A stretch of 64,000 nucleotides of DNA. Source: a virus. The DNA is taken from positions 1 through 64,000 of the IMG/VR virus record IMGVR_UViG_3300021962_000035. The stretch is one strand, 5' to 3'. The notes below the pieces were generated by a model. That model saw nothing but the letters and a program-made list of their open reading frames with translations. It had not been told where the DNA came from and did no database searches. The translations under genes and the position numbers were made by a program. Shown piece by piece: positions 1-64,000 of this stretch (its first letter is position 1; each line of letters starts with the position of its first letter).

Positions 1-552
1 CTCAGGGAGCACAAGGTAACACAGGAGCACAAGGTGCTGCAGGAACCAACGGAGCACAAGGAGCTCAAGGAGCACAGGGTAACACAGGAGCACAAGGTGC
101 TGCAGGAACCAACGGAGCTCAGGGAGCACAAGGTGCTGCAGGATCTTCAGGATCTAGCGGAGCACAGGGAGCACAGGGAGCACAGGGAGCACAGGGTAAC
201 ACAGGAGCACAGGGAGCACAAGGTGCTGCAGGAACCTCAGGATCTTCAGGATCTAGCGGAGCACAGGGAGCTCAGGGAGCTCAGGGAGCACAAGGTAACA
301 CAGGAGCACAAGGTGCTGCAGGAACCAACGGAGCACAAGGAGCTCAAGGAGCACAGGGTAACACAGGAGCACAAGGTGCTGCAGGAACCAACGGAGCTCA
401 GGGAGCTCAAGGTAACACCGGAGCACAAGGAGCTGCAGGAACCAACGGAGCACAAGGAGCTCAGGGTAACACCGGAGCACAAGGAGCTGCAGGAACCAAC
501 GGAGCACAAGGAGCTGCAGGAGCACAAGGAACAGAAGGTAATGACGGAGCAA
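1..552 (+). repeat. 9-nt-unit collagen-coding repeat, block 1, including a 127-bp exact duplication (1..127 = 280..406)
   Basis: Tandem GGAGCACAA/GGAGCACAG/GGTGCTGCA/GGAACCAAC units; the duplication offset of 279 equals 31 units. Confidence 0.9.
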
Positions 553-1685
553 ACAGCGGTAGATGGAGATTCTCAACAGCATTAACATCACCCAACAACC
601 CCGGTGCAACCCAGTTTATAAGTGATGTTACAGGCATTGCTTCTATAGGAAGACTCAGTATATCAACTACTTCCATAGCGGCCAACTACGCTGCTTGGTT
701 ATCCTCAATAATCGCTAACCGTACGGTCCTTCAGGTTATAGAGGTTGCTACAAATAGCACTTTAGGTGTATTCAACGTAACAGCCGTTACTAACAATGGT
801 AGCTACTATGATCTTACAGTAACAAACACAGTAGCTAGTGGCGCTTTAACTAATGCAAGAAATTATACGATAGCAATAGTTAATAACGGAGCACAGGGAG
901 CACAGGGAGCAGCTGGAACTAACGGAGCACAGGGAGCACAGGGAGCACAGGGAACTGCAGGAACAAATGGAGCACAAGGAGCTGCAGGAACAAATGGAGC
1001 ACAAGGAGCTGCAGGAACTAACGGAGCACAAGGTGCTGCAGGAACCAACGGAGCACAAGGTGCTGCAGGAACCAACGGAGCACAAGGAGCACAAGGAGCA
1101 CAAGGAGCTACTGGAACTGGAGCACAAGGAGCACAAGGAGCTGGCGGAACTAACGGAACCAATGGAGCACAGGGAGCACAAGGAGCAGCAGGTGGTGGTC
1201 TATCGGGGGGTAGTACACCTAAGCTTGCTTATTGGACAGGTGCTTCTTCTCTAGGTAATTCCGATGTGACGCAAAATACTTTAGCAAACGGAGGTATAAT
1301 CGTAACCACCGCTCTGGAAGTAGGTACTATAGGTACCCACGCAAACGTTACCGGTAGAATAGACGCGGCAAATGATATAGTTGCTTATTCAACTTCTGAT
1401 AAAGAACTGAAAGAAAACTTTGTAAGAATATCTAACGCTTTAAAGAAAGTTGAATCTATATCCGGTTATGAGTTTGATTGGAAACTTGAGCATAAGCACG
1501 AGCACGGTTTCGAAGGACATGACGTAGGTGTAATGGCACAGGAGATAGAAACGGTTCTTCCTGAAGTGGTTAGCACTAAATTTAATGGATACAAAGGCGT
1601 TAAATATGAAAAGATCGTTCCGCTCTTAATTGAAGCTATTAAAGAACTTTCTGCTCAAGTAGATGAACTTAGAAAAAACAAATAA
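3..1685 (+). CDS. Collagen-like (Gly-X-Y) tail fibre with C-terminal intramolecular chaperone (peptidase S74-like); 5' partial
   Basis: The frame starting at nt 3 reads [17 protein letters not shown]... with no stop, through a globular spacer and a second collagen block, into track ORF 1266..1685 (same frame). It ends in SDKELKENF...ISGYEFDWK...VGVMAQEIE...[17 protein letters not shown]. Confidence 0.9.
889..1195 (+). repeat. Collagen-coding repeat, block 2
   Basis: GAQ/GAA/GTN triplets in the same reading frame as block 1. Confidence 0.9.
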
Positions 1686-1693
1686 TAAACAAT

Positions 1694-2929
1694 ATGGCAT
1701 TACCAAATTCAGCAGCATATAGACAATCCAATTCTTTCTTAGCTGGAACTTTTATACCAAACGGTTCCACCGTAGCATACGCTCCTGCTTATGCAGGTGG
1801 TGGTGCTACTGGTGCAGTCTTTCCTAATCTTGGTGCAGGTTACGGATCAACAACATGGAGAAATGGAGTTGAAATAGGGGGAACCGCAAACGGATCTTCA
1901 AACCAGGCCATTTACTACACGATATATTCTGACACCTACACTCAAGGAACAACAACTCAGCCGAACGCTTTGCCTGTTGTTTGGGGAGTTACTACAGGAA
2001 ACTCAACAACAGATATTCTTAATCTAGTTAATAAACTTCCTGCGATGTACCCGACCACTAAGCACACAACTTATGCTCAGGCCGTTACTTGGCTTAACAC
2101 CGGAGGTTATTTCTTGGCCAACAGAAATTATCCGGCTATAATGTATAATGAGAGCACCCCAATGATCTCAGCTTTTGATCCTTCATTTTCCGCTTCTTAC
2201 CCTTTAACAGGAACTGCTATAAAGGATTTAACTGGAAACGCTACCTCCGCAGGTACTCTACAAGGATCTGCTTCTTGGGATTCAACCGATAAAAACTCTA
2301 TATTATTACCCACTAGCTCGAGTATTGCTTTACCTCAAAATATTTTTAGCAATTACGTTCTTGAAAGTAATAGCGCTAACCGTTTAACTTTTAGCGTATG
2401 GTTTTATTTAACAACACTTCCTGGTACTAATCTCATAGCAACTTTATTTAACCTTACTGATAATAGGGCAGGGACTACAAATAGACCTGGAGCTATTCCT
2501 CAATCAACAGAATGCTGGATGGCGCTTTATGTAAATAGCGCCGGAGAGATTCGTTTGGAGGGCGATCCTCAGTGTAGCGGAGCAGCGGTTACCACAGCAA
2601 GTAAACTTACAACTACCCCAGTAACAACAGGGTCTTGGCATAATATAACTTTTACCGCAGATTTCACAACAACTAACTCTAATATAAAAGTTTGTTATGA
2701 TGGTGTTATAGGCGGGACCGTTACATATATTTGGCCTGTTAGTGGTCCTGTTGCAAACACACCTAACGGAGTAGGTCTACTAGGATGCTCCGCTACGAAT
2801 TCTACTGGAATAATTCTTAATGGTACTGGTATGAATGGAAAGATAGGAGCATCTTACATTTACTATGATGAGATTAACGATACACAGAAAGCTGATCTCT
2901 ATAGCAAGACCCTTCCGATCTACCCTTAA
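1694..2929 (+). CDS. Virion-associated protein with C-terminal LamG/concanavalin A-like domain
   Basis: FDPSFSASYP-TGT-IKDLTGN, LTFSVWFYL, GSWHNITFT and NGKIGASYIY are LamG-type motifs; T/G/N-rich; directly follows the fibre gene. Confidence 0.65.
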   Translation: MALPNSAAYRQSNSFLAGTFIPNGSTVAYAPAYAGGGATGAVFPNLGAGYGSTTWRNGVEIGGTANGSSNQAIYYTIYSDTYTQGTTTQPNALPVVWGVTTGNSTTDILNLVNKLPAMYPTTKHTTYAQAVTWLNTGGYFLANRNYPAIMYNESTPMISAFDPSFSASYPLTGTAIKDLTGNATSAGTLQGSASWDSTDKNSILLPTSSSIALPQNIFSNYVLESNSANRLTFSVWFYLTTLPGTNLIATLFNLTDNRAGTTNRPGAIPQSTECWMALYVNSAGEIRLEGDPQCSGAAVTTASKLTTTPVTTGSWHNITFTADFTTTNSNIKVCYDGVIGGTVTYIWPVSGPVANTPNGVGLLGCSATNSTGIILNGTGMNGKIGASYIYYDEINDTQKADLYSKTLPIYP

Positions 2930-2946
2930 ATAATAATCAAATTTAC

Positions 2947-2975
2947 GGAACTTAAGCTTGTAGCTGTGGTATAAT
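2947..2975 (+). promoter_or_regulatory. Middle/ECF-type promoter GGAAC-N17-GTATAAT
   Basis: Upstream of the oxygenase-GT cluster. Confidence 0.6.
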
Positions 2976-2996
2976 TTATAAATTTAATTGTAAATT

Positions 2997-3575
2997 ATGC
3001 AGGTACAGTGTTTAATAGTTGACGACTTTTACAGCAACGTTGACGAGGTTAGAAATTTTGCTTTGCAGCAAGATTTTAGCGTGAATGGAAACTATCCAGG
3101 ACACAGAACGGATTCATTCATTACTGATAGTGCTAAGGATCTAATACAGGATATTATTAGACCTTTTGCAGGAAATGTTATCTGGTGGGGAGATGACTAT
3201 ACAGGGGCTTTCCAATACACAACAGCATCAGATAGATCATGGATCCACTCAGATTACACCACCAACTGGGCAGGAGTTTTATATTTAACTCCGGATGCAC
3301 CCATATCTGCAGGAACCGGACTTTTCAAATTGAAAGAAAACGGTTTAAGAAGCTGGAAGAATTCAGATCACACAGACGAGGAAAATAGAAACGCTCTTCA
3401 TAATAAATATTCTCAGGACTACACAAAATGGGAGATGGTTGATAAGATCGGAAACGTTTATAATAGATTAGTTCTTTACAGAGGGGATTTATTCCATGTC
3501 TCTCTAGATTACTTTGGCGATAGCAAAGAAAATGGAAGACTATTTCAATTATTCTTTTTTAATACAGAGAGATAA
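2997..3575 (+). CDS. 2OG-Fe(II) oxygenase-like protein (DUF6445-like)
   Basis: IVDDFYSNVDEVR...NYPGHRT start; HxD motif (WIHSD), WAGVLYL, YNRLVLY, distal His (LFHVS), RLFQLFFF. Confidence 0.75.
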   Translation: MQVQCLIVDDFYSNVDEVRNFALQQDFSVNGNYPGHRTDSFITDSAKDLIQDIIRPFAGNVIWWGDDYTGAFQYTTASDRSWIHSDYTTNWAGVLYLTPDAPISAGTGLFKLKENGLRSWKNSDHTDEENRNALHNKYSQDYTKWEMVDKIGNVYNRLVLYRGDLFHVSLDYFGDSKENGRLFQLFFFNTER

Positions 3576-4837
3576 TGATAACAAAAAAACCTAGCGCTAT
3601 TGTTTACGGGTGGCCTATTAAAGGATCCGTTACACTCCAGTCGGATATCTATTTTGAAGAAAGACTTTATGACGAAGTCACAGTATACTCCCTAGATTAC
3701 ACCGGAAATGTCATAGATGATTATACTAAACACAAGCCTGATCTAATCATATCCATAATAGAGGATATCAACGTTCCCGATGAGAGATTAAGGGAAATAA
3801 GTTTTGTTTACAATTTTCAGGTCCCGGGTAATGTTTTAGCTAATGATATTGTAGCACAATCCACATTCAGAAACTGCTCTTTGTCCAGACCTAAATTTTC
3901 TATATTCACACCAACATATGATACCAACCCACTTAGATTGAAAAGACTTTATGAAAGTTTAAAGGCTCAAACTATGGGAAATTGGGAATGGGTTGTTTTG
4001 GACGATACTCCAGGAAAAACTACGTGGGAGCTTATAAACGAAATAGCAGAGAAAGATTATAGGGTTAAACCTCACAAAATGTTACCGACTAGCGGAGGAA
4101 ACATTGGGCTAGTTAAACGTAGAGCAGCTATGCTCTGTGAAGGTGATTGGTTATTCGAATTAGATCACGACGACGCACTTATAAGTAATTGTTTAGAAAT
4201 GTGTTCATCTGCAGCTAGCGTTTATAAGGATGCTGGGTTCATATACACAGATTGCTGCGAACTCTACGAAGACGGTGAATTTAAAAGCTATGATTATGAC
4301 AGATCAGGTAACTGGTACGGCAGAGAGGATAACTACTACTGTTGGGGATATGCTGGACACACGATGGTTGTAGCAGACGGGAAAGAATATTTAGCTCATC
4401 ACACTGCAGATATAAATCCAAGGACGATTAGATTTAATATAGGAATGCCAAACCATGCTAGAATGTGGAGAAGGGATGTCTATCATAGAATAGGCGGACA
4501 CAATCCAAAATTCCCTGTAGCGGACGATTTTGAGCTCATTATAAGGACTTTTCTTAATACCCGTATGGTACATGTTAAAGAGATGCTATATCTCCAATAC
4601 AGCGATAGAAACACCACTACAAGCAATAATTCAATTGACATAAATAGGAGAGCTAGATTAATAAGGGATTACTACAATCCGAAAATACATCAAAGAATAT
4701 TGGACCTTGGTGGGGTTGATTGGGATTGGGATCCAGAAACAGCTACTAGTCCTAGACTACAACACGAAGGGGGAGAAAAATTAAAATTCGGAATTGAGGA
4801 ATCGTATCTAAATTACATATATGCTAAGGAGAAGTAA
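3575..4837 (+). CDS. Glycosyltransferase family 2
   Basis: IFTPTY, WEWVVLDD, ELDHDD (DxD) and VADDFELIIR motifs. Confidence 0.85.
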   Translation: MITKKPSAIVYGWPIKGSVTLQSDIYFEERLYDEVTVYSLDYTGNVIDDYTKHKPDLIISIIEDINVPDERLREISFVYNFQVPGNVLANDIVAQSTFRNCSLSRPKFSIFTPTYDTNPLRLKRLYESLKAQTMGNWEWVVLDDTPGKTTWELINEIAEKDYRVKPHKMLPTSGGNIGLVKRRAAMLCEGDWLFELDHDDALISNCLEMCSSAASVYKDAGFIYTDCCELYEDGEFKSYDYDRSGNWYGREDNYYCWGYAGHTMVVADGKEYLAHHTADINPRTIRFNIGMPNHARMWRRDVYHRIGGHNPKFPVADDFELIIRTFLNTRMVHVKEMLYLQYSDRNTTTSNNSIDINRRARLIRDYYNPKIHQRILDLGGVDWDWDPETATSPRLQHEGGEKLKFGIEESYLNYIYAKEK

Positions 4838-6023
4838 AATATGTTTAAATGCTATGGTAGCAAACGAATCCAGAACTATTCTAAGAATGCTGGAATCTTG
4901 CTATCAATATGTGGATTATTGGGTTATCCAGGACAATGGATCTACTGACGGAACACAGGATCTAATCAGAAACTTTTTTGCGGAGAAACAAATACCTGGG
5001 TTTCTTTACGAAACTAAATGGGAATATCCGGGATGGAATAGGGATCATACTTTGCAAACGTGTTTAAAATCAGATCATGGATGTGATTGGATTTTAAGGA
5101 TGGATGCAGATGAACAACTTGTTGTTGATGCTGATTTTGACTGGAACATTTTAAATGATCATTCAATTCAGAGCTTTAATATAACAGCTGATGGCGGGGG
5201 CAGTGTTTACTTCAGAACTTGGTTATGGAATGCAAGACTTCCGTGGTTATTCAAGCATGATAAAAGACACGAGGTAATTCTTTTGCCTGAGTCTGGATCT
5301 AATGACGAAGGATTTCAAAGAGTAAATCTACCTAGATCATTTAGACATATTATAACTAATGATGGACAAACTTGGGCTTCACCAACTAAGTTTTTAAAGG
5401 ATGCTCTGGAGCTAGAATCCGATCAAGTAACAAGCGGTAAAGTATTAGAAGACACATATCATCTTTGGTATATCGGAAAAAGCTATTCTGATTGCTATGA
5501 AGATTCGGATAACTTTCCATTTAAAAGAGCTCACTCAATAGAGTATGCAAGAAGGGCAATATTTTATTTTGAACAGTATCTAAATGTTATGCATGACTGG
5601 GAAAATAAGAAAACTGGGCATTTCCAAAATGAAATGTCCTACCTTGGTATGTGCTTAATAGCTAACGCGTACAGATTTATGGAAGATAAAGAAACTGCAC
5701 TTTTTTATCTTGCGAACGCCGAGCAATTCTGTCCCGAAAGAAATGAACATCTAATGTGGATGACTGAAATTTTTCTATCTATCGGAGACTATGATTCCAT
5801 GCTTGGATGCACCAGAAGATTGACAGATCCTGCTAGAAAAAATCCATTTCCTAATAGATGTTTTCTTTTAACCAATTCTGCTTACCCTGATACCGGAACA
5901 TATGTTCACGATCTTCATAAAATTGCAAATCACAAAAACGAGATAGTAGATGTGATTCCTACGGAAGACATCCAACCAAATAAAGTATTAACATCAGCCC
6001 AAGGGCCTTCATTCTTAAAATAA
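4821..6023 (+). CDS. GT2-like glycosyltransferase with TPR-like helical C-terminus
   Basis: ICLNAMVANE, WVIQDNGSTDGT, WILRMDADE (DxD), HE; helical YL...A repeats ending CPERNEHL. Confidence 0.8.
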   Translation: MLRRSKICLNAMVANESRTILRMLESCYQYVDYWVIQDNGSTDGTQDLIRNFFAEKQIPGFLYETKWEYPGWNRDHTLQTCLKSDHGCDWILRMDADEQLVVDADFDWNILNDHSIQSFNITADGGGSVYFRTWLWNARLPWLFKHDKRHEVILLPESGSNDEGFQRVNLPRSFRHIITNDGQTWASPTKFLKDALELESDQVTSGKVLEDTYHLWYIGKSYSDCYEDSDNFPFKRAHSIEYARRAIFYFEQYLNVMHDWENKKTGHFQNEMSYLGMCLIANAYRFMEDKETALFYLANAEQFCPERNEHLMWMTEIFLSIGDYDSMLGCTRRLTDPARKNPFPNRCFLLTNSAYPDTGTYVHDLHKIANHKNEIVDVIPTEDIQPNKVLTSAQGPSFLK

Positions 6024-6036
6024 AAATAAAATAAAT

Positions 6037-6312
6037 ATGTCAGAACAAATTAAATTACCAGAAGAACTCTTAATGGAAATTCAAAAATTAAGAGATGAGC
6101 TAACACAGAATGTGATTAGAATCGGAAGACTTAATGTAGAAGCTGCTTTCCACAGAAAAGATTTAGAATTGGTTGAGCAAGAGCTTAAAGCTCTTTATGA
6201 CTATGCCGAGGATATTTCTATTAGAGAGTCAGAACTTCAACAAAAAGTTATTTCCGAATACGGAAACGGAAAACTTGATTTCGAATCGGGTATGTTTACT
6301 AAAGAAGCTTAA
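6037..6312 (+). CDS. Hypothetical coiled-coil protein
   Basis: Clean ORF with an A-rich leader; ends YGNGKLDFESGMF. Confidence 0.7.
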   Translation: MSEQIKLPEELLMEIQKLRDELTQNVIRIGRLNVEAAFHRKDLELVEQELKALYDYAEDISIRESELQQKVISEYGNGKLDFESGMFTKEA

Positions 6313-6321
6313 TCTATCTTA

Positions 6322-7278
6322 GTGGACAGAAAAAGGATATTATACGTCTCTCCACATTTTTCGACCGGAGGACTTCCACAATACTTGCTTAAAAAAATAG
6401 AATCTTTTAATGATTCTAGCGATATCTATTGTGTAGAATACTCGTATTATGGAGATGCTTATGTGGTCCAAAGAAATAAAGTTATCTCTATTTTAGGTGA
6501 TCGATTTATATCTTTGGGAGACGATAAGTCCAAGTTAATTGATATAATTTCTATCATTTCTCCAGACATTATACATTTTGAGGAGATAGTAGAAACTTTT
6601 ATTGATAATAATATTCTAAAATCAATTTACAGTAAGGAAAGAAATTATTTTATTTGCGAGACTTGTCACAGTTCACAAATAGATCCTTCTGTTAAAATTT
6701 ATAAACCTGATAAGTTTGTTATGGTTTCTAAATGGATTAGAGATAAGTTTAGTATACTAGGAATACCTAGCGAACTTCTCGAATATCCTATAGAGAATAA
6801 GAAACCTGATAGGAGTTTAGCTTTATCTGATCTTGGCTTAGATCCAAATAAGAAGCACATCGTAAATGTTGGGTTATTTACGCCAGGAAAAAATCAGGGT
6901 GAACTGATTAGATATGCTAAAGCTTTGGAGAAGTTTCCCATAGAATTTCATTTTATAGGAAATCAAGCTCCTAATTTTTCTGGTTACTGGGAACCTTTAA
7001 TGAGGGATCTACCCATAAATTGTAGAATTTGGGGTGAAAGAAACGATGTTGATACATTTTATCAAGCTGCGGATCTTTTCGTTTTTACTTCCGTTTTTGA
7101 ACTTAATCCTCTTTGTATAAAGGAATCACTCTCCTGGAAAACACCGGTTATTTTTAGAAATCTTGATACCTATAGTAATTCATATAACGATAATAATTTA
7201 TCACATTATCTGACTGAGGATTTAGAAAAAAATGTGTATAAGATACTAGAGATTCTTGGGTTTATTAAACAAATGTAA
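6322..7278 (+). CDS. Glycosyltransferase family 4 (GT-B)
   Basis: PHFSTGGLPQY, NVGLFTPGKNQ, and FYQAADLFVFTSVFELNPLCIKES (E-x7-E). Confidence 0.85.
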   Translation: MDRKRILYVSPHFSTGGLPQYLLKKIESFNDSSDIYCVEYSYYGDAYVVQRNKVISILGDRFISLGDDKSKLIDIISIISPDIIHFEEIVETFIDNNILKSIYSKERNYFICETCHSSQIDPSVKIYKPDKFVMVSKWIRDKFSILGIPSELLEYPIENKKPDRSLALSDLGLDPNKKHIVNVGLFTPGKNQGELIRYAKALEKFPIEFHFIGNQAPNFSGYWEPLMRDLPINCRIWGERNDVDTFYQAADLFVFTSVFELNPLCIKESLSWKTPVIFRNLDTYSNSYNDNNLSHYLTEDLEKNVYKILEILGFIKQM

Positions 7279-7283
7279 AGTCG

Positions 7284-8465
7284 ATGCAGATACACAAAGA
7301 GTCAATATTGGTCTATAACGATCTGAAAAAAGCAGATTATCCTATATTTAAACATAAGGTAAGCATCAAAATATGGTTTGATTTTTCGCCAAAGGTTTTA
7401 ATTTCTTTTGGCGACTATAATCTGGAACCGTATACTATTAAAATGTTTGACGGAAACGGTAACCTTTTCCACATTAGTGAAATAGAAACTGGATTCTTTA
7501 CTTACGCATATAGAAGATGGATAACTGACACAACTATATTTGTTTATGATAGTAACGGATTAGAGGTATCAAGGTTTAATCTTATTGAGAAAATAAAATC
7601 AGGTAAAGTTATAGTAGCACTTGAAAGTAGTTCTTTAGGAGATACTATTGCTTGGATTCCTTATGTTAATAAATTTGCTGAGGATCATAATTGTTCTGAT
7701 ATTACAGTCACCACATTTTGGAATCACCTTTTCGAGGGTGAATATGATAGACTACAATTTAAGCATCCGGGATATCGTACCGAAGAGATTGACGTTATTA
7801 TAGGAGTTGGGTGGTATATTGAGGAGGACGTAAATTATCACAAAGTAGATCCCAGAATTTGTCCATTACAGAAAGTTGCCGCTGATATACTGGGGGTAGA
7901 GTATGTCGGTGAAATAAAGCCTAGGATAAAAAAAACAATTAAAGAAAGACCTACTGATAAAAAATATATCTGCATTGGGACTGAATCTACTGCTGCTGCT
8001 AAACATTGGAATCATCCCAACGGATGGCAGGGATTAGTTGATAGTTTTAAAGAAATAGGATACGAGGTTATACTTATTCACACACAGGGAAATTTCTTAT
8101 CTGGTGTTATTGACAAAACTGGAGATTTACCTATAGAGGATAGAATAAGTGATATACTCAATTCTGAATTTTTTATTGGGATAAGCTCTGGACTTTCCTG
8201 GTTGTCATGGGGACTAAATATACCTGTAGTTTTGATATCTGGGTTTACGCATAAATTTTGTGAGTTCTCTGACAAAACTCTTAGAATAATTAATGAGGAT
8301 AGGTGTCACGGGTGTTTTAATAAAATTGATTACAAATTTGATAGGGGAGACTGGATGTGGTGTCCCGTGCATAAAGATACTGATAGGCATTTTGAGTGCA
8401 CTAAATCCATAACACCCGATCAAGTATTTTCTCTAATTAAGAATTGGGAATTCTTTAAAGGATAG
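7284..8465 (+). CDS. Autotransporter heptosyltransferase-like (AAH/TibC, BAHT family) GT9-fold protein
   Basis: SSSLGDTIAWIPY, TTFWN, STAAAKHWN, FFIGISSGLSWLSW, and a four-Cys motif CHGC...WCP...FECTK like the TibC iron finger. Confidence 0.85.
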   Translation: MQIHKESILVYNDLKKADYPIFKHKVSIKIWFDFSPKVLISFGDYNLEPYTIKMFDGNGNLFHISEIETGFFTYAYRRWITDTTIFVYDSNGLEVSRFNLIEKIKSGKVIVALESSSLGDTIAWIPYVNKFAEDHNCSDITVTTFWNHLFEGEYDRLQFKHPGYRTEEIDVIIGVGWYIEEDVNYHKVDPRICPLQKVAADILGVEYVGEIKPRIKKTIKERPTDKKYICIGTESTAAAKHWNHPNGWQGLVDSFKEIGYEVILIHTQGNFLSGVIDKTGDLPIEDRISDILNSEFFIGISSGLSWLSWGLNIPVVLISGFTHKFCEFSDKTLRIINEDRCHGCFNKIDYKFDRGDWMWCPVHKDTDRHFECTKSITPDQVFSLIKNWEFFKG

Positions 8466-8493
8466 CAGCAAACTTCCCTTATTTATTTAGAAG

Positions 8494-8501
8494 GATATAT
8501 A
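8494..8501 (+). promoter_or_regulatory. Late promoter GATATATA
   Basis: Upstream of the neck gene. Confidence 0.75.
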
Positions 8502-8524
8502 AAAGAAAGATATCCACTAAAAGA

Positions 8525-11014
8525 ATGAGTTTTAATCCAGAGGACAAGTTTCCCAAAGAAGGAACCCCAGTTTATAACGGTAGCGGAGAGCAATACGATC
8601 TCACTGATACCCGGTATAAATATCACGACGGTCTCGATAACACTACGAAGATCAAAGATTCTTCAGTGGACGATCTCTTTGCCACCACTGATGCTGCTGA
8701 AGCTAGAGCCATCCAGATCGGATGCGGGGGATATCACACGGTCGTAATAAAAGGCAATACTTACTACAAGCCTTGCTCAACAGCAGATTACTATGCTACT
8801 AGAATAGAGCAGCTTGATAGTGCCTTAAACTTCACGTACATAGGTAATTACAGGATATTATCATGGGATAACCCATTCCTGTATGTAACTAAGTTTAAGG
8901 GATGGATTATTGATACTGGTGGAAGCAATAATAACGGACCTTCTTTAAATGCTGACGATATAGCTATAGATTTTAGGTATAGCATCGACGGTAAAACATG
9001 GTCACTTTGGACAAACGTCGGAACTGCATTAGGAGGTCTAACCAATGAATTTTCTGACTTATTTGAAATAACACTTGATCCTAATAATAAATTCTATCCT
9101 GAATTTAGATTCACATCAGTCCTAGTTAATGATGATGGTACAATCATATACAACACGGAAGAACCCATAGATCCGAGTATAGTTATCGTTAATTTTGATT
9201 TAGATCTTGAGTATGCTGATACTCCAGAGGTGGTTATCTATAAACCTGCAGCGATATGTTCCAATGAAATTTCAGTCAGACCTATCATATTTAGTGATTG
9301 TAATTTCACATTCAATCCTTATGCAGTAAACAGAGCTCTGAATCTATATCAGGATCTTAGCCAAATGGTTAATAAAGTGTTTGGGTTAGAAGCTAATTAC
9401 TATTCTGTTCAACCACAGGGGAGAGGAAAGGATGTCATATTGAGAGAATATACTTTATTTAATGTTGTTGCGGAGAAATGTATTAAGATTCTTGTTCCTC
9501 AGAACCAGTTCCCTGATAATAAAATAAACTTTGATCCTTTCGGACTGCAATTTGAAAATCCTTTTGAGATCCAGATAGATCGAAGATATTTTGAAAGTAT
9601 ATTTGGTAAAGGCTCTCAGCCCAGGAAAAGAGATATCATATATTTCCCTATTACCAATAGAATATATGAAATAAATTCAACCTATCTTTTCAGAGATTTT
9701 ATGAACGCTCCTGTTTATTTTAAAATAGAGCTTCAAAAATACAGCCCTAGAAGTAACACATACTTCCAAGATCCTGCTTATAAGGAGGAACTTGAAGGTA
9801 TAGCAGTAACAACCCAAGAACTATTTGGCGATGAAGTTAAAGCGGAGGAATTAAAATCATCTAAGCCTCAGCAGTACGCAACTACGATAACCCAAATGTC
9901 TCAGGATCCTATCAGATCTTATGTTTACAAAGACTTGCCTATTATAGAATATGATCTCAACAACAACTGGACTATAGTTCTAAATAACTATTACGATCTA
10001 TCTGAAGCTTTTGCTGACGTGTCAGAATTCCAGTATGATCCTAGTAGATATAAAAATGCAATAAGATATAAAATGCTTCCCGAGCTTAAAACTGGAGGTG
10101 AGCTTGCTTACACTTGCTGGTTTAGTCTAAGAGATTTTTATGACAACAGCAAAATGACGAAGCGCGGATATCCGATATTAAATGCAACCCTAGAAAGCTA
10201 TGATTCAGATTATTTGTTCTTTAGTACATACCCTAATAGACACAGATTAGAAAAATGGCAGTCTTACGCCTCAAATCCTGAAGGATATGTTGCCGTAAAG
10301 GGCGATAAATTACACTCAGGCGGTTATGAAGTTCTTAATGTAATTGATGAATATAGATTTGTTGTTAAAAACAACTCCACTACATTCTCTCAAGGAACTA
10401 TAGTTTGGAAAGTACAAAAAGCCCAAAACAGAAATTTAATAAGCGGTCTTTATCTTGATTCTAACGAGGACATGAAGGGAATAAGAATTGATCTTATTCA
10501 CTCTGGCGTGATTGATGAAAACACCAATCCTTTCTTAGGACAGGGAAGTTTGGTTATAAGATTAAATGACACCATAATAAATTCACCTTTACAATTTACT
10601 CCTGAGTATGGAGATTGGTATGGAGTTGTTGTTAATGTTTCTAATATCTATAAACAAATTGCAGCTAACGTCTGGGCATTAAGCTATGATCCAGTTGATC
10701 CGAACGAGCAGACAAGTAAATTGAATAAGGTTCATGAAGAAGTTAGGATGTTCACTGATCCTATAATATTCTCTGCCCCATCAAACATAAATACAGATAA
10801 GAATAGTCCTTTCTACGGAACAGAAAATAATGCTTATAAAGTATTTACCGGACCAATATATTTAAGTAATATAAGATTATTTAAAAACATGATTGATGTT
10901 GACAATCAATCAACAGTGTTAAACCAGAACATCGTAAGAGATGCTCAATTAGCACATATAATTGATAACGCTAAACCATTGCTGAACATACCTAAGTTCG
11001 CTAGAAATAGATAA
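8525..11014 (+). CDS. Extended neck protein (T4 gp14-like core with extra N- and C-terminal domains)
   Basis: FGLQFENPFEIQIDRRYFESIFGKGSQPRKRDIIYFPITNRIYEI resembles gp14; follows a late promoter and precedes the terminase. Confidence 0.6.
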   Translation: MSFNPEDKFPKEGTPVYNGSGEQYDLTDTRYKYHDGLDNTTKIKDSSVDDLFATTDAAEARAIQIGCGGYHTVVIKGNTYYKPCSTADYYATRIEQLDSALNFTYIGNYRILSWDNPFLYVTKFKGWIIDTGGSNNNGPSLNADDIAIDFRYSIDGKTWSLWTNVGTALGGLTNEFSDLFEITLDPNNKFYPEFRFTSVLVNDDGTIIYNTEEPIDPSIVIVNFDLDLEYADTPEVVIYKPAAICSNEISVRPIIFSDCNFTFNPYAVNRALNLYQDLSQMVNKVFGLEANYYSVQPQGRGKDVILREYTLFNVVAEKCIKILVPQNQFPDNKINFDPFGLQFENPFEIQIDRRYFESIFGKGSQPRKRDIIYFPITNRIYEINSTYLFRDFMNAPVYFKIELQKYSPRSNTYFQDPAYKEELEGIAVTTQELFGDEVKAEELKSSKPQQYATTITQMSQDPIRSYVYKDLPIIEYDLNNNWTIVLNNYYDLSEAFADVSEFQYDPSRYKNAIRYKMLPELKTGGELAYTCWFSLRDFYDNSKMTKRGYPILNATLESYDSDYLFFSTYPNRHRLEKWQSYASNPEGYVAVKGDKLHSGGYEVLNVIDEYRFVVKNNSTTFSQGTIVWKVQKAQNRNLISGLYLDSNEDMKGIRIDLIHSGVIDENTNPFLGQGSLVIRLNDTIINSPLQFTPEYGDWYGVVVNVSNIYKQIAANVWALSYDPVDPNEQTSKLNKVHEEVRMFTDPIIFSAPSNINTDKNSPFYGTENNAYKVFTGPIYLSNIRLFKNMIDVDNQSTVLNQNIVRDAQLAHIIDNAKPLLNIPKFARNR

Positions 11015-11017
11015 AAT

Positions 11018-11803
11018 ATGCCAAGAAGAAAACCGAAACCGGAAAAGGTAATTCAAGAGAAAATAAAAGAGAATCTTGATGCCATAATAATGGAGGAATC
11101 ATTAGATTCAGTTTCACTAGATTCCGATGATTTACCTAGACTGAAGACTTCAGAGCTAATGAATTTTGCAGACGAAAAACTTAGTGCTCTCACTGAAGCT
11201 AGGGCATTGATGGATTCTGTTGCAAAATTTTACGTGGATCCGGGCGCTCACGGGCACGTGGAGCTTCTAGATTTGAAGAAAAAAGTTGATGCGATGAACG
11301 TCTCCGCGATGATGTTTCAAATGAAATCAGCTCAACATGCTATTACTAAATTACTCGAGGAAATAGATTTAGGGAACATGCACCCCAGAATTTTTGAAGT
11401 TCTTGCACAGCTACAGTCGCAAATAATGCAAATGCCTAAGGATTATCAGACTTATCTGGAAAAAATGGAACAGAGCTACAAGAGAGTCAACACAGAGCTG
11501 GAAGAGAAAAGGCACTCCGGAGGTGTTATGATGGATCAGCAGACAGGACTAGAAGGGGAGACTAATACTTTCTATCCTTCAAATACTGACGGATCTGGAA
11601 TAAGATCTAGAGGTACAAGAGGAATAATGGAAGGTCTAAGGGACATTTTGGGAACCGAGATTGTTGATGTTAAACCAGTAGAGGTTAACCCAAATGCGGT
11701 TGTTAACGCCAGAGACAAGAAACTAATTGATGACCAACTCCGTCCACAAAGTGATGATGAGGATCAAACCGATTTTATCATTGAGGACGATATAATAGAA
11801 TAA
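11018..11803 (+). CDS. Hypothetical helical protein, possible terminase small subunit
   Basis: Position immediately upstream of TerL only; no diagnostic motif recognised. Confidence 0.4.
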   Translation: MPRRKPKPEKVIQEKIKENLDAIIMEESLDSVSLDSDDLPRLKTSELMNFADEKLSALTEARALMDSVAKFYVDPGAHGHVELLDLKKKVDAMNVSAMMFQMKSAQHAITKLLEEIDLGNMHPRIFEVLAQLQSQIMQMPKDYQTYLEKMEQSYKRVNTELEEKRHSGGVMMDQQTGLEGETNTFYPSNTDGSGIRSRGTRGIMEGLRDILGTEIVDVKPVEVNPNAVVNARDKKLIDDQLRPQSDDEDQTDFIIEDDIIE

Positions 11804-11804
11804 T

Positions 11805-13646
11805 ATGTTTTCAGAAGCAGTACAGAAAGAAGATTCACAAACGGAGAGTAGTTATTGGACAACCTCCAGAATAAATGAACTTCTTAGAAGAGTTGATGAG
11901 GAAGGGCTTGACTATAAAAGTGTAGACAACCCATTCCATGACAACAACCCCGAATTAAAAAGGGCAAATATTCTTTGGGAATATACACCGGAGGAAATCC
12001 TAGAAATGCGCAAGTGTGCGGAGGATGTTACTTATTTTGCTAAGTATTGCCAGGTTATGACCGATGAGGGTTTGAACTACATCAAGCTTAGAGATTATCA
12101 GACCTCAGTTCTTAGAGAGTACCAAGCCAACAGATTTAATATATTTTTAGCACCTAGACAGGTTGGTAAATCTATTACCTCTTCGGTAATTCTTGTTTGG
12201 TATCTGTTATTCAATCACGATAAAAATGCGATGATTTTGGCTAACGTGGGCGATACCGCAGAAGAGCTAATGGACAAGATCAAAGCAATCATCAAGGGAC
12301 TTCCGTTCTTCCTTAAACCTGGTATGGTTGTAAATAACGTGATGTCCATGAGGTTTGACAACGGATGTAGAATCTTAGCTAAGACCACAACTAAAACATC
12401 CGGTATCGGTTTTACTATACACTTCTTATACATGGATGAGTTTGCTCACATTAATCCAAACTTTATAGAAGCCTTTTTTAGATCAACTTACCCAACCGTA
12501 TCATCGTCAAAGGTCTCCAGAATCATAATCACTTCCACCCCTAATGGGATGAATAAGTTTTATGAGATATACCAGGGGGCTCTAATGGGAGAGAATAGCT
12601 TCAATCCAATCAGAGTAGATTGGTGGCAGGTTCCCGGAAGAGATGAGGCATGGAAACAAAAAGAGATTGGGAACTTAGGTAGCGAAGAACTTTTTAATCA
12701 GGAATACGGTAACCAGTTTTTAAGCTCTTCTTCCTTGCTTCTCGGGTCAAATGAATTAAAGAAGATCAAAACAAACGAGGTTGAATATGAATGGAAGGAG
12801 ATAGATTGCTTACATTATGAAGAGTCCTTAAATTATGAGAATCTTCTATGGCATCCTAAATTTAACATCGATAATGCAAATTCACCTGGAAAAAAATTCG
12901 TTTTCTCTATTGATATAAGTGCTGGTGTAAAAGGTGATTTCACCGTTGTTAATATCTTCAAAGTTACTCCACTTCCTAAGAAAATGATAGAATCTATACA
13001 GGAATATGAAGACGAATCCGATTTTTTCGGTCTGGTTCAGGTAGGTGTTTTCAGAGATAACGAGATAAAACTTGAGGAACTTGTTAAATTATTAAGGGGA
13101 TTAATAAAAGTTGTTGGCATCGATAGGGTTAAGCTAGCTATAGAAATGAACTTTAAAGGGGAGCTTCTATACGAAAAGTTGATGACGGACGATGACTATT
13201 ATGACGAGATGTTCTTGTTTACTAAGCATTCTGAATCCGCAAGAGTTTTAAAACCTGGCATCAAGTACAACGAAAAGAATAAGATGAAGTATTGCGAACT
13301 TCTCAGAAGTCTTATAAGAGAGGGGAAGATCCTCGTAAATGATAAAAAATGGACCATCCCGGAGCTTTTTACATTCGGACTAAATAACAGGGGAACATAT
13401 TCCAGTCAAACCGGACACGATGACGTGGCTATGACTTTAGTGAACTTACCTGGTCTTTTCGACGGTTATGATTTCAATCAGATGGTAGGTGATGTGTTTG
13501 ACGAGTTAGAAAACGATTACAAGCAACTGATATCTGCAAAACTTGAGGTGGGAATGCCAGGAGAAACTGATGAATTCGGATACGGAAACAAAGGTCCTTC
13601 AACTAAGGATGGCAGAAGCTATGGTGATTTTAATAAATTGCTTTAA
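11805..13646 (+). CDS. terL: Terminase large subunit (T4 gp17-like)
   Basis: LRDYQ, Walker A APRQVGKS, Walker B LYMDEFAH, ITSTPNG, nuclease SIDISAG...DFT and HDDVAM. Confidence 0.97.
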   Translation: MFSEAVQKEDSQTESSYWTTSRINELLRRVDEEGLDYKSVDNPFHDNNPELKRANILWEYTPEEILEMRKCAEDVTYFAKYCQVMTDEGLNYIKLRDYQTSVLREYQANRFNIFLAPRQVGKSITSSVILVWYLLFNHDKNAMILANVGDTAEELMDKIKAIIKGLPFFLKPGMVVNNVMSMRFDNGCRILAKTTTKTSGIGFTIHFLYMDEFAHINPNFIEAFFRSTYPTVSSSKVSRIIITSTPNGMNKFYEIYQGALMGENSFNPIRVDWWQVPGRDEAWKQKEIGNLGSEELFNQEYGNQFLSSSSLLLGSNELKKIKTNEVEYEWKEIDCLHYEESLNYENLLWHPKFNIDNANSPGKKFVFSIDISAGVKGDFTVVNIFKVTPLPKKMIESIQEYEDESDFFGLVQVGVFRDNEIKLEELVKLLRGLIKVVGIDRVKLAIEMNFKGELLYEKLMTDDDYYDEMFLFTKHSESARVLKPGIKYNEKNKMKYCELLRSLIREGKILVNDKKWTIPELFTFGLNNRGTYSSQTGHDDVAMTLVNLPGLFDGYDFNQMVGDVFDELENDYKQLISAKLEVGMPGETDEFGYGNKGPSTKDGRSYGDFNKLL

Positions 13647-13681
13647 AGCTATGCTGGATCTAATATTCTACTTTCTATTTC

Positions 13682-13689
13682 GATATATA
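13682..13689 (+). promoter_or_regulatory. Late promoter GATATATA
   Basis: Upstream of the sheath gene. Confidence 0.8.
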
Positions 13690-13719
13690 GTACAGAAGCA
13701 AAAAATATCTTAAAAAATA

Positions 13720-16700
13720 ATGGCAAATAAGGTTAAAATAGACTATTCCCAGTTTAAAGCCTCAGGGGTTTATACCCTTGAATTTGACGCGTCACAAAGT
13801 GTCATACTAACATCTCAAACGATTAGATTGGTTGTTGGCTTCTCTAACAAGGGGCCTTTCAATACTCCGGTTTATATACCAGATCCAACGACAATGATTT
13901 CTGTTTTTGGAGACATTGATAGATCCTTAGAAAATAAAGGATCTTTCTTCCATAGATCGATACTAACGTGTCTAAACACTGGTCCTGTTTTCGCATTGAA
14001 TCTATTAAAACTTAATGATGATGTTGATAGCGCTAGTCCGGACGAAGTTACGTATAGAGCTTACTCTTTGGACACTGAACAATATAATGGTGTTGTAACT
14101 TCTGAGTTATACTCATCTTATTATAACAAAGAGAGATTCTGGTTTGCAGATCCTAATTATTTCCTAGCTACTCTAAGCACATCGGATACAGGAAAACTTT
14201 TCAGCTTAACCAACTTAGGTAAATCCCCTATGAGTGTTATCATTAGAAAATCTACAGATTCTTCTAAGCCATTAAAGGGATATGATATCTTTGCTATAGA
14301 CTGGTATGGTGCTAATAATGTGCCTACGTTCATGCACCCTTACGACTATATGTCTGATTATTTCATCGACGTTATAGCAGTTTCTGGAGATTGGACAGAT
14401 TATCAAGCATTAGCTTTAGATCCTAAATGGTCAGCGTTCTTTACCAATAACGGATTCATTAAGAGCAAAATTGATGCTTTCCTTAGCGATCAGGACGTAA
14501 ACATCGTTACATCAGTAACTGGATGTATTATCCCTGACTTCGTGGATCTTAACGGGGTTAATCAATACATTCAGACTTTAGTAAATGCTAACTCTCCAGC
14601 GACAGGATTATTCTGTGCTATAGATGAACAAGCATTCGACGACATCTGTGCTAATCCATATACAATCGATTTAGTGGGTAACCACCTTATTGACGAATTA
14701 ACTGGAGATAGAGATTTAGCTAATCCTAGGATTAATTTCTTAAGCTACGACCAGGCTTTAGTTGCAGATTACCTTTATACACAAAACGTGGTTGGGGTTA
14801 CCGGTTCAGGAGCAACTGCATTTATCGGACCTACTGGTTTAAGCGGTCCAGCAAACGGTACTAAAGTAGGTACACTATTTACCCTTGATGCTGGTACAAC
14901 TGCAGGTGTTGTTTACCAATCATTTGCAGCATACGATCCTAATGCTTATGACGGAGGGTTACACTATCTTCAGACTTTAGGAACAGGAGGAACAGCAGGA
15001 TATTTCCAAAATGCTTCTCAAAAGAACGCATTAAAATCTTTCTTGACTGTTAATTCTTCGGACGATCAGAAATTTATAGTTGGTGTTGTTAATGGTATAT
15101 CCGGTGCTACTGGAGCTTTAATCAACCAATTTGCATTGCATGATCTGATTAAACTTAAAGTTACCGGAACACAGGATGTTGGAGGTGAGCTTAGAATATT
15201 CTTTACTCACCCTCTAGATACTTCTTTCTACAGATCACAAGGTATTACTGTATCCCCTGTTTATACAATCAATTCATATAATACGGGTGCTTCTGGAAGT
15301 AATAAGCCTTTCTATAGCAACGCTTACCAATTCGGTAACTCTGATTATTTGGATATCGTTAGTGAAGTTACCCCTAACGGTGTAACTGGACCTAACGCAC
15401 CTCTTGGAGTTTCCAACGTACTACAAGGATATAATGCTTCTACGTTATTCCAAAATGTTAAATACAATGAGTTGGCAGACGGAGATCAAATTTGGTTAAA
15501 CTCAGCAGGAACAAGTCTTCAGTACTTGTCATTTGAATCTACCGTAGATAGGGATCAATTTAACTATGTTAACACAAGATCTCACTCTAACGTATCACTT
15601 GCAGGGAACACAATAAATAACATAACTGGATTTGCTACTGCTTATGCTTCGGATAACATCGGAACACCAGTAACTTCACAGAAAATAGACATAGTTTCTC
15701 AGGAAGGTTCAATTAACTCATTTGTTAACTGTACGAAGATTGATACCACTTCATTCTACGTAGTTGAGGATTCAAACGGAAACGTTCCTCTATCCGTTGG
15801 AGATTTGGTAGTTTGTACAGACCTTGACATCTGCGTTCCTACCACAGGAAATCAACAAAGCAGATTAGCTAAGATTACTTCAGTTGCTTCTACAACAACT
15901 TCAGGAACTTACAAAGCTATCTGTTCTAGACCGGTACTTTACTATTCTGGTGATGGATCAGGATCAAGAGTTCAGAAGTTTAAATCAATCTCTCAGTTCA
16001 CTAGATCTTTTGATTTCACATACCTTTCTGGATTCACCATGAAAGAATCTCATAGACCTAACGGATCTGATGCTAGAGTCTCTGAAATACTTGATGTTAT
16101 GTACGACACTAACATCGCTAAGACATTAGCTTCTAAAGACGTTATTTCTTTCAGATACATTGTAGATACATTCTCTGGACAAATTTTACCTAACTCTAAA
16201 TACCAGTTAAGTAGATTAGCAATGCTTAGACAGCAATCACTTGCGCTTATAAACGCTCCATCGATGGCTCAATTCCAAGCTAGCACCGATCCTAGATTTA
16301 CTAATGCGCCTACAGCTTCTAATCCTTACCCAAGTTTAAATACTGCTTATATCGCAGACGGAGGTAACTTATCATTAAATCCTTCTTACACATTTAGCTT
16401 ACCTAGTGAAGCAGAAGGTGCTAAATTCGCTGCATTCTATGCTCCTTATATCACTATCAGAGAGTCTAATAGAAACGTGAACGTTCCACCAGCTGCTATG
16501 GTATCTAATAACTTTGTTAGAAAATTCGCTACAGGAGAACCTTATGCAATCATCGCAGGTCAGAAAAGAGGAATCTTAAGCGGAGGTGGTAACATCGTAG
16601 GAGTAGAATACGACTTCACTGACGAGGACAGAGCAAACTTAGAACCATTCGGAATTAATCCTATCATTAAGAGAAGAGGAGTTGGAGTGGTAATCTTCGG

Positions 16701-17073
16701 TAACCAAACAGCTTACCAACAAGTTAACTCTGCATTCAACTTAGTTCACGTAAGAGACTTGTTAATAAGTATCGAAAGCGACGTACAGTCTATCCTTTCA
16801 AACTACTTATTTGATTTCAATGATGATTCTATCAGACTTGAAATTAAGACATTGGTTGATAACTACTTGGACGGAGTAAGAGCAGGTGGTGGAATCTACA
16901 ACTACCAAACTGTTATGGATGCTTCTAATAATACACCAGCAATTATCGATATGAACATGGGAGTTATAGATGTTATTATCGAACCTGCTAGAGGTATTCA
17001 GAAATTCATTAACAGAATTACTGTTACAAGAACAGGAGGTATTGCAGCAGGAGGCTTTATCCAATTCGTATAA
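13720..17073 (+). CDS. gp18: Contractile tail sheath protein (gp18-like) with large insertion
   Basis: SGVYTLEFD, VGFSNKGPFNTP; C-terminal NPIIKRRGVGVVIFGNQT...AFNLVHVRDLLISIE...IEPARGIQKF. Confidence 0.93.
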   Translation: MANKVKIDYSQFKASGVYTLEFDASQSVILTSQTIRLVVGFSNKGPFNTPVYIPDPTTMISVFGDIDRSLENKGSFFHRSILTCLNTGPVFALNLLKLNDDVDSASPDEVTYRAYSLDTEQYNGVVTSELYSSYYNKERFWFADPNYFLATLSTSDTGKLFSLTNLGKSPMSVIIRKSTDSSKPLKGYDIFAIDWYGANNVPTFMHPYDYMSDYFIDVIAVSGDWTDYQALALDPKWSAFFTNNGFIKSKIDAFLSDQDVNIVTSVTGCIIPDFVDLNGVNQYIQTLVNANSPATGLFCAIDEQAFDDICANPYTIDLVGNHLIDELTGDRDLANPRINFLSYDQALVADYLYTQNVVGVTGSGATAFIGPTGLSGPANGTKVGTLFTLDAGTTAGVVYQSFAAYDPNAYDGGLHYLQTLGTGGTAGYFQNASQKNALKSFLTVNSSDDQKFIVGVVNGISGATGALINQFALHDLIKLKVTGTQDVGGELRIFFTHPLDTSFYRSQGITVSPVYTINSYNTGASGSNKPFYSNAYQFGNSDYLDIVSEVTPNGVTGPNAPLGVSNVLQGYNASTLFQNVKYNELADGDQIWLNSAGTSLQYLSFESTVDRDQFNYVNTRSHSNVSLAGNTINNITGFATAYASDNIGTPVTSQKIDIVSQEGSINSFVNCTKIDTTSFYVVEDSNGNVPLSVGDLVVCTDLDICVPTTGNQQSRLAKITSVASTTTSGTYKAICSRPVLYYSGDGSGSRVQKFKSISQFTRSFDFTYLSGFTMKESHRPNGSDARVSEILDVMYDTNIAKTLASKDVISFRYIVDTFSGQILPNSKYQLSRLAMLRQQSLALINAPSMAQFQASTDPRFTNAPTASNPYPSLNTAYIADGGNLSLNPSYTFSLPSEAEGAKFAAFYAPYITIRESNRNVNVPPAAMVSNNFVRKFATGEPYAIIAGQKRGILSGGGNIVGVEYDFTDEDRANLEPFGINPIIKRRGVGVVIFGNQTAYQQVNSAFNLVHVRDLLISIESDVQSILSNYLFDFNDDSIRLEIKTLVDNYLDGVRAGGGIYNYQTVMDASNNTPAIIDMNMGVIDVIIEPARGIQKFINRITVTRTGGIAAGGFIQFV

Positions 17074-17119
17074 TACGAATTGGAGCCTTTTGGGCAACTA
17101 AGATAAATATAAACTGAAT

Positions 17120-17674
17120 ATGGCAGGATTATCACATTATCAAAATTCATTATCAGCAATAAACAAGTTCGAACCTGTTTACCTGAATCAGTTCGAGGTT
17201 ACCGTTATACCTCCTTCTGCTGTTGCTGGCGGAGAGATCCTACTACAACACGTTACGAAGGTTGGTGGACTTACATTAGACAAAAACCCAGGATTGGTTA
17301 CCCAAAAATATAAGTTTGCTAAAAGGAACTATGCTGGAGCTAAGCCCGATAACACTTATATGGATTTAAGTTTAAGCTTTACCGTCAACTTAAATGATGA
17401 TAACTCAATGTATGTTTTTAAAACATTGAGACAATGGAGTGACTTAATCTACAATCCTTTAACAGGTGCGATGGGACTTAAGAATGATTATACTGGTACT
17501 ATCGTGGTTTCGATTTTTAATAAACAAGGGGACGTTTTCAGAAGAATAACATGCAGAGATTGTTATCCAACTAAAGCCATAAATGAAATGAATCTTAACT
17601 ACACATCAACTGATATATTCAAGATTGATGATATGACATGGGCAGTTGATTACTGGGAGGATTTATTCTTATAA
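17120..17674 (+). CDS. gp19: Tail tube protein, paralog 1 (gp19-like)
   Basis: Follows the sheath; YLNQFEV, F-VNLN, LRQWSDLIYNPLTG, DCYPT, DYWE. Confidence 0.85.
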   Translation: MAGLSHYQNSLSAINKFEPVYLNQFEVTVIPPSAVAGGEILLQHVTKVGGLTLDKNPGLVTQKYKFAKRNYAGAKPDNTYMDLSLSFTVNLNDDNSMYVFKTLRQWSDLIYNPLTGAMGLKNDYTGTIVVSIFNKQGDVFRRITCRDCYPTKAINEMNLNYTSTDIFKIDDMTWAVDYWEDLFL

Positions 17675-17691
17675 AAAAACACAAAAAATAA

Positions 17692-18267
17692 ATGGCAGGT
17701 TTACCACATTTTACAAACTCTAAAGCCGCGATAAACAACTACGAACCGGTTTATCTTAACCAATTCGAGGTTTTGATCAACCCACCTTCGGGTATAGTAG
17801 ATGCTAGCACGACTTTCAAAGGAGAGTCTATTTTAACTCAACAGGTTAAGTCCATTGCTGGATTAACTGTAGACATCTTAGCAAACGGAAACGTTGAACA
17901 AATGTACAAATTTGCTCAAAGAAGATACGCTGCAGGCGAGCCTACAACAACCGATATGACTTTAACTATGGAATTTGAAGTCAACCTAAATGATGCTAAC
18001 TCTATGAGTGTTTATAAGATACTTAGACAATGGAGCGATTTAATCTATAACCCCTTAACTGGAGCAATGGGTATTAAGAGTGATTATGTTGGGTCTATGG
18101 TTATTTCGGTTTTCAGCAAAAGAGGGGATGTTTTCAGAAGAATCAGAATTCCTTCTTGCTTTTTGAGCACAGCTATTAACGATATGCAGTTGGATTACGA
18201 GAATCCTGCTATCTACACAGTATCAGCTTCTTGGATCTGTGATTACTGGGAAGATTTATTCATCTAA
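17692..18267 (+). CDS. gp19: Tail tube protein, paralog 2 (gp19-like)
   Basis: Same motif set as paralog 1 (EPVYLNQFEV, LRQWSDLIYNPLTGAMG, DYWEDLF). Confidence 0.85.
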   Translation: MAGLPHFTNSKAAINNYEPVYLNQFEVLINPPSGIVDASTTFKGESILTQQVKSIAGLTVDILANGNVEQMYKFAQRRYAAGEPTTTDMTLTMEFEVNLNDANSMSVYKILRQWSDLIYNPLTGAMGIKSDYVGSMVISVFSKRGDVFRRIRIPSCFLSTAINDMQLDYENPAIYTVSASWICDYWEDLFI

Positions 18268-18288
18268 TATTAATTTCAATAATAATCG

Positions 18289-18318
18289 AAAGGAGACAAG
18301 GAATTTGTCTCCTTTTTT
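18289..18318 (+). terminator. Rho-independent terminator
   Basis: AAAGGAGACAA-ggaa-TTGTCTCCTTT hairpin followed by a T-tract, after tube 2. Confidence 0.85.
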
Positions 18319-18355
18319 GTTTTCTGTTATATAATAAGAAAAACAAATTAAATAC

Positions 18356-19444
18356 ATGGATAATAATATTTCACCAGAGGAAATACTTAGAAGAAAAGAA
18401 ATAGCAGGGGGATTAGTATATGATGATCCTGTTAGGGAACCAGTTACACAAAGAGAGCCCGAAAATCCTGTTACTCCTCCAGAAACTAAATTCGAGCAAC
18501 CCGTAATAAGGGAGGTAAGAGAAGTAAGGGAAGTAAGAGAAACTGCACCTCAGGATAAACCGATATCTTCCTTAGGTAAGTCACAGGCTTCTAGTAGACC
18601 GCTTTCTTTTGAAATGGGATGGAAAAATATTCCGGTTGACATCTTACCTTCCAAGGGAGACTTTTATCCTGAGGGCACAAAAATAGCCATACGAGCAGCG
18701 GAGGTTAGAGAGATAAGGCACTTCTCTACCATTGACGAAGATGATAAATTGGACATTGAAGAAAAACTAACTCATATAATTGATAGATGCTCTAGAATGG
18801 AGTTTCCTGGTGAAGGTGTGGTTTCTTATAAGGATCTTAAACAAGAAGACAGATTCTTTATAATTATGGCTATTCGAGATCTTACCTTTGTTAAGGGTGA
18901 GAATTCTATAATACTGAAACCACAAAAGACTTGTAAACAGACAATGGACTGCCCCTTTAATGATGGCATAGAATTAAGAACTGGTGCTTTGAGTTCGTAT
19001 GAGCTAGACGAACAGGTATCTAAATACTATAATCCAGAAACTAGAAGCTTTGTCTTTAACATAAAGAAAATAGAGAAGGTTATAGAACTATTTATACCTA
19101 GCATTGGAGTAACCCAGGAAATAACTTCTTTTGTGACTGAATGCTCCAGAAAGAAAGTTGAAATCGACGAGGGTTTTTTAGCCATAGCACCATTTCTCTT
19201 TAATGACTGGAGGGATCTAAGTTACGAAAAAATCCTCATGAAAATGAGGGAAAGTGATTACTGGACCAAAGAAGAATTTAGCTTATATTTTGAACTTTCA
19301 GAAAGAATCAAAATGGGCACAATGTTAGACGCTAAACAAAAATGCCCAGTTTGCGGTGATGAGGAGGTCACCGCGAAGATCACCTTTCCCAACGGGATCA
19401 GATCTCTTTTCCTTATTTCAGATATCTTTAGAGAACTTCTTTGA
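18356..19444 (+). CDS. Baseplate hub / tail assembly chaperone (T4 gp26/gp51-like)
   Basis: LPSKGDFYP, EVREIRHFS, CPF and CPVCG motifs; lies between the tubes and the tape-measure-like gene. Confidence 0.7.
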   Translation: MDNNISPEEILRRKEIAGGLVYDDPVREPVTQREPENPVTPPETKFEQPVIREVREVREVRETAPQDKPISSLGKSQASSRPLSFEMGWKNIPVDILPSKGDFYPEGTKIAIRAAEVREIRHFSTIDEDDKLDIEEKLTHIIDRCSRMEFPGEGVVSYKDLKQEDRFFIIMAIRDLTFVKGENSIILKPQKTCKQTMDCPFNDGIELRTGALSSYELDEQVSKYYNPETRSFVFNIKKIEKVIELFIPSIGVTQEITSFVTECSRKKVEIDEGFLAIAPFLFNDWRDLSYEKILMKMRESDYWTKEEFSLYFELSERIKMGTMLDAKQKCPVCGDEEVTAKITFPNGIRSLFLISDIFRELL

Positions 19445-19616
19445 TATTAAGTTTAGATTGTGGAAGGAACACGGTCTAGATCCGGAGTGGATAGAAAGTA
19501 TACCCTTCTATGAATATCAAATCTGGATCGATAAACTTAACGAGGTCATAGAACAGGATAATGCTCAGGCTAAAGCAGAGGGAGGAATTAAAGAGGTGTT
19601 TAGTTTCAGTAAGTAA
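19356..19616 (+). CDS. Small gp51-like tail chaperone C-terminal ORF, probably reached by frameshift
   Basis: SLENFFDIKFRLWKEHGLDPEWIESIPFYEYQIWI resembles the T4-like small hub-assembly ORF; the ATG at 19356 yields an implausible overlapping N-terminus. Confidence 0.6.
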   Translation: MMRRSPRRSPFPTGSDLFSLFQISLENFFDIKFRLWKEHGLDPEWIESIPFYEYQIWIDKLNEVIEQDNAQAKAEGGIKEVFSFSK

Positions 19617-19652
19617 TCTTATTGAAATATATAGACATAATATCCAAACTAA

Positions 19653-21347
19653 ATGGCAGATCCTAATCAGAAATTATTTTCACAAATAGCGGATTTGGGT
19701 AGGAATATCAATTCACTATCCGAGTCTATTAAGAAAAATACATCCGCTACGGAGTCTCTTTTTTCTGCAACAGAGAAATCTGATAAAAAAGAAAAAGAAT
19801 CAGCTACGGCCCCTAATAAGGGTGCTACGGCTAATCCTAAGGAAGGGGAGAAGAACGAAGGTGCAATAAAGGACCTAACCAAAGTTATAAGTAAGCTTCT
19901 AGGAGAGGGTGGACCTCTAATGAGTAAAATAGCAGGGATATCAAAGAACTCTGGTGGTGATGGATCAAACAAAGATTTTACTAATATTGCAGGTGGATTA
20001 AAAGGAATAATTAAGGCATTTCAGGAAGGCGGGGTTGCTCAGAAAGAAGGAAAATACCTGGTTGGCGAGAACGGACCGGAGGTGGTTAAGCTTCCTAAAG
20101 GTGCAGGTGTTATACCAATTAATATTAAGGACTTAATGGAGGGGCTAAAAAAAGTTCCAGAGTTCAGTTCCATTTTGAAAAACAGCAAGAATGATAGTTT
20201 AGATTTTTTCGGTAATTCGGGTAATCCTGGATTAATAGATTCCGATGGAATGATTATGAATCTGAGAAGACTGTCAGACAAATACTCAAAGCTAGGGGAT
20301 GATGCTAAGGACGATGAGACTAGAAAATCTATGGATTCCATGATGGAAACTATTGATTCTCTAATGGAAGCGGGTAGAGATGGAATCGATGAAGAAGTTT
20401 CTAAGATAGATGCTGAGTCTGCAACTCTTGCTAATAAAAATAAATTGAGCGGAGAAGACTTACAAAAAAGAGATAAACTGTGGGACGAGATATTAAAGAA
20501 CGTAACTAAGGATAATGATTACTATAACATACTGACAATATCTAAAGCTAAACTTCTAGCAACCCAATCGCTAACAAAAGGCGAGGCAAAAAAACCAGAG
20601 GAATCTGTTTCTGAAGTTAAACAGCAAGCGGAGGATCTTAAAAAATCAGAGGAAGTTGTAAATCCTACCGAAGTAAAGAAAGAAAAGAAGGGACTATTCT
20701 CAAAATCGAAGAAGGAGAAACAGCCGGAGAAGGTTGAAAGCTTAGAAAGCTTAGCAGCCAAAGAACCTATTTTTGGTAATAAAACGGAGGAGGTGAATAA
20801 TGATAATTCTAAGCAGGAGAATAAAAAGCCATCTTTGCTTTCCAAAGTGGGAAAGAGTGCAGAGGGAGCTTTATTTTCAGCAGCTGGTGCGGCTACTGAT
20901 AAACTTGGTATTGCTAGTCCTCTGGCTAAGAAAGGGCTTGGAGCTCTTAAAAAGTCAATAGGCAATAAAGGGAAAGAGAGTGAACCTAAATCTGCTGAGA
21001 ATAAAACGGAGCTTTCTAAAGGGACCGCTAAAACCCCTTCATTGGTTAGCGATGTTAAAAAGCTTGCACCGACTGCTAAAAATGAATCCAAGGCTGAAAG
21101 TAAGGAAGCACCGGAGAGTAAATCTTCTCCGAAGGCTACCAGCTCCGAATCTACACCCAAGGAAACACCTAAATCTGAATCTTCTAAAAAATCTGAATCA
21201 AAGGGAGAAAGCACTTCCGAACTCGGAACTTCTAAGGATGTTCAGGATATAAAGAATGCCCTCACTAGGATAGCTTCTATACTAGAAGGCACATTAACCG
21301 TTTCCCCCATAGAATCTCCATTTAGACCTGATTCTAGAAGGATCTAA
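19653..21347 (+). CDS. Tape-measure-like / baseplate hub protein, K/E/S-rich
   Basis: FQEGGV...YLVGENGPEVVKLP motif typical of tape measure proteins; follows the chaperone genes. Confidence 0.55.
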   Translation: MADPNQKLFSQIADLGRNINSLSESIKKNTSATESLFSATEKSDKKEKESATAPNKGATANPKEGEKNEGAIKDLTKVISKLLGEGGPLMSKIAGISKNSGGDGSNKDFTNIAGGLKGIIKAFQEGGVAQKEGKYLVGENGPEVVKLPKGAGVIPINIKDLMEGLKKVPEFSSILKNSKNDSLDFFGNSGNPGLIDSDGMIMNLRRLSDKYSKLGDDAKDDETRKSMDSMMETIDSLMEAGRDGIDEEVSKIDAESATLANKNKLSGEDLQKRDKLWDEILKNVTKDNDYYNILTISKAKLLATQSLTKGEAKKPEESVSEVKQQAEDLKKSEEVVNPTEVKKEKKGLFSKSKKEKQPEKVESLESLAAKEPIFGNKTEEVNNDNSKQENKKPSLLSKVGKSAEGALFSAAGAATDKLGIASPLAKKGLGALKKSIGNKGKESEPKSAENKTELSKGTAKTPSLVSDVKKLAPTAKNESKAESKEAPESKSSPKATSSESTPKETPKSESSKKSESKGESTSELGTSKDVQDIKNALTRIASILEGTLTVSPIESPFRPDSRRI

Positions 21348-21388
21348 AAATTTATCAAAAAATATTTTTTTTCCTCGATTCTATTTCT

Positions 21389-21396
21389 TATGTTTG
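21389..21396 (+). promoter_or_regulatory. Bacteroidota-type -7 element TAnnTTTG (TATGTTTG)
   Basis: Upstream of the dCMP deaminase-sigma operon, preceded by a T-tract. Confidence 0.7.
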
Positions 21397-21412
21397 TAGA
21401 AATTATAAACTA

Positions 21413-22018
21413 ATGGAGTTATCTACCCTATTGAATTATTCGGGCCGAGAAATTGTTTCCTCTGATTTTGATTTTTTAAATCCTGATTTTTTAAACATCA
21501 ATAACTGGAGCGTCAAAAAAACTGGAAGCTCGTTTGACATATCGTGGGATCACTCCGATATCATGAAGGAAAGTCCTTTGTATTGGGAAAATTCAAAGGC
21601 AATGAAAAACGACTTTATCTACTTACAGATGGCTAAAACCTGGGGAAAAAACTCGCATTGTAAAAGAATGCAGGTTGGATGCCTAATGGTAAAAGGCAAA
21701 TCGATAATCTCCGACGGTTATAATGGTTCTCCAACGGGATTTCCCAATATCTGCGAGGATGAAAATATGGTGACACTTCCGTATGTTCTCCATGCTGAAG
21801 CAAATGCGATAACCAAACTAGCAAAAAGTACACAGAGCTCAGATGGCTCTACTTTATACGTTACATTATCCCCGTGTTTTGAATGCTCAAAACTGATCAT
21901 ACAATCCGGGATAAAAAGAGTAGTTTTTTCGGGTGTTTACAGAAAACCTGAATCCCTTCCTTTTCTGATAGAGGCTGGGATTGAATTATACAGAATTAAC
22001 CAATTTGACCAAATTTAA
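21413..22018 (+). CDS. dCMP deaminase
   Basis: SHCKRMQVGC, GYNGSP, HAEANAI and LSPCFECSK zinc motifs. Confidence 0.95.
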   Translation: MELSTLLNYSGREIVSSDFDFLNPDFLNINNWSVKKTGSSFDISWDHSDIMKESPLYWENSKAMKNDFIYLQMAKTWGKNSHCKRMQVGCLMVKGKSIISDGYNGSPTGFPNICEDENMVTLPYVLHAEANAITKLAKSTQSSDGSTLYVTLSPCFECSKLIIQSGIKRVVFSGVYRKPESLPFLIEAGIELYRINQFDQI

Positions 22019-22021
22019 CAA

Positions 22022-22627
22022 ATGCAAAAAGAGACCAACATCCAAAAACTAGCAGAAGACTTTATTCTAACAAAAACAGACAAATCATTCGGAGACTTAT
22101 TTAATCGTTTAAAACCTGGTGTATCCAACCATTGTTTTCTGATTCTGAAAGATCCTGAACTAGCGGAAGACGCATTTCTTAACACCATGTCTAAGATATG
22201 GCTTAAGATAGATCAGTACGATATGGAAAGGGGTAACTTTTCCACATGGTGCTATAACATAGCCAGAAACGAATCCCTGCTTTTAATGAAGTCTAGAAAA
22301 AGACTGATCAATCACGAGGATCTTGATTTAGAGTATCTTTCGTCCAAAAATACCATAGGTGATCTGGGAGGGTTTTATACCATTGAAGACGATCCGGCTT
22401 ACGGATTTTTTAGTGAAGAAAATACAATTGACTCTGTATACGAATCGGTGCTAGACGAGATTAGATCATTACCTGAAACTTACCGTGATATCATGATAGA
22501 TCGGGAAATCAATGGTATGAAGTACAAGGATATTGCCGAAAAGTACGGAATTAAGAAAAGATCAATCGCAACAAGGATTAGAAGAGCTAGAGGGAGAATC
22601 AGAAAAAAGATGGACGGGAAACATTAA
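22022..22627 (+). CDS. Sigma-70 family (ECF-like) RNA polymerase sigma factor
   Basis: AEDAFLNT...KIDQYD...NFSTWCYNIARN (region 2); LPETYRDI...GMKYKDIAE...RIRRAR (region 4.2). Confidence 0.92.
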   Translation: MQKETNIQKLAEDFILTKTDKSFGDLFNRLKPGVSNHCFLILKDPELAEDAFLNTMSKIWLKIDQYDMERGNFSTWCYNIARNESLLLMKSRKRLINHEDLDLEYLSSKNTIGDLGGFYTIEDDPAYGFFSEENTIDSVYESVLDEIRSLPETYRDIMIDREINGMKYKDIAEKYGIKKRSIATRIRRARGRIRKKMDGKH

Positions 22628-22645
22628 CCAGAAATCTAGGTATAA
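22618..22645 (+). promoter_or_regulatory. Middle/ECF-type promoter GAAAC-N17-GTATAA
   Basis: Upstream of ORF 22661. Confidence 0.6.
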
Positions 22646-22660
22646 AAAATAAAGAATAAT

Positions 22661-23107
22661 ATGTGGTTAGCTATATTAAAATTTTTCAAGGTTTGGAAGG
22701 ATATTAAAATATATCGTGATTACCTTAAAATAGTGGAGAACGAATCTAAGAACTCCCCACTATGGGCTAGAAAAAATCTAAGAGCAGATTGGTTCGGTAG
22801 GATTTATACTGTCGTAAATCTTCCCCCTGAAGTTATCTTTTCTGCGGACCTTCCTAAAGAGTCTAGACCTTCGTTTGTGATGAACGAGCTCAAATCAACA
22901 AATGAGTACCTGAAGTCTCTTAATTTGGAAGAGATAATAACTCTAGGCATAGAACCGGTAAAAGGAACCAACGAGGAATCTTATCTTGTGGTTTATCAAT
23001 ACGTTTTCAGAGAATTAAGCTGGATTTGGATATTCCGATTCATCTTAGAAATAGGCTTAATTATATTCGCTATAGTTAATAGAAGTTACCTAATTAATTT
23101 GTTTTAA
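22661..23107 (+). CDS. Hypothetical protein with C-terminal transmembrane helix
   Basis: Clean ORF; hydrophobic C-terminus WIWIFRFILEIGLIIFAIV. Confidence 0.7.
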   Translation: MWLAILKFFKVWKDIKIYRDYLKIVENESKNSPLWARKNLRADWFGRIYTVVNLPPEVIFSADLPKESRPSFVMNELKSTNEYLKSLNLEEIITLGIEPVKGTNEESYLVVYQYVFRELSWIWIFRFILEIGLIIFAIVNRSYLINLF

Positions 23108-23913
23108 TGGATCCTAGACTGATAAGTGCTAAGAAAGAGATAGAGAAGAAGCTCGAGGTATTCAATGACAGGAATTTCTCATTCGACGAACCCTCCCATG
23201 TATATAGATACAATTCGGCTAAGTTCGATTCGGTAACAACTTTCCTTAAAACATTTAAAGTTCCCTTTGACCGTGAATATTGGTCCAAAAGGAAAGCTGA
23301 AGAAAGGGGCGTGGACGTTTCGGTTGTTCTGAATGAGTGGCAGGGAAAGGCCGATGTAGCTAATAGTTTAGGTACTAAAGTACATAAGTGGATAGAAGAT
23401 TTCTGGAGTGGAAATGCACCGGCAGTTCCAGAGGACGAAGTTCTGAGAGAAAGAGTCGATAAATTTATGGAGATCTATGATAAGAGGTTAAGTGTATTGC
23501 TTCCCCTTAAATCGGAGCTAAAGATATTTTCAAGAAAATGGAGATTGGCGGGAACGATAGATCAGCCATTTCTTTTCTGGGCCGATGATCTAGACATGCC
23601 ATTTCTTATAATAGGCGACTGGAAGACTAATGGCGATTTTAAACACGATGATCACCCTAAGGGAAGATATAAAAAATTGCTTAGGCCATTCTCACATCTT
23701 TATGAAAATAGCCACAACGAGTATTCTATACAGATTTCACTATACAGATTAATCTTAGAGGAGGAAGCTAACATACAAACCCACGATGGATTTTTATGTC
23801 ACTTGGGTCCAGAAGGTCCAGCTAAGCTGTATAGGACGAAAGATTTGCGTGAGCCGTTAAGAGCATATCTAAATGACAATAGAGCAGATTTCGATATTTT
23901 TTCTATAGATTAG
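23107..23913 (+). CDS. PD-(D/E)XK (RecB/Cas4-like) exonuclease
   Basis: SVTT, GTKVH, SELKIF...LAGTID...IIGDWKT and YSIQISLY motifs. Confidence 0.85.
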   Translation: MDPRLISAKKEIEKKLEVFNDRNFSFDEPSHVYRYNSAKFDSVTTFLKTFKVPFDREYWSKRKAEERGVDVSVVLNEWQGKADVANSLGTKVHKWIEDFWSGNAPAVPEDEVLRERVDKFMEIYDKRLSVLLPLKSELKIFSRKWRLAGTIDQPFLFWADDLDMPFLIIGDWKTNGDFKHDDHPKGRYKKLLRPFSHLYENSHNEYSIQISLYRLILEEEANIQTHDGFLCHLGPEGPAKLYRTKDLREPLRAYLNDNRADFDIFSID

Positions 23914-23940
23914 AAACATTTCGAGAAAGGGTAACTAAAA
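23913..23940 (+). promoter_or_regulatory. Middle/ECF-type promoter GAAAC-N17-CTAAAA
   Basis: Upstream of ORF 23962. Confidence 0.55.
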
Positions 23941-23961
23941 AAAATAAATATAAAAAATAAT

Positions 23962-24492
23962 ATGGCAAAGAAAAATTCCGAAAAAATTTCACTAGATCTA
24001 CAAAGTGGTCCTGGAGCATCATCAGCTATCGACTTTGATACATTGAACCAAGAGTCAGGTCTTTCTATAGATAAGGATCTTGTTGATTCTTTAGAAATCC
24101 AGATCAAAGCTAAGAAGGATGAAATCCAAACTAAGGTTTATGCGGTTTCTCTTAATGATGAGCTTTTAAATAGCTACGAGTACTTCATGGTTAACGAAGC
24201 TGAATGGAATGCTACAGAAGCTTTGGGTGTGAAAGAAGTTAATAAGCAGATTCAAAAAATCAAAAAAGAAGGAGTTAAAAGTGGTGTTGTTTATATGCCA
24301 GCTTTACCCCTTGAAGCAAGTCACTACTTTATCTCTAAAGGTAAAGGTAAAGGCTTAGCTAGCGCTGAGACTTTTATTAGCTTATATAAGCCTTTCGACC
24401 AAGCATTAGGAGATGCTAAGAAAGACGTTGCAGAGATCAAAGATCTTGAAAAACAGCTAGCAGCTGCTATGCAGGGGGTTTCACTAGGCTAA
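23962..24492 (+). CDS. Hypothetical protein
   Basis: ORF with its own promoter-like element upstream and a terminator downstream. Confidence 0.75.
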   Translation: MAKKNSEKISLDLQSGPGASSAIDFDTLNQESGLSIDKDLVDSLEIQIKAKKDEIQTKVYAVSLNDELLNSYEYFMVNEAEWNATEALGVKEVNKQIQKIKKEGVKSGVVYMPALPLEASHYFISKGKGKGLASAETFISLYKPFDQALGDAKKDVAEIKDLEKQLAAAMQGVSLG

Positions 24493-24512
24493 AAATATAA
24501 CATACCATAAAT

Positions 24513-24547
24513 AAAACCGGGTTCCTTGAAAGAATCCGGTTTTTTTG
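24513..24547 (+). terminator. Rho-independent terminator
   Basis: ACCGGGTTC...GAATCCGGT stem plus T-run. Confidence 0.8.
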
Positions 24548-24562
24548 TTGAGTTTGATTGTG

Positions 24563-24570
24563 GATATATA
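24563..24570 (+). promoter_or_regulatory. Late promoter GATATATA
   Basis: After a terminator, upstream of the membrane-protein operon. Confidence 0.75.
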
Positions 24571-24593
24571 AAGAAACTAAAAAAAACAGCTAT

Positions 24594-24893
24594 ATGAAAA
24601 CATTAGAAAAAATCAAAGAATATTCTTGGGCAATAACCCTAGTTCTAGTCCTTATGATTCTATTAAGACAATGTGGTGTTAACAGAGATATAGACAGAAT
24701 GGAGAAGCAGTCCAAAATACAAAGCGCTTACATAGATTCTATTTGCACAAAGAAAGAAGTTCAGAAGATTATGGAAATAGAGGGATTAAAAGCAGAAAAA
24801 AGAATGATCCAATCCACTGACAGAAAAATTATGGACGTTAACCGTCAGTCACAGATTGATCTAGAGATTAAAAAATTAGAAAATTCTAAATAA
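24594..24893 (+). CDS. Single-TM coiled-coil membrane protein (possible i-spanin-like)
   Basis: Start moved to ATG 24594, downstream of the late promoter; N-terminal TM YSWAITLVLVLMILL followed by a coiled coil. Confidence 0.55.
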   Translation: MKTLEKIKEYSWAITLVLVLMILLRQCGVNRDIDRMEKQSKIQSAYIDSICTKKEVQKIMEIEGLKAEKRMIQSTDRKIMDVNRQSQIDLEIKKLENSK

Positions 24894-25528
24894 TGGGAAA
24901 GAAAACGACGAGTTATTTTATAATAGGTACGTTCGTTACTCTATATTTGCTTGTTTCGGTAATTTCTACCATACACGTAATAGATTTCTTTAAGCTATCC
25001 AATCCAGATTGGTTAGCTATAAGTTTAGCTGTTGCTTTTGAGGTTGGTGCCGCAGCTTCCCTTGCTTCCCTTATAACTTTGGATAAGATGAATAAGGGCA
25101 TAGTTTGGGGTCTTTTTATAATATTGACACTCATGCAAGCTATGGGTAACACCTATTACGCATACACCCACCTGAGAGATTTTCAGGGATGGATAGAGTT
25201 ATTCGGCCTTACTGAAGAAGATTTAATCTATCAAAAGAGGGTTCTTTCTATAGTAAGTGGAGCAATCCTTCCGGTTGTTGCATTAGGGTTTATAAAATCC
25301 CTAGTAGATTACATTAAACCCACAGAGGAGGAATTAGTTACCGCAGAAGAAAAAGAAGAACCAGCTACGGAAGAAATCGTGGATACGGTAGAGGAGCAAA
25401 CCTCTCTTGATCCGATTATAGACTCAAACGTGGGTTCAGAGCCTTTACCTAGACCAGAAGCTATGGAGTCGATAAATACAGGAAGATATGAGACATCAGT
25501 TCATGTCGACCCAATGAAAATAAGCTAA
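24893..25528 (+). CDS. Multi-pass membrane protein with acidic tail (possible holin-like)
   Basis: About 4 hydrophobic helices, then an E-rich C-terminus; TAATG coupling to the upstream gene. Confidence 0.55.
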   Translation: MGKKTTSYFIIGTFVTLYLLVSVISTIHVIDFFKLSNPDWLAISLAVAFEVGAAASLASLITLDKMNKGIVWGLFIILTLMQAMGNTYYAYTHLRDFQGWIELFGLTEEDLIYQKRVLSIVSGAILPVVALGFIKSLVDYIKPTEEELVTAEEKEEPATEEIVDTVEEQTSLDPIIDSNVGSEPLPRPEAMESINTGRYETSVHVDPMKIS

Positions 25529-25534
25529 CAAGGA

Positions 25535-26209
25535 GTGTCAGACCAAAATACAACAACATATAATTTTGACGGGGGATCGGCACTTTCAAGTGGCCCTGAC
25601 TCTTTGTCAGCAGGATCAGCAGGATATGCTCTTAATCCGATGGCAGGGGCAACCGGTGGATTCGATACTGTCTATACCAATATAGCAATAACTAGAGCAA
25701 ATTTACCTAGAATAGATGCTACATTTAAAGAGTTTAACGAGAAGCCTGAACTTAAATTTATAAAGGAGTCTTTTGTTGTAACGCAGAAAGCCAACACCCT
25801 TGATTATCTTAATGTTGCTGACTTTTTTCATCCACTCCAAAGTTTTTCTGATTTCCAAAAGCAAACCTTTGAAATAGGTCCACAAAACAGTGTTAATATA
25901 GACACTGGGGGTTTAGAAGGAACCTCGGGAGAAGCATCGATGATAGTTGCTAGAGCTTACTATCTGCCTGAAGCGGATTCTGATGAAAGACTGCTTTTCT
26001 GGGACTATAAAAACGGCGGAAGAAATACAATGGGCAAACTAATGATCCTAACGGGTGCAGTTAAGGCAGGCACTAACTGGAGAGGATGGGATATGGATCC
26101 ATTTTCAACCTACGGACATACTGGACCGGCTGATGTGGGAGCGGGTGGTATTTCTTTCACCAATCCAACTAACAGGGTCGTAAAATTGACTATAATAACA
26201 GCTAATTAA
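25535..26209 (+). CDS. Hypothetical virion protein, paralog A
   Basis: Late operon; aligns by eye with the next ORF (WDY..MGKLMILTG..GW..GGISFTNP..VKLTII). Confidence 0.6.
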   Translation: MSDQNTTTYNFDGGSALSSGPDSLSAGSAGYALNPMAGATGGFDTVYTNIAITRANLPRIDATFKEFNEKPELKFIKESFVVTQKANTLDYLNVADFFHPLQSFSDFQKQTFEIGPQNSVNIDTGGLEGTSGEASMIVARAYYLPEADSDERLLFWDYKNGGRNTMGKLMILTGAVKAGTNWRGWDMDPFSTYGHTGPADVGAGGISFTNPTNRVVKLTIITAN

Positions 26210-26213
26210 TAAA

Positions 26214-26699
26214 ATGGCAACTAGACCGATAACATGTCCGTATGACGAAGGAACAGGATTCAGATTCTATAGAGGAAATTTAGTTCTTGACGAGGGCAAC
26301 ACCAATAAACTTCCGATATATCTTGAGATGGACGATCTTCTGGAGGAATCAGTTTCTTTCAGTAAGAGTAGGGTAATGCTAAAGGCAGGTAAGTGTTATT
26401 TGTTAAGTCAAACCGATATAGGGGACAACCTAGGGTATGTTTCTTTTATAGCAGTTAAGGCGGTTTACCCCTCAACCACAGTCGAGTCTAGAAAATATAT
26501 CCAGTGGACATATTTGAATGATACCTATTATATGGGGGAACTTACGGTACTCTCAGGCAAAAGCATATCGGCGAGCGACTCTATCTATGAAGGATGGCTA
26601 CTATCTAAACCCGGGGTATATTCAAATTTAGGAGGAATAGTTTTCTGTAACCCACACACAGATATAGACGTTAAATTAGAAATCTTAGTCTGCAAGTGA
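26214..26699 (+). CDS. Hypothetical virion protein, paralog B
   Basis: WTY..MGELTVLSG..GW..GGIVFCNP..VKLEIL. Confidence 0.6.
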   Translation: MATRPITCPYDEGTGFRFYRGNLVLDEGNTNKLPIYLEMDDLLEESVSFSKSRVMLKAGKCYLLSQTDIGDNLGYVSFIAVKAVYPSTTVESRKYIQWTYLNDTYYMGELTVLSGKSISASDSIYEGWLLSKPGVYSNLGGIVFCNPHTDIDVKLEILVCK

Positions 26700-26752
26700 T
26701 AAAATAGGGGCACAGATTAAATATATAGTAAAAAGTTTTTGTCCATAGCATG

Positions 26753-26760
26753 GATATATA
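26753..26760 (+). promoter_or_regulatory. Late promoter GATATATA
   Basis: Upstream of the 834-aa head protein gene. Confidence 0.75.
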
Positions 26761-26784
26761 AAAAGATTAAAAAAACAAAAGACC

Positions 26785-29289
26785 ATGGATTTTATAAACC
26801 AAGTTAAAAAACTGAAAGAACTAACAAAATCACCAGAGGTTAGACAAATTTGCGAGAGTTATCTTAGCGGATCCTCTGAGATGACCGAATCACAGGTTCT
26901 TGCCGCTCTTAACGAGCAAGCTTCAGCAGAAGCAACACCAGAAATGAAAAGCCACTGGGATTCTATAAAAAATGAGCAAATGGAGGAATCTAAAAAGAGA
27001 GCTTCAGCTTTAATGGAATCTTGGGGAGGTTTAAGAGGCAATGCTTCTTTAAATAATTCTGGTTCTTATATCGGAAACGAAAAGAAAGAAGAAACTAGCA
27101 AATCTCTTTTAGAGAGCCTAAATAACTTAGAAACAAACGACGATAGCACAAGATCTTTCGTTGAAGCTCAGGGACTTAGAAACTTAGGAGTTCTTGAATC
27201 AATCGGAAAAATCAAAGGCCTTTCTATTTACGAATACCCTAAGGTTAAAATCGTTTGTGAGCAGTATGCAAATATCATTGCAAATAAGAGCGTACCAGAA
27301 TTTTCAGTTATTCACAACTTCGTTGCTGAATTAGAATCTTTCAAATGGGACGTTACGGTTTTACCTATCATCGAAAATCTTAAAGAGAAGATTAATAAAT
27401 TCTCGAGAGAAATAGAAGTTTCTAAAGTTTTAGAATCTATTAAACAAAGTGGAAACAACAGTTTCTATTCTGAGCTTAGTGAATCATTAAGCAACTGGCT
27501 AATTTCTGAAAGCAAATCTTCAGGTTTACTTTCTAAAGAAATCTCAAAATGGTCTTTTAATCCAGTTGTTAGAAATTTAATCAATTACTTAAATGTTAAC
27601 GAGGCATCAGATTCTAGAAAATTGGAAATCCCTGTTAATGCTCAAGGAGAATCAAAAGTGGGAAGAATCTACTCACCAATCTTAATCGAGGGAGATAAAA
27701 CTATCTTTGCTATCGGAAATAGCTTATTTGAAGCTCAGGGAGAATCACTAAGAAAATTAAGCACAAAAGAAGTTGGATCTGTACCAGCTGATTATATCAG
27801 TTTGGTTAACTCTGCTCTTAGACCTTATGTTAAGATCAACGAAAACGGAATCTTAATCCAATTAGGAAAGAAATATGTTAGCTTGGTAGAAGAAAATGAA
27901 GGTGTTTCAGTTTACTTAGGTAAATCTAAACTAAACTTCAGAAGCGTAGGAGAATTGGCTAAAGTATTAGGCTTAGAATCTGCTTCACACTTTGCAGTTA
28001 ATGAATCTCAAGTAGTTGGTGATATCATCAATCTTTACGTAAACTTCTCTAACATCGTTGAGTTAGACTTTGCTAAAAATATAACTTCTAATATCTACGA
28101 AGGAGTTTCAGTTAACCTTATTAAATGGAACAGCGAAATTTACCTTCAAAGAATCAACGAAGGTATGAGAGAGAATTCAGTTTATAAAGTAAACGGATCT
28201 CAAGCGGTTAAAATGGTTAAGGATTATTTGAGATATGATATCTCTGAAGGTTTAACTGAATTCTTAGAAGGTGAGCAAAAACTTAAGTCTATCATGATTA
28301 ATGACAGAACTAAAGTACTAGAGAACATTTCTAGAATAGAAGATCAAATCAATAAGGTTGAGGGTCTAATGGAAAACAATCCTTTATATGCTTCTTCAAA
28401 GGAAATGAAATCCGCTCACGCTTTACTTAATAACGAACTTTCAGTATTAAGAGAAAAATGGAATCAGATCAATATTGAATTAAGTAAGATCGAGGATTCA
28501 CCAGAATATGAAACATTGTCTGAAGATGAGAAATTCAATATTGGTGACTATATCAAAGTTAAAGAATCTGGCGAAACTGGAAAGATCATTTCAGTAGATG
28601 CTTCATCAGGAAGATATACAGTTCTTTTGGATACCGGTAAAACTTCAGATTTCCTAGTTAATGAAATCTCTGATCTAGAAGAAGCTTTAAGCCAAGCAGC
28701 AGAAAAGAATTCTGATGATAAAGGAGAAGAGGAAGAAGGCGGAGAAGTTAAAGAGTCAGAAATCTCTAGAACCCTTGAAAAATCTGGTTTAAGCTTAGAG
28801 GAGCAAAAAGCTTTATTAAAAACTTTCTCTGACGGACACGGATTCACTAAAGCACCTAAGGGAGAAGGAGACGAAATCGAGATGGAACTCGATCATATGC
28901 ACGGTTACAATCTTACAGTTAACGAAGCTAAGGCTAAAGCAGATGCTATGGCTAAAGCACCAGGAAACAATAAGAAAGAAAAAGGTAAAGTGGAAGGCGA
29001 AGATGATTTAGCTGAAGGTCCAGAAACTAAGGATAAAACTGAATTTGAGGGTAAAGACGCAGATGGTAAGAACAAAGAAATCGGATACAATCTTAGAGAA
29101 GGAGTAGATGCTAATTTAGTAGAAGCACCGGAAAAAGGTAAAGCTGCTAAGGAGACAAAACATGTAACATCTTTAGATAAATTCATGAATTTAGCGGAAG
29201 CCCCAGGATCAGAAGGTGATATAGATTTCGAAGTAAATGATGAGATGGGTTACAACCTAGACGAATCTGACGATTTAAAAAAAAACTAA
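26785..29289 (+). CDS. Large probable prohead core / internal head protein with KOW/SH3-like domain
   Basis: Late promoter; many L/I/V-x-E motifs; FNIGDYIKVKESGETGKIISVD; C-terminal GYNL and xAEAP repeats. Confidence 0.6.
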   Translation: MDFINQVKKLKELTKSPEVRQICESYLSGSSEMTESQVLAALNEQASAEATPEMKSHWDSIKNEQMEESKKRASALMESWGGLRGNASLNNSGSYIGNEKKEETSKSLLESLNNLETNDDSTRSFVEAQGLRNLGVLESIGKIKGLSIYEYPKVKIVCEQYANIIANKSVPEFSVIHNFVAELESFKWDVTVLPIIENLKEKINKFSREIEVSKVLESIKQSGNNSFYSELSESLSNWLISESKSSGLLSKEISKWSFNPVVRNLINYLNVNEASDSRKLEIPVNAQGESKVGRIYSPILIEGDKTIFAIGNSLFEAQGESLRKLSTKEVGSVPADYISLVNSALRPYVKINENGILIQLGKKYVSLVEENEGVSVYLGKSKLNFRSVGELAKVLGLESASHFAVNESQVVGDIINLYVNFSNIVELDFAKNITSNIYEGVSVNLIKWNSEIYLQRINEGMRENSVYKVNGSQAVKMVKDYLRYDISEGLTEFLEGEQKLKSIMINDRTKVLENISRIEDQINKVEGLMENNPLYASSKEMKSAHALLNNELSVLREKWNQINIELSKIEDSPEYETLSEDEKFNIGDYIKVKESGETGKIISVDASSGRYTVLLDTGKTSDFLVNEISDLEEALSQAAEKNSDDKGEEEEGGEVKESEISRTLEKSGLSLEEQKALLKTFSDGHGFTKAPKGEGDEIEMELDHMHGYNLTVNEAKAKADAMAKAPGNNKKEKGKVEGEDDLAEGPETKDKTEFEGKDADGKNKEIGYNLREGVDANLVEAPEKGKAAKETKHVTSLDKFMNLAEAPGSEGDIDFEVNDEMGYNLDESDDLKKN

Positions 29290-29444
29290 GTCGTAACTTC
29301 TATTTCGCTCCGAAATTTGATAGTCAGAAGACTCCAGGAAAAGAATTTGTTGATTCGTCTGCAGGTAAATTAAGCAAGGCACCAACAGGTAAGGAACAAG
29401 AGGAACAAGAGGAAGAATCTGATTCTAAGGAAGACTCTAAATAA
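29286..29444 (+). CDS. 52-codon -1-frame extension of the 26785 ORF (frameshift product)
   Basis: Open frame LSRNFYFAPKFDSQKTPGKEFVDSSAGKLSKAPTGKEQEEQEEESDSKEDSK* begins at the A9 run, has no start codon, and ends before the terminator. Confidence 0.7.
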   Translation, partial: LSRNFYFAPKFDSQKTPGKEFVDSSAGKLSKAPTGKEQEEQEEESDSKEDSK

Positions 29445-29459
29445 TATAAAAAAATAACT

Positions 29460-29492
29460 GAGAACGTAGTTAAGCTACGTTCTCTTTTTTTT
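29460..29492 (+). terminator. Rho-independent terminator
   Basis: GAGAACGTAG-ttaag-CTACGTTCTC plus T-run. Confidence 0.88.
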
Positions 29493-29521
29493 GAAATATT
29501 TCTATTTTTTTCGACTAGAAA
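29493..29521 (+). promoter_or_regulatory. Middle/ECF-type promoter GAAAT-N17-CTAGAAA
   Basis: Between a terminator and the gp55-like sigma gene. Confidence 0.55.
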
Positions 29522-29554
29522 GAAATGACCAACCTTCAAAATAATAAAGAATTA

Positions 29555-29914
29555 ATGGCAAAAGACTATGTTAGAAATAGTGATCTTATCGTCGCTGTTA
29601 TAGAATCGAAAAAAGCGGGTAAACTTACCCCTGAGACTATAAGAATGTTTACCCTAATGATCCAGGGTATATCCAAAAAAATGGCCTATAAAGATCCAGA
29701 GGACAAAGAGGATTGCATGGCTTTTGCTATGGAAGATCTTTGTAAATATTGGGATAGATTCAATCCAGAAAAATCCAACAATCCCTTTGCTTACTTTACC
29801 CAGATAGCAAAGAATGGATTTGCAAAGGGATGGAAAAAATTACACCCACCAAAAAGTCCTAAAACTATCCCATTCAGCTACATAACAGGTGACGATAATT
29901 CGTATAACGTATAA
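29555..29914 (+). CDS. gp55: Late-transcription sigma factor (T4 gp55-like)
   Basis: YVRNSDL...DCMAFAMEDLCKYWDRFNPEKSNNPFAYFTQIAKNGF; likely start at ATG 29555. Confidence 0.85.
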   Translation: MAKDYVRNSDLIVAVIESKKAGKLTPETIRMFTLMIQGISKKMAYKDPEDKEDCMAFAMEDLCKYWDRFNPEKSNNPFAYFTQIAKNGFAKGWKKLHPPKSPKTIPFSYITGDDNSYNV

Positions 29915-29922
29915 AAGTTATC

Positions 29923-30408
29923 ATGACGGATATAAAAAAAGTAAAACCTAATGGGGATTACAAATCCGGAAAATTTGAACCCTCTAACCCAGATAAGTAT
30001 ATTGGAGATATCCACAACATAATATACAGATCTTCCTGGGAATATCGATTCTGTGTTTATTGCGATACTAATGAATCCATAATGAAATGGAGTTCTGAAC
30101 CTATAGCTATCAAGTACATCAATCCTCTGGACAAAAAGGAACATGATTACAATGTAGATTTTTATATAAAAGTTCTAAAAGAGTCTGGCGAAGAACAACA
30201 GTGGATAATAGAGATCAAGCCGGAGAGGCAGACTCAAAAGCCCATTTATGAGGGTACTATGACCCTTGCTAAGCTAAAATCATATAATCACAACATGCAG
30301 GTTTGGATAACGAACCAAGCAAAATTCAAAGCAGCTAAAGAATGGGCTGGGAAAAGAGGATTTAGATTCGGTGTGGTCGATGAAAAATTCCTATTTAAAA
30401 GTAAATGA
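29923..30408 (+). CDS. gp4: Head completion nuclease (T4 gp4-like, TnsA fold)
   Basis: GKFEPSNPDKYIGD...IIYRSSWE...WSSEP...VDFY...IEIKP. Confidence 0.92.
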   Translation: MTDIKKVKPNGDYKSGKFEPSNPDKYIGDIHNIIYRSSWEYRFCVYCDTNESIMKWSSEPIAIKYINPLDKKEHDYNVDFYIKVLKESGEEQQWIIEIKPERQTQKPIYEGTMTLAKLKSYNHNMQVWITNQAKFKAAKEWAGKRGFRFGVVDEKFLFKSK

Positions 30409-31010
30409 AATATTCAGAATCTGTATTACAATACAAGAAAGAATTCAACAGTATTGCAGAGCTAGTAAAGAATACTGATGATGTGTTTTCCGAGAAATAT
30501 TTCTCCGGAGGAAATTCGGAGAAGAGTTTTTCCCCTCCTTTTATACCCGGAGAAATATATGCCTTTCCCTATCCCACTGACAGCGAGTTGTCAGATAAGA
30601 GAAAGTTTATAGACAGAAATCCTATAGTATTATGCACAGATTCTTACCCGACACCGGAAAATGGTGTGATATTAAGAGGTATCGATCTTGTCGTAACACC
30701 TCCGGAGTATAGAATGAAAATAGTGGGAAAGGTTTATGATAACTTTTCTTCCATGATAGAAAAAAATCAGAATTACTATACAAAAGGTGGAGCTATATCT
30801 CCCTTGCCTTTAACTAATATCAATCTTAAGAATATGCTTGCTAATACCGGATATGAGTTTTCTCTGTTTGGATTCAAGACAAGGTTCATCAGAGAAATAC
30901 ATGTTTTGGACTTAGAAGACTGGTATAAATTACCTTATCTGAGAAGGGGCGATGTAGAGGGCTTAGATCTGCAGGGGATATATAAGGAATACCAATCGAA
31001 ATTAATTTAA
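30405..31010 (+). CDS. DNA end protector (T4 gp2-like)
   Basis: FIPGEIYAFPY...FIDRNPIVL; overlaps gp4 and precedes the portals. Confidence 0.55.
   Translation: MKYSESVLQYKKEFNSIAELVKNTDDVFSEKYFSGGNSEKSFSPPFIPGEIYAFPYPTDSELSDKRKFIDRNPIVLCTDSYPTPENGVILRGIDLVVTPPEYRMKIVGKVYDNFSSMIEKNQNYYTKGGAISPLPLTNINLKNMLANTGYEFSLFGFKTRFIREIHVLDLEDWYKLPYLRRGDVEGLDLQGIYKEYQSKLI
30977..30984 (+). promoter_or_regulatory. Late promoter GATATATA
   Basis: In the 3' end of the gp2-like gene, upstream of portal A. Confidence 0.6.
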
Positions 31011-31042
31011 GTTTTGATAGTAGAATAACTAAAACATACTAA

Positions 31043-32656
31043 ATGGCCGGTTTTGTAGACAATAATGATCCATCTCAATCCCCTGTTATACAGAGGATCA
31101 GGGAATCAGTGAGGAAACTGAGTACTTTTGGTATGAAGTATGATGACATGGTCATCAGAAATTCACAAGCTGTTGGTGTTACTGAGGCTGCTTTTTTAAA
31201 TAAGAACAAAGCTAATGTAGAGGACGAAAGCATGCTTTGGACCTTAGCAAAGCAGGATATCACAACAAAGCAGTTCATTTCATATTTCGATAAAGACTAT
31301 AAGGGCAAAAGGGATTATCTAAGAAAATTCTCGCTTAATCCCGAGATAGAATGGGTTCTAGATACGATATGTGACGAAGCCATTTCTTACGATCCCGCTA
31401 ATTTCTTTGCATACCCGGATTTCATAGATCTTTCAGACATAAATGAAAAGCTAAAAGAGGATCTTTATGAGAATTATAAAAAGCTTTATGACATCTGGGG
31501 ATTTACCGACGACATTACTGGATGGCAGTACTTTAGACAATTTTTAGTTGACGGATTTTTATGCTTTGAGATAATCTACGATAACGAGGGTAAATATATC
31601 ATAGGATTTAAAGAATTGGATCCTGTTACTATAATACCGAGTGTAGAGAAACAGGTAGACGGAACTTTTGTTAATACCTGGACCCAATTCCCACAAGACC
31701 CGAAAAGGAGAAGAATACTTTACGATCCGCAGATAATCTATATTTCTTATGCTAAAGGAAATGCAATCTCTAGGGTAAGTTATATCGAGAGGCTAATTAG
31801 ACCGTATAACATTCTGAGAATTATAGAATACACTAGAGTTATCTGGTCTGTTATGAATTCATCTTTTAGATTAAAGATGACAGTTCCTATCGGTACTAAA
31901 TCACCTCAAAAGGGTATGCAAACCTTGGGTGAACTTATGAGTATCTATAAGGAGGATGTCCAGCTTAATGATGAGAGCGGGGAATTACTAATTGACGGTA
32001 AACCTAAGATCCAGTTTTATAAAAACTATCTTATGCCCTCTGGTGTTAATGGTACGCCTACCATAGAACCTGTTACCACTGAGGGACCTAATCTAAATGA
32101 TCCTGCACCTTTGTCTTACTTCTTTGATAAGTTCGTGCAAGAATCTAAAGTTCCGCCTTCAAGGTTTCACACTCCAGACGGTGGAAACACTTCTCCATAT
32201 TCAAACGGAGCGGAAGGATTAGATAAGGAAGAAATAAGATTTGCTAAGTTTGTAGAAAGACTTAGATCAATTTTCCAGGAGATATTAACAAAGCCACTTT
32301 GGATTCAAATGGCTAAAAAATATCCTAACCTGGAGAAGGACTTCTTATTTAAGAGCCAATTGGGACTAGATTATTTCTCTGATAATCCATTTAAGATCAA
32401 TCAGGAGATGGATATTATTAATAAAAGGAAAGAATCCGTTACTGCTATGACAGGATTACTCGGAGACGAAGAGAAGCCATATTTCTCTACCGCTTTCCTT
32501 ATTGAGACTTTCCTTGGTATGTCCAGACAGGATATAATAGCAAATAAGGAAGCCATGGAGAGAAAAGCTAAGGAGAAGGAAAAAGCAGAGAAGAAAGAAG
32601 GCGGGGAAGAAGGCGGGGAAGAAAAAGAAGGGGAAGCACCAGAAGTAACACTATAA
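31043..32656 (+). CDS. gp20: Portal protein, paralog A (T4 gp20-like)
   Basis: YFRQFLVDGFLCFEII, SYIERLIRPYNILRIIE, KVPPSRF, EEIRFAKFVERLRSIF. Confidence 0.93.
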   Translation: MAGFVDNNDPSQSPVIQRIRESVRKLSTFGMKYDDMVIRNSQAVGVTEAAFLNKNKANVEDESMLWTLAKQDITTKQFISYFDKDYKGKRDYLRKFSLNPEIEWVLDTICDEAISYDPANFFAYPDFIDLSDINEKLKEDLYENYKKLYDIWGFTDDITGWQYFRQFLVDGFLCFEIIYDNEGKYIIGFKELDPVTIIPSVEKQVDGTFVNTWTQFPQDPKRRRILYDPQIIYISYAKGNAISRVSYIERLIRPYNILRIIEYTRVIWSVMNSSFRLKMTVPIGTKSPQKGMQTLGELMSIYKEDVQLNDESGELLIDGKPKIQFYKNYLMPSGVNGTPTIEPVTTEGPNLNDPAPLSYFFDKFVQESKVPPSRFHTPDGGNTSPYSNGAEGLDKEEIRFAKFVERLRSIFQEILTKPLWIQMAKKYPNLEKDFLFKSQLGLDYFSDNPFKINQEMDIINKRKESVTAMTGLLGDEEKPYFSTAFLIETFLGMSRQDIIANKEAMERKAKEKEKAEKKEGGEEGGEEKEGEAPEVTL

Positions 32657-32665
32657 AAATAAGAG

Positions 32666-34291
32666 ATGGCAGGATTTTTAGATTTTTTAAGACCTAACGA
32701 GTCAGCTTTAGGTAACATACTGAGAAGCCTTGGTAAAGTATCCAAGTTCGGTATGCAGTATGATGACATGGTCGTTAGAAATTCTCAGGCCGTAGGTAAA
32801 ACAGAAAGTTATTTCTTTAATCAGCAAGGAACTGGATTTACCCAGGATGACGCTTTTTACTGGACAGCTTCTTACCAGGATACCAAGGTAAGAAAATACA
32901 TCGCATACTTCGATAAGGACTATGTAGAAAAAAGAAACTTCTTAAGAAAATTTTCACTAAATGGAGAAATTGAATTTATTATTGATACGATTACAGACGA
33001 ATCTATCACTTATGACGATAGAAATTATTTTGCTAATCCTTCTTTCCTTAATTTAGATCTAAAGGAGAAGGTATTAAATAAGATATCTCTACATTATAAT
33101 AGGCTGTACAATATATTTGGGTTCCAAAATTCCGTACTTGCTTGGCAGTATTTCAAACAATTTTTAATTGACGGATTTCTCGCATTTGAGATTATCTATG
33201 ACAACAAAGGAAAAGAGATAATCGGATTTAAAGAGCTTGATCCATCTTCTCTACAACCCGCTGTTGAAAAGATAGGGGAAAATGAATACCAACAATTTTG
33301 GATTCAGTATCCAAAAAATCCTCAAATGACTAGGAAACTAACAAATGAGCAAATCATTTATATTTCTTATGCTAAGGGTAATAGCGTATCTAGGGTTAGC
33401 TATATAGAAAGACTCGTTAGATCCTACAACATTCTAAGAATCATGGAGAATTCCAGAATCATCTGGAATGTTATGAATGCTTCTTATAGATTGAAGTTTA
33501 TTATTCCTACTGGTAGCCAATCTCCTCAAAAAGCTATGCAGACTTTAGGCCAGCTAATGTCTAACTACAAGGAGGATATTACCATTAATGACGCTTCAGG
33601 TGAATTAACGGTAAATGGAAGACCTAAGGTTCAGTTTTATAAAAACTATCTATTTCCTGAACAGAATGGTCAATCACCTCAGATAGAATCATTAAATCCT
33701 AATGGTCCGGATTTTAATGTTATGGATAATGTTCTTTATTTCTATAACAAGTTAAAAATGGATTCCAAAATACCTTATGCTAGATTTGCTTCAAGGGCTG
33801 CTGGTCCTGTTAATTATCAGATAGGTATAGATCAGTTGGAAAGAGACGAGATAAGGTTTGAGAAATTCCTAAGAAGATTAAGATCTATTTTCCAGGAGAT
33901 ACTTGTCAAGCCCCTTTATATTCAAATGTGCTTAGATTTTCCTGAGTTGTCAAGAGATAGAAGCTTTAAAGCAAATCTGGGATTGGATTTTCACAGAGAA
34001 AGTGAGTTTGAAGAAATGGTTCAACTTACCAACTTTACTAAGAGAAGCGAATTCATAAAAGGCTTAGGCGAGCTTAAAGTTAAGGTCGGAGAGGAAGAGA
34101 AAGCATACTTTGATAATGATTATCTTATACAAAGATTCCTTGGGTTAACTCCGGATCAAATAGCTACAAACGAAAGCTATTTGAAAAAAGAAGCAAAAGC
34201 TGCTCCTAAGAAAGAGGAAGGCGGAGCTGAAGGCGAGGCCGCTCCAGCGGAGGGCGAGGGCGAAGGAGAAGCTCCGGAGGTAACTCTATAA
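32666..34291 (+). CDS. gp20: Portal protein, paralog B (T4 gp20-like)
   Basis: YFKQFLIDGFLAFEII, SYIERLVRSYNILRIME, KIPYARF, DEIRFEKFLRRLRSIF. Confidence 0.93.
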   Translation: MAGFLDFLRPNESALGNILRSLGKVSKFGMQYDDMVVRNSQAVGKTESYFFNQQGTGFTQDDAFYWTASYQDTKVRKYIAYFDKDYVEKRNFLRKFSLNGEIEFIIDTITDESITYDDRNYFANPSFLNLDLKEKVLNKISLHYNRLYNIFGFQNSVLAWQYFKQFLIDGFLAFEIIYDNKGKEIIGFKELDPSSLQPAVEKIGENEYQQFWIQYPKNPQMTRKLTNEQIIYISYAKGNSVSRVSYIERLVRSYNILRIMENSRIIWNVMNASYRLKFIIPTGSQSPQKAMQTLGQLMSNYKEDITINDASGELTVNGRPKVQFYKNYLFPEQNGQSPQIESLNPNGPDFNVMDNVLYFYNKLKMDSKIPYARFASRAAGPVNYQIGIDQLERDEIRFEKFLRRLRSIFQEILVKPLYIQMCLDFPELSRDRSFKANLGLDFHRESEFEEMVQLTNFTKRSEFIKGLGELKVKVGEEEKAYFDNDYLIQRFLGLTPDQIATNESYLKKEAKAAPKKEEGGAEGEAAPAEGEGEGEAPEVTL

Positions 34292-34460
34292 TTCCGTAAT
34301 CCATCGTTTATTTGACTTATAGGCACTCTTTATAATTTATTAATCAAACATATGCAATTTACCGCAGGTTTCAAAATAGGGCGGTTAAAATAGCAAAAGG
34401 AAGGGTTTAAATGCTTCTAACAATTTGTCCTTAATATTTTTTTTAACCGGGATCATTTCT

Positions 34461-34468
34461 TATATTTG
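34461..34468 (+). promoter_or_regulatory. Bacteroidota-type -7 element (TATATTTG)
   Basis: Upstream of the ligase; flanks closely match the 21389 site. Confidence 0.7.
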
Positions 34469-34485
34469 CAGAAAAATAATAAGAA

Positions 34486-35832
34486 ATGGTATTCGATGAA
34501 ATGGTAAACAACATCAAGATTCTTAAAGTTTTAGAATCTTTGACCGGCGAGGGATCGCAAAAAGCAAAGCAATCATTAATCAAGACGTCGATCAATCCTA
34601 AAATGGAGTACATTCTCGACACTTGTTTTAACCCCTTTGTTACTACAAAGCTTCACAAGCTAAATTTCCCAGAAAAATCTAATTCAGAAAATCCCAATTT
34701 ATGGGAAGATTTCAAAGATCTGGTTGAGGATCTGAAGAAAGCACCTGCTGCAAATGATTCCCTTAGATCTAGGGCAGAGGTCCTACTCGGAGCTAGGTTA
34801 TCTGAGAACGAGTCAGAGGACACTGAATTGAGAAAAAACCTAATGAAAATCCTTACCAAAAGGATGAACATAGGGATTGGTGCAAAATTAATTAACAAAG
34901 CAGTAGGCAGGGAATTGATTCCTGATCCTTCTCTTATGTTGGCTACTGACGATCATAAAGTGATCGAAAAGTGGGACAAGATCTACTGTGAGGAAAAATA
35001 CGATGGCGTACGTGTAATAGCTATCTACAAGAATGGTGAAATCACATACTTTACTCGTGCATTCAACGAACTTGATGCTACTTGCTTTCCGAAGATAACT
35101 TTCGATTTAAAACTCTGCATGATAAACTCTGGACTATCAGGTAACTGGTTTTTCGATGGAGAATTAACCGATTTGAACAGAAAATCCGTTAGCGGTAAAG
35201 TAACACAAATTCTTAAAGGTACGGCAAGCGATAAAATCGAAAGCGGATTTCTTTTTAATGTTTTCGATTTTGATGAACTCATTACTCTAGATAAGGGAAG
35301 CGGGGTTCTAGAATATGTTGATCGTAGAGATACGTTAGAAAAAATCACTAGCGGATTATCGGAGGATTCTCCGGTGAAGCTTGCTCAAATGTGGGAATTG
35401 TCAGATCCTTCTGAAATCACTGCCATCTATAAAAAAATAGTAGATATTGGCGGCGAAGGAGTTATCTGCAAGGATAACGGAGTTTATGAATGCAAGAGAT
35501 CTAAATCTTGGGTTAAATTCAAGGAAGTTAACGAGTGCGATCTTGAAATAACTGGATGGTATCCAGGAGAGGGAAAAAGAGAGGGTCTTATCGGAGGATT
35601 TATTTGCACAGACCTTTCAAAAACACTTAATGTTAAGATTGGATCTGGTTTCAATGATAACGATCTTAAGGAACTTAGTAAAGATCCGGATTCACACATC
35701 GGAAAGATTGCAGCAATACAATACAACGTAACGATCACGGATAAACACGAGAACAGATCTTTATTCTTGCCTCGATTTGTCGAGGTTCGTCACGATAAAA
35801 ATTCTGCTGATGATCTTTCTAGTAAATTTTAA
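34486..35832 (+). CDS. ATP-dependent DNA ligase
   Basis: Motif I EEKYDGVR, FDGEL, FDFD, EGVICK, WVKFK, and FLPRF in the OB domain. Confidence 0.96.
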   Translation: MVFDEMVNNIKILKVLESLTGEGSQKAKQSLIKTSINPKMEYILDTCFNPFVTTKLHKLNFPEKSNSENPNLWEDFKDLVEDLKKAPAANDSLRSRAEVLLGARLSENESEDTELRKNLMKILTKRMNIGIGAKLINKAVGRELIPDPSLMLATDDHKVIEKWDKIYCEEKYDGVRVIAIYKNGEITYFTRAFNELDATCFPKITFDLKLCMINSGLSGNWFFDGELTDLNRKSVSGKVTQILKGTASDKIESGFLFNVFDFDELITLDKGSGVLEYVDRRDTLEKITSGLSEDSPVKLAQMWELSDPSEITAIYKKIVDIGGEGVICKDNGVYECKRSKSWVKFKEVNECDLEITGWYPGEGKREGLIGGFICTDLSKTLNVKIGSGFNDNDLKELSKDPDSHIGKIAAIQYNVTITDKHENRSLFLPRFVEVRHDKNSADDLSSKF

Positions 35833-35861
35833 GAAACAACTTCTTTTTTTAACTCTAGAAA
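35833..35861 (+). promoter_or_regulatory. Middle/ECF-type promoter GAAAC-N17-CTAGAAA
   Basis: Upstream of the clamp loader. Confidence 0.6.
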
Positions 35862-35865
35862 TAAT

Positions 35866-36810
35866 ATGATACAAGAACTCTTAACAGAAAAACTACGCCC
35901 AAAGGAGCTTAGACATATGATACTTCCGCAGAGGATATCTAAGATATTCGAGAACGGTCTAGGTCATAATGTCTTATTAAGCGGACCCCCAGGATGTGGC
36001 AAAACTACACTGGCTAAAATATTAGCAACAGGATATCCTAGCATATTCATAAATGTCTCTGATGAAAGCTCGGTAGAAACGATACGGGTAAAAATAAATG
36101 ACTTCTGTTCCACCATATCCGTGATGGACGGTAAATCATCTAAGAAGATTGTCATTTTAGATGAGTTTGACGGAGCTTCGGATCAATTCTATAAAGCACT
36201 AAGGGGAACAATCGAAAAGTTCGCTAGCAACGCTAGATTCATTGCTACGTGCAACTATATCAACAAGGTTCCGGATGCAATCCAAAGTAGATTCGAAGTT
36301 ATAGATTTCAATCCAGTAAACAGTGACGAAGAAAATGCTCTTAAGTCAGAATGGAATAGGAGAATTGGTTTAATTCTAGGTAAAATTGGAATAACCATAG
36401 ATTCAGATTCGCTGAACGAGTTTCAGAAGAATTATTATCCCGATTTCAGATCAGCTTTGAATAAGATTCAGACCTGGATGATAGAGGGAGTTAAAAATGT
36501 AGATTCCGCTAAGATTAACGAGCTAGGTTGGTCTTATGAAGATCTTTATACCCTTATAACCACTTCTAAGGATCCAGTGAAAAACTACCAGAGTATCGCA
36601 GGAGAATACCAAGGAAAGGTTGACGAAGTTATGTCAGCTCTGGGTGAAGAGTTTATAAACTGGATAATTAACAACAAGCCGGAATTGAAGAAAATAATCC
36701 CAGCAGTAATCGTATTAGTTGCAGATCACCAAGCTCAGAGAACCCAGGTTATTGATCCTATGGTTTCTTTATTGTCTCTAGTTTTTCAAATACAGAAACT
36801 AACGGATTAA
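35866..36810 (+). CDS. gp44: Clamp loader large subunit (gp44/RFC-like AAA+)
   Basis: EKLRP, GPPGCGKTT, ILDEFD, IATCN, AIQSRF, PDFR. Confidence 0.93.
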   Translation: MIQELLTEKLRPKELRHMILPQRISKIFENGLGHNVLLSGPPGCGKTTLAKILATGYPSIFINVSDESSVETIRVKINDFCSTISVMDGKSSKKIVILDEFDGASDQFYKALRGTIEKFASNARFIATCNYINKVPDAIQSRFEVIDFNPVNSDEENALKSEWNRRIGLILGKIGITIDSDSLNEFQKNYYPDFRSALNKIQTWMIEGVKNVDSAKINELGWSYEDLYTLITTSKDPVKNYQSIAGEYQGKVDEVMSALGEEFINWIINNKPELKKIIPAVIVLVADHQAQRTQVIDPMVSLLSLVFQIQKLTD

Positions 36811-36811
36811 T

Positions 36812-37336
36812 ATGAATGACAGCTGGAGGAGAATAATCATAGCAGGTAAAGGTGGTTCGGGGAAGGATCACCTAGTTAAGCAATTGAGGGTGGAAGGCTT
36901 AATCTATTCGGTCTCTCACACATCCAGACCCCCGAGAGAAGGAGAATTCAATGGCGTTGATTATTACTTCGTTACTTACGAAGAAGCCATTGAAAGAGCC
37001 AACGGGGGAGATTTTTATGAATGGGTAGAATTTAACAAGTGGTTCTATGGAACATCTATGGATGAATTCTATAGAGCAAATCTTTTTATCATGACACCCA
37101 CAGGAATATCAAAACTAAAACCAGAGGACAGAAAAGAATCCTTTATAATATTCATCGATATTGACGAAAGCATTTTAAGGGAAAGATTAATGGGGAGAAG
37201 AGATGCAGACAAAGCGGAAAGAAGAATTGAAGCTGATAGAGAAGATTTTAAAAACTTTTCTGATTTTGACTGTATAATAACAAACCCCAATTTTACAGTA
37301 AACGAGGTAATGGAAAAAATAAGAAGAAATGATTAA
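36812..37336 (+). CDS. Guanylate kinase-like NMP kinase
   Basis: GKGGSGKD, SHTSRPPREGEFNGVDYYFV, FNKWFYGT. Confidence 0.9.
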   Translation: MNDSWRRIIIAGKGGSGKDHLVKQLRVEGLIYSVSHTSRPPREGEFNGVDYYFVTYEEAIERANGGDFYEWVEFNKWFYGTSMDEFYRANLFIMTPTGISKLKPEDRKESFIIFIDIDESILRERLMGRRDADKAERRIEADREDFKNFSDFDCIITNPNFTVNEVMEKIRRND

Positions 37337-38477
37337 TATACTTATAGACGGTAACTACATATTCCACAAGACCTTTGGCATATTCGCAGGATATGGATCA
37401 AATGTCGATCCAGGAAAGGTACTTAAAAGCAAATCAGATCAATCTATGTTTATTAGAAAGATTGCTACTGATCTTTGTGCTTCGTTAAAAATGCTTCCCG
37501 TTGGAGGCAGATTGATTTTCACATCAGATAGCAGAAGCTGGAGGAAGGATGTGGAAATAGAAGATGGAGGATATAAATCTGGTAGGGTGAAGGACGAAAA
37601 TGTTGATTGGAGCATATTTTTTGATCTTATGCAATCGTTTGGCTCTCATCTCGAAAAAATGGGATTCATTTTTTCTAAAATCGAAGGTGCCGAGGGAGAT
37701 GATCTACTTCTTTACTGGTCTCAGAAATTCAATGACGAGGGCGAAAGCTGTATTATTATAAGTGGAGATAAGGATCTACATCAGCTTGCTAGAATGAAGG
37801 GCCCGGACGTTTGGACTGCCACTTGGAATAGTAATTCTAAGAAAAATGTCCTTTCAGTCCCTACTGGATGGAAAGAGAATTGGTTAAATGAATCTAGAAG
37901 TGAAGTTAGCATTTTTAACATGAGCTCTACAATTTCTCCAGAGAAAGAAAGACTAAAAGATTTTCTTAAGAAAGTTGATATTGAAGAGATAGACAGTTTT
38001 CCTTTTATATTCAATAAAATCCTAGTTGGAGATAAAGGTGACTCTGTACCTAGTGTATGGGAATTCGAGTCTAATGGAAAGATCAGTAGATTTACACCTA
38101 AAAGTGCAGAGAAAATATATGCGATGTTTCTAGAATCCAGTTGGAGAAATCTCCCTATAAGATCACTGATAGAGGACGAGGATTTTCTGGGATGGATTTC
38201 CCCATTGATATTAAAGATAGGGAAGGGAGTAGACAGTACAGAAAACAGAGCTAAGGTTAAACACAATTTTCTTAGAAATCTCAAGTTAATGTGGCTCGAT
38301 GATATGGTGATTCCTGAGAGTGTTTCTATGAACTGTAAATTGGAAACATCAAGGGGGATTAAGCTAGAAAAGAAAGCAGTAACACTTGACCGAATAAAAA
38401 TATTAGAAGGAACAGAATGGATATCTACTGCAGGCCAGCCTAAAGGTTTTGATCCGTTCGAGCACTTTTTAAAATAA
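37329..38477 (+). CDS. rnh: T4 RNase H-like 5'-3' exonuclease (FEN/PIN fold)
   Basis: LIDGNY, DSRSWRK, YKSGR, EGAEGDD, ISGDKDLHQL, GDKGDSVP. Confidence 0.88.
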   Translation: MINILIDGNYIFHKTFGIFAGYGSNVDPGKVLKSKSDQSMFIRKIATDLCASLKMLPVGGRLIFTSDSRSWRKDVEIEDGGYKSGRVKDENVDWSIFFDLMQSFGSHLEKMGFIFSKIEGAEGDDLLLYWSQKFNDEGESCIIISGDKDLHQLARMKGPDVWTATWNSNSKKNVLSVPTGWKENWLNESRSEVSIFNMSSTISPEKERLKDFLKKVDIEEIDSFPFIFNKILVGDKGDSVPSVWEFESNGKISRFTPKSAEKIYAMFLESSWRNLPIRSLIEDEDFLGWISPLILKIGKGVDSTENRAKVKHNFLRNLKLMWLDDMVIPESVSMNCKLETSRGIKLEKKAVTLDRIKILEGTEWISTAGQPKGFDPFEHFLK

Positions 38478-38481
38478 AATT

Positions 38482-38901
38482 ATGCAACTTTTTGACGTCA
38501 TAAAACTCATATTTAACAATAAACCTAAAGAGTGGAAATCTGTAGGTAAGATAGACAAGTCTAGGAATTTTTTTATGATTAATCGTATTATGTCTATCCA
38601 GTTTCCGATACAGGCTAATCAGTTCAATAAGTTGAAGGTAGTTCCCGCACCGGTAGTTGATTGGTGGCACGATACCTTATCTGCAAGATTTTCAAAACCA
38701 CCTACTTGGTTATACACCAAAACCAAAAAAGCAGAATCGATTAAAACGGAGGAAACTAAATCTTTAGAAGCAGTAGAATCTTTTATAAGAGATAAATACA
38801 GAATATCCAAAAGGGACCTTGAAACACTTAAAAGGTTTTATCCTGATAAGTACTCTTCATGGGCATCGGACATATCCGACCAAGCGGGACTTCAAAAATA
38901 G
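38482..38901 (+). CDS. Probable clamp loader small subunit (gp62-like)
   Basis: FFMINRIMS...ANQFN pattern; lies in the replication operon. Confidence 0.5.
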   Translation: MQLFDVIKLIFNNKPKEWKSVGKIDKSRNFFMINRIMSIQFPIQANQFNKLKVVPAPVVDWWHDTLSARFSKPPTWLYTKTKKAESIKTEETKSLEAVESFIRDKYRISKRDLETLKRFYPDKYSSWASDISDQAGLQK

Positions 38902-38917
38902 ATAATATATAAGGGAT

Positions 38918-39472
38918 ATGGCGAAGCAAAGTAATAAATTGATCGACAAGGTTATTAGCAGCTTGGATTGGGATTCCATTCTTGAGGTTAATAGATGTTT
39001 TAAAATAGGGGTAGGAGAAGGCACATCGGTCATCCCGGGATTAAAGAGGAAGGTTTTTAGTGATTCGCTTACAAAGACCGACATAAAATCAGAATTGAAG
39101 ATACTTCTTAAATACGCTATCCAAAATGATATAGCTGAACTTTTTTACGGGCCTTGGATGATCTTTTGGGTAAACGGTGAATGGGTAGAAATTCAAAGAG
39201 AGGACGATGATGACGATGATGATGATGATGACCACGACACCAAAGCTGGAATCAATTTTAATTTTGATTCAAGTCTAGAAGTTATTTATTCACCACAAAG
39301 AATCCATATAGTAGGTAATTCCGATAAGAATGACCTAACACACGACGAGTCCGATGTCACTCGTTTAGAGGCTATGCTTAAGAAAGCTTTAGATTCAGAA
39401 AACTATGAACTGGCCTCAAAAATAAAAGATCTTCTAGCGCTCCAGAATGGAGAGGCCGCTGAAGATAAATAG
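38918..39472 (+). CDS. Hypothetical protein with poly-Asp tract and C-terminal UVR (UvrB/C) motif
   Basis: LEAMLKKALDSENYELASKIKDLL. Confidence 0.7.
   Translation: MAKQSNKLIDKVISSLDWDSILEVNRCFKIGVGEGTSVIPGLKRKVFSDSLTKTDIKSELKILLKYAIQNDIAELFYGPWMIFWVNGEWVEIQREDDDDDDDDDDHDTKAGINFNFDSSLEVIYSPQRIHIVGNSDKNDLTHDESDVTRLEAMLKKALDSENYELASKIKDLLALQNGEAAEDK
39203..39232 (+). repeat. (GAY)10 trinucleotide repeat encoding Asp10
   Basis: gacgatgatgacgatgatgatgatgatgac. Confidence 0.9.
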
Positions 39473-39476
39473 TCTA

Positions 39477-39965
39477 ATGAAATACATCAAATCAATAAAC
39501 GAAGATTTCGGTGGCGAAAGTGGAGCATTTGGTGACACTTACGGTTACGGAGGAGCAAATGGGGTTTTAAAGATAAACTACAAGCCATTTAGCGATTTAT
39601 CGGTTTCCGTAGGTACTGATCCTAATATGAAGACTGATGTAAAGGGATCTGAATACAAAATAGGAGATGTTGTAATAGCTGAGCCTCTAGATTCCAAAAG
39701 CAAAGTTACAGGAGTAATAGTTAGATCTTTCAGAAAACCTGATAATATAGAGTTCAGATATTTTATCCAGGTTTATAACAAGGGTAAAAAAACTGAGAGA
39801 GTAATAGAGGTTAAATCAGACTCTATTAAGTTTGCTGAAGGTGGCGAACACGGAAATATGGCAACTGTAACTAAATACAAAAATAGCGAGATTGCAGACA
39901 AGAGCTATAATTCTAAGACAGTTTACAATTCATCCGAATTAGGCCTAGAAACAACTGGGGGCTAA
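39477..39965 (+). CDS. Probable internal head protein with KOW/SH3-like domain
   Basis: Start MKYIKSINE at ATG 39477; YKIGDVVIAE...VTGVIV. Confidence 0.6.
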   Translation: MKYIKSINEDFGGESGAFGDTYGYGGANGVLKINYKPFSDLSVSVGTDPNMKTDVKGSEYKIGDVVIAEPLDSKSKVTGVIVRSFRKPDNIEFRYFIQVYNKGKKTERVIEVKSDSIKFAEGGEHGNMATVTKYKNSEIADKSYNSKTVYNSSELGLETTGG

Positions 39966-39972
39966 TTTTACG

Positions 39973-40001
39973 GAAACTTAAAGACCTTTTATCAGTACAA
40001 T
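39973..40001 (+). promoter_or_regulatory. Middle/ECF-type promoter GAAAC-N17-GTACAAT
   Basis: Upstream of the UVDE-like gene. Confidence 0.6.
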
Positions 40002-40016
40002 CTTAAAAAGGATTAG

Positions 40017-40919
40017 ATGATATCAGGACAAACTCCACCAAAAATATCTTATATAGGACCTCACACAGAATCTGGTGATTTGAGGTCTCAGATAAATTCA
40101 TACGAGGAGATGCTTTATGTCATTTTAAATAACATAAAGCTTAATATAGAAATCGACATAAAGATCACATGCATTGATGTATGTGATTTTTCATATTCGC
40201 CAAATTTCTTTAGAGAGGTTATAGAGGAGGAATCTGAAAAGATCTCTTCCATTATAGATGAGATAAATTCATTCATTGCTAAAAACGATGTAAAGATACT
40301 CTTTTCTGTTAATAGAGAATATTTTCTAGGCACCCAATTGGAAAACGTAAAGAGCTCAACACTAGCTCTCTTTTCTAGATTGTCTGAGATTCTTGACCTC
40401 ATAGGTGTAAACTATCCTTCTATAATGGTCAGGGTTGGCTCAGCATACGGGAATAGAAGAAATACTATGGATCTATTTTGTGAAAGACTTTCAGATCTGG
40501 ATCAGTGTGTTATAGACAAACTTTGTGTTATGAATGACGACAAGCCTAGCTTATTTTCTGTTACCGATCTTCTGTCCGGGATATACTACAAGGCAGGGAT
40601 ACCAATTTGCTTTAGACTTCTACCCCACCAATTTAACGACGGAGGATTGAGCATAAGAGAAGCTTTGTTTCTTTCCTGTTCTACCTGGAAGGCAGGACGG
40701 AAACCCTTCTTCATTCATTCAGAATCTTTAGAATGTGATGAAATTGGATACCCGCTCACTTCAAAGACTTCGGAATACCTTAAAAGTAGAATACCAACTT
40801 TCGGATTGGATATAGACGTGATAATAGATTCACCAGCAAGAGAGGATTCGTGTCTAAAATATAGAATGGATTATAGAGGACTTCCTCCTATAGTAATAAA
40901 CAAAAACCCTAAGAAATAA
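40017..40919 (+). CDS. UV-damage endonuclease (UvsE/UVDE)-like protein with degenerate active site
   Basis: VGSAYGNR, MNDDKPSLFSVTDL, IPICF, STW...P.FIHSES follow the UVDE motif order, but metal ligands are replaced. Confidence 0.7.
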   Translation: MISGQTPPKISYIGPHTESGDLRSQINSYEEMLYVILNNIKLNIEIDIKITCIDVCDFSYSPNFFREVIEEESEKISSIIDEINSFIAKNDVKILFSVNREYFLGTQLENVKSSTLALFSRLSEILDLIGVNYPSIMVRVGSAYGNRRNTMDLFCERLSDLDQCVIDKLCVMNDDKPSLFSVTDLLSGIYYKAGIPICFRLLPHQFNDGGLSIREALFLSCSTWKAGRKPFFIHSESLECDEIGYPLTSKTSEYLKSRIPTFGLDIDVIIDSPAREDSCLKYRMDYRGLPPIVINKNPKK

Positions 40920-40942
40920 TTTTTTATTTCGCGATATTGTAT

Positions 40943-40950
40943 TATCTTTG
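40943..40950 (+). promoter_or_regulatory. Bacteroidota-type -7 element (TATCTTTG)
   Basis: Upstream of the 3'-5' exonuclease. Confidence 0.65.
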
Positions 40951-40963
40951 TAAAAAATAAGGA

Positions 40964-41671
40964 ATGTTCACTAAGGAATCTATTTATAAGTACCTGTATT
41001 TTGACGTTGAAACTGCAGGACTTTACCCCTCGTTAGAGGTAATGCACGATGAAAATCATAGATTATGGGAGCTCTGGAAAAAGAGAGAAGATTATTATAA
41101 GGGAGCTTATCCCACTTTGGCTTCTGCTTCTTCCGAGGAAATCTATAAACAAAAAGGAGGTCTGGAACCAGAATTTTCTAGAGTTGTTTGTGTTTCCTTC
41201 GGATCCTTTACTGACGATGGACAAGAAAGATTTGCATCGTTTTACGGCGAGGATGAGCATGATATTCTGACCAAGTCAGCTAAGGTACTAAATAATGCTG
41301 CTGCCAAGAATTGGAAATTGTGTGGACACAACATTAAAGGATTTGACGTTCCGTGTTTAGGCAAAAGAATGATCTATAATGGAATAAACCCTCCGACTAA
41401 TATAAGAATATGGGACAAGAAGCCATGGGAAATACCGTACGTGGATACTTCTGATATTTTTGCTTTCGGAAGCTGGACGCATCAAAAATATCTAAGTTTG
41501 GATCTTCTTTCATGTTCTCTTGGGGTAGAATCCCCTAAGCAGTTAATGGACGGATCCAAGGTAAATGATTCCTTTTGGACTGATAAAGACTATGAAGGCA
41601 TTAAGAAGTACTGCGAACTGGACGTAAGCACAGTTATGGAGGTTATGCTTAAAATATGCTTTGAAAGCTAA
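40964..41671 (+). CDS. Stand-alone 3'-5' exonuclease (PolB-exo-like, DEDDy)
   Basis: YFDVET, GHNIKGFDVP, SLDLLS..LG..SPK, YCELDV. Confidence 0.88.
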   Translation: MFTKESIYKYLYFDVETAGLYPSLEVMHDENHRLWELWKKREDYYKGAYPTLASASSEEIYKQKGGLEPEFSRVVCVSFGSFTDDGQERFASFYGEDEHDILTKSAKVLNNAAAKNWKLCGHNIKGFDVPCLGKRMIYNGINPPTNIRIWDKKPWEIPYVDTSDIFAFGSWTHQKYLSLDLLSCSLGVESPKQLMDGSKVNDSFWTDKDYEGIKKYCELDVSTVMEVMLKICFES

Positions 41672-41708
41672 ATAAGCCATTTACGAATAACATCTAAAGC
41701 TTTTCTTT

Positions 41709-41716
41709 GATATATA
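41709..41716 (+). promoter_or_regulatory. Late promoter GATATATA
   Basis: Upstream of the nucleotidyltransferase gene. Confidence 0.75.
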
Positions 41717-41733
41717 CAAGAAAAGCTTTTTTT

Positions 41734-42540
41734 GTGGGTTCAGTTTTATCTTATAAAAAATTTATTAATGCTTCACCTATCCTGGAGAGACAAGTAAACC
41801 CGTTCTATCACGACGAACTAAATCCTGTTTTCTGGACGAAGAAAATGAAGGGTGATGATGTTGAATGGTTATTTGATCAGAGGGTAAGAAAAAAGCTCCT
41901 TAGAATAGCGGACGAATTCTTTGAAAAGTTTGAGGAGATTCTTAAACAAAAGGACATAGTAGATATCCAATTAACTGGATCTCTAGCAAACTTCAACTAC
42001 ACTAATCTATCTGACCTTGATGTCCATGTTATCGTCAACCTCGAAGGTATAGATGACGAAAATCCCAAGATACTTAAGACCGCACTAGACGGTATAAGAT
42101 TTATATGGAATCTAAGACACAACATATCAATCAGGGGATATGACGTGGAGCTATATGTGCAGGACGCAAAAGAGCCTCACGTAGCTTCTGGCCTGTTCTC
42201 CCTAATGAATAACGAATGGATAAAGAATCCTGTATTCGATCCGCCAGAGATAGATGAGATGGACGTGAACAAGAAGACAGATGCTATGGCATATGAAATA
42301 GAACAGCTCCACACGAGATTGATTGCTTCTACCGCACTTCCTCATAATGCCAAAGAGCTATATAATAGAGGTATGAAGTTAAAGGAGAAAATCATGAAGA
42401 TGAGGAAAGAGGGACTTGCAAAGGAGGGTGAATTCTCAATCGGTAATTTGGCATTTAAAAAGCTCAGAAATGAAGGATATATAGAGAAATTGATAGACCT
42501 GACTTCAGAGGCTTACGATAAAATCTACAACGAAAAATAG
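41734..42540 (+). CDS. Nucleotidyltransferase (Pol beta superfamily)
   Basis: LTGSLANFNYTNLSDLDVHV, GYDVELYVQD, GEFSIGNLAFKKLR; start moved to GTG 41734 because the late promoter overlaps TTG 41707. Confidence 0.85.
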   Translation: MGSVLSYKKFINASPILERQVNPFYHDELNPVFWTKKMKGDDVEWLFDQRVRKKLLRIADEFFEKFEEILKQKDIVDIQLTGSLANFNYTNLSDLDVHVIVNLEGIDDENPKILKTALDGIRFIWNLRHNISIRGYDVELYVQDAKEPHVASGLFSLMNNEWIKNPVFDPPEIDEMDVNKKTDAMAYEIEQLHTRLIASTALPHNAKELYNRGMKLKEKIMKMRKEGLAKEGEFSIGNLAFKKLRNEGYIEKLIDLTSEAYDKIYNEK

Positions 42541-42547
42541 GACAAAA

Positions 42548-45229
42548 ATGATAATACTTTTAGCAAAGGACGGTAAATATTCTATGGGAAATGACTTCCC
42601 GATATTTACTATTCCATTAGAAATGAAAGGTGCAACCAGTCAATCTTTAGAAGATTTTCAGTGGTGGGCTTACTCAAAAGACTTTAGAGAATGGCTTAAG
42701 AAAAATCCGAGAGAGTGGGTCGCAGATTCTGAGGATATGACCAAGTATGAAGATATTTCACAGATCATCAGAGAATCTAAAGGCGGGAGTGGTTATTCAT
42801 TAAACAAGGCAATCAGAGAGATAAACGAGTATATTGACCACGAAGAAAATAGAGTTTCTAATTTTTCAGACTTTTACTCTTCTGCAGTTTTTGAAGACGA
42901 TACAAAACAAAGTAATGCTAAAGAGGGAGAGGAAAAAGCGGTAAAACTGGCGTTCTCATATAATAAACTTCTATCTGACGGTAAGTTGGATAAGGAATAT
43001 TCCGTTATAGATCAAAAACCTGGTCAGGATAAAGCAGTATTTCTTTGTTTAGAGGATGCTGAATCAGGAGAAAATCTATTACAAACGATGGATGCCTACA
43101 AGATGGCTCCTATGGAGATTGAAAACCCTGATGCTAAATTTAGACTTTTTGAGATTAAGGATAGAATGATATCTGGACCTATACCAGACGATGCTACAGG
43201 TCCTAGTATAGCTCAAGAGGCTTTGAATAAAGGTCTTCAGTATGGAGTTTATGCAGTTGCTGCAGGAGGTATATTTGCTGGTATCAAATGGTTAGGTAGA
43301 GGCGTAGCTTTAAGACAGGCATATAAGGGACTCAAATTTTTAAGAACAGGTAAAGATGCAGCAGCAGCTGCTAGAGCGGCTAAAATCGCTAGAGACGGTA
43401 CTAGACTAGCAAGAGCTGGAAAGGGAATAAAAAGTCTTTGGGGATATGCTAGCCCGATGAAAGCTATTGCTTTCTGGGGAAGAATTGGTAAAGCTGGTAT
43501 AGAAGGAGCTAAACTTCAGAAAGCTCTTGGATCAATGGAGGGAGCAGGATTAGTTGCTAAGTCCGTTGGTATGGTTAAGGGATTCGTTACTGGTGCTAAA
43601 GCAGCAGCAGGAGCAACCAAAGCAGCAGAATGGACAAATCCTGTAGGTTGGGCACTTTTAGCTATAAATGCGATAGGTTCTACATGGAATTGGTATAGCG
43701 GTAATCAAGCACCTAGACTTGGTCAGGTGGAGGATTTTGCTAAAGATAGATTCGATCCTAAGGCTATAGATATAGGAGTTCCTATTACCATATGTTGGTC
43801 TCAGCCTGCTGGTGGATGGGGGATAGCAGTTTCTTTTCTCTGGAAAAATGAAACCAGAACCACTATGGAACTTATTAAGGTTGCTGAAAGAGGTGGTAAA
43901 TCAATATTCATATTGACCCAAATAAACGCTAAAGAAATTCAGAAACAAATAGCTGAATATGATATTACCCTTATAGCTTTTGATAATAGCGACGTGGTTG
44001 AGACCGGATTGATTGATAATGACGATCTTGATTTCGACATGTTTTGTAGTAAGCAAGATCTCAATTCTCTTTTCAACTATCAAGGATCTTGCGATTGGAG
44101 TTTGTTTGAGGATGAGTTCAATAATGCAAGCAGTAGTTTATTAATAAGCGATCCGAATGCACCAGATGAATACGAATTCCATTTTAGTGATTCTGAGGAC
44201 AACATAATAAATGTAGTGGGTAAAAAAGTTTCTACTGAAGATTTATCCAAATATTCTGAGGATGACTTAAATAGAATATTCGGTGTTACAATTTCAAAAG
44301 AGACCGAATCTAAAATAAAAGCTGGAGCTGAAAAAGCACCAGAGGAAACTGAGGAGCCTGAAGCAGAAACAGCTGAGGTTAGCGATAGCTTAAATCATGG
44401 ATGGGCTTCTGCTCTAAATGAATCTCAAGTTATAACAAGATTCTCTGATTTCAAAAAAGTAGCATATCAATTACACGAAGAAGAAGGAAACACTACAGCT
44501 AAGGGTAATCCAGAAGAGGGATCGGATGATGAGGATTCAAAATCTAGCAATATGCCAGCTTTAACCCCTGATCAGATGAGTGGACCTGCGGAGATTGCAA
44601 TATACCTTGTTACGGAGAGAGATTACGCAGATCCTAAATTAAGAGGAAAATATGAGACTGGAGAATTCACTAACTTTTTATTAGATCCTAAAGACTGGGA
44701 AGCTAGAAACGGGTCACCGGTAGACATTGATCCTAATACCGATGAAATCCTGGAGGATACCGTAAGAGGTCTTTACACTTATGTCGAGAAGAAGGAAGAG
44801 GACAAACCTATCGTAAAAGACGAAGTTCAGGACGCTGACGATTCGGATAAGGATGATAAAGAAGAAAAAGATAAGATAGAAGCTAAAAAGGATGACTATT
44901 ACATAACAGTTAGTCCTGAGGATGTTGAAATCAAGGACAGAAAAAGCTCAACAGTAATCAGAGATATGTCAATGGGGGGTGGAGTTAATTTATACGATAC
45001 CCTATTAACCTCGCAGGAAAAAGAAGCTTTAAAGATAGAAAACTGGAAGACTGTTACCTTCGCAAAAGAACTCCGTGACAACAAAGGGGATATCATAGAA
45101 GTTAAGTTTAAGAATAAATATGCTCCTTTTGGAGACAAGTCTAGAAAATATAGAGCAACAGATGGTGAAGCCTTTGAGATTGCTAAAAGATTCGTAGAAC
45201 AGACTAAGGACAGGATAAAGTACGAATAA
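42548..45229 (+). CDS. Large hypothetical virion protein with Ala/Gly-rich hydrophobic region (possible ejection protein)
   Basis: GVYAVAAGGIFAGIKWLG...NPVGWALLAINAIGSTWNW; xNE motifs; lies upstream of the protease gene. Confidence 0.55.
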   Translation: MIILLAKDGKYSMGNDFPIFTIPLEMKGATSQSLEDFQWWAYSKDFREWLKKNPREWVADSEDMTKYEDISQIIRESKGGSGYSLNKAIREINEYIDHEENRVSNFSDFYSSAVFEDDTKQSNAKEGEEKAVKLAFSYNKLLSDGKLDKEYSVIDQKPGQDKAVFLCLEDAESGENLLQTMDAYKMAPMEIENPDAKFRLFEIKDRMISGPIPDDATGPSIAQEALNKGLQYGVYAVAAGGIFAGIKWLGRGVALRQAYKGLKFLRTGKDAAAAARAAKIARDGTRLARAGKGIKSLWGYASPMKAIAFWGRIGKAGIEGAKLQKALGSMEGAGLVAKSVGMVKGFVTGAKAAAGATKAAEWTNPVGWALLAINAIGSTWNWYSGNQAPRLGQVEDFAKDRFDPKAIDIGVPITICWSQPAGGWGIAVSFLWKNETRTTMELIKVAERGGKSIFILTQINAKEIQKQIAEYDITLIAFDNSDVVETGLIDNDDLDFDMFCSKQDLNSLFNYQGSCDWSLFEDEFNNASSSLLISDPNAPDEYEFHFSDSEDNIINVVGKKVSTEDLSKYSEDDLNRIFGVTISKETESKIKAGAEKAPEETEEPEAETAEVSDSLNHGWASALNESQVITRFSDFKKVAYQLHEEEGNTTAKGNPEEGSDDEDSKSSNMPALTPDQMSGPAEIAIYLVTERDYADPKLRGKYETGEFTNFLLDPKDWEARNGSPVDIDPNTDEILEDTVRGLYTYVEKKEEDKPIVKDEVQDADDSDKDDKEEKDKIEAKKDDYYITVSPEDVEIKDRKSSTVIRDMSMGGGVNLYDTLLTSQEKEALKIENWKTVTFAKELRDNKGDIIEVKFKNKYAPFGDKSRKYRATDGEAFEIAKRFVEQTKDRIKYE

Positions 45230-45253
45230 GCAGAAAAAAATAAAATTTCTGTT

Positions 45254-45261
45254 GATATATA
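45254..45261 (+). promoter_or_regulatory. Late promoter GATATATA
   Basis: Upstream of the prohead protease gene. Confidence 0.8.
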
Positions 45262-45289
45262 AGTAACATAAAAAGTAGTAAAAAAGAGC

Positions 45290-47251
45290 ATGCCACAACT
45301 ACAATCATTAAACGAAAATATGGTATTCATCCTTGAGAGACAGAATTCCATACTAGAAGCGAAAAAGTCAGAATCTGACGATTACGTTCTAGAAGGTATT
45401 GCTGCTGTTTTCGGACAAGAGAACAACAACAATAGAATATACGAGGAGAAGGAATATTTACCGCACCTTGAATATTTGAAGGATAAGATCTCACAGAATA
45501 GACTGGTTGGTGAATTAGATCACCCAGAGAAATTCGATGTGTCTCTTAAGAACATCTCTCACATCATAACAGATCTTAACTACGATAAAGGTAACAGAGA
45601 GCTTAAGATTAAGGTTAAACTTTTAGATACCCCAGCGGGTAGAATAGCTAAGAACTTAGTTGATGCTGGAGTTCCTCTTTCTATTTCTTCAAGAGCAGCT
45701 GGTTCAGTAGGTAATGATAAAAAGGTGGCAATTAAGAAAATTTTTACTTACGATCTAGTAGCTGATCCTGGATTTAAGGACGCACAACTTGAAAGAGTGT
45801 ATGAAAGCCAAGGGTTTACATCTCAAGAATTCGAAGCAATGAAAAATAATAGCATATTAAATAGCTTAGAATGCTTAAATGAATCTTTAGGTATCGAAAA
45901 AGAATCTTCACTTAAGATATATAAAGTTGAAAATAACGAAGAATTCAACAAAATCGTGAATAAATCAGATAATAAAAATAAATCAGTCCTTATGGAGAAC
46001 AATGAATTTGTTACTGCGGAGGAGCTTAATCAGTATTCAGTCTTCTTGAAAAAAGAGATGGATTCGATGAAAGCCGCTATCGCAGAGGCTAAAAATCAAA
46101 AAGCATCGCTAACTGAATCTGAAGATTTAAGTAAAGCTAATGAAGCTCTTGAAGAAAGAGTTGCTAAGCTTGAAAAATATTCAGAGTATTTAGCTGAGAA
46201 TCTAGAAAATTCTATTAAATACGGTGAGTATTTAGCAGAAAACTTGGACAGCACTATCAACTACAGTAAATATTTAGCAGAAAACTTAGACAAGAATATT
46301 TCTTATTCTAAGTACTTAGCTGAAAACGTAGATAAGTCTATCTCTTATTCCGAGTATGTTGCTGAAAGCGTTGACAAGAACATCGAGTACTCTAAATACT
46401 TAGCAGAAAAATTGGATCAAAATATTCAATACTCAGAGTACTTAGCAGAAAACGTAGATAAAGGAATCGCTTATTCTGAATATCTTGGAGAAAACTTAGA
46501 TAAAGGAATCGCTTATACTGAATACGTTGCTGAAAAACTAAACAACGGAATCGAATACACTGAATACGTTGCTGAGAATTTAAACAAGGGCATCGAGTAC
46601 TCTGACTATCTTGCAGAGAACTTAAATAAAGGATTAGACTATTCTGAGTATCTTGCAGAGAAATTAAACAGAGGAATTGCTTATAGCGAATACATCGCTG
46701 AGTCAGTTTCTACTAAAATTCCATCTAATGGTACTGGAGTATTAAAAGAGAGTGTAAATCTATCTGCAGAAGCAGGTCTTAATGAATCTGGCTTTGCTGG
46801 AAACTATGATAACCTAACTTCACAGATTGATTCATTAATAGAATCGGTTAAGACACAAAAAACCGCTTCAAACATCAACGAAGCTGCTAAAGCAGTAAAC
46901 CCAGCCGAAACACAGAAGGCTAACGAAACAGCTCTTAACGAGTCAGAGAACACAACTAAAACAGGTCTTAAGTTTATTGACGAAATGCCAGCAGAATATG
47001 CTCCGGTATGGGAATCTTTATCAGAAGGACACCAAGCATCTATTGTTGCTCAGTCACACTTCTATAATTTAGATACCCCTTATCAGATCAAAAATTTCTG
47101 GTCAACTCGTCAGCTTGGAGCTAAACCAGTTGGAGTACAAAAACTTGACGAGAGTGAAAATGTAGCCGAGACTGCAAAAACACAAGCATATTCTTCAGAT
47201 TACATGAATTATATCGCTTCTGCACTTGAGCAAAAATTTCAAAAAAGATAA
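45290..47251 (+). CDS. gp21: Prohead protease (gp21-like) fused to scaffold (gp22-like)
   Basis: Catalytic motifs GELDHP, SISSRAAGSV, YDLVADPGF; long coiled-coil repeat C-terminus; precedes the MCP gene. Confidence 0.9.
   Translation: MPQLQSLNENMVFILERQNSILEAKKSESDDYVLEGIAAVFGQENNNNRIYEEKEYLPHLEYLKDKISQNRLVGELDHPEKFDVSLKNISHIITDLNYDKGNRELKIKVKLLDTPAGRIAKNLVDAGVPLSISSRAAGSVGNDKKVAIKKIFTYDLVADPGFKDAQLERVYESQGFTSQEFEAMKNNSILNSLECLNESLGIEKESSLKIYKVENNEEFNKIVNKSDNKNKSVLMENNEFVTAEELNQYSVFLKKEMDSMKAAIAEAKNQKASLTESEDLSKANEALEERVAKLEKYSEYLAENLENSIKYGEYLAENLDSTINYSKYLAENLDKNISYSKYLAENVDKSISYSEYVAESVDKNIEYSKYLAEKLDQNIQYSEYLAENVDKGIAYSEYLGENLDKGIAYTEYVAEKLNNGIEYTEYVAENLNKGIEYSDYLAENLNKGLDYSEYLAEKLNRGIAYSEYIAESVSTKIPSNGTGVLKESVNLSAEAGLNESGFAGNYDNLTSQIDSLIESVKTQKTASNINEAAKAVNPAETQKANETALNESENTTKTGLKFIDEMPAEYAPVWESLSEGHQASIVAQSHFYNLDTPYQIKNFWSTRQLGAKPVGVQKLDESENVAETAKTQAYSSDYMNYIASALEQKFQKR
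45916..45923 (+). promoter_or_regulatory. Internal late promoter GATATATA
   Basis: Inside the protease gene, 68 nt before the in-frame ATG 45992. Confidence 0.55.
46163..46708 (+). repeat. 13 imperfect copies of a 14-aa (42-nt) repeat, approx. DKGIxYSEYLAENL
   Basis: Read directly from the translation of the scaffold region. Confidence 0.9.
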
Positions 47252-47276
47252 ATAAATAAAAAAAACAACTAAAATC

Positions 47277-49001
47277 ATGAAATTGATTAACGAACAAGAA
47301 ATCTATGAAACTTGGTCACCTCTTATCGAGAGCAAGGCTGGTATCACAGATGAAAGCAAAAAAGGTTGGTTGACTAAATATTGTCATTACCATTCATTAA
47401 ACGAGTCTGCTGGTGCATACAACTCATTAGGCGTTGTAAACGGTATGGGTACTGTAGCTCCTCCAGCATTCCCAGGCGCATCATTCGGTGGTGGCGCTGC
47501 TCTATCAACTGGCGCTAACGCTGGTTTCTACAACAACAGCTGGCAAGGTTCAGGAGATAAATTCCCTTCATTACTTCCATTAGCTATTCAGGTAGCTGCG
47601 AAGACTGTAGGTTTTGATATCGTTCCTGTTATCCCTATGTCAGGTCCAACTGGTATCTTATCTTACTTAGATTACGTATACGCAGGTGGTAAAGTTGCTG
47701 CTGCTGCTGCTTCTTCAGCTGCTGATCAGTTAGCTACTGCTCCTTCATTAATTAAATTCCCAGTTTACCAATCAGCAACTGGAACAGGTGTTACTGGTGC
47801 TACTGCTGGTACATTCACTGTAGGTGCTACTGCTTCTGTTGGTACTACTTTACTTTTAACTTTCGTAGGTCTATCAAGAATTGATGGTTACCCTATCTTC
47901 CAAGTTACTGGTTTAGCTTCAGGTTCTAACGTTGCTTCTTACATCAACGGTACTCCTGCACAAGTAGTTACTTCAGCAGGTGGTTCTGGTTTCTACACTG
48001 GAGCATCTTCAGTTAACTACGCTGCACAGCTAGTTAAAGCTTTAGAAGATCACATCCAAGGTTTCTCTGGTGCTGGTTTCAACAACGACCAAGCTTGGCA
48101 AGGTCCTTACGTTGATGGTACTAAAACTTACAACCCAATGTTAAGAGGTGTTGCTGAGTCTACTTACTACAACTCAATGGGTCTTTCAACTTTCACTAAA
48201 TTCGTAGAAGCTGAAACTTTCCAAGTTGCTGCATCAGTTACAACTGAGCAAATCCAAGACCTTAACAAACAATTCGGTATCGACGTTATTTCAATGATCG
48301 AGAACGCATTGGTTAACGAGGTTTCTCAAGCAATCAACAAGCACATCCTTTCAAGAACATTTGCTTTAGGTTGGTCTAACCACACTCAGTTCCTTAACAC
48401 TGAAAACCAAAACCTTAACTTGAACTTGATCATCGGTGGTGGTGCTGGTACTACAGCCGCTTACGTTAAGAAAGACGACACTACTCAAGCTATGACAATC
48501 CCTGCAGGTCCTGCATCAGGAGGTTATGAGAACTTATCAACTTTACAAAGAAGATTATTCTCAAGAATCCTTGCAGCTGCTAACGTGGTAGCTAACAGAG
48601 GTAGAAGAGGTCCTGCTAACTTCATCGTTACAAACGCTGCAGTTGCAAGTGCACTTCAAGATATCTCTCAGTTCACTTTCGCACCGTTCTCTAACACTTT
48701 AACTCAAAACAACGGTACTTTATACCCTGTAGGTTCGCTTGCTGGTATGACTGTATATGTTGATCAAAACATGAGCTACAATGATACAAGAGTTTGTATC
48801 GGTAGAAAAGGTGGAGACGACGAACCAGGTATCAAATTTATGCCTTACATGATGGCTGAATCTATTCAGACTATCTCTGAAGGTACAATGTCACCTAAAA
48901 TCGCAGTTAAATCAAGATACGCTCTAGTAGAAGCTGGTTTCTTACCAGAAACTATGTACTTGACATTCTATGTTAACGTACCTGCTGGTGGTTTAGCTTA
49001 A
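47277..49001 (+). CDS. gp23: Major capsid protein (T4 gp23-like)
   Basis: PMSGPTG, TTEQIQDLNKQFGID, EVSQAINK, RGRRGPANF, FMPY, PKIAVKSRYAL; strongly biased codon usage. Confidence 0.95.
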   Translation: MKLINEQEIYETWSPLIESKAGITDESKKGWLTKYCHYHSLNESAGAYNSLGVVNGMGTVAPPAFPGASFGGGAALSTGANAGFYNNSWQGSGDKFPSLLPLAIQVAAKTVGFDIVPVIPMSGPTGILSYLDYVYAGGKVAAAAASSAADQLATAPSLIKFPVYQSATGTGVTGATAGTFTVGATASVGTTLLLTFVGLSRIDGYPIFQVTGLASGSNVASYINGTPAQVVTSAGGSGFYTGASSVNYAAQLVKALEDHIQGFSGAGFNNDQAWQGPYVDGTKTYNPMLRGVAESTYYNSMGLSTFTKFVEAETFQVAASVTTEQIQDLNKQFGIDVISMIENALVNEVSQAINKHILSRTFALGWSNHTQFLNTENQNLNLNLIIGGGAGTTAAYVKKDDTTQAMTIPAGPASGGYENLSTLQRRLFSRILAAANVVANRGRRGPANFIVTNAAVASALQDISQFTFAPFSNTLTQNNGTLYPVGSLAGMTVYVDQNMSYNDTRVCIGRKGGDDEPGIKFMPYMMAESIQTISEGTMSPKIAVKSRYALVEAGFLPETMYLTFYVNVPAGGLA

Positions 49002-49021
49002 TCTTAACTAACCTAATAACT

Positions 49022-49051
49022 AAAACCCTAGGAGCAATCCTAGGGTTTTTT
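49022..49051 (+). terminator. Rho-independent terminator after MCP
   Basis: AAAACCCTAGGA-gcaa-TCCTAGGGTTTT plus T-run. Confidence 0.9.
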
Positions 49052-49084
49052 GTGTAGTGTGGTTAAGGAATAAAAATGCTTAGG

Positions 49085-49092
49085 GATATATA
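49085..49092 (+). promoter_or_regulatory. Late promoter GATATATA
   Basis: After the MCP terminator. Confidence 0.75.
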
Positions 49093-49118
49093 CAGTATAA
49101 AAATATTATTGTTTAGTA

Positions 49119-50261
49119 ATGAAGAATCTACCATCATTTAATGATTTCAAAAAATACGAGTATCTGATCGAAACTGCAAGTTCTGATCTTAGAGAAGAGT
49201 TCAACTCTTTAGAAACAGCAGAACCTAATCACACAGTAAATGAGGGAATTTTTGGGGATTACATCAAAAATTCACTTTCTAAATTTTTCTTAGGATCATT
49301 ATCTAGCGTTGGCATGATAGACAAGGCTAGAAAGATCTTGGTTGAACTTGAAATAGACGGGATCGAAAAAAGAGCAGCCTTTGAGGAGTCTGTTGATAAA
49401 CTAGAATCCCAAATAGATGGTTTAAGCTCTATAAACGATAAGGAAAGAATAACTGCATTAGAAAGGGATAGAGATTCAAAGATTAAGGAGTTCGAATCTT
49501 TCCTTAAATCTAATTCACTTAAGATTAAAAAAGCAAAGGATTTCATAACAAAAGCCATAGACAACAATACAAGAAGAAGAGAGTATTATGAAGCGGGAAG
49601 AGCAGACGATGAAATCGCTTTAGCTGAGCTTGAATATCAAATGGCTAAAGATAAAGCTGATGCAGAGGAGATTAAGAAATTTGAGGAAAGAATAATGAAG
49701 AAAAAGAAAGAGGCGGAGGAAAAAGCTCAAGATCTTAAGGATAAAATGGAGGATGACGAGAAATCTAAGAATCCTGAAAATGTTGAAGATTTATCAGTGG
49801 ATCCGGAGGCTGAAAAGAAGAAAGTTTCTAGCAGAAAAGCTAAGGATATAATAGAGAGAAAGAAAGATCTTGAGAAAGAAATTGCTGATCTAAAAGCGGA
49901 TATGGAAAGAAAAATTAATGTTTTGGAAAAGAGACTTAAATCCAATCCAGACAAGGTTAGTAAATCATATATTGAAAAAAGCAGAATAGAGTTACTTGAA
50001 ATTAGCTCAGCTTTAGATGCTAAGAGAAACCTCCTTAGATTGTTCAGAAACTTGGGCAAAACCGAAGGGGATATAGAGAAAAAGCTAAGTAAAGAGCAAG
50101 AGTTTACCCAGCTAGCTAATTTAATAAATCAGGGAATAGTTGATGGCGAGGATGCTAATTCAGGAACTAAGAAAATAATTTCTGATATTTTTGTTACATC
50201 TACCGGTACTATCGATCTTGGTAAATTGAGATCAGCAAAGAATAAACTAAACGACGAATAA
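49119..50261 (+). CDS. Coiled-coil probable internal head protein, paralog A
   Basis: Late promoter; MKNLPSFNDFKK...LIE leader; K/E-rich. Confidence 0.6.
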   Translation: MKNLPSFNDFKKYEYLIETASSDLREEFNSLETAEPNHTVNEGIFGDYIKNSLSKFFLGSLSSVGMIDKARKILVELEIDGIEKRAAFEESVDKLESQIDGLSSINDKERITALERDRDSKIKEFESFLKSNSLKIKKAKDFITKAIDNNTRRREYYEAGRADDEIALAELEYQMAKDKADAEEIKKFEERIMKKKKEAEEKAQDLKDKMEDDEKSKNPENVEDLSVDPEAEKKKVSSRKAKDIIERKKDLEKEIADLKADMERKINVLEKRLKSNPDKVSKSYIEKSRIELLEISSALDAKRNLLRLFRNLGKTEGDIEKKLSKEQEFTQLANLINQGIVDGEDANSGTKKIISDIFVTSTGTIDLGKLRSAKNKLNDE

Positions 50262-51190
50262 TGACTTTAAAATTTAAAGATTGGAACAGCTTAAATGAAG
50301 CTGGCTTATTCGATCAGATTAAAAACTGGTTGAGCAGTACTTTTGGAGGGAGTATAGATGCACTTGATAAATTAGCCAACGAGTACAGATCAGCAGAACT
50401 TGAGTATGTTGAAAAGTGGGAAGATATCAATGTGGAGATCGATAAATTAGATCTCGAAAGATCCCAGACTAAAAGTGATCCCGCAGAGATTAAAAGAATA
50501 GACAGACTTATACAAAGAAATCATGAGCTGATGAATGCTCAGTCAAGATCTCACGAGAAAAAGACTGAAAGCATATTCGTTAAAGTTAGAGACGTTATCG
50601 GAGAAAATAAAAGAATTCGTTTCTATTGGGAAAAGCTGAAGACCAAGGTTGATGCTGACATCGCAGAGGAGATGTACAAAAGAGCTAAGAATTTAGCTGA
50701 TTCTTCACTTTCCGGATCTTTATATGCTAAATATAAAGCTGCTGTATTAAGAGCTAAACAGAAAGACACTGATTTCAGAAACAGATACGGTAACCTCATG
50801 ACTAAGGACATTGAGAATGCTGAAAGATTCAAAAAAGAAAAAATCACCAGAACAAGATCTGAAAGTGGAGAATCCGAAGCAGGAGGTGGCACAGATGCTT
50901 CTTTTGAATTTCTTTCGAAGTTACCTTTAGTAGATTTTACTAATGCAGTAAAAGATCTTTCGTCTAAGCAAGCTAAAAGCCTAGTTTCATTTCTTTTAAA
51001 AGAGAGAAATGACAGATACGTTGCAATGGATATGGAAAGAGATATTCTGAACAAAGAAGTTGAGAACGCAGAAAACAAGGATAAAGCTAGAGAATTCGCT
51101 TCTCAAAAAATTAAGGAGATCAGAGAGAAATATATGGACGAGATCAGAGATCTTAGATCTAAAATAACAATAGCAAGAAAATATGCTTAA
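50261..51190 (+). CDS. Coiled-coil probable internal head protein, paralog B
   Basis: MTLKFKDWNSLNE leader; N-terminal half aligns by eye with the preceding ORF. Confidence 0.6.
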   Translation: MTLKFKDWNSLNEAGLFDQIKNWLSSTFGGSIDALDKLANEYRSAELEYVEKWEDINVEIDKLDLERSQTKSDPAEIKRIDRLIQRNHELMNAQSRSHEKKTESIFVKVRDVIGENKRIRFYWEKLKTKVDADIAEEMYKRAKNLADSSLSGSLYAKYKAAVLRAKQKDTDFRNRYGNLMTKDIENAERFKKEKITRTRSESGESEAGGGTDASFEFLSKLPLVDFTNAVKDLSSKQAKSLVSFLLKERNDRYVAMDMERDILNKEVENAENKDKAREFASQKIKEIREKYMDEIRDLRSKITIARKYA

Positions 51191-51443
51191 GTTTAAGGAA
51201 TTTCTGATAAAAGAAGCTGATAGCGATAAGACAAAAGTTCAGGAGATTAAAACCAACATTTCCCAGAAATTTGACGAGATAAAAGGGGCTAAAGATTCCA
51301 AGAAAAAGGGTGACTTTAATTCTGAAATTGCTAGCATAAATAAGCAAGCTTCGATATACCAGGAAATCTCTGTTTTACTCAAATCACTTTCTGCAGAAAT
51401 GCAGAAATCTGAAGCGGAAGGAACTAAAGACAATATATACTAA
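51183..51443 (+). CDS. Small probable internal head protein
   Basis: MLKFKEFLIKE leader resembles the T4 capsid-targeting sequence. Confidence 0.6.
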   Translation: MLKFKEFLIKEADSDKTKVQEIKTNISQKFDEIKGAKDSKKKGDFNSEIASINKQASIYQEISVLLKSLSAEMQKSEAEGTKDNIY

Positions 51444-51453
51444 AATTCAAATT

Positions 51454-53940
51454 ATGAATAACAATCCATACATTTACAATCCGGTAGCGAAGACCTTATT
51501 AGAGGAATATCACACAAGACTTTTAGAAAATGAGCAGGTTGATTCTTTGCTTGTTAAAGTCTGCGATAATGCTTTAAATGCTTTTAAGATATTAACATTC
51601 GATTTAGCCCCAAAGAGAGATAGAAATCCTGATGTTATTAGACTTAAACTTTCAGATGTTGCAGATTCTAAAACTGTAAAATCATTAACCGCAAAATTAA
51701 TAGATTATGCGGATGACAATGATTTGCTGGATTCTAGATTTGCTGAAACGAAAAGACTTTATTTAGACAGTCTTAAAAAATTCTGTGAGGCTTTAGATAG
51801 AGCATCGGAGATTTCTAAGTCTAAGGATGATGTTGTATTTAAGCAGTTTAAATTGTCTGCTACTAAGCTTCAAAATTCCATAGATAATATAGCTAAGCAA
51901 GCAGAGGATGAAGCTAAAAAACTAAACGATAGTGAAGGATTTGAATATGGAGATACCTTAAATGAATCTATCTTTACCGGATATAAAAACAGGGTTGAGA
52001 ATCTTAGAAAAAATCTTACCAACCTAATTAGTTCGTCAGAAGGCAAGGATCAAAAATCTGGATACGGTAAAGACTGGAAAAGAATTTTTCTGGATTTCGA
52101 TGAGCAAAGAAAGATATTAGATAACACCGAAGGTGGGGATAGAAATAGAAAGTCTTTAGAGGATCTCGAAAAAAAGGTAGAGAAAGCTCAGGAAGAATTC
52201 TATAATTCTATGATCCAAACAGCAAATAGAACTTTACAGAAGTTAGAAGATGACGAGGAAGTTTACACAACTTACTCGGACGTTACTAATTTGGTTAACC
52301 AAGCATTGGATCTAATGACTAGAGCTAAGACACAATACGGATTAGCTGTTAGAATAATAAAAGACGAAAACGAAGCAAAAGAAGTCGAAACAGCTAAGGC
52401 AGTATTTCCTCTTAAAAGAGGAGACACCGATTCTGACAGAAAGATTAAAGGAAGTGGATTGATCTTTGCCATCCAAACCGCTCTTTGTAATGGTATACCT
52501 TCGGCTGGTAAATTGATAAAATCTAAAGGAGGTCCAAATGGTAAATACGGTCCAGCAACGACTTCCGTTATTGCTACTATTCAAAAGTTAAGCGGCAATA
52601 AGAACGCTAATGGACAAATAGATCAAACTCTTTTAAAAGATATCATTTCTTCTGATTGGGTTTCCGCTAAGGATAAAAAAGCAATACAAACGGCTTTAAA
52701 TACTATAGGATCTAAAATGAACGAAAGCGTTTTCGCTTCCGGCCACGTGAAGAGTATATCTGAAATGTTTTCCCCTGTTTATGAAGGAAAAATCGTTATA
52801 AACAATTCTGAATTTGAAAAAGAACTACAAGTTCAGTATAAGGCAAATTCAGTTATTTCTCATTCTTCAGGCAAGGAAGGTGAATCATCTCATTCAGGGG
52901 GAAAATCTTCTTCAGGAGTTCGCTCTTTAGCTAAAAAGCTTAGACAGAATTATAATATAAAGGTGGAGTCTGACGATTTCGTTAAACAGGACGGATCTCT
53001 TAAATCTTCTTATAATACAGAATTCATAAAAGATTGGAATGCAGCTTTAGATAAAGCGAGTCCTGCTGAGGAATTCTCTTACTTCTTTGCAAATGGAGCA
53101 GTTTATAACATCAATCTAGCTTCGTCTTCTTTAAAAACTCCTTGTAACTGGACTAAGTGGGCAGAGACCAGACAGATTAAAACATTGGGTAATGAAGATG
53201 CAACCGAATTCCTTAGAAACTATCTTAAAGGCTGGACAACTTTTGGTATGATCCGACCTGAATGGAGATACGAAGGGATTAAGTCATTGCTTAAAAAGAA
53301 TTCTAATAATAACAGTTTGGATTTACATGGTCCTTTCGAAATGATGGAATCTTCTATAAAGAACAAAGAGATCCCTTTTGTTGATTATGACAATCTTAAG
53401 GGTGATATAGCTAGAGCATTTAATATAGCTCTACAAAAAAGCGATAAGAGACCTGATTTAGGTAAAGAGGAATTCGTTGCAATCAACAATTTCCTTATAA
53501 TGATAGCTAACTGTGTTACTTTCGACGGAAGTAAATTCATAAGCTGTATAAAATGGATCAACGATAACGTTTTAGGAGCTTCTACAGCTAAGAGAATCAC
53601 GGAAGATCAAGTATTCTTTGAAAATGGTCTTAATGATTCGACTGGACAAATTTTAACTTACGAAGGATCAAAAATCATCTCTGGTGATTATGATGCCATC
53701 AAGAGAAGAAAAACCACATCGAAAAGGCAGATGTCTTCTGCACTTGACGGAATAGGTATTCTCGCTGGAATGAGAGGATCTGGAAGTGACACAAAAATAA
53801 TCCTAGGTAACAATTGCTATTATATAGCTGCTGATGTATATCCTAGCATAGCAACACACGTTAAGAGGATGAATGCTACGGAATTTGGCGATGTGCCTCA
53901 ACAAGCACCTTTTAAATGCGTCAACACAGACACTAAATAA
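51454..53940 (+). CDS. Large coiled-coil protein with peptidoglycan-binding-like domain
   Basis: LKRGD...LIFAIQTAL...NGKYGPATTSVIATIQK...NGQIDQTL resembles PG_binding_1. Confidence 0.6.
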   Translation: MNNNPYIYNPVAKTLLEEYHTRLLENEQVDSLLVKVCDNALNAFKILTFDLAPKRDRNPDVIRLKLSDVADSKTVKSLTAKLIDYADDNDLLDSRFAETKRLYLDSLKKFCEALDRASEISKSKDDVVFKQFKLSATKLQNSIDNIAKQAEDEAKKLNDSEGFEYGDTLNESIFTGYKNRVENLRKNLTNLISSSEGKDQKSGYGKDWKRIFLDFDEQRKILDNTEGGDRNRKSLEDLEKKVEKAQEEFYNSMIQTANRTLQKLEDDEEVYTTYSDVTNLVNQALDLMTRAKTQYGLAVRIIKDENEAKEVETAKAVFPLKRGDTDSDRKIKGSGLIFAIQTALCNGIPSAGKLIKSKGGPNGKYGPATTSVIATIQKLSGNKNANGQIDQTLLKDIISSDWVSAKDKKAIQTALNTIGSKMNESVFASGHVKSISEMFSPVYEGKIVINNSEFEKELQVQYKANSVISHSSGKEGESSHSGGKSSSGVRSLAKKLRQNYNIKVESDDFVKQDGSLKSSYNTEFIKDWNAALDKASPAEEFSYFFANGAVYNINLASSSLKTPCNWTKWAETRQIKTLGNEDATEFLRNYLKGWTTFGMIRPEWRYEGIKSLLKKNSNNNSLDLHGPFEMMESSIKNKEIPFVDYDNLKGDIARAFNIALQKSDKRPDLGKEEFVAINNFLIMIANCVTFDGSKFISCIKWINDNVLGASTAKRITEDQVFFENGLNDSTGQILTYEGSKIISGDYDAIKRRKTTSKRQMSSALDGIGILAGMRGSGSDTKIILGNNCYYIAADVYPSIATHVKRMNATEFGDVPQQAPFKCVNTDTK

Positions 53941-53941
53941 T

Positions 53942-53974
53942 AAAAACCCCGATCTAAAAAAGACCGGGGTTTTT
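53942..53974 (+). terminator. Rho-independent terminator
   Basis: AAAAACCCCG...CGGGGTTTTT. Confidence 0.8.
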
Positions 53975-53998
53975 CGTGATTTCCCCGTACTAATTTAT

Positions 53999-54006
53999 TA
54001 TATTTG
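53999..54006 (+). promoter_or_regulatory. Bacteroidota-type -7 element (TATATTTG)
   Basis: Upstream of the kinase-AsnB pair. Confidence 0.6.
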
Positions 54007-54048
54007 CTAAGTGGAACATGTATTGTGTTCCGCTATAGAAAGAAATAT

Positions 54049-54609
54049 ATGGTATACGTATTCGAAGGCCCCAGAAATTCAGGCAAGACATTTTTATCCG
54101 GGTTCGTCTCGGACTCCTTTAATATACCGAGATTCCAGTTTAAATTTGCAAACTTTTTTAAAGATCTAAATTTAAAAAGTGTGGATAGCAAGGAAGCACA
54201 TGCATTCTCTCTAGGAAAAGAGTTTATGCTTATGCAGCTGGCTAAGGATCTTGAACATGAGTCTTTTATTCACGACAGAGGAATATTGACAGTTTTGGTT
54301 TGGGGATTACTTGAGGGTAGAATCACGGAAGATGAAGCTAGAGATCAGATAGAAATATTGAAGAAGTATTCTTTGTTGGATCAAATAACAATAATCTACA
54401 TTCAGGGCAATAACCCAGATAAGTCTGATAGAGATAAGGATCAATGGGATCATATCGATGGTGATCCTAGAGAAAGAGAAACCTACGTAAAGGTGATATC
54501 AATGTTCCAAGAAGCTGGTCTCGATAGAATATGGGTATTTATAAACGGATTTGATGATCAATCAGTGAGCAACATGGGTTCAATGTTTGAAGATATACTT
54601 TTTAATTAA
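54049..54609 (+). CDS. P-loop deoxynucleotide-monophosphate kinase-like protein
   Basis: VFEGPRNSGKT and FIHDRG; likely start at ATG 54049. Confidence 0.75.
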   Translation: MVYVFEGPRNSGKTFLSGFVSDSFNIPRFQFKFANFFKDLNLKSVDSKEAHAFSLGKEFMLMQLAKDLEHESFIHDRGILTVLVWGLLEGRITEDEARDQIEILKKYSLLDQITIIYIQGNNPDKSDRDKDQWDHIDGDPRERETYVKVISMFQEAGLDRIWVFINGFDDQSVSNMGSMFEDILFN

Positions 54610-54613
54610 AAAT

Positions 54614-56017
54614 ATGTGCGGAATATTATTAACAACTAGGGCAGAAAAAAATCCCAACATTTTAGACACGATAAAGCATAGAGGTATAGAGAGATCTATT
54701 GGAGAACTTGATAACGTTACCCTTTGTCATCATAGGCTACCTATTCAAACTTTAGATGGTGATGACTGGAATCAGCCAAGAGAGATATCTCCTGGAGTTT
54801 ATTTAATGTTCAATGGCGAGATTTTTAACTATGATCAGAACCTATATACTTCTGACACCGAATACTTGTGTAGCTTATTCTCCGGGTACAAAGGAGGTAA
54901 TTTAGAATTCTTTGCTGCCACATATACACCGCACATTCAAACTTGGGATGGATTTTGGGCTATAGTTATCTATGACTCCAATAACGGTAACGTTATCGCA
55001 TTTACCGATCCTTTGGGTAAGAAATGTCTGTATAAAAACGATCTAGGCGAAATCTGCTCTGAAATTAAAGGCCTTTACGGTCCTTTGGACGAGGTTGACG
55101 AAGCTTATATAAGCTCCGTTAGAAAATGGGGTTACAATAAAGATAATAGAACTCCGGTGAAAACAATCAAAAGGATTCTACCTAACATTTTATACTCCTA
55201 CAATATAGCATCCCCACTATTTGATAAGACCTTTGGTCCTTATTATAGAACATGGGAATCTCCTATTCCCGAACTGATTGATGCTGATTATGAAACCCAC
55301 ATGGAGTGGCTTTGGGACAAGATGTTTGAAAGCGTAGGAAACAGACTGGTTTCCAAGAACTATCCAATATCTTTATTAATCTCAGGGGGCTTAGATTCTT
55401 CCATAATTGCTGGTGTTTTGAACGAGATGAAAGCTAAGGTTACTTGGTTCAGCATAGAGAATGGTGAAACCCCCTTTGTAAACGATTTAAGCGCCCATTT
55501 AAGCACTCCTGTTAATTTTCTAGAGTATGATATGGATTCTAGTAAAAATGCGCTTATATACAAGCTATGGAACGAAACACCGGTGGATTTAGGATCTGTT
55601 ATACCCCAATATCACCTTTTTGAAGCGGTAAAGAAAAATAGCGGTTATAGAATAGTCCTAAGTGGTGACGGATCGGATGAACTTTTCGGAGGATACTCAA
55701 GAATACACGACTATGATTCACAGCAATCTGATGTTTTCGAGGAGCTCACCTATTACCATCTTCCAAGACTCGATAAGATGTCTATGGCTCACACCCTAGA
55801 GCTAAGAAGTCCCTTCCTAAATTTAGATATAGTAAGATTTGCATTGCACCTCCCTATAGAGTGGAGAACAGATAAAAAGATCTTAAAAGATACCTTTGGA
55901 CCGATGCTTCCTGATTCTATAGTGAATCGTAAAAAAGAAGCCCTCAAAAATCCAGAAATAAAAGAGGATAAGCTTAAATACCGACAAAAAGCGGTAGACC
56001 TTTTTTTAGAGCCCTAG
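54614..56017 (+). CDS. Asparagine synthetase-like glutamine amidotransferase (AsnB family)
   Basis: N-terminal MCGI (Ntn Cys), HRG, HHRLPI, FNGEIFNY, SGGLDSS, LSGDGSDELFGGY, RLDKMSMAHTLELRSPFL. Confidence 0.92.
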   Translation: MCGILLTTRAEKNPNILDTIKHRGIERSIGELDNVTLCHHRLPIQTLDGDDWNQPREISPGVYLMFNGEIFNYDQNLYTSDTEYLCSLFSGYKGGNLEFFAATYTPHIQTWDGFWAIVIYDSNNGNVIAFTDPLGKKCLYKNDLGEICSEIKGLYGPLDEVDEAYISSVRKWGYNKDNRTPVKTIKRILPNILYSYNIASPLFDKTFGPYYRTWESPIPELIDADYETHMEWLWDKMFESVGNRLVSKNYPISLLISGGLDSSIIAGVLNEMKAKVTWFSIENGETPFVNDLSAHLSTPVNFLEYDMDSSKNALIYKLWNETPVDLGSVIPQYHLFEAVKKNSGYRIVLSGDGSDELFGGYSRIHDYDSQQSDVFEELTYYHLPRLDKMSMAHTLELRSPFLNLDIVRFALHLPIEWRTDKKILKDTFGPMLPDSIVNRKKEALKNPEIKEDKLKYRQKAVDLFLEP

Positions 56018-56043
56018 AAGCTTAGATTAATATTTTCTCCGTG

Positions 56044-56051
56044 GATATATA
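56044..56051 (+). promoter_or_regulatory. Late promoter GATATATA
   Basis: Upstream of ORF 56072. Confidence 0.75.
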
Positions 56052-56071
56052 AAGAAAATAACACAACACGG

Positions 56072-56743
56072 ATGTCCAAAATTATTAAAGATTTCGATTC
56101 TTTTTCCGACGATAGAGTAAATGAGGAATTTTCTTGGGAGGGAGTAGGTAACTTCTTCACCGGATTATTCGGTTTTGCCGGAGAGGGTCTTAGAAAAACT
56201 ATAAAGCAAAAGGTTGCTGCTAAATTAATGGAGCAATTAGGGGTTAAGGAAAACTCCAATATGTCCGCTATAGTACAGGAAGTTATAGATCAAATTCCAG
56301 TAAGCGATTATCCAAAATTATTAACCGGAGAAAACGCTAATGTCGAATACCTTGCACCTATTTTAGCAAAATCCCTCCAGGAATTTATCCAGAGAAAAGG
56401 ATTTGACAGTTTAGCTGAACAAATGGGAATAGAACCTAATGGATGGCTTTACTCAACCCTAAGAGAGGGTTTACAATCAGAAAGAGGCAGAGCAATTATA
56501 GAAAATGCCTTAATCGAAGCATTCGGCGGTCCAAATGCAAAAGGTTCTGTTGGTAGAGATGCTATATCTGCTTTGGATTCTAGCGATAAAAAAGAGTTAG
56601 TTGACGCAGCTAGAAATAAGGCTTCTCAGATTTATGGTAAGCCAAATACAGTATCCCAGTCAGGTCAAAGCAAAGGAGCGATGGATTACATTTCAACTTT
56701 CTGGAACTCTCTAATGGGAGACGATAAAGCTCAAACAACTTAA
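56072..56743 (+). CDS. Probable internal head protein
   Basis: Late promoter; MSKIIKDFDSF...RVNE leader. Confidence 0.6.
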   Translation: MSKIIKDFDSFSDDRVNEEFSWEGVGNFFTGLFGFAGEGLRKTIKQKVAAKLMEQLGVKENSNMSAIVQEVIDQIPVSDYPKLLTGENANVEYLAPILAKSLQEFIQRKGFDSLAEQMGIEPNGWLYSTLREGLQSERGRAIIENALIEAFGGPNAKGSVGRDAISALDSSDKKELVDAARNKASQIYGKPNTVSQSGQSKGAMDYISTFWNSLMGDDKAQTT

Positions 56744-56753
56744 TATTAAAGAT

Positions 56754-57098
56754 ATGAACGTACAAAACGTAGCTCAAAGAGAATTACTGGACTTCAACCA
56801 GTTTCTTAAAAAAGTGCATGATAACGATTATAAGCCTTTATCACCAGCAAATCAATCTGAAGGAGGCTTAGAAAAATCTGGTCAATCACACATAAAAAGA
56901 GAACCTAGATATGACTATGCAGGATATGCAGATGCTGTTTTTGGACACCAATCTAAAATAGATGCTCCTGGATATAGAATAGATATCAACGGTAAGCCGG
57001 GTATGATGGACGTAGGTGGAATCGGTAACATTTCTAATATGGGCACTAACGAGTCTTTAAATAATGATTCATTTATTAAAAGATTAAGTGATTTTTAA
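56754..57098 (+). CDS. Hypothetical late protein
   Basis: LLDFNQFLKK near the N-terminus; ends TNESLNNDSFIKRLSDF. Confidence 0.65.
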   Translation: MNVQNVAQRELLDFNQFLKKVHDNDYKPLSPANQSEGGLEKSGQSHIKREPRYDYAGYADAVFGHQSKIDAPGYRIDINGKPGMMDVGGIGNISNMGTNESLNNDSFIKRLSDF

Positions 57099-57122
57099 AA
57101 ACAACCACCCAAAATAGATAGC

Positions 57123-57152
57123 AAAAAGAAAGAGCCTAATGGCTCTTTTTTT
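57123..57152. terminator. Bidirectional terminator between convergent genes
   Basis: AAAGAGCC-taat-GGCTCTTT flanked by A- and T-runs. Confidence 0.8.
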
Positions 57153-57879
57153 ATGTTCCTATTTGTTCAATAAATTTTTCCTTTGCTAACTTATAGATCT
57201 CAGAATTTTCTTCGAAGTTTTCGTAGATCTCTATAACATAGAATTTAGGTGAATATTTGGTGTCCGCCTTTATCTCATTTAGTATCTCGTGGTAGATGTA
57301 CTCGTAATTAAGAGAAAAGAATGAGTTTTTTAAATGGATCTTCTTCATTATAGAAACCTCCTTTTCACCCTCTGCAGTTTCCATTTTCACGTTAGACTTA
57401 AAAAAATAATTCAGTAGCTTATCAGTAACCATATTTCTGATTATAACTATTCCTGAATTTTCTACAGGATTATGGGTACTAAACTTGGATTGGATTTTAA
57501 AGATCTTTATCTTTGATTCCTCTTCTTTAAGTATTTCTAAACAAACCTCCGAATATTCATATAGCGTTTGTAGTGAATCTTCTATTATGGAATCCAGGGT
57601 TTCTTTTTGATCCGAGCTTAGACCGTCATATTCAAAAGAATCCAGATAATCACTGTCTTCCTTTTTTAGAGATTTTACTAAGGATTGTGATAGCGACTTA
57701 TCCCTCCTAAAATCATTCAGTATCCTGACTATTCTCGATATCTCCCTTAGTATCGAATAGCAGTTATCCTTATTTAGATCCTTGCTTGTCTCTTTTAGGT
57801 AATCTAATAAGACGTATTCTTTGTGCTCCGAGTCTAATGGCTCTTTTAAGAACCATATAGGACTTATACCCTTTGACAT
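57151..57879 (-). CDS. Hypothetical protein; the only convincing minus-strand gene
   Basis: Fills a gap with no long + strand ORF; converges on a bidirectional terminator; N-terminus WFLKEPLDSEHKEYVLLDYL. Confidence 0.8.
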   Translation of the reverse strand: MSKGISPIWFLKEPLDSEHKEYVLLDYLKETSKDLNKDNCYSILREISRIVRILNDFRRDKSLSQSLVKSLKKEDSDYLDSFEYDGLSSDQKETLDSIIEDSLQTLYEYSEVCLEILKEEESKIKIFKIQSKFSTHNPVENSGIVIIRNMVTDKLLNYFFKSNVKMETAEGEKEVSIMKKIHLKNSFFSLNYEYIYHEILNEIKADTKYSPKFYVIEIYENFEENSEIYKLAKEKFIEQIGT

Positions 57880-57940
57880 CCCTATGTTATTTAGTTAATA
57901 TACATAATTATATATTCTCTTCCGTAAAAAATAAAAAATG

Positions 57941-57948
57941 GATATATA
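57941..57948 (+). promoter_or_regulatory. Late promoter GATATATA
   Basis: Upstream of ORF 57967. Confidence 0.75.
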
Positions 57949-57966
57949 GAAGAAAAACCTAACAAA

Positions 57967-58410
57967 GTGGGAAGAATTTACGATTATTCTGCGTATAGCG
58001 CATCCAAAAAAGGAGGATCCAGAGGTGACTATTCCTTCGGAAGCGAGCTAAAGTATTCTGAGATAGACTTGTTTAATAGACCCGAAGAATATGCAGACCT
58101 AGATGATGCTAAAGCTTTTATAGAGTATAGCATAGATCTGATAGTAAAAAAATCTGGTATAGATGACTTTATATTTAATATAGATTCAATAGAACTAGAA
58201 TTTAAGATTGATGATTACCCTAACGATCCTAAAGAATTTGATATTGATTTAATTCCTGGTAAAACTATAGATTACAGCCAACTTAATGCGGAAAAGCTTT
58301 CTTCTATTATACCTACCTACCCGAATAATTTATCCATAGACATGAATAAATCTACGGACCCTAAGAATTTTAAAATTACCGCTTCCTTCGGAAGCGATTA
58401 TGTTGACTAA
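57967..58410 (+). CDS. Hypothetical late protein
   Basis: Preceded by GATATATA; acidic composition. Confidence 0.7.
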   Translation: MGRIYDYSAYSASKKGGSRGDYSFGSELKYSEIDLFNRPEEYADLDDAKAFIEYSIDLIVKKSGIDDFIFNIDSIELEFKIDDYPNDPKEFDIDLIPGKTIDYSQLNAEKLSSIIPTYPNNLSIDMNKSTDPKNFKITASFGSDYVD

Positions 58411-59326
58411 TATGGTACTCGGATTTAATGATTATCAGAGATCCAAAATAAACGAGAGCGGATCTTATGCTGTCCCCGGAATAAAGGATTCTTGGGGGAG
58501 TGGATATGTGATCTCCGTTGTAGATGCAACCGACGGAAAGGAACAGCCAAAAGATAAGATAATCATACCAAAGAAGAATGAAAAATCTATAGCTTTATGC
58601 TACGTAGACAATGACGGAAATCAGTCTGAGTATGTGTGGATACCTATGGATGCTTGTTCAATGAAAAAATCCGATGTCGACGAAATAACTGAGATCCATC
58701 TGGATCCATACAAAAAGTGGATAACTTCAAGCGTGAATAAATCTAAGGTTGATGATTTAATTGAAGATTTTGCAGATCATTTGGAGACATCAAAAACCAC
58801 AGGGCAAGAAAGAATAAAACAAAATGCACAAGATGATGTAGAATTGCTAATGGATCTGATAGGTATACCTGGGTCCATAGAATCTTTCGAATCCTGCGGT
58901 GATTATATTTGGGATGCTAAACTGGACAACGGTATGTTGATCGAAATAACTAAAAGAAGCAAGGACGATCTTTTATCTAAATTTAAAATATATCTAAATG
59001 CTAGCGATCACCATCCTTGTGTTTACATAAATAACGATTCATTAGATAAGAAAACCTCATTCAAAATACCTGATATGAATGTAATCACCGTTCCCAAGGG
59101 ATTTACTGAGGTAAAGAATCCTGATCCTTACATAAAGTACCTTACCAGAAGATCTATGGATATCCACACTCCATCTGATCAAGAGTCCCTTTTCAAACAC
59201 TTCCAGAACTTAATATCATCAGGTTCAGGGGACAAGGAATTATTGAAAGATATAGTTTCTCTGCTTTCCGAATTTATGGATAAAAGAGATGTTGAAGAAG
59301 CATCGGGAAGCATTAATCAAGAATAA
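58400..59326 (+). CDS. Probable internal head protein
   Basis: MVLGFNDYQRSKINE leader. Confidence 0.6.
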   Translation: MLTNMVLGFNDYQRSKINESGSYAVPGIKDSWGSGYVISVVDATDGKEQPKDKIIIPKKNEKSIALCYVDNDGNQSEYVWIPMDACSMKKSDVDEITEIHLDPYKKWITSSVNKSKVDDLIEDFADHLETSKTTGQERIKQNAQDDVELLMDLIGIPGSIESFESCGDYIWDAKLDNGMLIEITKRSKDDLLSKFKIYLNASDHHPCVYINNDSLDKKTSFKIPDMNVITVPKGFTEVKNPDPYIKYLTRRSMDIHTPSDQESLFKHFQNLISSGSGDKELLKDIVSLLSEFMDKRDVEEASGSINQE

Positions 59327-59337
59327 TCTTAATAGCC

Positions 59338-59366
59338 GAAACAAAGACCTTTCACATTTCTACAAT
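59338..59366 (+). promoter_or_regulatory. Middle/ECF-type promoter GAAAC-N17-CTACAAT
   Basis: Upstream of ORF 59372. Confidence 0.6.
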
Positions 59367-59371
59367 TAGAT

Positions 59372-59641
59372 ATGGAAATAGGCGAGGATTTTGTTTTACC
59401 CTATGGTGAAAGACTTATTTTAAGTAAACCATCTGGATATTCTGTCGTCGAATATTCCCGTCATCCGGATAAAGATCTTGATAATATAGTGGAAGTTTGG
59501 AAATACGATAAGAGGAAGGGCAAGAAAGGAGAAGCTTCCTGGATAATCCTTAAAGATCTGTATTCCAACATAAGATCTCTGAGAGAAGAATATACACAGC
59601 AAACGTTGGAAACAATCCCTAAAAAATCAGATAAAAAATAA
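59372..59641 (+). CDS. Hypothetical protein
   Basis: ORF directly after a GAAAC-N17-CTACAAT element. Confidence 0.65.
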   Translation: MEIGEDFVLPYGERLILSKPSGYSVVEYSRHPDKDLDNIVEVWKYDKRKGKKGEASWIILKDLYSNIRSLREEYTQQTLETIPKKSDKK

Positions 59642-59645
59642 TGCT

Positions 59646-60290
59646 ATGGGGATATTTTCTTCATTATTTAAGAAAGATAAAAAAAAGAAAAAAATGGAAA
59701 TAAACGAACAAACAATAAATGATGCTCGTTCATATTACGGTGCACATGATTTTCAGTGGATTAAGGGGGATGACGCAGGAAATACTGAAATATTTAAAAA
59801 CATATCCCTGAATGGAGATATCTCATTTATTGAATTTAATAGCGGTAAAAGAATAAACACGGAACTTCTGGAAGAATTTATGATAATGCTTCCAGCCCAA
59901 CCAAAACCCGTTGAAATCCCTCAGCCTCAATATAATCCACCGGTTCAAACCCACCAGTCCACCGTTACCTCCATCATATATGACGATGCAAAAAATGCTC
60001 AAATTGATTCACCGATATATAAGTTACTGAAAAAGCAGAAAAAGAACATGGTCGAGGTTTCAATAAAGATAAAATTGAATCTTCCTCCTAAAGATCTTTA
60101 CACTGTTCTTTCTGGCTCTTTTGAGGATGCAGAAAAGGAAATAATAGATTTTGTTTTGGATGGAGTTGATATAGAGAATATAAAAGCATCTCTATCCGAT
60201 TCTATCAAAAAATCTTATTACACTGACTCTAAACCGCAAGAGGGGGCAAAGAAAAGTACAAAACCACAAAAAGAAACCAATGAGCAATAA
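59646..60290 (+). CDS. Hypothetical protein
   Basis: Clean ORF; alternative start at 59694. Confidence 0.7.
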   Translation: MGIFSSLFKKDKKKKKMEINEQTINDARSYYGAHDFQWIKGDDAGNTEIFKNISLNGDISFIEFNSGKRINTELLEEFMIMLPAQPKPVEIPQPQYNPPVQTHQSTVTSIIYDDAKNAQIDSPIYKLLKKQKKNMVEVSIKIKLNLPPKDLYTVLSGSFEDAEKEIIDFVLDGVDIENIKASLSDSIKKSYYTDSKPQEGAKKSTKPQKETNEQ

Positions 60291-60867
60291 CGAAGAAAAA
60301 ATATTGACATCCACCCCAAGATTTGATGTTATCGAAAGGGACGGAAAGGTTGGAATAAGATCCACTGTAGAATCTGTGATAATACTTCCCTTTGTCACAG
60401 ATGATCAAGGCTTACCTCTAATGCTAGGAGTTCTTAAAGAAAAGAACCCTTTCAGAGAAGGAGGATATTCGGTTAGCTTGATATCAGGTACGTCAGAGGA
60501 CGAGGATCCAGATTTTCTAGAGACTGCAAAAAGAGAACTAAAGGAGGAATCTGGATTTGATGTTGAAGACAGTTCTAAGTGGTATTTTCTAGGAACAGTA
60601 ACAGCTTCTAAAATGGTGGATGCCGAGCATCCGTGTTTTGCTGTAGATGTTACGGGAATAAATAAAGGTGAAGCGACAACTGATGGATCTGAACAGGAAA
60701 GACTTTCTGAATTTATTTTTATCCCTGCTAACGATGTGGTTAAAGCTAAGGATGTCTTTGTACCTGCAATATTTTTAAAACTTTTTAAATTTGTTGTTGG
60801 TATGGATCTTTATAATAGAGACGATTCGACTTTTGGTAAATCAAAAGGATTTAGCGTAGAGATTTAA
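60280..60867 (+). CDS. NUDIX hydrolase
   Basis: Nudix box GTSEDEDPDFLETAKRELKEESGF. Confidence 0.85.
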   Translation: MSNNEEKILTSTPRFDVIERDGKVGIRSTVESVIILPFVTDDQGLPLMLGVLKEKNPFREGGYSVSLISGTSEDEDPDFLETAKRELKEESGFDVEDSSKWYFLGTVTASKMVDAEHPCFAVDVTGINKGEATTDGSEQERLSEFIFIPANDVVKAKDVFVPAIFLKLFKFVVGMDLYNRDDSTFGKSKGFSVEI

Positions 60868-60879
60868 AATTTTTTAAGA

Positions 60880-61167
60880 ATGCAAAATAGAAGAGAAAGA
60901 AGAAAACTTCTTAGACAGTTTGGTCTCCTTAAACCAAACAAATCAAATAAAGCTTTATCCGGTCTGAGCAACATAGAATCTGGTAAAGAACTTCATAGAC
61001 AGAATCTCCAGGATATGAAGAACCAAGAAATATTAAGAAACAAAATTCAGAATCCAGAATCTGTGGAAAATCATGAGATATTTTTCTATAGAAACGAATC
61101 CACAGACTATGGTAATTTCCAGTCGATGCTAATTAATAAAGACTGGGAAAATCTTGAAAATGATTGA
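60880..61167 (+). CDS. Hypothetical protein (basic NRRERR N-terminus)
   Basis: Clean ORF within an operon. Confidence 0.65.
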   Translation: MQNRRERRKLLRQFGLLKPNKSNKALSGLSNIESGKELHRQNLQDMKNQEILRNKIQNPESVENHEIFFYRNESTDYGNFQSMLINKDWENLEND

Positions 61168-61507
61168 TTTAGTAGAAATGTCCAAAAGGATTAGTGTAAA
61201 TTTTTATATCTCCAGGCACTCTCCAAAGGAAGCTAGAAAGCGGTCCAGCTTTTCTAGTGATTTCTATGTGATCGATATCACCAAGATTATAAGGGATCTT
61301 GGATACGAGACAATCAGCATGACCCCCGAATCTGAATTCATATTAAACCATTCAATTCGTAATAAAATAACTCAGGGAATATATAGTACGAAGTGTGATA
61401 GTATACTCGTTTGCTATAGAAATATGCCCTCTGATTTTAGAGACAATCTAGAAGATTTCCTTGAGGAGTTCGTAGACACAATCGAATATTCTATCCACAA
61501 TTTGTAA
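61154..61507 (+). CDS. Hypothetical protein
   Basis: Overlapping ORF within an operon. Confidence 0.6.
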   Translation: MKMIDLVEMSKRISVNFYISRHSPKEARKRSSFSSDFYVIDITKIIRDLGYETISMTPESEFILNHSIRNKITQGIYSTKCDSILVCYRNMPSDFRDNLEDFLEEFVDTIEYSIHNL

Positions 61508-61527
61508 AAAAATTAGGATGATAGAAA

Positions 61528-63417
61528 ATGCCATCGTATAATAAGGAAGCTTTAGGTCTTCTTTGGGAAGCTTCCCGCCAAGGAACAGCCCAGGACATAG
61601 TTTCAGAAATGAGTAACCTGGGGTCCAATAACCCCTTTAAAGGACCAACTGCTAGGTCTCTCTTTTATGAGGCTGGAAGAAGAAATCCTGGTAAATATGG
61701 CCAATACCTATTCTATTCATTGGGTAGTGGTGGTAACGATTTTATCGATGCCTACTACAGATCGGAATCGCAAGACTATAACACTAGAGTTTCCTCTATA
61801 GAATCTAAAAATCCTAGCGCGGGTTTTTTAGTTAACGAGACTCTTACATTAGAAATGTCCAGTGATTTAAACACCGGAATCCTCAGTGGTCTTATTTCGG
61901 GATATGAAGGATCGATAGTAGGAGGATTATCTGCACCATATTACTGGAAAGATTTCCTTTATTGTAAACACTATGGAACCATTCCAAATAACTATATGAT
62001 AACTCTTAGGAGATATCCAACCCCAGTTTTAGATAATTTATCCATACCAGCATACAAGAAAGATTTAAAAAGCACTGAAGCATACACAGCGGGCGGAGTT
62101 GGAAGACCTGTTGCTCAAGCGGTTACATGGTTCGGCGGTAACACCTCTAATACTTTAAGCTCGCTAATCGGATTCACAACTGGGATTCAATGGGATGGTG
62201 CCAATCAACCGGACGTAAAAACCCAAGAAGCCTTTACAAAGGGATTCTTCCAGGACGGACCGGTAAAATGGATCGGTGGAGCTTTGCAAAAAATATCAGA
62301 TAAAGCGGGTAATGCTTTTGATATTGGAGCTGCCATTTTTAATGGAGCTATTGCCGCAACAGACGTTGATGAAACACTAACCAAATCAATCAGAGCTAAG
62401 AATTTTAGAGATAATGCCAAAGAAAGGGGAGGACTTTTAGGTGAATATATTTGGGTTCCTGTTGACGTTGTTTCGAATGGATATAAAAGAGGCATGGGAC
62501 TTACCTTTAGCTGGGATGCTCTGACCATTGTGTTTGAATATGAACTAAGTTCTGTTGGAGAAGTTAACAGTAAGGCGGCACTTTTGGATATCATGGGTAA
62601 TTTATTGTCCATTGGAACAAACTATGGTAATTTTTTAACCCCCGATATTAGATACAATAATCAATTTCCAGCTATAGGATTTCCGGGAGGAGAAAAAGGA
62701 CTTAATGATTTTTACAATGATCCTTTAGCTTGGATAACCACTTACGGTGCAAAGCTAGCAAATTTAACTGCTGGTTCTAGCTCATCCGAAAGTCAAGACC
62801 AAGGAAGCGAACCGGAAACCATCGGTGGAGCTGGGGATCAATTTTCTTCCGATCAATTAAATGCCATAAGAGATATTTATACAAAAATAGGTAAGGGAAC
62901 GGGAAGTCTAACAGAAGCTTTAGCACAATTGAAGAGTACTCTTGGTGACGACGCTTCTAGATTATTGAAATTTGCAGTGACCTCTGAATTTCTTTCCAGT
63001 TTCCAAGAGCCTGTGAGCTTTTTGACTGGAGCACCAATAGGGGAATGGCATTTGACTATCGGTAATCCATGTAACCCTATAGCAATGATAGGTAATCTAA
63101 TTTGTGATGGGGTTTCTATAGAATTTGGTGATGTACTAGGACCTGATGATTTCCCTACTACTTTAAAAGCCACCTTCACTTTAAAACACGCTAGAGATAG
63201 GGAGAGAGGGGAGATAGAAAGTATATTCAACCGAGGTGATGGAAGACTTTATCAGACCGCACAACCCACCTCTGCAAATCAACAAAGCTTTGATGCTGTT
63301 TCTGATGTTAACGGTAACAGATTCAGCGAAGAATATGTTAACCAGGCTTTAAACGGAGGAGCTTGGGGTTCACAACTTGATGGATTGGGTGATCAGCAAG
63401 GCCCAACAAATCCCTAA
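61528..63417 (+). CDS. Virion baseplate-region protein (possibly tube-initiator/cap-like)
   Basis: GEWHLTIGNPCNPIAMIGNLICDGVSIEF...FPTTLKATFTLK is a tube-like beta pattern; precedes a gp53-like gene. Confidence 0.45.
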   Translation: MPSYNKEALGLLWEASRQGTAQDIVSEMSNLGSNNPFKGPTARSLFYEAGRRNPGKYGQYLFYSLGSGGNDFIDAYYRSESQDYNTRVSSIESKNPSAGFLVNETLTLEMSSDLNTGILSGLISGYEGSIVGGLSAPYYWKDFLYCKHYGTIPNNYMITLRRYPTPVLDNLSIPAYKKDLKSTEAYTAGGVGRPVAQAVTWFGGNTSNTLSSLIGFTTGIQWDGANQPDVKTQEAFTKGFFQDGPVKWIGGALQKISDKAGNAFDIGAAIFNGAIAATDVDETLTKSIRAKNFRDNAKERGGLLGEYIWVPVDVVSNGYKRGMGLTFSWDALTIVFEYELSSVGEVNSKAALLDIMGNLLSIGTNYGNFLTPDIRYNNQFPAIGFPGGEKGLNDFYNDPLAWITTYGAKLANLTAGSSSSESQDQGSEPETIGGAGDQFSSDQLNAIRDIYTKIGKGTGSLTEALAQLKSTLGDDASRLLKFAVTSEFLSSFQEPVSFLTGAPIGEWHLTIGNPCNPIAMIGNLICDGVSIEFGDVLGPDDFPTTLKATFTLKHARDRERGEIESIFNRGDGRLYQTAQPTSANQQSFDAVSDVNGNRFSEEYVNQALNGGAWGSQLDGLGDQQGPTNP

Positions 63418-63435
63418 ATAAAATAAATCAATAAA

Positions 63436-63999
63436 ATGGCACTGGAAATAGATACACTGACCAATAATAAAAGAATATTCAATCCGGATAGCACTTTAAA
63501 TTCTACCGGTAGCTATGGAGTATGGGATCTCACTAAAGCTTCCATGACTTATAATAATGTCTCTGTACAGATAAAAACATTTTTTGCAGTAACTGAGTAC
63601 TATCAGATGAGACCTGATATCATAGCTGCTATTAAGCTGGGTGATCAAGGAATGGTTGGGTCCTTGTTAAAATTCAATAGCGTAAGTAATCCTTTTGCTG
63701 TCAAGGAAGGCACTGTCTTTGCAATACCTGAATCATCAACTGTACAGGAGAGCTTTAGAACAAAACAAATTAAAGATCAAACGGCCGTTAGTTCGAATAC
63801 GAACACAAATCCAAATAACGTGTTTAAGAAAAACCAAGAACAGAAAAAATTCAAGGTTAGCGAGGGTAGGAAAAAATATTTGCAGGACAAAGTAAAAAAT
63901 AAGCCTGCAATGGATTTACCGCCTAATGTTCTTCAACCAGGGGAGAAAGTAATAGATAAAAAGAACGGATTCTTCATATTTGCACCTGATGCAGGTGGA
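63436..63999 (+). CDS. Baseplate wedge protein gp53-like (LysM-like); 3' partial, absent from the ORF track
   Basis: ATG 63436 is open to the window end: MALEIDTL...YQMRPDIIAAIKLGD...LLKFNSVSNPF. Confidence 0.65.
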   Translation, partial: MALEIDTLTNNKRIFNPDSTLNSTGSYGVWDLTKASMTYNNVSVQIKTFFAVTEYYQMRPDIIAAIKLGDQGMVGSLLKFNSVSNPFAVKEGTVFAIPESSTVQESFRTKQIKDQTAVSSNTNTNPNNVFKKNQEQKKFKVSEGRKKYLQDKVKNKPAMDLPPNVLQPGEKVIDKKNGFFIFAPDAGG

Positions 64000-64000
64000 G

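What the first reader, a model, noticed from the sequence alone, without database searches (positions are those of the whole stretch)
31043..34291. Two intact, tandem portal genes: a possible heteromeric portal or two portal vertices
Seen: adjacent 537-aa and 541-aa ORFs each carry the full T4 gp20 motif series and align end to end by eye, with no stops or frameshifts. They differ in the loop before the EIRF motif (RFHTPDGGNTSPYSNGAEGLDKEEIRF vs RFASRAAGPVNYQIGIDQLERDEIRF). Known: tailed phages normally build a homododecameric portal from one gene. Inference: both copies are maintained, possibly as an alternating heteromeric ring, a stacked double portal, or separate packaging and tail vertices.
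Basis: partly seen in the sequence, partly recalled or inferred. Interest (0 to 1): 0.9.

Follow-up and report, generated by a model that had tools for sequence, protein, structure and literature searches.

The report
Ancient conserved two-gene phage portal
A large group of uncultured giant T4-like phages has kept two diverged, equally protected copies of the normally single portal gene side by side since one old duplication, which suggests, without proving, that the capsid's DNA gateway is built from two kinds of subunit.

Summary
Observation confirmed. Two intact T4 gp20-family portal genes (537 and 541 aa, 50% identical, 9 nt apart) follow one late-promoter motif. I recovered 126 distinct complete pairs, always in the same order, and no clear loss of either copy. 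The tree gives one duplication, nested among single-portal huge phages and kept in two deep subclades only about 53% alike. Both copies are under equal, strong purifying selection (dN/dS about 0.02). Terminase, neck, protease and capsid genes are single in a complete relative; the tail-tube gene is doubled in the same genomes.

Three indirect signs point to one shared ring. A C-terminal motif sits on the first copy in one subclade, the second in another, both in a third, and is rarely absent from both. Fixed changes hit stem helix 5 in copy A but the clip, channel loop and helix 7 in copy B. Both keep the motor-docking clip tip.

Best reading: a heteromeric portal (0.6); strict 6+6 alternation about 0.35. 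Separate vertices are less likely. There is no structural or proteomic proof, and complex folding gave no verdict. I found no paper on it. This scan found the same pair before on other genomes.

The parts
31043..32656 (+). Portal copy A (first copy), 537 aa, T4 gp20 family
   Evidence: PF07230 E 7e-59; phrog_213; first copies form one clade 100/99; dN/dS about 0.020
32666..34291 (+). Portal copy B (second copy), 541 aa, T4 gp20 family
   Evidence: PF07230 E 9e-67; second copies form one clade 100/99; dN/dS about 0.017
30977..30984 (+). GATATATA motif, probable late promoter serving both portal genes
   Evidence: 13 copies in the window, all on +, many before virion genes; 4.8 expected. Within 150 nt upstream of A in 58 of 60 relatives, before B in 0 of 60, never inside A or the gap. 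Promoter function is inferred.
32657..32665 (+). 9-nt A-rich gap between A and B, no Shine-Dalgarno sequence and no predicted terminator
   Evidence: gap -1 to 23 nt (median 9) in 60 relatives
32159..32227 (+). Tunnel loop of A: one residue longer, net neutral to acidic
   Evidence: 23 residues, mean charge -0.8 in A and -2.6 in first copies of the deep subclade
33779..33844 (+). Tunnel loop of B: shorter, net basic
   Evidence: 22 residues, mean charge +1.1 in B and +1.9 in second copies of the deep subclade
31802..31849 (+). Stem helix 5 of A with four A-only derived residues (P254, I261, Y263, S269)
   Evidence: polarised against the closest single-portal relatives; B has none in this helix
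33485..33748 (+). Clip, channel loop and stem helix 7 of B with eight B-only derived residues (Y274, F278, I280, Q296, F350, V352, V356, N361)
   Evidence: A has four derived residues in the same elements
32633..32653 (+). C-terminal heptapeptide EAPEVTL of A after an acidic linker
   Evidence: motif distribution
34268..34288 (+). Identical C-terminal heptapeptide of B, written with different codons
17120..17674 (+). Tail tube copy 1 (co-duplicated feature of the same clade)
   Evidence: PHROG tail tube; 55% identical to copy 2
17692..18267 (+). Tail tube copy 2
   Evidence: two tubes in 7 two-portal genomes, one in 7 single-portal genomes
29525..31010 (+). Context: gp55-like late sigma, gp4-like head completion nuclease, gp2-like DNA end protector; same order precedes the single portal of outgroups
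11805..13646 (+). Context: single large terminase
   Evidence: one copy in the complete 373-kb relative G002
45290..49001 (+). Context: single prohead protease-scaffold and major capsid protein genes
   Evidence: one full copy each in G002

Best explanation
One old tandem duplication of the portal gene in a lineage of T4-like giant myophages produced two subunits. They are made together from one late transcript and co-assemble into the single portal ring of the capsid: a heteromeric dodecamer, most simply A6B6 alternating, possibly mixed. The ring would still start head assembly, dock one terminase motor and then the neck. The copies have become mutually dependent through complementary changes at subunit contacts. 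They line the DNA channel with two kinds of tunnel loop, one acidic and one basic. SHOWN: duplication, retention, equal purifying selection, shared upstream motif, reciprocal distribution of the tail motif, element-specific fixed changes. INFERRED: co-transcription, co-assembly, stoichiometry, any functional benefit. Constructive neutral dependence would explain retention without a benefit.
For: (1) 126 distinct complete pairs in fixed order and no clear solo copy where flanking DNA exists. (2) One duplication, both lineages kept across two subclades about 53% alike. (3) Symmetric evolution: dN/dS 0.020 and 0.017; 163 synonymous to 5 non-synonymous codon differences in A and 165 to 5 in B against the nearest full pair; equal stems 0.34 and 0.33; per-branch change counts correlate at 0.91. 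(4) One late motif before A only, gap of a few bases, so both are probably made together in similar amounts. (5) C-terminal hydrophobic motif on B only in 58 pairs, A only in 21, both in 43, neither in 4, against 12.3 expected if independent. Whole subclades swap which copy carries it. Where both carry it, the tails of one genome match each other (5.1 of 7) more than across genomes (3.6). (6) Fixed A/B differences concentrate in stem, clip, channel and tunnel loops (21 of 83 against 9 of 112, p=0.001). Polarised, helix 5 changed only in A (4 to 0), while clip, channel loop and helix 7 changed mostly in B (8 to 4). In T4, helix 5 R275 contacts helix 7 D361 of the neighbour (PMC5812732); the matching sites changed N to S in A helix 5 and A to N in B helix 7, a size-compensating pair only in an A-B contact. 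(7) Both keep the clip tip G-[ST]-x-S-x-Q-K and the swapped charge pair at T4 R311/E332, so both can face the motor and neither shows a barrier to mixing there. (8) Terminase, neck proteins, protease and capsid are single in complete relative G002.
Against: No structure, proteomics or genetics exist. Points 5 and 6 rest on few independent evolutionary events and on an alignment to T4 at 25% identity or less. Tail matching within a genome could come from local gene conversion (a 37-nt exact match near the end of both genes in L046) rather than shared binding. Only 7 residues separate first from second copies across both deep subclades, and the helix-5 pattern is absent in the deep subclade. In E. 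coli about half of duplicated homomers stay separate homomers (PMC7480870). Single-copy partner genes fit separate packaging and tail vertices too.
Confidence: 0.6

Rival explanations
1. Two separate homomeric rings used in different places or particles: a packaging vertex and a tail vertex on one capsid, or two virion types, each perhaps with its own tail-tube paralog.
For: Fixed differences in interface elements could be barriers to mixing. The tail tube is doubled in the same genomes. B alone replaced the basic clip-tip residue at T4 M292 with Q in the window's subclade. One terminase and one neck would suffice.
Against: Both copies keep clip tip, stem and tunnel loop under equal constraint. 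In the deep subclade both copies keep the basic clip-tip residue. The tail motif swaps between copies across subclades, which is hard to explain if each ring has its own fixed role. In known tailed phages the same portal serves both steps (PMC4493910, PMC12929629).
Confidence: 0.16
2. One copy is the virion portal. The other acts only during assembly (head initiation at the membrane, a temporary or regulatory subunit) and is not in mature particles.
For: A alone carries the derived N-terminal and crown changes, including loss of about three crown residues in all first copies. T4 portal has a distinct membrane-bound initiation phase (PMC9958956).
Against: Equal constraint in all domains, including DNA-contacting loops. 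Both keep the MAGF N-terminus shared with single portals.
Confidence: 0.1
3. Stacked double portal: an A ring and a B ring in series along the DNA channel.
For: Both are full-length and probably co-expressed; a second gate could help retain a 350-430 kb genome (inference).
Against: A second ring would not need capsid-anchoring and motor-docking parts, yet these are equally conserved in both. Larger phages (462 and 735 kb) manage with one portal gene.
Confidence: 0.07
4. Plain redundancy or gene dosage: two interchangeable portal genes with no division of labour.
For: Symmetric rates; 165 of 195 columns fixed in both copies are identical.
Against: Thirty copy-specific residues are fixed across 60 diverse genomes. 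No loss was seen over the whole radiation, and only 12 portal subunits are needed per head.
Confidence: 0.07

Closest known systems
Bacteriophage T4 portal protein gp20 (Pfam PF07230; PDB 3JA7, 6UZC, 9MKB, 9LU6/9LU7)
   Same: Same family and domain order (wing, stem, clip, tunnel loop, crown). Only T4 gp20 structures match by profile and they lead the fold searches. T4-like context genes.
   Different: T4 has one gene and a homododecamer. Here there are two genes, 50% alike. T4's R275-D361 bridge and the R295 and R338 residues are replaced. There is an acidic C-terminal tail with a hydrophobic end motif.
Single-portal huge phages: LR756500.1 (462 kb), LR756501.1 (735 kb), Lak phages, Sphingomonas phage PAU, Tenacibaculum phage PTm1
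   Same: Nearest named relatives (43-47% for LR756500.1, 35-36% for Lak, 29-30% for PAU and PTm1). Same sigma-gp4-gp2-portal gene order in LR756500.1 and LR756501.1.
   Different: One full portal gene and one tail-tube gene in LR756500.1 and LR756501.1; one matching place in Lak, PAU and PTm1.
Paralogous heteromeric rings: archaeal thermosome and CCT, proteasome rings, fungal V-ATPase rotor ring (from own knowledge; general theory in PMC7480870)
   Same: A homomeric ring gene is duplicated, both copies are retained, and interfaces diverge in complementary ways. This is what the system most likely works like.
   Different: Those are cellular and experimentally shown; here co-assembly is inferred. 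No viral portal case was found in the literature searches.
Mixed portals from one gene: engineered T4 gp20 fusion mosaics (PMC9958956) and lambda gpB with its cleaved form (own knowledge)
   Same: They show that a portal ring tolerates non-identical subunits.
   Different: One gene, with engineered or processed variants, not two separately conserved paralogs.

Membership tests
T4 gp20-type portal (PF07230) | Profile match over the curated cut-off across the full model | tested here: met
   A 200 bits, positions 7-432 of 433; B 226 bits, positions 6-433; cut-off 22.9
T4 gp20-type portal (PF07230) | Wing, stem helices, clip, channel loop, tunnel loop and crown in order | tested here: met
   continuous alignment to T4 gp20; domain limits from PMC4493910
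T4 gp20-type portal (PF07230) | Portal fold in a predicted model | tested here: inconclusive
   models have mean pLDDT 52 and 48; top Foldseek hits are T4 gp20 (E 5e-12, 4e-11) but TM about 0.3
T4 gp20-type portal (PF07230) | T4-like head and packaging context (terminase, protease, major capsid, neck) | tested here: met
T4 gp20-type portal (PF07230) | T4's essential residues R275-D361, R295, R338/K342 | tested here: not met
   replaced in A, B and also in single-portal relatives, so these mark T4 itself, not the wider family
Canonical tailed-phage portal system | One portal gene per genome | tested here: not met
   exactly two in six large two-portal records, five of them rated complete
Canonical tailed-phage portal system | Homododecameric ring at one vertex | not testable with these tools
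   needs cryo-EM or biochemistry
Paralogous heteromeric ring | Both paralogs retained together under purifying selection after one duplication | tested here: met
Paralogous heteromeric ring | Co-expression | tested here: inconclusive
   shared upstream motif and short gap; RNA-library contigs on both genes at depth 2-3.5, DNA carry-over not excluded
Paralogous heteromeric ring | Complementary interface changes between paralogs | tested here: inconclusive
   helix 5 changed in A, helix 7 and clip mostly in B; few sites, no coordinates, pattern absent in the deep subclade
Paralogous heteromeric ring | Physical co-assembly of both proteins in one ring | not testable with these tools
   a 12-mer is beyond the size limit of the folding tool
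Moraphages (PMC12619734) and bS21 phages (PMC9723584) | Published clades of large aquatic phages that might already include the pair | tested here: inconclusive
   moraphage table lists 25 portal occurrences for 25 genomes; bS21 phages keep portal, terminase and capsid genes within about five genes of bS21, unlike this genome; no sequence comparison was made

The most novel reading that the evidence does not exclude
These phages build an obligate alternating A6B6 portal with six-fold symmetry and alternating acidic and basic tunnel loops. With the co-duplicated tail tube, this would be a genetically encoded symmetry reduction along the whole DNA conduit, and the first natural two-gene portal known in tailed phages.
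Probability: 0.35. Interest if true: 0.88.

Novelty: new variant of a known kind. Interest (0 to 1): 0.72.

Why it matters
The one-gene, twelve-identical-subunit portal is treated as universal in tailed phages and herpesviruses. A whole lineage of 230-430 kb phages that has kept two portal genes since an old duplication departs from that rule at the gene level, whatever the architecture turns out to be. If the ring is heteromeric, it gives a natural tool for old questions: how a 12-fold portal copes with the 5-fold capsid and motor and the 6-fold neck, how tunnel loops grip DNA, and how many subunits must carry each function. It is also a clean viral test of homomer-to-heteromer evolution. It can be tested with two recombinant proteins, without culturing the phage.

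Tried and rejected
A-B complex folding: no verdict, score 0.02; not used as evidence either way. AlphaFold monomers were low-confidence, so no contacts could be read.

Assembly artefact or recent duplication: rejected (saturated synonymous sites; 126 pairs). Pseudogenisation: rejected for the window. Two single frameshifts were seen among relatives (B of L102; A of L475); close kin are intact, so they are probably assembly errors, but this is unverified. The second portal hit in the 735-kb phage LR756501.1 is only a 101-aa open frame, not a second portal.

My first reading, that A and B split T4's packaging residues (clip tip to A, inner clip loop to B), was dropped. The window's own B has Q at the inner-loop site, and the deep subclade keeps the basic clip tip in both copies. 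Polarity against distant singles changed when closer singles were added, and the latter is used.

Residue-level co-change between A and B gave no pair above the within-copy background. Same-site parallel changes were only modestly in excess (234 against 200; 48 against 34 to the same residue). Whole-gene conversion between A and B: no long tracts (longest exact match 44 nt). No other protein of the 122-kb fragment ends in the tail motif.

RNA runs held only small shares and short contigs. Host: the TAnnTTTG motif is not strand-enriched genome-wide, and the bins labelled Saprospirales and Bacteroidetes may be mis-binned. A Bacteroidota host is only a guess. The tube count in the deep subclade could not be searched. 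Literature searches for a duplicated portal found nothing relevant; the library lacks most subscription papers.

Full report
OBSERVATION. The window holds two intact ORFs, 31043-32656 (537 aa, A) and 32666-34291 (541 aa, B), 9 nt apart. They are 50% identical over 509 residues. Both match the whole T4 portal profile PF07230 and PHROG 213, and only T4 gp20 structures match their profile. The contig is a 122-kb virus fragment of a T4-like myophage, with terminase, sheath, two tail tubes, late sigma, head completion nuclease, end protector, protease and major capsid genes.

CONSERVATION. Of the first 80 relatives, 78 had both genes in the order A then B, and two ended at the contig edge. Wider scans gave 91 distinct complete pairs; every lone A or B lay at a contig end, and one B had a 1-nt frameshift. 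A metagenome scan added a distant subclade whose copies are only 51-57% alike to the window's, for 126 distinct complete pairs in all. Six large records of 230-435 kb, five rated complete, have exactly two portal genes. Six others, including 425, 462 and 735 kb ones, have one full gene.

HISTORY. In the maximum-likelihood tree all first copies form one clade (100/99) and all second copies another (100/99). Together they form one clade (97/90) nested among single-portal phages. So there was one duplication. The two subclades split soon after it, and both kept both genes. Rates are symmetric: A-A and B-B identities correlate at 0.95 with slope 0.99. dN/dS is 0.020 for A and 0.017 for B over 18 unsaturated pairs. 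Against the nearest full pair the window's A differs at 163 synonymous and 5 non-synonymous codons, and B at 165 and 5.

EXPRESSION. A GATATATA motif occurs 13 times in the window, always on the coding strand (4.8 expected). It lies before A in 58 of 60 relatives and never before B or inside A, and the gap is -1 to 23 nt. No terminator is predicted between the genes. A single late transcript is therefore likely (inference). Short RNA-library contigs at 99% identity or more lie on A in three river metatranscriptomes and on B in two, at low depth; DNA carry-over is not excluded.

WHERE THE COPIES DIFFER. Thirty positions are fixed but different between A and B in the window's subclade. Twenty-one fall in stem, clip, channel loop and tunnel loop (21 of 83 against 9 of 112 elsewhere, p=0.001). 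Polarised with the closest single-portal relatives, stem helix 5 changed only in A (4 to 0). Clip, channel loop and helix 7 changed mostly in B (8 to 4). In T4, R275 on helix 5 pairs with D361 on helix 7 of the neighbouring subunit (PMC5812732). At the matching sites A shrank N to S on helix 5 and B grew A to N on helix 7, which compensates only in an A-B contact. This is a hint from a distant alignment, not proof, and the deep subclade lacks the helix-5 pattern. What is universal across both subclades is small: 7 residues, a longer neutral-to-acidic tunnel loop and a shorter crown in first copies, and a basic tunnel loop in second copies. Both copies keep the clip tip that docks the motor in T4, and the inter-subunit charge pair at T4 R311/E332.

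THE TAIL. Both window proteins end in EAPEVTL after an acidic linker, written with different codons. Across 126 pairs a hydrophobic end motif is on the second copy only in 58, the first only in 21, both in 43 and neither in 4. Two of those four have near-variants, and 12.3 would be expected if the copies were independent. The pattern follows clades: one group carries it on B, the deep subclade on A, the window's group on both, with occasional single losses of either. The nearest single portal (L508) also ends in such a motif. A feature needed on either copy but not both is what a shared ring predicts. The events are few and not independent, and local gene conversion may add to the within-genome match (5.1 of 7 against 3.6).

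PARTNERS. In the complete 373-kb relative G002, terminase, neck proteins, sheath, protease and capsid are single; portal and tail tube are doubled (neck identity). Two tubes occur in 7 two-portal genomes and one in 7 single-portal genomes. All 80 tube loci fetched from close relatives are tandem pairs. This is effectively one evolutionary event, so it is a correlate and not a statistical test.

MECHANISM. Best reading (0.6): A and B are made together and co-assemble into one heteromeric portal, held by complementary interface changes; strict alternation is about 0.35. Rivals: separate homomeric rings for different vertices or particle types (0.16), one copy acting only in assembly (0.10), stacked rings (0.07), plain redundancy (0.07). 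The base rate for duplicated homomers in bacteria is about even (PMC7480870); tandem co-expression and the reciprocal tail tilt it toward mixing. Shown: duplication, retention, selection, patterns of change. Inferred: co-transcription, co-assembly, stoichiometry, benefit.

KNOWN AND NEW. Each gene is a member of the T4 gp20 family. The system fails the canonical 'one gene' feature and most likely works like paralogous heteromeric rings of cells. The nearest named phages have one portal. Searches of the paper library found no report of a natural two-gene portal, and the papers on bS21 phages, moraphages, the huge-phage collection and jumbo phages do not mention it. Earlier agents of this scan reported the same pair on other genomes. 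That is not independent support; I re-tested conservation, tree, selection, promoter motif and tube doubling here. Verdict: real, ancient and unpublished as far as I can see; a new variant of a known machine with an unproven architecture; interest 0.72.

Noticed in passing
window 17120-18267: Tandem tail-tube paralogs (184 and 191 aa, 55% identical), doubled in the same genomes as the portal and single in single-portal relatives.
   Followed up: partly
window 8494, 13682, 26753, 30977, 45254 and others: GATATATA motif on the coding strand before virion genes; probable late promoter read by the gp55-like sigma at 29525.
   Followed up: partly
window 26785-29289: 834-aa protein with no Pfam or PHROG match, conserved just upstream of the late sigma gene in two-portal and single-portal relatives alike; probably a head protein.
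   Followed up: no
window 22022-22627 and 29525-29914: Two phage sigma factors, one ECF-like and one gp55-like.
   Followed up: no
window 34486-35832: ATP-dependent DNA ligase follows B in the window and in the two deep-subclade loci checked (L482, L500), whereas LR756500.1 and LR756501.1 have the protease gene right after their single portal.
   Followed up: partly
genome G000 99905-104971 (beyond the window): Three tandem paralogs of 516-587 aa in the tail region, also present in G002.
   Followed up: no
L513:1452-1955: About 500 nt separate the two portal genes in this relative, unlike the usual gap of under 25 nt; possibly an insertion.
   Followed up: no
L508:42-1664: Closest single portal to the duplicated clade; ends in a hydrophobic motif like the pairs. 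Upstream DNA is cut off, so its single status is likely but not certain.
   Followed up: partly
L085 (LR756501.1, 15166-15351): A 101-aa open frame with a fragment of the portal profile, far from the real portal gene of the 735-kb phage.
   Followed up: no
L437, L438, L439, L440, L441, L442: Phage contigs of this group sit inside bacterial and archaeal genome bins (Saprospirales, Bacteroidetes, Rubrivirga, Pacearchaeota); probably mis-binned, and a weak host hint at best.
   Followed up: no
G002 303477-334905: A complete relative carries a cluster of 33 tRNA genes; none lies in the window's 122-kb fragment.
   Followed up: no
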